The translations under genes were made by a program, and so were the position numbers. The notes beneath the pieces were generated by a model, which was not told where the DNA came from, did not search any database, and saw only the letters and a list, made by a program, of their open reading frames with translations. Positions 1-32,000 of a DNA stretch of 32,000 nt are shown here, piece after piece. The DNA is from Nitrosopumilus maritimus SCM1. GTDB lineage: Archaea; Thermoproteota; Nitrososphaeria; Nitrososphaerales; Nitrosopumilaceae. Each line of letters starts with the position of its first letter. Positions within the stretch are counted from its first letter, which is position 1. Location: NCBI RefSeq assembly GCF_000018465.1, contig NC_010085.1, forward strand, positions 900,001-932,000, read 5' to 3'.

Positions 1-6
1 GAGGGT

Positions 7-777
7 GTGGGCATGATGGAAAAGAATCAGCCAAAGGCAGCCATTTCATTTTTCAACAAGGTCCTAAAACAAGAGCCAGAAAATACAGAGGCATTACTTC
101 AAAAGGGGTTGGCATTAAACTTGATAAAAAAATACCAAGATGCAATTACTTGTTTTGATAAATTAATAGAAATTGATCCTAAAGATGCCCAAGCCCTAAA
201 CAACAGAGGAATATCCATGGCAGAGACAGGCAACATCCAGGGGGCTGCAGAATATTATGACAGGGCAATTGAGGCAGATTCCAAATATGCATCAGCTTAT
301 TTCAACAAAGGCGTACTACTAGACAAACTCCAAGAACATGAAGAGGCATTAACAGTTTTAGAAAAAGCAATAACAATTGATCCAAGAAAGCCAAATGCCA
401 TGATCTACAAGGGAATAGTTCTAGGTAAACTCAAAAGAAACGAAGAGGCATTGAATTGCTTTTCAAATGTTTGCAAAAAATATCCAAACAATTTGGATGC
501 ATTTTTCCAAAAAGGAGTTCAGCTAGCTGAATTAGACCAACATAAAAAAGCACTAGATGTGTTTGATGAACTCTTAAAAAAATACAAAGACAACGTGAAT
601 GTGATTTATGCAAAATCACGCAGTATGGCAGCACTTGAAAAGTATCCTGAATCACTAGAATTACTAAAACAAGCAGTATCCAAAAGTCCCAAAGTTATTC
701 GAGCATGGGCAAAAGAAGAGCCAATTTTCACAAAATTGCACAGTAATGATGAATTTAGAAAGATTGTAAAACTATAG
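7..777 (+). CDS. TPR-repeat protein. The frame is open to position 1, so the true start may lie upstream of the window; in-window candidates are GTG 7 and ATG 13.
   Basis: 256-aa ORF built almost entirely of tandem ~34-aa helical repeats with the TPR pattern, e.g. ALLQKGLALNLIKKYQDAITCFDKLIEIDPKDAQALNNRG and ASAYFNKGVLLDKLQEHEEALTVLEKAITIDPRKPNAMIYKG. Confidence 0.8.
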   Translation: MGMMEKNQPKAAISFFNKVLKQEPENTEALLQKGLALNLIKKYQDAITCFDKLIEIDPKDAQALNNRGISMAETGNIQGAAEYYDRAIEADSKYASAYFNKGVLLDKLQEHEEALTVLEKAITIDPRKPNAMIYKGIVLGKLKRNEEALNCFSNVCKKYPNNLDAFFQKGVQLAELDQHKKALDVFDELLKKYKDNVNVIYAKSRSMAALEKYPESLELLKQAVSKSPKVIRAWAKEEPIFTKLHSNDEFRKIVKL

Positions 778-1476
778 AATCTTTTTTCGTACTGCATCGA
801 TTCGGATTATTTCGACCTTCTTTTTTGGACCAATTAGTCGGCCCTCAAAAATCGGTACATAGAGTTCGGTGATTTCACGCAATACAAATTCTTCAGATAG
901 TTCTCTCACATCGGTCTCAAGAGGTTTTTTCAATTGAGACTGAAGTTTCTCTAATGCAGCATCATATGTTATTTCAGGTCTTTTTACATTTGGTTCATTT
1001 TTTTGTAGTAATCGTTTAGGATAATTTTCCACCGTATCAGAATTTACTTTGAATGGGAATTTTATCTCTCTTCCGTGATGATCAAATGCAAGTTCATCTT
1101 CTTCTTTAACAAATACGTGTTCTTCCAAGTTTATGTCAATCTTGTTTTTTCCTTTCTTTCCAGTTAACGCCTTTTCAAACCCAGATTTAGAGCGAGTCTG
1201 AAATACGCCATCGCCAAGTTCAACTTCTTTTACATTGTAGGGAACAGAGATTGTATGGGTTGCCTTTCGATAATAGTCAGCAACATATTTTCCAGACACT
1301 AGTAAAATGCATTCATAGTATAATTTGACGGAGTGGATGTGAACTTGTTCTTTTTTTGGTCTAGACAATAGTGATTTGAATGGGTTTGTCTTCTTTTCTT
1401 CTATAATCTCAGTTGCTTCTTCAAGTTCGATGTTTTTTCTAAGAACAACTGTCTTTACATCATAGGACTTGCTCAA
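772..1476 (-). CDS. Hypothetical protein, 234 aa, no motif recognised
   Basis: Long uninterrupted ORF with the K/E-rich composition of neighbouring genes. It is convergent with the TPR gene with a 6-nt overlap. No signal peptide or catalytic motif seen. Confidence 0.55.
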   Translation of the reverse strand: MSKSYDVKTVVLRKNIELEEATEIIEEKKTNPFKSLLSRPKKEQVHIHSVKLYYECILLVSGKYVADYYRKATHTISVPYNVKEVELGDGVFQTRSKSGFEKALTGKKGKNKIDINLEEHVFVKEEDELAFDHHGREIKFPFKVNSDTVENYPKRLLQKNEPNVKRPEITYDAALEKLQSQLKKPLETDVRELSEEFVLREITELYVPIFEGRLIGPKKKVEIIRIDAVRKKIL

Positions 1477-1553
1477 AACTATACAAAGTACATGATTCTA
1501 GTTATTAAACCAATTCTACTAGGAATTAAATAATAGATTTTAGAAAATAAAGC

Positions 1554-1919
1554 ATGGCAACAAAAAAGAAAGTTGGGTATATTGAACGATTTTTGAAAAA
1601 AGCAGACAAGGCAATTGATGATGGAGTAAAAAGGGCTGATGAAGTTCTAGAGGATGCAGTAGAATTTGGAACAATGACTGCAAAACAGGCTGCAAAAGCA
1701 AGTAAGGACATACAACTAAGAGCAAAAAAAGAAAGTGAAGCAATACACAAAAAAGGTACCAAAAAGATTGAGGAAGGACTTTCTGCTGCAAAAAATGCAA
1801 CATCAAACACAGAAGAAGATTTGGCAACACTTGAGAAATTAGGAAAATTACGAAAAGCAGGAGTTCTTACTGAAAAAGAGTTTCAGGCAAAGAAAAAGAA
1901 AATTCTGGAAAGAATTTAA
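1554..1919 (+). CDS. SHOCT-domain protein (Lys-rich helical N-terminus plus short C-terminal SHOCT motif)
   Basis: The C-terminus LEKLGKLRKAGVLTEKEFQAKKKKILERI matches the SHOCT pattern (L..L..L...G.lt..EF...K..iL). The competing antisense ORFs are Leu/Phe low-complexity mirror images. Confidence 0.7.
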   Translation: MATKKKVGYIERFLKKADKAIDDGVKRADEVLEDAVEFGTMTAKQAAKASKDIQLRAKKESEAIHKKGTKKIEEGLSAAKNATSNTEEDLATLEKLGKLRKAGVLTEKEFQAKKKKILERI

Positions 1920-1920
1920 A

Positions 1921-2376
1921 ATGAAAAAAACAAACATTCAAGGAAGTAATGATAAAAGAAATGTAAATCCAAATTGGTTTACATCAAAGACATGGATGAA
2001 AGTATTATCTGAAAAAATAAAATCAAAAGATCAAGACATCTATCATGTTCATTTTGAAAAAGGTTCTAGAACAAAACTACATGCACATAATGGAAATCAA
2101 GTATTAATTGCAACCAAAGGTAAGGGAAGTTTAGAGATTTTTAGAAGATATGGAACAAGTAAAAATAATTTCAAGATAAAAAAGACTCAAAAAATTACTC
2201 TTAATGAAGGGGATATTGTTCACATTCCAGCAAAAACATTGCACACTCATGGTTCAACAGATAAGAAAAAGACTTTTTCCCATATTGCAATAAACATATT
2301 GCCACGAAAAAATTCTGAATACAAAACAGTTTGGTGGGAGTCAGATTTTAAAACTAAAGCAACAGAAGTCATCTAA
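1921..2376 (+). CDS. Cupin-domain protein
   Basis: Two cupin motifs: YHVHFEKGSRTKLHAHNGNQVLIATKGKG and GDIVHIPAKTLHTHG. The start lies 1 nt after the upstream stop. Confidence 0.7.
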   Translation: MKKTNIQGSNDKRNVNPNWFTSKTWMKVLSEKIKSKDQDIYHVHFEKGSRTKLHAHNGNQVLIATKGKGSLEIFRRYGTSKNNFKIKKTQKITLNEGDIVHIPAKTLHTHGSTDKKKTFSHIAINILPRKNSEYKTVWWESDFKTKATEVI

Positions 2377-2378
2377 AG

Positions 2379-2741
2379 ATGTCACTGAGAAAAAATTCAG
2401 AAATAGAATCAATTCAAGGGGCAGAAGGAACAAGCATCAAGCAGTTTTTCCATCCACACAATACGCTTGAAGGAATAGGATACAGTCTTGCTCAATTTAC
2501 ACTAGAACCTGGAAAAGAATCAAAACTTCACATGCTAAAATCATCTGAAATTTACTATATTCTAGAGGGGAAAGCAAACTTGAGAATTGATGATGAAATC
2601 ATGGAACTACAAAAAGATGATTCAGCATATGTTCCCCCAAACTCTAAACAAAATATCAAGAACATTGGAGAGGAGAATTTAAGGTTCCTATGTATAGTAG
2701 AGCCAGCATGGAAAGCAGATGATGAAATCATACTAGAATAG
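2379..2741 (+). CDS. Cupin-domain protein (cupin_2-like)
   Basis: GKESKLHMLKSSEIYYILEGKANLRIDDE...LQKDDSAYVPPNSKQNIKNIGEENLRFLCI has the typical cupin beta-barrel pattern. The start lies 2 nt after the upstream stop. Confidence 0.7.
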   Translation: MSLRKNSEIESIQGAEGTSIKQFFHPHNTLEGIGYSLAQFTLEPGKESKLHMLKSSEIYYILEGKANLRIDDEIMELQKDDSAYVPPNSKQNIKNIGEENLRFLCIVEPAWKADDEIILE

Positions 2742-2803
2742 GCAATTCCTACTCAAAGCAATATGAAATTATTTTTAAAATATGCCAAATCTCTAAAAAT
2801 ACA

Positions 2804-3475
2804 GTGAATACTTACCAGGCTCTCAAAGTACTAGATGTAGATTCCAATTCATCACAAGAAGAGATCAAGGCAGCATTTAGAAAAAAAGCATTAGAGCATC
2901 ATCCAGATAAGAATAAGAACAAAAATGAGGATTTAGAGTTTAAAAAAATTACAGAGGCATATGAATATCTCAAGAAAAATCATCATCAAAGAAATGATGT
3001 GTATCACAATGTACAATCCCAATCAAAACCAAAATCAAACTTCAAAAGAAAACCATGGGGAGCTCCAGATGATGAGACAATTCCAGAACAAGATTGGGGA
3101 AAATACACAAAAGAGTTTGAAGAGGGGGATCCTGATTTTTGGAAAGAGTATGAAAAAAATTTCTGGGAAGAGTACAATGCTAGAGTTCGCCCAGATGGAA
3201 GAAACGGAGAGTATGAAAAGGCAAAAGAGCCTAAAAAACAGCCCAATCTCTATGTAGATGTGGATAAGAGTCTGTGTATTGGCTGTTGTAGTTGTGAGAT
3301 AATTGCTCCAGATGTTTTTCAAATTAACAAAGAGAAAATGATGAATCCGAAATCTTCAGTGATTGATCCAAAAGGTGCAGGAGTAAACAAGATTATGGAT
3401 GCAGCAATGACATGCCCTACAAAGGCAATAATCGTAGAAGATATAGATACAAAAGAAAGAATGTATCCTTACTAG
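2804..3475 (+). CDS. J-domain protein fused to a C-terminal single-cluster [4Fe-4S] ferredoxin-like domain (GTG start)
   Basis: N-terminus YQALKVLDVDSNSSQEEIKAAFRKKALEHHPDKNK...FKKITEAYEYLKK is a J-domain with the HPD tripeptide. C-terminus VDKSLCIGCCSCEIIAPDVF...AAMTCPTKAIIVE carries C-x2-C-x2-C...C-P. An AT-rich TATA-like stretch sits ~27 nt upstream of the GTG. Confidence 0.8.
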   Translation: MNTYQALKVLDVDSNSSQEEIKAAFRKKALEHHPDKNKNKNEDLEFKKITEAYEYLKKNHHQRNDVYHNVQSQSKPKSNFKRKPWGAPDDETIPEQDWGKYTKEFEEGDPDFWKEYEKNFWEEYNARVRPDGRNGEYEKAKEPKKQPNLYVDVDKSLCIGCCSCEIIAPDVFQINKEKMMNPKSSVIDPKGAGVNKIMDAAMTCPTKAIIVEDIDTKERMYPY

Positions 3476-3883
3476 TTAGAGTTTTAATTTATCATAAAGT
3501 TCATCTGATTCGGATTCAGATAATTTCAAAGTACCATCAAACATACTGTGTATTGCAGATGCAGAGTCATCTGAAGACCTAGGTACTAAATGCACATGAA
3601 CATGTGGCACTTCTTGTCCTGCTTCTTTTCCATTATGAACTGCAACCAAGGTTGCACCAGTGATAGAATCAACTTTTGCAATCATCTTATGTACAAGAGA
3701 AAACAGATCAGTGTTTTCTTCATCAGACATTTCTTGAATTTTCTGATGATGGTTCTTTGGAATTACTAAAACATGTCCTTTTGCCAAAGGAAAGGCATCA
3801 TGAAATGATATTGATGAAGAGGTTTCTCCAAGAATTTTACAAGGAATTTCTTTTGCAATGATTTTACAAAATATACAATCCAT
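3476..3883 (-). CDS. HIT-family (histidine triad) nucleotide hydrolase/transferase
   Basis: N-terminus CIFCKII..EIP and the histidine triad HVHVHLVP (HxHxHxx), with the typical ~135-aa length. Confidence 0.85.
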   Translation of the reverse strand: MDCIFCKIIAKEIPCKILGETSSSISFHDAFPLAKGHVLVIPKNHHQKIQEMSDEENTDLFSLVHKMIAKVDSITGATLVAVHNGKEAGQEVPHVHVHLVPRSSDDSASAIHSMFDGTLKLSESESDELYDKLKL

Positions 3884-3918
3884 GATATTTCATATTTTTT
3901 TTAATATTAAATCATTAA

Positions 3919-4224
3919 TCATGGCTCAGTAATCTTTGCCCATGCTAAACCTTCACCATATGTAATAGTCACTACATCACCTGGTTGCAATGTACAATCC
4001 TCAATTATTTTTGGAATATTATCACTAGTTTCAACATAGCATTGACCATTATCATTAGTCAAAATTTCTACTTCTTCATTGACATCTTCTCGAATTAAAT
4101 TCCAGAATGGGAAAACAATTGTAGACAATACTAGTCCTGCAACTATTAAAGCACCACCAAAAATCAATCCACCTTTTTGGCCGGAAGTTAGTTCCATTTT
4201 ACCAAGTACCGCCATCGCCGGCAT
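3919..4224 (-). CDS. Small membrane-anchored hypothetical protein; an alternative start at 4197 (MELTSGQKGG...) avoids overlap with the upstream zinc-finger ORF
   Basis: One hydrophobic helix (GGLIFGGALIVAGLVLSTIVFPFW) followed by a ~65-aa soluble domain with 2 Cys. An ATG at 4197 lies 1 nt after the stop (4201-4199) of the upstream small ORF. Confidence 0.55.
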   Translation of the reverse strand: MPAMAVLGKMELTSGQKGGLIFGGALIVAGLVLSTIVFPFWNLIREDVNEEVEILTNDNGQCYVETSDNIPKIIEDCTLQPGDVVTITYGEGLAWAKITEP

Positions 4225-4366
4225 TAGGATCTAATTTCTTTGCAGGAACATTTCCATGTGCTTTTTTCATGTGTCTTTTCAGACGTTCAGGATCATGTAA
4301 TTCAGTACCACAAGTATCACACTTAGTTTTACTATCATTGTCTTTGTTACGGTTAAACAATCCCAT
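4199..4366 (-). CDS. Small C2H2 zinc-finger protein (55 aa), absent from the supplied ORF track because it is under 60 aa
   Basis: Hand translation from ATG 4366-4364 to TAA 4201-4199 gives MGLFNRNKDNDSKTKCDTCGTELHDPERLKRHMKKAHGNVPAKKLDPNAGDGGTW. The spacing C-x2-C-x3-L-x5-L-x2-H-x4-H is the classical C2H2 pattern. The N-terminus MGLF is shared with the zinc-finger proteins at 6617 and 7031. Confidence 0.6.
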   Translation of the reverse strand: MGLFNRNKDNDSKTKCDTCGTELHDPERLKRHMKKAHGNVPAKKLDPNAGDGGTW

Positions 4367-4420
4367 ATTTTGTTAAAATTTTGAAATACATTATAAAGGA
4401 TACGTGATTTTTGGTAGAAC

Positions 4421-5560
4421 ATGGCAGTAAAAAATATCACAATTTTAGGTTCTGGAGTAATGGGACACGGTATTGCACAGGTATCAGCTACTGCAGGGTA
4501 TAATGTGGTTCTACGAGATATCGAACAGGGATTTTTAGATAAAGCAATGGAAAAGATCAGATGGAGTTTAGATAAACTAGTTTCAAAAGAAAAAATTTCA
4601 AAAGAAGAAGGAGATTCAATTTTTGGTAGAATCACACCAGTTGTAGATTTGAAAGAGGCAGTGAAAGATGCAGAGTTGGTAATAGAAGTAGTTCCAGAAA
4701 TTATGGATCTAAAGAAAAAGGTCTATGCAGAACTAGATGAAGTAGCAGCACCAGAAGTTATCTTTGCATCAAATACCAGTACATTGCCAATTACTGAAAT
4801 TGCAAATACAACATCAAGACCAGACAAATTCATTGGAATTCATTTCTTTAATCCTCCGCAACTGATGAAATTAGTAGAAGTAATTCCAGGGGAGAAAACA
4901 TCGCAAGAAATTACAGATTTAACTAAAGATTATGTCAAGTCAGTTAACAAACAAGCTGTATTATGTAGAAAAGATGTTCCAGGATTTATCATAAACAGGT
5001 TATTCATTCCAATGGTTCATGAAGCATGTTATGCAAAAGATAGAACAGGTGCAACTCTTGAAGAGATTGATTCAGCAGTAAAATTCAATCTAGGATTTCC
5101 AATGGGAATCTTTGAGTTAGCAGACTTTACAGGAATGGATGTGATTCACAAAGCAACAGTTGAGATGCATTTGAGAGACAAAAAAGTAATCAACCCACAT
5201 CCAACAGTTGAGAAAATGTTTGATGAAAAGAAACTAGGACAAAAATCAGGGGAAGGATACTACAAGTATTCAGATGACAAATATGAAAGAGTTGAACTTT
5301 CTCAAGAGCTTGCTCAGAAATTTAATCCCATTCAACTAGTAGCAAATATTCTAAACAATGCAGCATGGCTTGTAACTAATGGTGCAAGCGACATAGAAGA
5401 AATTGAAAAAGCCGCTCAGTTAGGGTTAGGATTGAAAAAACCGCTATTTGAAACAGCAAAAGAAATTGGCATTAAAAATATTGTAGATGAGTTAAACAAA
5501 CTTGCCGAAGAACATGGAGAGTTTTACAAACCAGACCCACTGCTCACATCAATGCAGTGA
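4421..5560 (+). CDS. hbd: 3-hydroxyacyl-CoA / (S)-3-hydroxybutyryl-CoA dehydrogenase (NAD-binding)
   Basis: N-terminal Rossmann motif ITILGSGVMGHGIAQ, the central SNTSTLPITEIA and HFFNPP motifs of the 3-hydroxyacyl-CoA dehydrogenase family, and a C-terminal helical dimerisation domain. In thaumarchaea this family provides the HP/HB-cycle 3-hydroxybutyryl-CoA dehydrogenase. Confidence 0.85.
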   Translation: MAVKNITILGSGVMGHGIAQVSATAGYNVVLRDIEQGFLDKAMEKIRWSLDKLVSKEKISKEEGDSIFGRITPVVDLKEAVKDAELVIEVVPEIMDLKKKVYAELDEVAAPEVIFASNTSTLPITEIANTTSRPDKFIGIHFFNPPQLMKLVEVIPGEKTSQEITDLTKDYVKSVNKQAVLCRKDVPGFIINRLFIPMVHEACYAKDRTGATLEEIDSAVKFNLGFPMGIFELADFTGMDVIHKATVEMHLRDKKVINPHPTVEKMFDEKKLGQKSGEGYYKYSDDKYERVELSQELAQKFNPIQLVANILNNAAWLVTNGASDIEEIEKAAQLGLGLKKPLFETAKEIGIKNIVDELNKLAEEHGEFYKPDPLLTSMQ

Positions 5561-5561
5561 A

Positions 5562-5828
5562 TCAATTAATTCCCAAATGTTCTTTGATTTTAGTAACATC
5601 TTCTCCAATCATAGATATCTGACTACTTAATGCCCAAACAGAGTTTCTTGATTGGATATTTTGATTATTCAAATATTTTACCAAGGTCATAGTAAATTCA
5701 GAGTTGTTTGTTTTCTCTAAATAAGAAATGATTTCATCAATCATTTGAGGAGGCAATCCTTTATCCAATTTATCAATAAGTTGTTTGCATTCTTCATCAT
5801 CTTGAATTGCCATGAATTGTATACACAC
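5562..5828 (-). CDS. Hypothetical small protein (start may be the internal MAIQDDEE... at 5811)
   Basis: 88-aa ORF filling the gap between two well-supported genes. Predicted helical, with no motif recognised. Confidence 0.4.
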   Translation of the reverse strand: MCIQFMAIQDDEECKQLIDKLDKGLPPQMIDEIISYLEKTNNSEFTMTLVKYLNNQNIQSRNSVWALSSQISMIGEDVTKIKEHLGIN

Positions 5829-5844
5829 TTTTGATTAAAGAAGA

Positions 5845-6354
5845 TTATGCAGAGATTAGTTCTATTATTTTTGTAACTGCTTCTTGAGCATTATCTACAC
5901 CAACAATTTTTACATTTTCTCTATGATCCAAATATCCATCAATATATTGTTCCACTGAACCGTTGAGATTTCTAATTGCAACCATTGGTTTTTTTGACAT
6001 GTATGATGCACAAACCTCAGATAATGTGCCAGAACCACCACCAACAATTATGACACCATCAGCACTCAGTGCATTAAGAAAATCACGAGTAAATCCCATT
6101 CCAGTAGGAATTACAATATCACAGTACTCATTAGCCTCAGAAGCATCATCTTGAGGAATTATTCCAACAGTTAACCCATCTGTATCTTTTGCACCACGAG
6201 ATGCAGCAGTCATTATTCCACCCAATCCACCAGTAATCAACACAGAGTCAGATTTTGCAATTTCTACACCGATATCATATGCAATTTTCTCATGTTCTGG
6301 AGTACAACCATTAGTGTTATTTCCAATTACCAGGATCTGACGTTTCTTTACCAT
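5845..6354 (-). CDS. TIGR00725 / LOG-like (SLOG) Rossmann-fold family protein
   Basis: ILVIGNN...VLITGGLGGIMTAASRGA...GIIP...IVIPTGMGFTRD...IIVGGGSGTLSEV matches the GGxGG...GGGxGTxxE pattern of the LOG/TIGR00725 superfamily. Confidence 0.6.
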   Translation of the reverse strand: MVKKRQILVIGNNTNGCTPEHEKIAYDIGVEIAKSDSVLITGGLGGIMTAASRGAKDTDGLTVGIIPQDDASEANEYCDIVIPTGMGFTRDFLNALSADGVIIVGGGSGTLSEVCASYMSKKPMVAIRNLNGSVEQYIDGYLDHRENVKIVGVDNAQEAVTKIIELISA

Positions 6355-6429
6355 GTTAAATATTTAGAAACAGGTTTGAAATATCTTCCGAGAGAAAAGG
6401 ATATTAGTAAAAAATACGGTTGTTATTAC

Positions 6430-6552
6430 ATGGAAAGACGTTCAATGCCAGTATGTTTTACTGAAAAACAATACAAAATGATCGAAGAATATGCCAAGAG
6501 AAACGGTATGCTCAATGCAAGCCAAGCTCTTGAAAAAATCCTAAGCGAATAA
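6430..6552 (+). CDS. Small ribbon-helix-helix-like protein (40 aa), a short version of the 6292..6552 track ORF
   Basis: MERRSMPVCFTEKQYKMIEEYAKRNGMLNASQALEKILSE has a beta-strand plus two helices like CopG/Arc. The longer track ORF would overlap the opposite-strand LOG-like gene by 63 nt. A T-rich tract follows the stop. Confidence 0.45.
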   Translation: MERRSMPVCFTEKQYKMIEEYAKRNGMLNASQALEKILSE

Positions 6553-6556
6553 ACGC

Positions 6557-6580
6557 TTTTTTGTTATTTTTATTTTGTTT
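6557..6580 (+). terminator. Oligo-T tract, a putative archaeal intrinsic terminator
   Basis: TTTTTTGTTATTTTTATTTTGTTT lies immediately after the stop at 6552. Archaeal termination typically uses oligo-T runs. Confidence 0.35.
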
Positions 6581-6616
6581 ACATTTATAGAATAAGCTAT
6601 ACTAGGTAGATTTGTA

Positions 6617-7027
6617 ATGGGATTATTTAGCAGAAAACCATCATTTTGTACTATTTGTGATAAAGAACTAACCCACAAACACAAACCAAAAAGAGAATGG
6701 AACATCAAAGGTCCACTTTGCGGAGAGTGTCATTTTGAAAAACAAAAAGAGTACTATGAAGGCAAGGTAAGGCAACCATGTGTAGAATGTGGTAAAACTC
6801 AAAAAATTACAGATTTGTGGGAACCACGATGGCAATGGGATATGGAAGGACTTCTTTGCAAACCATGTTTTGATAAAAAAGAAGAATCACATGGAAAAAA
6901 GAAAAATTTTTGTTCATTGTGTGGTGGAAAGATGGGATTGATTAGATATAATCCAAAAGGAAAATGGAAGATTGATGGTCAACTATGCAGAAAGTGCTGG
7001 GATGAAAAAAAGGCAGAGTTAGGATAG
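6617..7027 (+). CDS. Triple zinc-ribbon protein (three internal CxxC...CxxC repeats, 12 Cys)
   Basis: Repeats FCTICDK..x19..LCGECHFEK, PCVECGK..x21..LCKPCFDKK and FCSLCGG..x20..LCRKCWDEKK, each with a conserved Trp before the second knuckle. The N-terminus is MGLFSRK. A TATA-like TTTATAGAA sits ~29 nt upstream. Confidence 0.7.
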   Translation: MGLFSRKPSFCTICDKELTHKHKPKREWNIKGPLCGECHFEKQKEYYEGKVRQPCVECGKTQKITDLWEPRWQWDMEGLLCKPCFDKKEESHGKKKNFCSLCGGKMGLIRYNPKGKWKIDGQLCRKCWDEKKAELG

Positions 7028-7030
7028 TAG

Positions 7031-7228
7031 TTGGGATTTTTTAAAAAAATCAAATGCGATATTTGTGATAATAAATTTTCAAAACAAGAAGAATTGATGA
7101 ATCACAAACAGATTGTTCATGGAAAGGATTTGCAATATGATTGCAAAGAGTGTAACAAATTTTTTTCAAATATGGAAGACATGAGAACTCATCTACAAAG
7201 AGAACACAGTTACAAAAAAGACAGATAA
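7031..7228 (+). CDS. Double C2H2 zinc-finger protein (65 aa, TTG start)
   Basis: Finger 1 is CDICDNKFSKQEELMNHKQIVH and finger 2 is CKECNKFFSNMEDMRTHLQREH. Both fit C-x2-C-x3-F-x5-(L/M)-x2-H-x4-H. The TTG start is required to keep finger 1 intact and gives the shared MGFF N-terminus. Confidence 0.7.
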   Translation: MGFFKKIKCDICDNKFSKQEELMNHKQIVHGKDLQYDCKECNKFFSNMEDMRTHLQREHSYKKDR

Positions 7229-7435
7229 CTAAATTGCTTTGACGGTCTTAACTACTGGAGGTCTAACTTTGGTAAATACTCTGAATCCACAAATACATTT
7301 GATTTCAGGTAAACGAGATAATTCAGTGTTTGAAACCATAGTTCCACATCTAAGGCAAGAATAGTTTACATCAAATGTTTCAACAGGTGTTTCTTCTACT
7401 TCATCAAAATTTTCTTCAGCCATGTTTATCATCAA
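7229..7435 (-). CDS. rpoP: Probable DNA-directed RNA polymerase subunit P (Rpo12/RpoP) with an acidic N-terminal extension
   Basis: YSCLRCGTMVSNTELSRLPEIKCICGFRVFTKVRPPVVKTVKAI resembles the archaeal RpoP zinc ribbon, including the ...VKAI C-terminus. The second knuckle is CxC instead of CxxC. It lies next to rps10-tuf. Confidence 0.55.
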   Translation of the reverse strand: MMINMAEENFDEVEETPVETFDVNYSCLRCGTMVSNTELSRLPEIKCICGFRVFTKVRPPVVKTVKAI

Positions 7436-7454
7436 AATTTCTATAATTTAGAGA

Positions 7455-7763
7455 TTATGTTAATGAAAGTTCAATGTAGACGTCATCAGGGATTTTTAGT
7501 CTCATTAATTGCCTTATTGCTTTGTCGTCAGCGTTGATGTTGATAATTCTTCTATGCATCTTCATCTCCCATTTCTCATAAGTTTCAGTTCCGTTGCCAC
7601 AAGGAGATTTTCTAGTAGCAACGTGTAATCTTTTAACAGGAAGTGGGGTTGGACCCTTTACCTTAACACCGGTTTTTTTACCGATACCCATGATTTCCCC
7701 ACATACTCCATCTAACTTTGGTAGACTGGTTGATGTGAGTTTTACACGGGCGGTTTGGGTCAT
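7455..7763 (-). CDS. rps10: 30S ribosomal protein S10 (uS10)
   Basis: 102 aa. ARVKLTS...LDGVC..I...KKTGVKVKGPTPLP...L.V.TRKSPCG.G..T...WEMRMHRR pattern, located immediately downstream of EF-1alpha as in the conserved archaeal tuf-rps10 pair. Confidence 0.93.
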   Translation of the reverse strand: MTQTARVKLTSTSLPKLDGVCGEIMGIGKKTGVKVKGPTPLPVKRLHVATRKSPCGNGTETYEKWEMKMHRRIININADDKAIRQLMRLKIPDDVYIELSLT

Positions 7764-7774
7764 AAAAAATCCGC

Positions 7775-9073
7775 CTATGGTTTGTACTCTTCGGTAATTT
7801 CCTTAACGATTCCTGCTGCGATAGTAGCACCCATATCTCTAAGGGCGAATCTACCCATCTCAGGGAATTCTTGGAAAGTTTCGATACATGTTGGTCTCAC
7901 CGGTCTGATTTTTACAATTGCAGAGTCACCAACTTTGAGGAATTTTGGATTTTCTTCCTCAACTGCACCAGATGCTGGGTTGATCTTTTGTAAGAACTCA
8001 GTAACTGTTGCTGCAACTTGTGCAGTGTGTGCGTGCATAACTGGTGTGTAACCAGGTGCGATTGCTGTTGGGTGGTGAATTACAATAATTTGTGCTTTGA
8101 ATTCTTTTGCAACATTTGGTGGGTTGTCAGGACTTCCGAGAACATCTCCTCTCTTGATGTCTTTCTTCTCAACACCTCTAAGGTTGAAACCAATGTTATC
8201 ACCTGCTTCTGCAGATGGCATCTCTGTGTGGTGAGTTTCAATAGATTTGATTTCACCAGGAGCACCTGAAGGCATTACGACGATTTTGTCTCCTGCTTTC
8301 ATAACTCCGGTCTCAACTCTACCTACTGGAACGGTACCTACACCAGTGATGGTATAAACATCTTGGATTGGAACACGTAGTGGTTTACCGATTGGTTTTT
8401 CAGATACTGTAAAGTCATCAAATGCTTCAAGTAGTGTTTTACCAGAGTACCATGACATGTTTTCGGATTTTTTAACCAAGTTGTCACCTTTCCATCCAGA
8501 AACTGGAATGAATGGTACATTTTCTAGTTTGTAACCTACAGATTTTACTAATTTTTCACCTTTTTCTTTGGCTACTTTGAATGCTTCTTCAGAATAGTTG
8601 CTATCATCCATTTTGTTGATTGCAACGATTAGTTGGTTTACACCTAAAGTCTTAAGCAAGAATGCGTGTTCTCTTGCTTGACCACCTGCAGCAATTGCAG
8701 TATCGGTTTCACCTTCTTTAGCTGAAAGTACTAAGACTGCTGCGTCGGCTTCAGAAGCACCAGTAATCATGTTTTTAATAAAGTCCCTGTGACCAGGAGC
8801 GTCAATCAAAGTAAAGAAGTACTTTGGGGACTCGAATTTTTGGAATGCAAGATCGATTGTAATACCTCTCTCTCTTTCATCCTTAATGTTATCCATTACC
8901 CAAGCATACTTGAAAGTATCACCTTTTCCGGTCTTCTCGGATTCGGATGCATGGGATGCAATTGTTCTTTCATCTACAACGCCAAGATCCATCAAGAAAT
9001 GACCCATAGTTGTTGATTTTCCATTATCAATATGACCTGTAACAATCAGGTTCAAGTGTGGTTTATCTGCCAT
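7775..9073 (-). CDS. tuf: Translation elongation factor 1-alpha (aEF-1A)
   Basis: GTPase motifs GHIDNGKST (G1), DAPGH (G3) and NKMD (G4). 432 aa, archaeal-type domains II and III. Confidence 0.97.
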   Translation of the reverse strand: MADKPHLNLIVTGHIDNGKSTTMGHFLMDLGVVDERTIASHASESEKTGKGDTFKYAWVMDNIKDERERGITIDLAFQKFESPKYFFTLIDAPGHRDFIKNMITGASEADAAVLVLSAKEGETDTAIAAGGQAREHAFLLKTLGVNQLIVAINKMDDSNYSEEAFKVAKEKGEKLVKSVGYKLENVPFIPVSGWKGDNLVKKSENMSWYSGKTLLEAFDDFTVSEKPIGKPLRVPIQDVYTITGVGTVPVGRVETGVMKAGDKIVVMPSGAPGEIKSIETHHTEMPSAEAGDNIGFNLRGVEKKDIKRGDVLGSPDNPPNVAKEFKAQIIVIHHPTAIAPGYTPVMHAHTAQVAATVTEFLQKINPASGAVEEENPKFLKVGDSAIVKIRPVRPTCIETFQEFPEMGRFALRDMGATIAAGIVKEITEEYKP

Positions 9074-9108
9074 GTACAGTGCGTGTCTGAGGGCATTTAT
9101 TACTGTTA

Positions 9109-9130
9109 TGAATTTTTGAAGAAAAATTCA
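9109..9130. promoter_or_regulatory. Perfect 9-bp-arm palindrome TGAATTTTT-GAAG-AAAAATTCA in the divergent tuf/fbp intergenic region
   Basis: Read directly from the sequence. It lies just upstream of the TATA-like AGTAATAAAT of tuf and 65-86 nt upstream of the fbp ATG. Confidence 0.35.
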
Positions 9131-9194
9131 AAATTTTTCAATTAATTTCAGATCAGAAGACTTTGCTAAAAGCACATAAATCAAAGGGGCAAAA

Positions 9195-10340
9195 ATGGAA
9201 AATATGAAAATTACAGTTTCAGTTATCAAAGCCGATGTCGGCGGTGTCGGAGGACATACAAAACCTAGTGACGGATTATTAGACGCAATTAGAAATACCG
9301 TTAAAAATTCAGCAGATTTGCTTATCGATTATTACATTGGATATTGTGGTGATGACACCCATATCGTAATGTCTCACACTCATGGTGTAGACAATCAACA
9401 AATTCACAAACTAGCATGGGATGCATTCATGGCAGGAACTCAAGTTGCAAAAGAAGAGGGATTGTATGGTGCAGGACAAGACTTGCTCAAAGACTCTTTC
9501 TCTGGAAACGTAAAAGGAATGGGTCCAGGAGTTGCAGAAATGGAATTTGAAGAAAGACCAAATGAAGCATTTACAGTATTTGCAGCTGACAAAACAGAAC
9601 CAGGTGCATTCAACTATCCAATTTACAGAATGTTTGTAGATGCACTAAGTAACACAGGATTAATTGTAAACAAGAATCTTGCAGACGGGGTTAAAATTAA
9701 TATCATGGATGTTGAAAAGGCTCAGATTGCAGAGTTGCAATTATGGGAAGATAAACCAACAATTGAAGCAGCATTAATGTATCCAGGTAGATACGTTGTA
9801 GATTCAGTTACAACAAAAGATGGAGAACCAATTCTTGCCGCATCAACTGATAGATTACACAATATTGCAGGAACATATGTTGGAAAAGACGATCCAATTT
9901 GTGTTGTCAGAACACAAAAGAAATTCCCTGCAACTGAAGAAGTAGGAAGTGTGTTTAACAATCCACATTTTGTTGCAGGAAACACAAGAGGAAGTCATAA
10001 TATGCCATTAATGCCTGTAAAACTAAACTCTGCAGCTACAATCAACTTTTGTATTCCAATCGTTGAGGCACTTGTATTTAGTATGCATAACGGAAAGTTT
10101 ACAGGACCATTTGATGGATTCTCAACTCCAGATTGGGATCTAATCAGAGAGAGAGCAACAGAGAAAGCCATGGCAATTAGAAGCCAAGGATTTATCCATC
10201 CAGCAACACTTGTACCATCAGAACTAGAATATGCTGAAGGTTATAGAGCTAGAATGGATGTTCTTGAAAGTAAGATGAAACCAATGGAAGGAACTGATTC
10301 TAGCGGTGACAGAAAAGAGAATTACGAAGATCCAGATTAG
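9195..10340 (+). CDS. fbp: Bifunctional fructose-1,6-bisphosphate aldolase/phosphatase (class V FBPase); alternative start MKIT at 9204
   Basis: N-terminus KITVSVIKADVGGVGGHTKP and the ~380-aa length are characteristic of the archaeal FBP aldolase/phosphatase. Confidence 0.93.
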   Translation: MENMKITVSVIKADVGGVGGHTKPSDGLLDAIRNTVKNSADLLIDYYIGYCGDDTHIVMSHTHGVDNQQIHKLAWDAFMAGTQVAKEEGLYGAGQDLLKDSFSGNVKGMGPGVAEMEFEERPNEAFTVFAADKTEPGAFNYPIYRMFVDALSNTGLIVNKNLADGVKINIMDVEKAQIAELQLWEDKPTIEAALMYPGRYVVDSVTTKDGEPILAASTDRLHNIAGTYVGKDDPICVVRTQKKFPATEEVGSVFNNPHFVAGNTRGSHNMPLMPVKLNSAATINFCIPIVEALVFSMHNGKFTGPFDGFSTPDWDLIRERATEKAMAIRSQGFIHPATLVPSELEYAEGYRARMDVLESKMKPMEGTDSSGDRKENYEDPD

Positions 10341-10398
10341 TAATTTCAAAAACTGCAAATCATAAGAAATAGTTAAATCAAAACAGGCCGTACATTAT

Positions 10399-10815
10399 TT
10401 GACCAAGATGATTTTTCAGAAGATTTTTGATTGGAAAACATACATTTTCACAGCATTAGCAGTAATCTCATTTTCAAATTTCATGGCAGTATTATTTGGC
10501 CAGACCATACCAAATGTAGTACTAGACTTTTTCAAAGTTGCAGGAGAATACGTTGTGTTAGGAGCAGTCTTTGTATTTGCTCTTGCATGGTTACTCAAAG
10601 CAAAGCCTCACAATCGCCCAAAACAATACTCTGTAGTAGTCTTTGATGTGTATGGAAAAAAGAGCCAGATTGATGGATTGAGAACAGAATTCAAAACACA
10701 TGATGTGGCATGGAGTTTCATGAAACAATACAAGAAATCATACCCACTATACAATTTTGCGCTTGTATCAGATCTTCCAAAGTCAGACAAACCAACAATT
10801 TTCAGATACATCTAG
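10399..10815 (+). CDS. Hypothetical membrane protein with two predicted TM helices (TTG 10399 or ATG 10408 start)
   Basis: Hydrophobic segments YIFTALAVISFSNFMAVLF and YVVLGAVFVFALAWLL, followed by a ~60-aa basic soluble tail. Confidence 0.5.
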   Translation: MTKMIFQKIFDWKTYIFTALAVISFSNFMAVLFGQTIPNVVLDFFKVAGEYVVLGAVFVFALAWLLKAKPHNRPKQYSVVVFDVYGKKSQIDGLRTEFKTHDVAWSFMKQYKKSYPLYNFALVSDLPKSDKPTIFRYI

Positions 10816-10851
10816 ATTCAATTTTTATTCCACAGTACACTAAGTATTAGA

Positions 10852-12618
10852 ATGGAGTTTTCTATCTTAGCTGATTCGTTTAACAAGATGGAATCAACTA
10901 GAAAAAGATTAGAACTAACACAGTACTTGGTAGAATTATTTAAAAAAACTCCACAAGAAGTGATTTCAAAGATAGTCTATTTACTTCAAGGAAAACTAAG
11001 ACCAGACTTTGAAGGAGTGGAGTTGGGAGTTGCAGAAAAACTTGCAATAAGAGCAATCTCAAAATCTTCAGGAATACCAATTAAAAAAATTGAAGAAGAA
11101 TACAGAAAAGGTGGAGACTTGGGGCATGCAGCCACTACAATTCTAGAGCAAAAAACGCAGACAACATTTCTCGTAGAAGACATTACAGTTGAACGAGTCT
11201 ATGAGACATTATTCAAGATTGCAAAGTTAGAGGGCAATAGATCACAAGACATGAAGATGAAATACATTTCAAGCTTACTTAATGATGCAAGTCCGTTAGA
11301 GGCAAGCTTTATTCTAAAAATATTGTTAGGTACACTAAGACTAGGAATTGCAGAAAATACTGTAATGGATGCATTAGCATTAGCATTTTCAGGCAACAAA
11401 GAAAATAGAAAAATTTTGGAGCATGCATACAATGTTTCTAGTGATTTGGGAAAAGTTGCAGAAGTTTTAGCAACTGAAGGATTAGCAGAAGTTGAAAAAT
11501 TCAAAATAATTTTGTTTAATCCAATCAGACCAATGCTTGCAGACAGAGTAAAGAGCGAACAAGAAGCAATTGAAAAAATGGGGAATGAATTTGCAGCTGA
11601 ATACAAATTAGATGGAGAAAGAGTACAACTACACATAGAAGGAGACAAAGTAGTTTTATTTTCAAGAAGTTTAGAAAATATTTCAAGTTATTATCCAGAT
11701 ATTATAGAAAAAATTCCAAAAACAATTCAAGCAGAAAATATTGTACTAGAGGCAGAAGCAGTAGCAATCAATGAAAACACAGGAGAGTTTTTGCCATTTC
11801 AAGAATTAATGCATAGAAGAAGAAAATACAAAATAGAAAAAGCAGTTACACAATATCCCATAACGGTAAATCTCTTTGATATCTTGTATTGTAATGGAAA
11901 GAGTTGTCTTGAATTAGACTATAAAGAAAGAAGAGAAAAAATGGAAAAAGTGGTAAAAGAAGATGATTTTGTAAAGCACATTCCCATGGCCATTGTCAAA
12001 AATGAAAATGATATTGAAGACTTTTTTGAAAACAGCATCAATGCAGGAAGTGAAGGACTAATGCTAAAGACGCTTGTTAGTCCATATCAAGCAGGTTCAA
12101 GAGGAAGTCACTGGTTAAAACTGAAAAGAGAATATCAAAATGAACTTGGAGATAGTTTAGATCTTGTTGTGATAGGAGGATTCTTTGGGAAAGGAAGACG
12201 GACAGGAAACTATGGAACTTTATTGTTAGCAACATACGAAGAAGATGAAGATACATTCACCAGCATTTGTAAAGTTGGAACAGGTTTTTCAGATGAAGAT
12301 TTAGATCAATTATATCAAATTCTAAATCCCAAAGTAACAATCAAGAAAAATCCGCGTATTAATAGTGAAATGGAAGCAGATGTTTGGTTTGAACCAGAAT
12401 TAGTAATAGAGGTGGTTGCATCAGAGATTACACTTAGTCCAATTCACAAAGCAGCTAGAGACAAAATTAGAAAGGGAGCAGGACTTGCATTGAGATTTCC
12501 AAAATTTACAGGAAAGATGAGAGTTGAAAAAATGGCAGAAGATGCATCTACTAATGAAGAAGTGATCACATTATACCAAGGTCAGAAAAAAGTGGCACAT
12601 GACAAAAGTCTCATGTAA
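10852..12618 (+). CDS. lig: ATP-dependent DNA ligase
   Basis: Adenylation motif I AAEYKLDGERVQ (KxDG), motif III LFDILY, motif IV SEGLMLK and motif V HWLKLKREY. 588 aa with an N-terminal DNA-binding domain. Confidence 0.95.
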   Translation: MEFSILADSFNKMESTRKRLELTQYLVELFKKTPQEVISKIVYLLQGKLRPDFEGVELGVAEKLAIRAISKSSGIPIKKIEEEYRKGGDLGHAATTILEQKTQTTFLVEDITVERVYETLFKIAKLEGNRSQDMKMKYISSLLNDASPLEASFILKILLGTLRLGIAENTVMDALALAFSGNKENRKILEHAYNVSSDLGKVAEVLATEGLAEVEKFKIILFNPIRPMLADRVKSEQEAIEKMGNEFAAEYKLDGERVQLHIEGDKVVLFSRSLENISSYYPDIIEKIPKTIQAENIVLEAEAVAINENTGEFLPFQELMHRRRKYKIEKAVTQYPITVNLFDILYCNGKSCLELDYKERREKMEKVVKEDDFVKHIPMAIVKNENDIEDFFENSINAGSEGLMLKTLVSPYQAGSRGSHWLKLKREYQNELGDSLDLVVIGGFFGKGRRTGNYGTLLLATYEEDEDTFTSICKVGTGFSDEDLDQLYQILNPKVTIKKNPRINSEMEADVWFEPELVIEVVASEITLSPIHKAARDKIRKGAGLALRFPKFTGKMRVEKMAEDASTNEEVITLYQGQKKVAHDKSLM

Positions 12619-12663
12619 TCATGCTCAAAAGATATCAAAAATCATAGAGGATTTAAATTACCA

Positions 12664-13338
12664 TTGGATTTGGTAGTTTTTGTTATGTATAGCGGAGAGC
12701 TTGAAGTTCAAGCAAAAAGAAAGGCTATAGCAGTTTTACAAGACGAAATCAATAGAATTCTAAATGCATCTAGAGAACTGGCAACACTTCCAGAACTAAT
12801 GATGAAAAAAGACAAGACAGGAATCAAAAACACATTAGAACAAATTTCTACAATTGAAGAAGAAGTAGAAAATCTAAGAAGAAAAATTACACGCGAAGTA
12901 GCAGATGTTGGAGGTTTAATCATGAACAGAGAAAATCTCCTAAACACAGCATATACAATGGATGAGATTGCAGGTTACATCACTGGAATTTCATTCAAAC
13001 TATCAAATGTAAAACCAACTACTCTGAAAAGTGCAAAACTAGACAAAGACTTGACAAAACTAATCGAATTAGTTGTAGATGAAGTCTACAAACTAAATGA
13101 AATCATTAGAAGTCTTAACACAAACACTGCAAGCGCAATTGAGTTAGCACAAGAAACACAAACAATTGAAAGAGAAATAGACATCAAATACAGACAAGCA
13201 ACAATAAAGCTTCTAACAGAAGTAACAAACACCAAAGAATTAATGTTAATGAAAGACGTGATTGAGGGAATTGAAGAAATGGCAGACAAATGCCAGAGAG
13301 TATCAGATTCTTTCATTTTGTTAGCATTGAGCCTATAA
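12664..13338 (+). CDS. DUF47 / PhoU-like family protein (likely true start ATG 12685, MYSGELEV...)
   Basis: All-helical. EEEVENLRRKITREVA....IMNRENLLNTAYTMDEIAGYI and a C-terminal EGIEEMADKCQRVSDSF resemble the DUF47 pattern (E.eaD.lrr.i...l....i.dRedl..l...lDdI.d.i). Confidence 0.5.
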   Translation: MDLVVFVMYSGELEVQAKRKAIAVLQDEINRILNASRELATLPELMMKKDKTGIKNTLEQISTIEEEVENLRRKITREVADVGGLIMNRENLLNTAYTMDEIAGYITGISFKLSNVKPTTLKSAKLDKDLTKLIELVVDEVYKLNEIIRSLNTNTASAIELAQETQTIEREIDIKYRQATIKLLTEVTNTKELMLMKDVIEGIEEMADKCQRVSDSFILLALSL

Positions 13339-13429
13339 GCAAATCACATCTACATTTTTACTTTATTTTCTATTTTCATAAGCATCATTAATCTAATGAA
13401 TTCATATACACTAGAAGTTTTGAAAAATT

Positions 13430-13966
13430 ATGAAAGGAGAATTAATTGAAAACAGAGTGATTGTTTGGAATATTGAAGATTCTCGAAAGCTGTTTGGTGG
13501 CGGATATTATGGGAAACCCATAGGCATTCCAAAACCAAAAATCGAAGAGATTGATGCTCCTCTTGTTTTAGATTTAATTGAATCGTTATACTTACTAGAA
13601 AATAAAAAAATATCAATTTCAAAATCAAAACATAAAGTTACAGTAGAACAAATGATAGATATTTGTAAAAATGAACATCATGATTTTGATAAAAAATATT
13701 TAGTGTACAAGAACTTTAGAGATAAAGGATACATCATTAATCCAGGAATAAAGTTTGGTTGTGATTTTGCAGTTTATGAGAAAGGTCCAGGAATAGACCA
13801 CGCACCATTTTTGATTCAAGTGTACAATAGAAGTGAACCAATAACGTCAACAGGAATTGTACTTGCAGGTAGACTTGCAACGTCAGTGAAAAAACAATTC
13901 ATCTTAGCAATTCCCAAAGGTAAAGACAATGTAGATTTTTTGGCTTTAGATTGGTGGAAAGCCTAA
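13430..13966 (+). CDS. endA: tRNA-splicing endonuclease (tRNA-intron lyase), catalytic-type subunit
   Basis: YLVYKNFRDKGYIINPGIKFGCDFAVYEKGPG.DHAPFLIQV...LAGRLATSVKK matches the catalytic C-terminal domain of archaeal EndA. Confidence 0.88.
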   Translation: MKGELIENRVIVWNIEDSRKLFGGGYYGKPIGIPKPKIEEIDAPLVLDLIESLYLLENKKISISKSKHKVTVEQMIDICKNEHHDFDKKYLVYKNFRDKGYIINPGIKFGCDFAVYEKGPGIDHAPFLIQVYNRSEPITSTGIVLAGRLATSVKKQFILAIPKGKDNVDFLALDWWKA

Positions 13967-14011
13967 ACTGACAAAACAAATCAAAAAAGAGCTTTCTCCA
14001 TACTTTAGAAA

Positions 14012-16327
14012 TCATCTTACAGGTTTGTCAGATACTAGAAAAGATAATTGTGCCACTTGTTCACCACGATATTCAGTAATTATTTCGTAGGTTCCTTCCA
14101 TCCAGTGTTTGTTAAGAACTACAGGCATGGAATAAAATCCATCACTATTTACAATAGCAGTCATGTGTTTTGTGATTTTATCTGGATGAATAATTATGAT
14201 TTTAACAGTATTTGATGTAGATAGTTCTTGAATATGTCCAGAGATATTCATGTGGAGATCCCTTGACGAAGTAACATACACATCATTATTTTCAATTATT
14301 AACGAGCCCCCAGAGGTAGATTTTACAAGTAATGTTGGTTGTGATTCATCAAAACTAGTCTCTGGTTTTTCAAAATCTGCACCATATACAATGACAGAGC
14401 CATTAGCCCAAGGATGAAGTGCACAATAATAATCATAGATTCCTTTGTAAGGAAATTCATGTTGTACTGTTTGACCAGGAAACAAAATGTATCCAAATCT
14501 ATTATCATTATTATTAACAGAACCACTAGTTACAGTGTGTGTAAAAGAATCGGTGTTAAACCAAGTTATAATTCCCCCTTCTAAGATTTTTGCATCGGAG
14601 GGAGTAAAACATGAATCATCCATTTTACATGTGGGATTTGATGTACCATGAGTAATTTCAACTTCTTCAGTAAGATTAACCTCATCAACATGATCAGTAT
14701 TTGATTGAGGATTAGAGATTTCCCAAATATCATCAACTTGAACAAATGAAGGGATTCTAGATTCATGCCAGGATTGCAGTAGAATATTAGATGAAGTCAT
14801 AGGCTTTTGAAACATCAAATCAAGATTAATCCATAACCATTCATCTTCATAAGAAGGATATACTTCAACATACTTGAAAATATCATTAGGATCTATAACA
14901 TCAAGAGGTTTTCCTTTATCAAAAATAATTTCAACGTCACTGTTTTCTACAGTTGTAGAGGATGTAGAATAAGTGTATAATGAAAGATGTTCAATTTTTG
15001 AACTTGAAAGCATATCCCATAAACGAATTTGAAGTTGAACTGGTTGATTTGTTTCTGCAAAGAATTTAGGAGCTAGTGTTTTTTTAGAAAAATCATGATA
15101 TAGTCCTAATTTTTTATACGCTCCCATTTCTTTGTAATTCTTAAAATCAGTTTCATCTGAAAATTTACTGTATGGGAAATATTGATCAAATGGGAGATTA
15201 AGAGGAGCATCATATTCTTTGGTATCACCATCATCACCAACATGTGTTGTGAATTTGTAAAGACCAATTCCTTGAATTTGTGGAGGAGGTCTAATTTTTG
15301 ACGTGCCTGTAGAGGTATCAACAGGGGGCAAATAAACACCAGGTAGTAACGTAGTCTCAGTTACAATAGTTGATGAACGACCAATATCAATTGCGTTAAT
15401 TGCAGCAACTTTGTAACGATATCTTGTATCAGGATCTAAACCTTGATCAGAATATGTTGTGTTTGTATTGCCAGTATCAGCAATGTAGATTTCCCAAGGG
15501 TCTGATGCTTTTTTGCGTTCAATTTGGTATCCTGTTATTGGAGACTCACCATCGTATGGTTCATTCCAAGACAAGTTTATCTGAGTATGGCTAATTGCAG
15601 TCGCAGTAAGTCCTGTTACTCTATCGGGTTCTGTTATCTCAGTAGTTGTAGCAGCTTTGGCAGTGGATGCAGTTCCAATCCCAATTGCATTAATTGCAGC
15701 AACTTTGTAACGATATCTTGTATCAGGATCTAAACCTTGATCAGAATATGTTGTGTTTGTATTGCCAGTATCAGCAATGTAGATTTCCCAAGGGTCTGAT
15801 GCTTTTTTGCGTTCAATTTGGTATCCTGTTATTGGAGACTCACCATCGTATGGTTCATTCCAAGACAAGTCAATTTGTGTTGGACTGATTGTAGTGGCCG
15901 AGAGTCCTGTTACTCTATTTGGTTCTGTTATTGCAAAAGTTGTAGCAGCTTTGGCAGTGGATGAACGACCAATATCAATTGCGTTAATTGCAGCAACTTT
16001 GTAACGATATCTTGTATCAGGATCTAAACCTTGATCAGAATATGTTGTGTTTGTATTGCCAGTATCAGCAATGTAGATTTCCCAAGGGTCTGATGCTTTT
16101 TTGCGTTCAATTTGGTATCCTGTTATTGGCAATCCTCCGTCAGAAGGTTCATTCCAAGACAAGTCAATCTGGGTCGTACTGATTGCAGTTGCAGAAAGTC
16201 CCCTCACTCTATCGGGTTTAGTTTGAGCAAATGCATCTTCACTTAACATAAATGAAAATAATACAGATAATGAAAGAAATAAAAAAAATATTTTTTTATT
16301 CATATTCATAGTGAAAAATGAGCGCAT
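14012..16327 (-). CDS. Secreted multidomain protein: signal peptide, 3 x fibronectin type III, unknown ~230-aa region, amicyanin-like cupredoxin domain, C-terminal Ig-like domain
   Basis: The N-terminus KKIFFLFLSLSVLFSFMLSEDAFAQ is a signal peptide (alternative starts at 16309 and 16303). There are three 98-aa FN3 units (LSWNEP..G..PITGYQIERK...Y.V.AIN). The cupredoxin ligand motifs are WFNTDSFTHTVTSG and YDYYCALHPWANGSVIV. Confidence 0.85.
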   Translation of the reverse strand: MRSFFTMNMNKKIFFLFLSLSVLFSFMLSEDAFAQTKPDRVRGLSATAISTTQIDLSWNEPSDGGLPITGYQIERKKASDPWEIYIADTGNTNTTYSDQGLDPDTRYRYKVAAINAIDIGRSSTAKAATTFAITEPNRVTGLSATTISPTQIDLSWNEPYDGESPITGYQIERKKASDPWEIYIADTGNTNTTYSDQGLDPDTRYRYKVAAINAIGIGTASTAKAATTTEITEPDRVTGLTATAISHTQINLSWNEPYDGESPITGYQIERKKASDPWEIYIADTGNTNTTYSDQGLDPDTRYRYKVAAINAIDIGRSSTIVTETTLLPGVYLPPVDTSTGTSKIRPPPQIQGIGLYKFTTHVGDDGDTKEYDAPLNLPFDQYFPYSKFSDETDFKNYKEMGAYKKLGLYHDFSKKTLAPKFFAETNQPVQLQIRLWDMLSSSKIEHLSLYTYSTSSTTVENSDVEIIFDKGKPLDVIDPNDIFKYVEVYPSYEDEWLWINLDLMFQKPMTSSNILLQSWHESRIPSFVQVDDIWEISNPQSNTDHVDEVNLTEEVEITHGTSNPTCKMDDSCFTPSDAKILEGGIITWFNTDSFTHTVTSGSVNNNDNRFGYILFPGQTVQHEFPYKGIYDYYCALHPWANGSVIVYGADFEKPETSFDESQPTLLVKSTSGGSLIIENNDVYVTSSRDLHMNISGHIQELSTSNTVKIIIIHPDKITKHMTAIVNSDGFYSMPVVLNKHWMEGTYEIITEYRGEQVAQLSFLVSDKPVR
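15353..16222 (-). repeat. Three tandem 294-bp intragenic repeats (FN3 units) with long stretches of 100% nucleotide identity
   Basis: A ~177-nt block (ttgcagcaactttgtaacgatatcttgtatcagg...ccaagacaagt) is identical at 15400 and 15694, and identical for ~150 nt at 15988. This produces three identical spurious antisense ORFs spaced exactly 294 nt apart in the track. Confidence 0.95.
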
Positions 16328-16374
16328 AAAAGGATGAATTTGATTTTTGAATTTGATAATATTATCAAATAGTG

Positions 16375-16752
16375 TTAAACAGATTTTATGTGACCGGCAA
16401 TACGATCATAGATATCAAAAAGCTCTTTTGTGATTCCAAATGCCAAATGGTTATCCCATTTACTACGAATTCTAACTGCATTCTCAGTAGGTTCAACATA
16501 GATGGTTGCATCTTTTACTGATTGTTGTGCAATCATCTCATTTAATTCAGAATCATGATTTAGTTTTTCAGCAAGAGCACCAGTGCCATTCCAACTTACA
16601 CTTTCAACAGTTTTTGCTGCAAAATGACCTCTAGTTTTGAGTTGTGTTTTTGCAACAAAGTTACCAACGTTTCTACCAGTGTCTTTTCTAACGATAAAGT
16701 GTGCTTGATATCTGTCTAGTGCGCCCCAAGGCATTGGATTTGGATCTTGCAT
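16375..16752 (-). CDS. Hypothetical protein (125 aa), downstream partner of a 2-nt-spaced pair
   Basis: ORF with ordinary composition and no motif recognised. Its ATG lies 2 nt after the stop of the upstream ORF. Confidence 0.5.
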   Translation of the reverse strand: MQDPNPMPWGALDRYQAHFIVRKDTGRNVGNFVAKTQLKTRGHFAAKTVESVSWNGTGALAEKLNHDSELNEMIAQQSVKDATIYVEPTENAVRIRSKWDNHLAFGITKELFDIYDRIAGHIKSV

Positions 16753-16754
16753 TT

Positions 16755-16994
16755 TTACCCCTTTTGAATAATTTGAATTACGTCAATGTTAGAGTTCTTG
16801 ACATCAAGACATCCTCTATTTGTTATCATTCTTGCTGTATGAGCAAAATATCTACTGTAATAATCACCTTGTTCAACATCATCGGTTCCAATCTCTTTGG
16901 ATTCAGAATCTATACCGATCTCCTTTAACATACTACTAAATTTCTCAGGCCATGTTTGATAGACGAATGTATCTGGCTCTGTATCATGCATCAA
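16755..16994 (-). CDS. Hypothetical protein (79 aa), upstream partner; ends in A_AAG_GGG TAA
   Basis: ORF with an acidic N-terminus and no motif recognised. See the frameshift finding. Confidence 0.45.
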   Translation of the reverse strand: MMHDTEPDTFVYQTWPEKFSSMLKEIGIDSESKEIGTDDVEQGDYYSRYFAHTARMITNRGCLDVKNSNIDVIQIIQKG

Positions 16995-17073
16995 AAATCA
17001 TGAATCATACCCACAAATAAAGATATCAAGAAAAATTTCCTAGAGATCAATCCAATTAAATATCACAAAAGAT

Positions 17074-18855
17074 TTGAGATTTCTATCTATGTTAAAATTC
17101 CAAGACAAAGTCGCACTGGTTACAGGAAGCGGAACAGGTATTGGAAAAGCCATCGCAACAAAATTTGTAGAAAATGGTGCAAGTGTGATTATTCTAGGTA
17201 GAAGAAAAGAACCACTTCAAGAGGCTGCAACAGAACTTGAAGGAAAAATCCCACAAGGAGTAAATGCAACAGTCAAAATTTTTGCAGGAGTAGATGTTGC
17301 AGATGAAACAGCAATGAATGAAATGTTTGACACATTAAAAAATGAAGGAACCAATGTAGATTACATTATTAACAATGCAGGAGTTTCTGGTCCTGTTACA
17401 TGTTTTGCAAATTCGCCATTAGATGAATTCAAAAGTACTATTGCAATTCATTTGACTGGAACCTTTTGGGGTTCAGTTCAAGCACTAAAAGTAATGAAAG
17501 AAGGAGGAAAAATAATTACAATTTCAACATTCTTTACTGAAGAAAAGCCTCTAGAGCAAAGACCATACAGATTTAGAAGTCCATACACAGCATCACAAGG
17601 TGCAAAGAACAGACTTGCGGAATGCATGTCATGGGAATTAACGGATAAAGGAATTATATCAATTGCAACAAATCCAGGTCCAGTTCATTCAGATAGAATT
17701 TACAAGACAGTATATCCAAAAGCAGCAGCAGAATTTATGAGAGTTAGCGGATTTGAGGACTTAACTCCAGTTCAGGTTGAAGAAGCAAAAGATGATTTAC
17801 TAGAATGTATCGAAGCAGACGGAATTAACAAAGAGGGAATTGCAAAGACAGCAGAAAAATTAGCAAATGGAAGAGATGTCGCAAAATTAACAGAGACATT
17901 TACAAATCTATTAACAAAAATTAAAACTATAGCTGAGAAAGTACAAAACAACACTTCTCACATGATTGCAAATAGAGAATTTTTGTCACAAGCACAAGTA
18001 TCTGAAACAGTTCTCAACTTGTGTGATGATGAAATTGCAAAGATTATCAACGGCAAAGTGATTCCAGGAGATAGAGTATTTTATGCAGTAAAACCTCACA
18101 TTGGAACCACAGCACCAGGAGTTCATCAACCAGACTTTACAGGAAAAGCAGTAGTCTTTACCATTGATGGAACAGACAAGACAGATGCAGAAAGAGTTGA
18201 ATTTTTGGCAAGCCATGTTGAGAAAAATGGCGGTAAAGTTGCATGTTTCATTTCACAATCAACACCTCAAGAAATTCAGGATTCTATTAGTGGAAAATTC
18301 CACTCTCATGTAGTAGATATCAAGAATCCTGAGGAAGTAGAAAGATGGTTAAACACTGCCAAGACAAACATTGGAGAAATCCTAGCAGTGGTTCATGTTA
18401 CAGGTAAACTACCAGAAGTAGGAAATCTAACTGAACTAACCAGAGCAGGCTGGGAAGAATTAGTTGCAAAATTCATATCAACACCAGCAACTGTTGCCCA
18501 AAAAGCACTAGAGCAATTTGTCCCAGGAGGAGGAAAAGATCCAAGACTCTACAAAGACAAAACAGGTTCTATCATGATTATTGGTCCAGACTTGCCAGTT
18601 GGAAAAAAAGTTTCAGGAACACAAAGAGCACAAGTGGAAGTTTTCAGAGGAGCATTAAGACCATTTACAACAACAGTTAATCAAGAATTAAGTGACGTAC
18701 TAAAATCTAAAATCAGAATGTTTACTGTATTCCCAGGTTCTGTAACAGGAATAGAGCCAGACAATCAAAAAATTGCGGATGCATTTAATTTCCTAGTATC
18801 AGAAAATTCTGCTTCATCATCTGAAGTAACTTTCTGTGTTGACGAATCAAGATAA
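17074..18855 (+). CDS. Two-domain SDR-family oxidoreductase: N-terminal classical SDR, ~130-aa helical insert, C-terminal degenerate (pseudo-)SDR. The likely true start is ATG 17089 (MLKFQDKVALVTG).
   Basis: The N-terminal half has KVALVTGSGTGIGKAIA (TGxxxGxG), IINNAGV, ITISTFF, and PYTASQGAK (Tyr kept, Lys position is Gln, Lys at +7). The C-terminal half keeps the strand pattern (GKAVVFTIDG / ILAVVHVTG / GSIMIIGP / IRMFTVFPGSVTG) but lacks the glycine-rich and NNAG motifs. Confidence 0.75.
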   Translation: MRFLSMLKFQDKVALVTGSGTGIGKAIATKFVENGASVIILGRRKEPLQEAATELEGKIPQGVNATVKIFAGVDVADETAMNEMFDTLKNEGTNVDYIINNAGVSGPVTCFANSPLDEFKSTIAIHLTGTFWGSVQALKVMKEGGKIITISTFFTEEKPLEQRPYRFRSPYTASQGAKNRLAECMSWELTDKGIISIATNPGPVHSDRIYKTVYPKAAAEFMRVSGFEDLTPVQVEEAKDDLLECIEADGINKEGIAKTAEKLANGRDVAKLTETFTNLLTKIKTIAEKVQNNTSHMIANREFLSQAQVSETVLNLCDDEIAKIINGKVIPGDRVFYAVKPHIGTTAPGVHQPDFTGKAVVFTIDGTDKTDAERVEFLASHVEKNGGKVACFISQSTPQEIQDSISGKFHSHVVDIKNPEEVERWLNTAKTNIGEILAVVHVTGKLPEVGNLTELTRAGWEELVAKFISTPATVAQKALEQFVPGGGKDPRLYKDKTGSIMIIGPDLPVGKKVSGTQRAQVEVFRGALRPFTTTVNQELSDVLKSKIRMFTVFPGSVTGIEPDNQKIADAFNFLVSENSASSSEVTFCVDESR

Positions 18856-18857
18856 GA

Positions 18858-19307
18858 ATGAAAAAATTTTCAGAGTTTAGAGTAGGTGATGCATTTCACT
18901 CTACATGCAGCATTTCAGAAAAAGAATTAGAAGAATACCTAAATTTTTCAAGAGTTAGAAATGCATTCTTGGAAGACAAACAGAAAGGTGAGCAAATTGT
19001 TTCAGGACGAGCAATCTTATCTAGAATGGAAGGAGAATTTACAAGACTAAGTCAGATTTATGGAAATCATATTATTTTTCTTGGAACAGATGGAGATCCA
19101 GACTGGAAGAATAGAAACACACGATTTCTCAAACCATTATACACAGATCAAGTTTTGAAATTAAAATTCACAATATCACAAGTAGAAGATATGGACGATG
19201 AATTTGGAAAGATAGGAGTAGATTATGAAGGGACAGATAACGAGGGGGAAACAATAGTACTGTCTAAAAGAAACATCTACAGAATCAAAAAAGAGCCTCC
19301 AAGATAA
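18858..19307 (+). CDS. MaoC-like hotdog-fold protein with a degenerate hydratase-2 motif
   Basis: FRVGDAFHSTCSISEKELEEYLNFSRVRNAFLED...IVSGRAILSRMEG aligns by eye to the MaoC dehydratase N-terminal pattern (F.vGd......tit...v..fa.lSGD.NPiH.D......iv.G). SGDxNPxH is replaced by SRVRNAFL. The start lies 2 nt after the SDR stop. Confidence 0.5.
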   Translation: MKKFSEFRVGDAFHSTCSISEKELEEYLNFSRVRNAFLEDKQKGEQIVSGRAILSRMEGEFTRLSQIYGNHIIFLGTDGDPDWKNRNTRFLKPLYTDQVLKLKFTISQVEDMDDEFGKIGVDYEGTDNEGETIVLSKRNIYRIKKEPPR

Positions 19308-19353
19308 AACAAGCTTTGATTCAAATACGATACATGAAAATAATCATATTCGT

Positions 19354-19361
19354 TTAAATAC
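19354..19361 (+). promoter_or_regulatory. TATA-box-like TTTAAATA upstream of the response-regulator gene
   Basis: Centred ~29 nt upstream of ATG 19387, consistent with a leaderless or very short-leader archaeal mRNA. Confidence 0.4.
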
Positions 19362-19386
19362 TCTTAAGGTAAGATCTACTTAAGGT

Positions 19387-19764
19387 ATGAAAATTTTACA
19401 CATAGATGATAATGCTACTTTCACAGAAGTACTCTCAAAATTATTGGAACTGCATGATCACACATGTGATGTCTCAAATGATGGAAAAGAGGCACTGCAA
19501 ATGGCTTTGACAAACAAGTATGATGCCATAATTTTAGATTTAGACATGCCAGAATTTACTGGAAATGATTTCATCGATGAGTTAGTAAAGGTAGGAGTCA
19601 TTTCATCGCAAAATATTATTGTCTTGACAGGGTTATTGCCATCTGAACAAGAAGTACAAGACATGATTAGTAAAGGAGTCAAGATATGTGTTGAGAAACC
19701 AATTTCAATTGAAAAACTAAACGACATACTTGTATCATTGACAATCAAACCTTCTACTAGTTAG
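19387..19764 (+). CDS. Stand-alone response-regulator receiver domain (CheY-like)
   Basis: All receiver hallmarks are present: the HIDDN acidic pair, the phospho-acceptor context DAIILDLDMPEFTG, VLTG (Thr) and VEKP (Lys). There is no output domain. Confidence 0.88.
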   Translation: MKILHIDDNATFTEVLSKLLELHDHTCDVSNDGKEALQMALTNKYDAIILDLDMPEFTGNDFIDELVKVGVISSQNIIVLTGLLPSEQEVQDMISKGVKICVEKPISIEKLNDILVSLTIKPSTS

Positions 19765-19768
19765 AGAC

Positions 19769-21361
19769 ATGAAATTATTTTACAGAAATGCAATTGTTCT
19801 TAGTACATTAAATATTGCAGTAGTACTTATCCTTGCAGGAATAGTTTTTGAAAGCATCAAAAATGACAAAGTAGAAAATATTTTATCTGAAAAACAATTT
19901 GAAATAAATTTCAAAGCAGCGGATTTTAGAGATTTGGTTCGTTCAAACATAGAGCAAACAAAACTGCTATCAATTATGCCAGAGATTCAAGGGATTGTAA
20001 AGTTTACAGATTATGGCAGTTCGGGAAGCTTTCAATTTGATGAAGGGTTTTGGTCAGAGTTATTAGAAGAAAAATTCACAGAAATTATAAAAAACAATCC
20101 AAATATCCATCAAATTCAAATTTTTAGTTTTAACGGAAATGAAATCATACATATTTTTTCAGAGAATAGTGGACTACACGTAGAAGATAGTAATGAACTC
20201 AAACATTCAATGAGTAACGATGTGTTACAAAAAGTAACAAAGTTACAAAATAATGAAGTGGAAATATCAAGTATAAAACTTAGTGAAGTAAATAACAAAA
20301 TCGAAGTTCCTCACAAACCAATTCTCGAGGTAACTACGCCAATTTTTCTTAGTAATGATGAACAATTAGGATATTTGAAAATCACTTATGACATGCAAGA
20401 TTTTTTGTATGAACTCAGTCAGAGTGCAAGTGGAAAAATGCTAACAATAGACAATAAAGGATATTTCATTGATCATCCCGATAAATCAAAAATATTTGGC
20501 GATAAATTAGGCACAGGTATCAATTATTTTTCAGATCAGCCAGAATTGAAGAAAAATTTGGAGATATCAGATAATAAATTCCACTATGATGAAGATGAGC
20601 AAGAATATAGGATATGGAACAAGATATCTTATGACAAAAATGATACATCAAATTATTGGGTGGTAGTATCAGTAACTACAGAAGAAGAATTATTTTTGTC
20701 AGTTGAGCAATTGAGGTCAGACGTACAACTAGTCATGATTCCCTTTTTGGCAATAACAATAGTTGTCACCATAATAATTTCAAGACACATGTCAAAACCA
20801 ATCGAAGTTCTAACTGAAAAAATTCTCAAAATAAAAAAAGGGGAGAGTGGAGATTTGATCAATATCAAAGGAAATAATGAGATTTCTCAACTTGGTAATG
20901 CATTTAACAAGATGACAAAATCGTTAAGTCAATCACAGCACACATTAAAAGAATACGAGCAGGCAATGAAAAGCAGTCTTGCAGATGCCAAGAAATTTTA
21001 CAATCAAATAGACCAATCAACTGCAATATCAAAATTTGACATTAATGGAGACTTGACATATGTTAATGAAAAATTCTGCAAGATGACAAAATATACTAAA
21101 GAAGAGTTAATGGGACAAAATCAAAAGATTCTAAGATCAGGATATCATGATGAAAAGTTTTATCGTGAAATGTGGAAAACCATTCTATCAGGAAAGATCT
21201 GGACAGGGAATTTAAAAAATAAAGCAAAAGACGGTTCATATTTTTGGGAAAAAAAGATCATAATTCCAGATGAAAACTCTGAAAATGAGATTATTGGATT
21301 TTTAGCAATTCAAATTGACATACAAGATCTGATGGAAAAAAATTCAAAGGATTGGACATAA
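19769..21361 (+). CDS. Membrane sensor protein: TM, ~290-aa extracytoplasmic Cache-like domain, TM, HAMP, PAS. No HisKA/HATPase kinase core.
   Basis: TM1 is AIVLSTLNIAVVLILAGIVF and TM2 is LVMIPFLAITIVVTIIISRHM. The HAMP-like segment is SKPIEVLTEKILKIKKGESGDLINIKGNNEISQLGNAFNKMTKSL. The PAS segment is ISKFDINGDLTYVNEKFCKMTKYTKEELMGQNQKILRSGYH...GKIWTGNLKNKAKDGSYFW...GFLAIQIDIQD. The ORF stops 10 aa after PAS. Confidence 0.7.
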   Translation: MKLFYRNAIVLSTLNIAVVLILAGIVFESIKNDKVENILSEKQFEINFKAADFRDLVRSNIEQTKLLSIMPEIQGIVKFTDYGSSGSFQFDEGFWSELLEEKFTEIIKNNPNIHQIQIFSFNGNEIIHIFSENSGLHVEDSNELKHSMSNDVLQKVTKLQNNEVEISSIKLSEVNNKIEVPHKPILEVTTPIFLSNDEQLGYLKITYDMQDFLYELSQSASGKMLTIDNKGYFIDHPDKSKIFGDKLGTGINYFSDQPELKKNLEISDNKFHYDEDEQEYRIWNKISYDKNDTSNYWVVVSVTTEEELFLSVEQLRSDVQLVMIPFLAITIVVTIIISRHMSKPIEVLTEKILKIKKGESGDLINIKGNNEISQLGNAFNKMTKSLSQSQHTLKEYEQAMKSSLADAKKFYNQIDQSTAISKFDINGDLTYVNEKFCKMTKYTKEELMGQNQKILRSGYHDEKFYREMWKTILSGKIWTGNLKNKAKDGSYFWEKKIIIPDENSENEIIGFLAIQIDIQDLMEKNSKDWT

Positions 21362-21428
21362 GAATTAAAAAATACAAAACAAAAACTTTGATTTCATTTG
21401 TTGATTAAAAATTTGTAAGTTCAGAAAA

Positions 21429-24179
21429 TTAAGGAGTAGATTCAGTAGTTCTGATAACAGTGCACACGCCATCAATTAGTTTAGTGCCAGTACCACAGAA
21501 ACCATACACCTTTTGAGGCTCTCCAGAATCATGAAAATCAACTGCTTGACCTATTGAAGAGTATTGAGAATAATTATCATCAAACCACTTCTGGAATTTT
21601 TGATCAATGTTGTAACGTGCAACATAATAGTATGGATCCATTGATTCATCTACAAAATCAGCAGGAATTTGTGGAGGTTTCTCTAATCCGACTGCCTGAT
21701 AAATTGAATCGTATTCTGAATAATTGTCATCAAACCACTTCTTGTAATTTGGTTCATTGTTGTATCGGTCAACATAGTTTTGAGGGTCTACAGATTCATC
21801 CACAAATGAAGCCAGTCCCAATTCACCAGGTTCTGTCTTTACAGGTTCAGATGTTGGCTCGGAGGTTGGTTCAGATATGGGTTCTGAAACAGATGAGTCA
21901 TTTACTTTAATCTCTATTGTTTGGGAATCAAATAATTCATTTTTCCTAACTTCAACTACAATATTGTATGTCTGACCACCATCAGAAGATGAAGGTGTCC
22001 ATGCAAATGCACCAGTGTTTGAGATTATTTTTGCACCAGAAGGAGCATTCTTTAGACTAAACACAGGATCTTTGATTGTATTATCAGTTAGTTTAACTGC
22101 AAATGACAGCAATTGGCCTTCATTTACTGTCAATTTGCCCATAGGACTGAGTGCAAGACCAGTAATCTTGGCAGTTGCAGATGATTCATTTGAAGGTTCA
22201 CTAACACCTACAGAGTTTATTGCTGAAACTCTATACGCATATTTTGAATTCTCTACAAGCTCAGAGTGAACATATGTTGTAGAAGAGTTTTGGGTGTCTT
22301 CAACTACAGTACTAAAAGAACCATTATCTTTTTTAGATTCAATCTTGTATCCGGTAATTTCAGAATTGCCATCATCAGTAGGAGAGACCCATGTGAGAGT
22401 TATAGAAGTGGAAGTTTTGGTAGATGCGGTTAATTTGATAGGTGATGAAGGAACAGTCATATCTACAGATGTTGAAACTAGTGGATCTTCAGTAGTATCA
22501 GTAGAATCGGATCTAGGGGTTGCAGAGGCAGTGTTTGATTCCCCTGTTTGACCAAATCCAATATTTGCAGTAACTGCATACGTGTAAGTTTTGTCAGTTG
22601 CCAAATTAGAAACAACATATGTCAAAGTCTGTCCATTAGTACTTCCAACATCATCATAAACGCCAGGAGTAAGTACGCGTTTTATGTTGTATCCGCTAAT
22701 TGATTGTTGGAATGTTTCAGAAGGTGCCATCCATGAAAGTTTTATCTGACTAGGAGAAATTGCAGAGGCAGTTAATGCTACAGGAGTGGTTGTGGATTCT
22801 GGTTTAACTGTAGCAATTGATGATGCACTACTAGTTCCCACAGAGTTGATAGAATATACACGGTAACTGTAGGTTTCACTTTCAGATAATCCATCATGAA
22901 CAAATGAAAATACATTGCTAGATGCATCAGGAGTTATCGCAATATAGTTTTCAGAACCTATCCTATACTCAATCTTGTATCCAGTAATTTCTGGAATGGT
23001 TTCATGTTGTTCAGGAGCATCCCAAGTAAGAATAATAGATGTAGGGGAAACAGGAGATGCATCAACATTTACTGGTTTTTCAGGGGTTTGCACGGCAGGT
23101 TCAGAGTTTAGATCAAACACTTGAATTCGGTCATTTTTAGAATCTGCAACATATAACAAATCATTAGAATTGTCTAAAGCAATTCCAAGAGGAGAATCAA
23201 ACTGTCCATCGGCTGTTCCAGTAGAGCCAAACTCATCTACAAAACACACGCCATCAATAATTTCATCGGTACCATCAGGACACGTAGTTCCATCAACAAT
23301 CTCAAAAATTTGGATTCGGTCATTGTCAGAATCTGAAACATATAACAAATCATTTTCAGAATTTAATGCCAAGCCAGAAGGATCATCAAATTCACCTTCA
23401 TCATCTCCCGAAGAGCCGAATTCTTTGACATAACATATTCCATCTACTGATTCTATTGTACCATCAGGACACGTAGTTCCATCAACAATCTCAAAAATGA
23501 CTATTCTATCATTTCCAGAATCTGCAACATATAACAAATCATTAGAATTGTCAATGATCATTTCACTTGGATTTGTAAAATCATCATTTCCGTTAAAAGA
23601 GTCAAAATCAAATAGAAAATTTCCAGTAGAGCCAAAAACAGAGATTGAGTCATTTTCAGTGTTTGAAACAAATATTTTTCTTGAAGAATCTTGAATTGTC
23701 ACACCTTGTGCACCGCCAAGATATTCATCGTCACCACTATCAGATGAACCAAGTTTGAATTGGAATTCTCCATCATCGTCAAATACTTGTACTCGCTCGT
23801 TTTCAGAATCTACTACAAAAAATTTACCTAATGCATCCATAGCAATGTAAAGAGGAGTGTTAAACTGTCCATCTCCATCTTCTTCAGCGCCATCAGCATT
23901 ATCATTACAATCTTGAATTTGTGCTACATTACAGAAAGTACCATATAGAAAATCAGCATCACCATCATCATCAAATACGTTTATTCGATTATTGTTGTTA
24001 TCTACAACATAAATTTCCCGCCCATTACTTTTCACTATAACATCAGTAGGATTATCCAGTTCATCGTCATCAGAACCAAGAGTTCCAAATTTGAATGAAA
24101 ATTCCACATCAGCATATGCAGTCGGGATTATTGCAATCATTCCAATCAAAAACAGGCTTAAAACAAGATTTTTTTCCAA
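21429..24179 (-). CDS. Large secreted surface protein: signal peptide, NHL-repeat beta-propeller, 3 x FN3, cadherin/Ig-like domain, Pro/Thr/Glu linker, 2 x 50-aa WFDDNY module, Cys hairpin (TTG start)
   Basis: The signal is MEKNLVLSLFLIGMIAIIPTAYA|D. The NHL blades are DNNNNRINVFD, SENERVQVFD, SGNDRIVIFE, SDNDRIQIFE and SKNDRIQVFD. FN3 signatures are LTWDAP...ITGYKIEYR, LSWMAP..ISGYNIKR and LTWVSP...ITGYKIESK. The Ig-like segment is FSLKNAPSGAKIISNTGAFAWTPSSSDGGQTYNIVVEV. An in-frame TAA 5 codons upstream of the TTG limits the start. Confidence 0.85.
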   Translation of the reverse strand: MEKNLVLSLFLIGMIAIIPTAYADVEFSFKFGTLGSDDDELDNPTDVIVKSNGREIYVVDNNNNRINVFDDDGDADFLYGTFCNVAQIQDCNDNADGAEEDGDGQFNTPLYIAMDALGKFFVVDSENERVQVFDDDGEFQFKLGSSDSGDDEYLGGAQGVTIQDSSRKIFVSNTENDSISVFGSTGNFLFDFDSFNGNDDFTNPSEMIIDNSNDLLYVADSGNDRIVIFEIVDGTTCPDGTIESVDGICYVKEFGSSGDDEGEFDDPSGLALNSENDLLYVSDSDNDRIQIFEIVDGTTCPDGTDEIIDGVCFVDEFGSTGTADGQFDSPLGIALDNSNDLLYVADSKNDRIQVFDLNSEPAVQTPEKPVNVDASPVSPTSIILTWDAPEQHETIPEITGYKIEYRIGSENYIAITPDASSNVFSFVHDGLSESETYSYRVYSINSVGTSSASSIATVKPESTTTPVALTASAISPSQIKLSWMAPSETFQQSISGYNIKRVLTPGVYDDVGSTNGQTLTYVVSNLATDKTYTYAVTANIGFGQTGESNTASATPRSDSTDTTEDPLVSTSVDMTVPSSPIKLTASTKTSTSITLTWVSPTDDGNSEITGYKIESKKDNGSFSTVVEDTQNSSTTYVHSELVENSKYAYRVSAINSVGVSEPSNESSATAKITGLALSPMGKLTVNEGQLLSFAVKLTDNTIKDPVFSLKNAPSGAKIISNTGAFAWTPSSSDGGQTYNIVVEVRKNELFDSQTIEIKVNDSSVSEPISEPTSEPTSEPVKTEPGELGLASFVDESVDPQNYVDRYNNEPNYKKWFDDNYSEYDSIYQAVGLEKPPQIPADFVDESMDPYYYVARYNIDQKFQKWFDDNYSQYSSIGQAVDFHDSGEPQKVYGFCGTGTKLIDGVCTVIRTTESTP
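21537..21812 (-). repeat. Tandem duplication (period 150 nt / 50 aa) encoding the motif FVDES.DP..YV.RYN....(Y/F).KWFDDNYS.Y.SI.QAV
   Basis: Copy 1 is ASFVDESVDPQNYVDRYNNEPNYKKWFDDNYSEYDSIYQAVG and copy 2 is ADFVDESMDPYYYVARYNIDQKFQKWFDDNYSQYSSIGQAVD, separated by LEKPPQIP. Confidence 0.85.
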
Positions 24180-24262
24180 TTTAATGTCAATTTACGCTGA
24201 TTTTTAATAAATTAGAAGAAAAAAATCATCGGTCTTTTGATCAATTAGATTAACCCATATTT

Positions 24263-24339
24263 GTTCATCATTTGTTGTAAGTAAAATACAGGAGAGCCGA
24301 CTAGTCTCCCCCGCCCTCAGATCATAAGACCTGACGAAC
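24263..24339 (-). ncRNA. Candidate small structured RNA (G+C-rich, stem-closed 77-nt element); class unknown
   Basis: 5'-GUUCGUCA (24339-24332) pairs with UGAUGAAC-3' (24270-24263). There is an internal GGAGA/UCUCC hairpin and a GACTAGTC palindrome. A TATA-like TTTTATAC at 24366-24359 sits ~24-27 nt upstream, and a T7 run follows at 24225-24219. No ORF. It does not fold as a tRNA cloverleaf. Confidence 0.3.
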
Positions 24340-24386
24340 AATATACATTACAAAATTTGTATAAAAGCACAAAGAAAATTTTGAGC

Positions 24387-25172
24387 CTAAAATCCTAACA
24401 AAACAGAATTTCCAGTTAAAGAATCAAAGAACAATTTTCCTGCGGCAATCAAGATAACTACTGAAACCAAAATTTGGAGAGATCTTTCTTTGATATCAAT
24501 AGATAGTCTTGCTCCGACTAGTCCACCAATAAAAGAACCAATTGCAAGTAGGCCAGATTGAAGAAAATCAGGATGGCCCAACAAGCTATGAACAATTACT
24601 CCTGATGATGAAGCAAATAGTAGTATCATTTGAGAAGTGGGGGCAGCTTTTTTCATTGTCATACCCATACCAACTACCATCAATGGAACAAACACGATTC
24701 CTCCACCTATTCCAAAGAAAGAAGATATGATTCCTGCAAAGAAACTAGCACCTATTGCAAAAATCATCATTTGTAAAGAAATTTTCTTTTCTTTTGATTC
24801 GATTTTCTTTCTCAAGAAGATATAAGCAGCAGACGCAATTAATACAAATCCAAACAGTGCCTTGAAAATATCAGAACCTACATCACTAGAAACAATTGCA
24901 CCTAATATGGTTCCAGGAACAGATAACAATCCGAGCTTCAATCCTAAAGAATATTCAATTCGTTTTTGTTTAGAATAAGACATAGTTGATGCAACAGCAT
25001 TACTAAGAGCTGCAAAAAGACTATTACTTGCAGCAGCAGTTGGAGGGAATCCTAGAAAAGTCAAAACAGGAACAACAATAACACCTCCACCCAATCCAAT
25101 CATAGAACCCAACACACCTGCCGCAAATCCTAATGGAATAAGCCATAGTTGATCAATCATATCAATCGCCAA
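24387..25172 (-). CDS. TauE/SafE-family (DUF81) anion/sulfite exporter-like membrane protein
   Basis: About 8 hydrophobic helices with the duplicated family motifs IGLGGGVIVVPVLTF and FGIGGGIVFVPLMVV. Confidence 0.8.
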   Translation of the reverse strand: MAIDMIDQLWLIPLGFAAGVLGSMIGLGGGVIVVPVLTFLGFPPTAAASNSLFAALSNAVASTMSYSKQKRIEYSLGLKLGLLSVPGTILGAIVSSDVGSDIFKALFGFVLIASAAYIFLRKKIESKEKKISLQMMIFAIGASFFAGIISSFFGIGGGIVFVPLMVVGMGMTMKKAAPTSQMILLFASSSGVIVHSLLGHPDFLQSGLLAIGSFIGGLVGARLSIDIKERSLQILVSVVILIAAGKLFFDSLTGNSVLLGF

Positions 25173-25195
25173 TCAAATAATTTTGTTGTATATAA

Positions 25196-25837
25196 TTAGA
25201 GGTGCTTTGTAATGATTAATGTCTGCAATACAGAATCATCTTTTGTAGTAATCTCTAAGAGAATTTCAGTGTCGGCCAAATTATCAATTTTTGATTTGAT
25301 GTTACGCTTGTCGGAGTCATAATAGAAAGTATGAACAGCGTCTAACCATTCAGGAATGGATTCAAACTCAGTAGATTCTTCTTCCCAGCAATCACAAACA
25401 AGCGTTTGGATCACAGTCTCAAATATTGCATACGTCATTTCTTTATCAGATTCCAAAGTATTGGTTTCAAGATTGGCAATTGCCATAATCGGGGATGCAG
25501 TACTTCCACCAACGTTGATATTTCCGATAGTATCACCATTAGAATTTAAGACAGCAGTAGTGGTACAATATTCTACATTTTTTGGAAGTCCTTTTTCAAA
25601 AAATGTACAGTATTGACTAATAGTATGATCAGTTATTGCAGTTGGAGATGAAACAAAAATGTCATGTTCTTTTAGAGATGTTTGGATATCTTCAATATCA
25701 TAATAAGTAAAACCAGAATTATAAATTGGAGTGGTAAGTGATTCAGTAGATTCTTCAGGAATTAACATTGCATATGATGCAACAGCTGCAATTCCAAGAA
25801 TAATTGGAATAATAATTAATTTATTCACAAACAACAA
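25196..25837 (-). CDS. Hypothetical N-terminally anchored/secreted protein (213 aa, 4 Cys)
   Basis: N-terminal hydrophobic helix LIIIPIILGIAAVASYAML followed by IPEES at residues 26-30. No motif recognised in the ectodomain. Confidence 0.55.
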   Translation of the reverse strand: MLFVNKLIIIPIILGIAAVASYAMLIPEESTESLTTPIYNSGFTYYDIEDIQTSLKEHDIFVSSPTAITDHTISQYCTFFEKGLPKNVEYCTTTAVLNSNGDTIGNINVGGSTASPIMAIANLETNTLESDKEMTYAIFETVIQTLVCDCWEEESTEFESIPEWLDAVHTFYYDSDKRNIKSKIDNLADTEILLEITTKDDSVLQTLIITKHL

Positions 25838-25868
25838 ATCTGTTATGCAAAGATAAGGTTTTGCAATT

Positions 25869-26360
25869 CTAAATTGAAATTATTGTTAGAACAGAATCTT
25901 TTGTGATGTTGTTTTGTTCAATAAAGCCAGCAGTCACCTCAAGAACATACAATGCTTCATTTTCAGGTACCACACTTTGACATGTAGCAATTTCTAGAGC
26001 GGCTTTGCATGGAGGTACATCTTGTTCCATGTGGACCATTTTTCCATTTTCATCAAACCACATCATATCAAGTGAAAATTGCATATTAAGCATCCATAAA
26101 GAATACAATCCAGATTCATCAAAGACAAAGATCATGCCTTGATCATAGGGTAATTGATCTTGAAACATCAAACCACGTACTCTTCGAGGCTCATTATCTG
26201 CTATCTGTACTTCAAGCGGGACATCATCAACTTTGATCGTACCCCTAGGAAATTCAACTGATTCCAACTTACTTTCTTCAGGAATAGACATCAAGCCTAC
26301 AACCCCAATAATAACAGCAGCAATAGATATGGGGATTAGTGCCTGAGCCCTAGTAGTCAT
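25869..26360 (-). CDS. DUF192-family protein with N-terminal membrane anchor
   Basis: RVRGLMFQDQLPYDQGMIFVFDESG..SLWMLNMQFSLDMMWFDENGKMVHM matches the DUF192 pattern (GLM.r..l....GMlF.f.......fWMkNt..pLDi.f.d..g.iv). The anchor helix is followed by IPEES at residues 26-30. Confidence 0.7.
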   Translation of the reverse strand: MTTRAQALIPISIAAVIIGVVGLMSIPEESKLESVEFPRGTIKVDDVPLEVQIADNEPRRVRGLMFQDQLPYDQGMIFVFDESGLYSLWMLNMQFSLDMMWFDENGKMVHMEQDVPPCKAALEIATCQSVVPENEALYVLEVTAGFIEQNNITKDSVLTIISI

Positions 26361-26445
26361 GTTTTGAATTGAGTACGGCTTTTAAAATACGTTAATTATT
26401 TTTGAAGTCGAGGACATTTATACAAATAATTAGAAATTACAATAA

Positions 26446-27189
26446 TTGTCTGAAGATAAAGTATTACCAAAAGATAGTGATTCAGATTACAGCTTACCGG
26501 GTCGTTATGAAGAAAGTAATTTTACATATGAACAACCAGCTATATCTTACGAAAACACACCAAGATCTAAAAGTAAAGGTCTTGCAATAGGAGTAATAGC
26601 TTTTGCAATCATATCAACAGGGTTTTTTTCATATTATTTTTTAAACCAAAATGAAATTGATTCACAAATTGTACAAAATACATTGAACATTAGTCCTGAA
26701 CAAATTTTGGCAAATCAATACAATGTTGGAAAGTATGGTAGTGATCATGCACATGCTGCAATACTTGTAGTATTAGATGGAGAACAATTGAATTTTGGAT
26801 TACCACAATTTCAATTAGCCAGCAAATACATTCATTTTGAAGATCATAATCCATATTTGATTCATAAACATGCAACAGGAGTACCATTAGAAATGCTATT
26901 TGTATCAATTGGATTAAAAATAACACAAGAGTGTATTTTTATCGAATATGATTTTTCCAATAAAGTTAATGAGTTTTGTGCAGATGAAAAGAAAATAGTT
27001 CATGTTTATCTTAACGGAGAAAAATTCTCATCAGACATATCACAGTATGAAATTCAACATAATGACAGAATACTAATTACATTAGATGAAACATCGATTT
27101 CAAAACACTTGAAGTATTTAGATTCATTTGAGATATTTGATGTGCCAAAAAAACCACTAGTTAATTCAGATAAAGATATTCTCATCTAA
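26446..27189 (+). CDS. Hypothetical membrane-anchored protein with a His-rich motif (TTG start; no in-frame ATG before the TM helix)
   Basis: TM helix GLAIGVIAFAIISTGFFSYYF. The ectodomain carries GSDHAHAAILVVLDGEQLNFG...YIHFEDHNPYLIHKHATG...VHVYLNGEKF...NDRILITLDE. Confidence 0.55.
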   Translation: MSEDKVLPKDSDSDYSLPGRYEESNFTYEQPAISYENTPRSKSKGLAIGVIAFAIISTGFFSYYFLNQNEIDSQIVQNTLNISPEQILANQYNVGKYGSDHAHAAILVVLDGEQLNFGLPQFQLASKYIHFEDHNPYLIHKHATGVPLEMLFVSIGLKITQECIFIEYDFSNKVNEFCADEKKIVHVYLNGEKFSSDISQYEIQHNDRILITLDETSISKHLKYLDSFEIFDVPKKPLVNSDKDILI

Positions 27190-27197
27190 GAAAACAT

Positions 27198-27554
27198 CTA
27201 GTGATTCATTACAGATGTTTTAAAATCACTAATTGATGTAATGGTGTTTTTTGTTTGATGTCCAATATCGTGAATTGTGGCACTGTTGTATTTCTTCTCC
27301 AAATATCTACCTGCAACTATCATAGGGCCACCGACTGCACAAGTCACACCAGTAGGTTCTGGAATCCACAACATCAAAAAGCCTATTTTTTGGAGTTTTT
27401 TGCCAGGAGCAGGAGCTTTCTGAAGGGCACCTAATGAACGAGCAGTACGACTATCATCCATTTTTGCAACATCAGAGTACAAATTTGCTCTTCGTTTTGC
27501 TGATTCGGAGATTTTTCTTATTTTTTCTAGTCGTTCTTTTAGAGGATCTGCCAT
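27198..27554 (-). CDS. Hypothetical protein (118 aa) with one hydrophobic segment
   Basis: Basic helical N-terminus, then IGFLMLWIPEPTGVTCAVGGPMIVAG. No motif recognised. Confidence 0.45.
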   Translation of the reverse strand: MADPLKERLEKIRKISESAKRRANLYSDVAKMDDSRTARSLGALQKAPAPGKKLQKIGFLMLWIPEPTGVTCAVGGPMIVAGRYLEKKYNSATIHDIGHQTKNTITSISDFKTSVMNH

Positions 27555-27603
27555 TCTTATATCAAATATTGGAAAAATTAGTTAAGATTCAAAGATCAAC
27601 AAC

Positions 27604-27632
27604 GGTTACTTCTGAGTCAACAAAGAGTAACC
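27604..27632. promoter_or_regulatory. Inverted repeat GGTTACT-N15-AGTAACC in the divergent promoter region upstream of the DtxR-family gene
   Basis: Read directly from the sequence. The half-site content (GGTTA.../...TAACC) is reminiscent of DtxR/IdeR-type boxes, but the spacing is atypical. Confidence 0.25.
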
Positions 27633-27690
27633 AAAAATCTCTGAAAAAGACACTCAATTATAGTAGATAAAATTTAGATACAAAGATTAC

Positions 27691-28155
27691 ATGAAGACCA
27701 AAAATTCCAAAAGACTAGATTCCATAAAAGCAGCACATCAATCAGAAAGAGCTCGCTCTAGTACTAGAATGGAGGATTATTTGGAAATTATTTCAGAATT
27801 AGTTGAATTAAAGGGATATGCAACTACTTTAGATATTTCAAGATACATGAATGTAAGCGCACCCAGCGTTACCAAAATGTTACAAAGATTAGATGAAGGA
27901 GGATATCTAGAATATGAAAAATATCATGGAATCAATTTAACAAAAAAAGGAATAGAAGTTGCAGATGGAATAAGACAGAAGCATGGAATATTGTTAGAAT
28001 TTTTTGAGATTTTAGGTATTGGATATGATACTGCAAATCAAGACACAGAAGGAATTGAACATCATCTAAATCCAAAGACAATAAAACAATTAAGAAAATT
28101 CATTACATTTTTAAAAGCAAATCCAAAGATTATTGAAAATTTCAAAAATCTTTGA
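27691..28155 (+). CDS. DtxR/MntR-family metal-dependent transcriptional regulator (no SH3-like C-domain)
   Basis: MEDYLEIISEL....GYATTLDISRYMNVSAPSVTKMLQRLDEGGYLEYEKYHGINLTKKG (wHTH), followed by the dimerisation/metal-site region RQKHGILLEFFEILGI...DTEGIEHHL. Confidence 0.85.
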   Translation: MKTKNSKRLDSIKAAHQSERARSSTRMEDYLEIISELVELKGYATTLDISRYMNVSAPSVTKMLQRLDEGGYLEYEKYHGINLTKKGIEVADGIRQKHGILLEFFEILGIGYDTANQDTEGIEHHLNPKTIKQLRKFITFLKANPKIIENFKNL

Positions 28156-29959
28156 GAAATAATTGAATATCGTTTTGGGATGAAGCTAGTTTCATCAAGG
28201 TCCTTGCAACATCAGAGCGTTTTGGAATTTTGATTTGTCCCTTTTTACCAATCCTAGTTGATGTAATGTATTCATCACGAACATAAACGTCTGCATGCAT
28301 TGAAGTGTACTCTTTACTAACAGTGAGGATTAGAGCTGTTTTTGATTCTGAAAAAGTAAAAGGCAAATCGTTGGAGTCTAAATTATAGTGTTCAGAGTCT
28401 TTTTGAACCACATCAACATGTACTTGAAGGGATTTTTCGATTTCATTAATGTTAGAACCTCCTCTACCAATGATTGATGGTATGTATTGTTCATCAACCA
28501 TCACCTTAACTCTGTTATCAGATAGAATCTCAACTTGTGCTCTAGGATCATACTTTTTGAATGTCTCACGAATTTTCTCTTCAGCTAGTTTTTCAATTCC
28601 TACTTTGGTTTTTTTCCCTACAGGAACTATCACATTTTCCTCTCCAAATGTATAGATTTCATGCTCCAACGTATTATCAGCAAAATCACGAATTTCAATA
28701 ACAGGTCTAGCAAGATCAGACTCAGTCATTCCAGAAGGTACCTTTACCTTTAATTCTAAATCATAGACTTTTTTGATTTGTCCATCTTTAACAAACACGA
28801 CAGTATCCAAAACATTTGGAATAATTCCAAGCTCAATCTTTCCAATGAATCTTTGAATTGCATCTAAAGGAGAATTTGCATGAACTACTCCCACCATCCC
28901 AACTCCAGTCAATCTCAAATCAGCAAAGGTTCTGAAATCTTCGCGTCTCCTTACCTCATCAAAGACAGTATAATCTGGACGAACTAAGAGCAAGATATCA
29001 GCAGTATTATCAAAACTCCCATCAAGCTTACTGTATTGAGTAATACCAGGATCAACTTGCAAGTCACGAGGAGATTCGAATGTTTTTACAATCTTTCCCT
29101 TGTTATGATAAAAATTTGCTAGTCCTGAAGCCAAAGTACTTTTTCCAGAACCAGGAGCACCTGAAATTACAATTCCTTCTGCCCTATCAGAGAATCGCTC
29201 CATTAGTTTTTCAGAGATATCATAATCTTCAAGAGACATTTGGATTATTGGATGAACTATTGTTATCTCAAAAGATTCAGAGAATGGAGGATGAGTAATT
29301 GCGATTCGATAGTCTTCATGCTGTACTACTGAAGCACCTGTTTTTGATATTTCAATAGTGCCAGAATCATTTGCATTTGCAATATCTAGAATTTGAGAAG
29401 AAATCATTTCCAGATACTCTCGTGAAAGAATATCATCGCTGATTTTTGTAAGTAAAAAGGCACCAGGTTTACCGCGTTTAGCAAGTGGATGTTGGTTTTC
29501 TTTTAGATGGACACTCATTGTTTCAGCATCAAAAAACTTTAGAAATTCCAAAGTTTCTTTAGGGATCTCTGTTTTCAAAAATACAGTTTGAATTCCTTCT
29601 GCTTGTGCAACTAAATGCTGAACATGATCAGATGTGTAAAGGGTAGCATTGTTTTGTTTTGCCATATCCGCAATTAAAGCATCAATTCTTCCACCTCCGG
29701 CAAGTTTAATTTCATCAGAAGACAGATGGGTGCCTTTTTGGATTACTTCTAAACCAAAACTGCCAGAAAGATCTTTTAGTTTACGAATTTTTTCTAACCC
29801 CACAAATCCCTGCTCTTTTTTATTTGATGCTTGTGATTGTAATTCGTCTAATACTGCTTGAGGAATGATGATTTGGGAGTTTTTAACAGATCCTTTTTCT
29901 ATTTGAGATATTAATTGACCATTAATTATAACACTGGTATCAACTACAATTTTTGACAT
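28142..29959 (-). CDS. PIN domain, PilT-like ATPase and KH domain protein (conserved archaeal family, function unknown)
   Basis: The N-terminus IVVDTSVIING...YTSD is PIN-like. Walker A is ISGAPGSGKST and Walker B-like is DYTVFDEVR. The C-terminal KH GxxG is IIGRGGSNINEIEKSL. Its 3' end overlaps the DtxR-family gene by 14 nt (convergent). Confidence 0.8.
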   Translation of the reverse strand: MSKIVVDTSVIINGQLISQIEKGSVKNSQIIIPQAVLDELQSQASNKKEQGFVGLEKIRKLKDLSGSFGLEVIQKGTHLSSDEIKLAGGGRIDALIADMAKQNNATLYTSDHVQHLVAQAEGIQTVFLKTEIPKETLEFLKFFDAETMSVHLKENQHPLAKRGKPGAFLLTKISDDILSREYLEMISSQILDIANANDSGTIEISKTGASVVQHEDYRIAITHPPFSESFEITIVHPIIQMSLEDYDISEKLMERFSDRAEGIVISGAPGSGKSTLASGLANFYHNKGKIVKTFESPRDLQVDPGITQYSKLDGSFDNTADILLLVRPDYTVFDEVRRREDFRTFADLRLTGVGMVGVVHANSPLDAIQRFIGKIELGIIPNVLDTVVFVKDGQIKKVYDLELKVKVPSGMTESDLARPVIEIRDFADNTLEHEIYTFGEENVIVPVGKKTKVGIEKLAEEKIRETFKKYDPRAQVEILSDNRVKVMVDEQYIPSIIGRGGSNINEIEKSLQVHVDVVQKDSEHYNLDSNDLPFTFSESKTALILTVSKEYTSMHADVYVRDEYITSTRIGKKGQIKIPKRSDVARTLMKLASSQNDIQLFLKDF

Positions 29960-30184
29960 ATTACAGATTATCGTTAAGGCGTATACTAATTATCGTTTCC
30001 TGAAAATATTACAAGGAGATTTTTGAGGGCTTAAATCAAAATGTTTTTCATTGGCAAAAAATGTCATTTTCATGTATCGTAGCAAATCATCATATTCAAG
30101 AAATCATGCTGCTTAAAGAAAATAAGCTCCAAGAACTAAAATCACTCACTCTGTTCAAAAAATGCTAATTTGACAAAATACAGT

Positions 30185-30322
30185 ATGAGCATACATGAAA
30201 AAAACAAAGAATTTTACAAAAACTGTACACAATATTTTGAATTCTTGCGTAAAATTGGAAGAACAGACTATGAGTTTGAAGATGAGTACTATTTTACCAT
30301 GCCTGCAATATCTAACAGTTAG
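30185..30322 (+). CDS. Possible small protein (45 aa) upstream of tldD; weak call
   Basis: Hand translation gives MSIHEKNKEFYKNCTQYFEFLRKIGRTDYEFEDEYYFTMPAISNS. It is the only ORF over 20 codons in the 403-bp gap. The 40 nt between its stop and the tldD ATG lack any AT-rich TATA-like element, suggesting co-transcription. Confidence 0.3.
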   Translation: MSIHEKNKEFYKNCTQYFEFLRKIGRTDYEFEDEYYFTMPAISNS

Positions 30323-30362
30323 AGACCAGAAGACTTAGGAATACCTCCAAGTTCCATAGCAT

Positions 30363-31784
30363 ATGGATACCCAACTAGAAGAATTTGCAGATTATGCCAT
30401 AAAATATGCAGATGATGCAAAAGTGCAGTATTGTGACATAAGATCTGAAGAACAAGAAAGAGTATCAATACTAATTGAAAATGGAGAAACAGAACACGTT
30501 AGAACAATTAATGATTCAGGAATTGGAATAAGATTAGTAAAAGATGGGACATGGAGTTTTTGTTCAATTACAAATCCAGAATCAAAAGAGCAAGTAAGAA
30601 AAGCAATTGACAGTTCCATTAAAAATTCAATGCATTATGCAAAAAACAAAAAAGAATCATTTTCACTTTATCCAAATAAAAGCATTCAAAAAAAGATAGA
30701 CTACCATACAGAACAAAAACCAAACTTAGAGGAATTAATCAAAATAGGCACAATATGTAACAAAATCATTTCAGATACTCCAAAAATTATCAAATCAATA
30801 GTAAATCCATGGTATACAAATAACTCAAAATATTTTGCAAACAGTGAAGGCTCAAAAATTTCACAGAATTTTTCAGATGTTGTAATTGATATGGTTGCTA
30901 TTGCACACGAATCAGGATTAACTCAATCAGTAAACATAACAGAAGGTGGTAGAGGTGGCATAGAACAAATTACTAAAGGAGACAAAGCACAAAACAGCGC
31001 ACAAGAGATTGCAAAAAAGGCATCGAAATTATTATCAGCAAAACCTGCAAAAGAAGAAAAAGCCACCGTGGTTATGAATCCAGATTTTGTTTCATTACTC
31101 ACACACGAAATATTGGGTCACCCATCAGAGGCAGACAGAGTTTTAGGAAAAGAGATGGCATGGGCAGGAGGAGCATGGTGGAAAGGAAAAATTGGAGAAA
31201 AAATTGGTTCTGAGCATCTAAATGTCTTTGATGATCCTACAATTGAAGAGAGTTTAGGATGGTATCTTTTTGATGATGAGGGAGTTCAAACAAAAAAGAC
31301 AACTCTAGTAGAAGAAGGAGTTTTGAAGAATCATATGCAAAATAGAGAGACAGGGAAAATTTTCAATGAAGAACCCACTGGAAATATGAGGGCAACAAAC
31401 TATCGATTCATGCCATTGATTCGAATGGCATGCACATGTATTGAAAATGGAGACTGGGATGTAGATGAAATGATTAAAGAAGTAAAAAACGGATATTTGA
31501 TTTCAAACATGAAGATTCCATCAATTGATATGAAGAGATACAATTGGAGCATATCTTGTCAATATGCACAAAAAATTGAGAATGGAGAAGTGACTGACTT
31601 GCTTAGAGATGTCATTGTTATGGGAACTGCGCCAGAATTTTTCCAATCAATTGACGCATGTGGAAATGACTTTACAGTAAGACCAATTACAAATTGTGGA
31701 AAAGGAGATCCGATGCAGTCAATGATCATGGGAAATGGAGGACCTTCTATTAGAGGGGTTGCAACAGTAAAGAGTGTGAACTAG
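30363..31784 (+). CDS. tldD: TldD/PmbA-family metalloprotease (TldD-type)
   Basis: HExxxH metal site in LLTHEILGHPSEADR, family-typical length, and the C-terminal GxC...GNGGPS region. Confidence 0.88.
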   Translation: MDTQLEEFADYAIKYADDAKVQYCDIRSEEQERVSILIENGETEHVRTINDSGIGIRLVKDGTWSFCSITNPESKEQVRKAIDSSIKNSMHYAKNKKESFSLYPNKSIQKKIDYHTEQKPNLEELIKIGTICNKIISDTPKIIKSIVNPWYTNNSKYFANSEGSKISQNFSDVVIDMVAIAHESGLTQSVNITEGGRGGIEQITKGDKAQNSAQEIAKKASKLLSAKPAKEEKATVVMNPDFVSLLTHEILGHPSEADRVLGKEMAWAGGAWWKGKIGEKIGSEHLNVFDDPTIEESLGWYLFDDEGVQTKKTTLVEEGVLKNHMQNRETGKIFNEEPTGNMRATNYRFMPLIRMACTCIENGDWDVDEMIKEVKNGYLISNMKIPSIDMKRYNWSISCQYAQKIENGEVTDLLRDVIVMGTAPEFFQSIDACGNDFTVRPITNCGKGDPMQSMIMGNGGPSIRGVATVKSVN

Positions 31785-32000
31785 ATGAACCAGTTAGAGA
31801 CAATAAAACAGAATGTGATTAAATGTACAAAATGTGATTTGTATAAAACAAGAACAAATTCAGTTCCAGGTAAAGGTAATTTTCAATCAGACGTGATATT
31901 TGTTGGGGAGGCACCTGGAAGAAACGAGGATAAGAATGGAGAGCCATTTGTAGGTGCAGCAGGAAAGAAACTTTCTGCAGCATTAGAAGGGGCAGGAGTT
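31785..32000 (+). CDS. udg: Uracil-DNA glycosylase, family 4 (3'-truncated by the window edge)
   Basis: Hand translation gives MNQLETIKQNVIKCTKCDLYKTRTNSVPGKGNFQSDVIFVGEAPGRNEDKNGEPFVGAAGKKLSAALEGAGV. It contains the family-4 signatures C..C.L...R, GEAPG..ED and G.PFVG.AG. The ATG directly abuts the tldD stop. Confidence 0.85.
   Translation, partial: MNQLETIKQNVIKCTKCDLYKTRTNSVPGKGNFQSDVIFVGEAPGRNEDKNGEPFVGAAGKKLSAALEGAGV

Follow-up and report, generated by a model that had tools for sequence, protein, structure and literature searches.

Much of the carbon fixed in the dark ocean passes through the HP/HB cycle of ammonia-oxidizing archaea, in which malonyl-CoA and succinyl-CoA have to be reduced. 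In the Sulfolobales a single enzyme serves both steps. Thaumarchaea lack this Sulfolobales-type malonyl-/succinyl-CoA reductase or have replaced it. For malonate semialdehyde reductase, Thaumarchaeota have a marker gene of its own. The metabolic model paper on Nitrosopumilus maritimus lists the reductase steps as NADPH-dependent and counts four enzymes as missing, including succinic semialdehyde reductase. As the original prediction for this locus stated, the literature and marker-gene sets accessible to us up to 2026 assign no gene to the thaumarchaeal malonyl-CoA or succinyl-CoA reductase steps; pathway-prediction tools consequently score the thaumarchaeal variant without them.

A different solution is the Chloroflexus-type bifunctional malonyl-CoA reductase (MCR), whose two halves each pair a catalytic SDR domain with a non-catalytic one. 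In the C-terminal half (MCR-C) of C. aurantiacus, malonate is bound by Ser719, Tyr731, Arg734, Tyr737 and Arg773. An SDR of Cenarchaeum symbiosum, 32% identical to Chloroflexus MCR over the N-terminal domain, has already been named as a candidate (Hallam et al., 2006). It is probably the orthologue of the N. maritimus gene described here, so that the idea itself is old; we found no report of activity in the literature for this candidate. By gene count our gene is probably Nmar_1043, and of the tags Nmar_1040 to Nmar_1045 a literature search matched Nmar_1042 alone, which is listed among unknown proteins specific to thaumarchaea.

Architecture and conserved residues of the SDR protein

The features of the locus, within a window of 32,000 nucleotides of the N. 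maritimus SCM1 chromosome, are collected in Table 1. The 588-aa product is 100% identical to an annotated N. maritimus "SDR family NAD(P)-dependent oxidoreductase". Its ORF formally opens at TTG 17074, and the coordinates originally given for a 593-aa ORF are right, but translation probably starts at ATG 17089. The preceding intergenic region has two boxes (17010-17030 and 17045-17063) that at least 95% of the 65 distinct loci compared have kept, and the second holds a TATA-like aattaaatat that ends 26 nt before this ATG.

Table 1. Features of the SDR locus (window positions; AF2, AlphaFold2 model)
Feature	Position	Strand	Basis or remarks
125-aa thaumarchaeal protein	16375..16752	-	second gene of conserved neighbouring pair
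79-aa thaumarchaeal protein	16755..16994	-	SDR-gene neighbour in 3/3 lineages sampled
Divergent intergenic region	16995..17088	.	two conserved boxes
588-aa SDR / MCR-family half-enzyme gene	17089..18855	+	ORF call, Pfam, Foldseek
Catalytic SDR domain, aa 1-200	17089..17688	+	TGSGTGIG, GRR, NNAG, Thr147, Tyr160, Arg163, Tyr166, Gln170, Lys173
PGPVHSDR loop with Arg203, helical lid (~aa 205-295) and C-terminal SDR elements (aa 296-345)	17689..18123	+	AF2
Pseudo-SDR domain, aa 346-588	18124..18852	+	Rossmann fold without Gly motif, NNAG, Tyr/Lys
MaoC-like hotdog, 149 aa, without hydratase Asp/His dyad	18858..19307	+	AF2, Foldseek, alignment

The N-terminal domain belongs to the adh_short family (PF00106): the match spans residues 12-207 of the 593-aa ORF and scores 145.4 bits, where the curated cut-off is 26.6. 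Its nearest NCBIfam models are those of generic FabG, glucose dehydrogenase and hydroxybutyrate dehydrogenase, with scores well short of the respective cut-offs. All Pfam and NCBIfam matches were to SDR families or to other NAD(P)-binding families of the Rossmann type, with none to a semialdehyde-dehydrogenase family. The basic pair after strand 2 (GRR), read with what is known of SDRs, suggests NADPH as the cofactor.

We followed conservation in 241 full-length archaeal homologues (46-100% identity). TGSGTGIG and NNAG are each kept in at least 240 of them, and these two motifs and Y-T-A-S-Q-G-A-K, all three pointed out originally, are invariant bar single sequences at one or two positions. 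The active site departs from the classical Ser/Thr-Tyr-Lys triad with YxxxK. Of the triad, Thr147 and Tyr166 are retained; the +4 position holds Gln170, which is invariant, and an equally invariant Lys173 stands at +7, two helical turns from the Tyr, a Gln/Lys arrangement first described from the sequence alone. The Ser of ITISTFF had been taken for the catalytic residue; this was off by one, as Ser146 varies (S/A/T/G) and the conserved hydroxyl is that of Thr147 in I-S-T.

About 145 residues lie between the two Rossmann cores, rather than a helical insert of about 130. Some 90 of them form an extra lid, and the others are normal C-terminal SDR elements. The AF2 helices at 202-320 are of low to medium confidence, and the active-site loops (residues 99-110, 150-162 and 201-212) have a pLDDT below 50. 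The C-terminal half was correctly recognized as a pseudo-SDR: it is modelled as a Rossmann/SDR fold at a pLDDT of about 90 and alone matches SDR profiles (E 7e-20), and it lacks the Gly motif, NNAG and the Tyr/Lys pair. Its stretch EVFRGALRPF is near-invariant, with Phe519, Arg520, Gly521, Leu523, Arg524 and Pro525 fully so.

A catalytic SDR followed by a pseudo-SDR is the build of one half of a Chloroflexus-type MCR, a likeness already drawn from the sequence and borne out by AF2, Foldseek and full-length hhalign to both halves. The best PDB sequence matches are full-length bifunctional MCRs (8hjw, E 5e-34; 8hi4, E 1e-32). The top 24 Foldseek matches of the AF2 model are all MCR structures, halves or full-length (best E about 1e-20; TM 0.61-0.67 over the whole length), and single-domain SDRs reach E of about 1e-9 at best. 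Profile-profile alignments span the full module, with E 1e-51 for MCR-N and 4e-44 for MCR-C. Fold scores likewise lean slightly towards the alcohol-forming MCR-N: the TM is 0.72 versus 0.57-0.60 when normalized to the target and 0.63-0.67 versus 0.61-0.66 when normalized to the query. Pairwise BLASTP against an MCR aligned the N-terminal SDR alone, equally to both catalytic domains. We found no second MCR module, and no four-SDR architecture of about 1,220 aa, in the window or in related loci.

In the sequence alignment the five malonate-binding residues of MCR-C correspond, in order, to Thr147, Tyr160, Arg163, Tyr166 and Arg203, all five invariant in the 241 homologues; the carboxylate-binding Tyr/Arg residues are common to both MCR halves. 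The first Tyr follows the catalytic Ser/Thr at a spacing of 13-14 residues here and 12 in MCR-C, versus 7 in MCR-N. The archaeal protein shares a long catalytic loop with the CoA-ester-reducing half, and every bifunctional protein combines a long-loop with a short-loop module. The archaeal lid core has no detectable sequence homology to the MCR-C lid in profile comparisons. We also attempted to assign the module to the aldehyde- or the alcohol-forming half by phylogeny; the neighbour-joining tree gave four separate clades, and the Q-type clade, defined below, is sister to neither half.

Relatives in archaea and bacteria, and the neighbouring genes

Matches to the SDR were obtained in 546 species-representative genomes; the 80 closest loci among these 546 matches are all of the Nitrosopumilaceae type. 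Further homologues come from Nitrososphaerales and from N. gargensis, and the protein occurs in ammonia oxidizers from Nitrosopumilus to Nitrososphaera. A scan of metagenome contigs with a distant homologue (P0241) added three useful short loci.

The module with Y-T-x-A/S-Q-x-x-K, here called Q-type, forms a clade of its own that extends into bacteria. The closest non-archaeal relatives of the archaeal protein are bacterial Q-type proteins with 28-37% identity, aligned over the full length in P0245 and P0246, and names on one bacterial cluster point to Binatia and Desulfobacterota-type bacteria. In bacterial proteins the module is accompanied by a second, MCR-like one, as in P0263 with 1,135 aa, and is often also fused to ECH and zinc-ADH enoyl-reductase domains (P0274, P0410), or to ECH and AMP-binding (CoA-ligase) domains (P0319, and by motifs P0246 and P0292). 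Taken together, these domains would account for every step between malonyl-CoA and propionyl-CoA. In the bacterial partner module the Ser/Thr-to-Tyr spacing is the short one of 7, and the lid is of similar length to the archaeal one, so that the presence of a lid does not tell the two roles apart.

We considered gene neighbourhood as functional evidence and set it aside. The hbd gene of the HP/HB cycle lies at 4421-5560 of the window, and the distance of about 12 kb on which the original prediction leaned is accurate, but it carries no weight because unrelated genes fill the interval (EF-1 alpha, FBP aldolase/phosphatase, DNA ligase, tRNA-intron endonuclease and a large surface protein) and because hbd is outside the N. 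gargensis-type locus, which carries genes of purine synthesis. No neighbourhood link to HP/HB genes was found in the loci examined. Profile searches with the 79-aa and 125-aa proteins encoded upstream gave only non-significant matches. A faint, likewise non-significant, PII-like motif is seen at the C-terminal end of the 125-aa protein.

Downstream, the SDR gene stops at TAA 18853-18855 and the 149-aa hotdog gene begins at ATG 18858, the 2-nt gap noted at the outset, from which co-transcription is inferred. Neither Pfam nor NCBIfam matched this protein. Its AF2 model, built on a shallow alignment (pLDDT 76, pTM 0.70), shows a single hotdog fold with an overhanging N-terminal segment, and Foldseek places it with 1q6w, 4ffu and 1iq6 (E 4e-7 to 4e-6, TM up to 0.74); the profile match to 1q6w is marginal (E 0.016) and covers the C-terminal strands only. 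The hydratase-2 Asp and His are indeed lost: an alignment of 26 sequences shows no His, nor any conserved Asp, between residue 20 and residue 50, where the central helix begins. The presumed position of the hydratase-2 motif, placed by comparison with PhaJ, reads F-S-R-V-R-N-A-F-L. Invariant residues include Arg51, Arg56, Glu58, Glu60, Arg63, Asp80, Trp83 and Arg89. The gene adjoins the SDR in 65 of 78 informative Nitrosopumilus-type loci and is absent downstream of it in the other 13, as well as at the SDR loci of two more distant lineages (that of P0241 and the N. gargensis type). All loci in which we saw it are of the Nitrosopumilus type, although the SDR is kept in every one of these lineages, and the hotdog diverges faster than the SDR (54-97% identity versus 79-99%). 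The hotdog protein is probably a lineage-restricted accessory and not a required subunit.

Candidate reaction and competing assignments

This SDR is the best candidate for a CO2-fixation enzyme that has no assigned gene. It may well be the enzyme of the thaumarchaeal HP/HB cycle that reduces malonyl-CoA, and perhaps succinyl-CoA as well, with NADPH. From the original proposal of a CoA-ester reductase for this cycle we retain what the MCR-half build, the malonate residues and the distribution favour, and drop the dependence on the hotdog protein and the argument from hbd. The missing canonical Lys counts against this reading, and we found no characterized enzyme with a Y-x3-Q-x2-K site in the literature. 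The slightly better scores against MCR-N, the place of the Q-type clade in the tree, the lid unlike that of MCR-C, the low confidence of the modelled active-site loops and the want of HP/HB genes nearby weigh on the same side.

The analysis establishes the fold, the family to which the protein belongs, which residues are conserved, how the gene is distributed and the fusions in bacteria; beyond these, the substrate, the direction and every mechanistic role are inferred. NADPH would be bound in the N-terminal SDR domain, and Tyr160, Arg163 and Arg203 would hold the free carboxylate of a C3 or C4 acyl-CoA. Hydride would then pass to the thioester carbonyl, polarized by Thr147 and Tyr166, with release of the semialdehyde and CoA; in the HP/HB cycle this would turn malonyl-CoA into malonate semialdehyde, and the same protein may double as succinyl-CoA reductase, like the single enzyme of the Sulfolobales. 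The helical lid and the pseudo-SDR could close the CoA pocket and give a dimer scaffold. Gln170 would take the place of the usual Lys at the nicotinamide ribose, with Lys173 one helical turn beyond the usual Lys position.

The slight lead of MCR-N in profile and fold scores would also suit an aldehyde reductase of the MCR-N kind, converting succinic or malonate semialdehyde to the hydroxy acid. The Tyr/Arg carboxylate site is compatible with either half, and succinic semialdehyde reductase is itself among the enzymes without an assigned gene in N. maritimus. We nevertheless hold this to be unlikely: the long catalytic loop fits the CoA-ester-reducing half and not the short-loop aldehyde reductases, SDR chemistry leads us to expect that loss of the Tyr-acidifying Lys would fit alcohol formation poorly, and the bacterial fusions already hold a canonical YxxxK short-loop module next to the Q-type one.

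Activity outside the HP/HB cycle, on CoA esters or other substrates, for instance as a 3-hydroxyacyl/3-oxoacyl-CoA dehydrogenase, seems to us quite unlikely. The SDR and hotdog proteins would then resemble the fungal multifunctional enzyme type 2 (MFE-2), with tandem SDRs followed by hydratase 2; the tandem-SDR part of Candida MFE-2 (2et6) is the best fold match outside MCR (E 4e-15, TM 0.54), a MaoC-like gene does lie downstream, and the generic NCBIfam models nearest to the N-terminal domain would agree. MCR structures score much better than MFE-2, however, the second SDR is non-catalytic, the hotdog has no hydratase dyad and is absent at many loci, and the persistence of the malonate-binding residues speaks for a substrate with a carboxylate.

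The original prediction had also placed the SDR and the degenerate hotdog in one reductase complex, here taken as obligate and with substrate binding as the task of the hotdog subunit. The near-contiguity of the genes, their usual adjacency, the many invariant hotdog residues and the presence of the non-catalytic partners HadA and HadC among the hotdog fold matches speak for it, but an obligate partner is not supported because the gene is missing downstream in many loci, and its faster divergence fits poorly; we regard such a complex as improbable. Very improbable indeed is the assignment as the acryloyl-CoA reductase, which likewise has no assigned gene in N. maritimus: Tyr166 and Lys173 are 7 apart, like the Tyr-x6-Lys pair of the enoyl reductases FabI and InhA, but Tyr166 aligns with the canonical MCR Tyr, so that here the Lys is displaced and in FabI the Tyr, an enoyl reductase domain of the zinc-ADH type is already part of the bacterial fusions, and the overall kinship is with MCR.

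Returning to the malonyl-CoA reductase reading, we tentatively extend it to the whole set of observations. The SDR would be the missing thaumarchaeal malonyl-CoA (possibly succinyl-CoA) reductase, a stand-alone enzyme with a Thr/Tyr/Arg site that does without the canonical Lys; in bacteria, the Q-type module would serve as the half that reduces CoA esters in a second, unrecognized MCR lineage built into 3-hydroxypropionate megaenzymes, and the neighbouring pair of small proteins could be regulators or partners. If true, this would close the HP/HB pathway, provide a specific marker for archaeal dark carbon fixation, and mean that an SDR can reduce thioesters without the canonical Lys. It would also offer a compact, mesophilic enzyme for 3-hydroxypropionate and 4-hydroxybutyrate production, probably oxygen-tolerant because its host is an aerobe, and give a function to bacterial two-module proteins and to giant polyproteins that resemble complete malonyl-CoA-to-propionyl-CoA assembly lines.

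Comparison with known systems

The enzyme that performs the proposed reaction in Sulfolobales, a malonyl-CoA/succinyl-CoA reductase of the aspartate-semialdehyde-dehydrogenase family (KEGG K15017), is unrelated in fold and family. The hotdog protein shares its predicted fold and an R-F-L-x-P strand motif with MaoC-like single hotdogs (A. fulgidus 1q6w, NodN-like 4ffu, PhaJ 1iq6 and HadA/HadB/HadC); it differs from them in having neither a Pfam MaoC match nor the Asp/His dyad, and in a separate set of invariant charged residues, located on the central helix and downstream of it.

For the SDR, MCR-N (SDR1 and SDR2; PDB 8aew, 6k8v, 8hi6), a malonate semialdehyde reductase, has the same two-SDR module and Tyr/Arg carboxylate motif and gives the best profile score and target-normalized TM, but its catalytic loop is 6 residues shorter, it has no large lid and its site is a canonical YxxPK. 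MCR-C of Chloroflexus, Roseiflexus and Porphyrobacter (SDR3, lid and SDR4; PDB 8a30, 8a8t, 6k8s, 8hi5) has the same succession of catalytic SDR, helical insert after strand 6 and non-catalytic SDR. It also shares Y-x2-R-x2-Y, the malonate-binding Arg after PGPV, the long Ser/Thr-to-Tyr loop and predicted NADPH use. The archaeal protein differs from it in standing alone with 588 aa instead of forming part of a 1,220-aa four-SDR protein, in a lid about half as long and without sequence homology, in the Gln for the YxxxK Lys with a Lys at +7, and in its separate clade; in the profile alignment, Arg1164 of SDR4 has no conserved counterpart, and the archaeal pseudo-SDR has the invariant FRGALRP instead. 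The same Q-type module is contained in bacterial two-module proteins and giant polyproteins (P0263, P0258, P0274, P0410, P0246, P0245, P0292, P0319), where it is fused to a second, MCR-like YxxxK short-loop module, whereas the archaeal one stands alone.

A tandem SDR module of the malonyl-CoA reductase type

Pfam places adh_short at residues 12-207 of the SDR protein (145 bits), and an NCBIfam scan returned generic SDR models only, every one far below cut-off. Among the sequences of solved structures, the best matches are full-length bifunctional malonyl-CoA reductases (MCR) from Chloroflexus and Roseiflexus (8hjw, E 5e-34; 8hi4, E 1e-32), and the N-terminal domain aligns with both of their catalytic domains. 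The AlphaFold2 model (mean pLDDT 77; about 90 in the C-terminal half and below 50 in the active-site loops) comprises the three parts listed in the table. When this model was compared with the PDB using Foldseek, the top 24 matches were all MCR, as N-half, C-half or full-length protein (best E about 1e-20; TM 0.61-0.67 across the whole query). The first match after these is the tandem-SDR part of yeast MFE-2 (E 4e-15), and single-domain SDRs reach E about 1e-9 at best. Profile-profile alignment covers the whole module with both MCR-N, the semialdehyde-reducing half (E 1e-51), and MCR-C, the CoA-ester-reducing half (E 4e-44). The C-terminal domain alone matches an SDR profile (E 7e-20), with all cofactor and catalytic motifs missing. 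The original prediction of a catalytic SDR followed by a pseudo-SDR, as in MCR, is thus well supported, the coordinates and motifs given with it are correct, and the observation as a whole holds with minor corrections.

In MCR-C structures, malonate is bound by Ser719, Tyr731, Arg734, Tyr737 and Arg773; Arg734 was proposed as the key catalytic residue, and Lys741 makes a hydrogen bond to the NADP ribose (bioRxiv 10.1101/2023.03.21.533589; for residues equivalent to the binding set, PMC10470521). By alignment, the N. maritimus counterparts of the binding set are Thr147, Tyr160, Arg163, Tyr166 and Arg203, and Lys741 corresponds to Gln170. We found all six, as well as Lys173, to be invariant in 241 of 241 full-length archaeal homologues (46-100% identity), and TGSGTGIG, NNAG and the GRR pair after strand 2 are kept in at least 240 of them. 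The exchange of Lys for Gln therefore marks a working site in which it has become fixed, rather than decay. A catalytic serine had been proposed as well; this residue is Ser146, which is variable, and the conserved hydroxyl belongs to Thr147.

Positions and motifs of the features discussed (window coordinates unless residues or another locus are named)
Feature	Position or motif	Strand	Remark
hbd (Nmar_1028)	4421-5560		name from PMC8287830
771-aa protein gene	14012-16327	-
125-aa protein gene	16375-16752	-
79-aa protein gene	16755-16994	-
Small-gene pair	16375-16994	-
Small-gene pair, related locus L089	7209-7925
Small-gene pair, related locus L082	372-1057
Conserved intergenic boxes	17010-17030; 17045-17063		at least 95% kept across 65 distinct Nitrosopumilus-type loci
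SDR ORF, longest form	opens TTG 17074	+	593 aa
SDR stop codon	18853-18855		next gene start 18858
Variable insertion zone	19387-24179		3' of hotdog gene
TauE/SafE-family gene	24387-25172	-
TauE/SafE-family gene, L089	9862-10632
Disrupted hotdog gene, related locus L048	7773-8403
Disrupted hotdog gene, related locus L047	6883-7035
Disrupted hotdog gene, related locus L017	7769-8221
SDR core	residues 1-200		AlphaFold2 model
Six helices	residues 202-320		AlphaFold2 model
Second complete Rossmann/SDR fold	residues 353-576		AlphaFold2 model
Class A	Y-[FY]-G-R-x2-Y-x2-P-K		MCR-N
Class B	Y-P-N-R-x-D-Y-A-x-S-K		MCR-C
Class C (Q-type)	Y-x2-R-x2-Y-T-x-[AS]-Q-x2-K		N. maritimus SDR protein
Class D	Y-x-F-R-x2-Y-x3-K		C-terminal to C in most bacterial proteins; upstream of C in P0246

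The locus and its neighbours

Relatives of the SDR protein are encoded in 546 species-representative genomes, and the best 80 of the 546 are all Nitrosopumilaceae-type loci. The distant full-length archaeal protein P0241 (47% identity) belongs to a branch with Nitrososphaerales MAGs and Candidatus Nitrososphaera gargensis. The N. maritimus product is 100% identical to the annotated 588-aa "SDR family NAD(P)-dependent oxidoreductase", whose start at ATG 17089 is more likely than TTG 17074. The divergent 94-nt intergenic region upstream is near-invariant across 65 distinct related loci. It holds two conserved boxes, which probably represent the two promoters and may also act as a shared regulatory site; the second box closes with the TATA-like sequence aattaaatat, 26 nt upstream of the ATG.

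Across this region lie two genes for proteins of 79 and 125 aa, which stay next to the SDR gene in each of the three lineages (Nitrosopumilus, the 40%-GC P0241 lineage and N. gargensis-type). The pair is divergent from the SDR gene in Nitrosopumilus and the P0241 lineage; at the N. gargensis-type locus it lies immediately upstream on the SDR strand, operon-like. It is a better-conserved neighbour than the hotdog gene. Neither protein has a family match, and the 125-aa protein gave only faint, non-significant matches to the PII C-terminal strand (E 0.3-1). By our own gene count, one member of the pair probably corresponds to Nmar_1042, a thaumarchaea-specific, uncharacterised gene in a 2019 survey.

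The 149-aa protein is "hypothetical" in all annotation sources and has no Pfam or NCBIfam match. Its AlphaFold2 model (pLDDT 76, shallow alignment) has hotdog topology and matches MaoC-like 1q6w (E 4e-7, TM 0.74), followed by 4ffu, PhaJ and HadAB; a profile search gave a marginal 1q6w match (E 0.016) over the R-F-L-x-P strand. The segment preceding the central helix reads F-S-R-V-R-N-A-F-L, which presumably corresponds to the PhaJ hydratase motif. The alignment has no conserved Asp or His before this helix, consistent with the degenerate hydratase motif proposed earlier. The protein has invariant residues of its own, including Arg51, Arg56, Glu58, Glu60, Arg63, Asp80, Trp83, Arg86 and Arg89, and is thus under selection for some function.

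The original suggestion was that the two proteins may form a reductase complex. In 65 of the 78 informative Nitrosopumilus-type loci, the hotdog gene comes immediately after the SDR gene. No hotdog-like gene lies downstream in the other 13, and it is missing at the SDR loci of the P0241 lineage and N. gargensis type. It also diverges faster than the SDR (54-97% versus 79-99% identity). Taken together, this makes an obligate complex unlikely. Stop codons or frameshifts interrupt the hotdog gene in a few MAGs, which could reflect accessory-gene decay or assembly error.

Farther out, the secreted-looking 771-aa protein has a repeat of about 90 aa (ITGYQIERKKASDPWEIYIADTGNTNTTYSDQGLDPDTRYRYKVAAINAI...) in three nearly identical tandem copies, a cupredoxin-like C-A-L-H-P-W motif in its C-terminal part, and homologues in just 3 of 80 related loci. 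Beyond the hotdog gene lie a response regulator, a PAS-containing sensor-like protein and a 916-aa repeat-rich surface protein; these genes are found in just 2-4 of 80 related loci, marking a variable insertion zone. A TauE/SafE-family exporter gene follows about 5.5 kb downstream of the SDR gene in N. maritimus, and one lies directly downstream at the N. gargensis-type locus; this position may be a leftover of ancestral gene order.

The Q-type clade and related bacterial proteins

Among 1.84 billion representative proteins, an exhaustive HMMER search gave just 50 matches at E <=1e-30: fragments of archaeal orthologues, P0241, Chloroflexus-type MCRs and bacterial multi-module proteins. No stand-alone homologue from outside the archaea was among the top matches. 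Motif scanning divided MCR-type catalytic domains into four classes, A to D, which form separate clades in a neighbour-joining tree, jointly apart from ordinary SDRs and with no resolved branching order among them. The classes differ in how far the first Tyr lies from the catalytic Ser/Thr: 7 residues in A and D, 12 residues in B and 13-14 residues in C. Each bifunctional protein thus combines one short-loop and one long-loop module. In characterised MCR, CoA-ester reduction falls to the long-loop module. Parsimony on loop length would give the class C module the same role, an assignment that is the weakest link of the argument. The main rival, that the SDR protein is an aldehyde reductase, appears unlikely to us.

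A CoA-ester reductase would bear on a carbon-fixation pathway of global importance in which a gap has long stood open. An N. maritimus model has no genes for the malonyl-CoA, succinyl-CoA, acryloyl-CoA and succinic semialdehyde reductases, activities measured in cell extracts (PMC6038301), and in later literature the thaumarchaeal malonyl-CoA reductase is still described as lacking or replaced. The hypothesis is an old one, since Hallam et al. (2006) named as a tentative candidate a Cenarchaeum symbiosum SDR, probably the orthologue of the N. maritimus gene, with an N-terminal domain 32% identical to Chloroflexus MCR (PMC1403158). New here are the whole-module match to the MCR halves, the constancy of the binding residues, the Q-type clade as a defined group, loop length as a sorting character, and the bacterial fusions. 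The original interpretation is partly supported: the MCR-like SDR and pseudo-SDR module stands, and an obligate hotdog partner is unlikely.

Several giant bacterial polyproteins carry Q-type modules: P0245 (5,945 aa; annotated at source as a GTP-dependent PEP carboxykinase), P0246 (5,572 aa), P0292 (6,910 aa) and P0319 (4,553 aa). CoA-ligase (AMP-binding) motifs occur in the last three. Hydratase domains are confirmed in P0319; in P0246 they, like an enoyl-reductase-like stretch, were read by eye. From their sequences, the four look like single-chain 3-hydroxypropionate assembly lines. Names attached to one bacterial cluster suggest Binatia and Desulfobacterota-type bacteria.

These fusions provide independent guilt by association for the Q-type module. 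In the bacterial proteins P0274 and P0410, a zinc-ADH enoyl-reductase domain is followed by an enoyl-CoA hydratase, a C module and a D module; P0319 joins enoyl-CoA hydratase and AMP-binding domains to C and D modules, and P0246 and P0292 combine AMP-binding core motifs with Q-type modules. Judged by its domains, such a set would span all steps from malonyl-CoA to propionyl-CoA, and it equals that of propionyl-CoA synthase and malonyl-CoA reductase combined.
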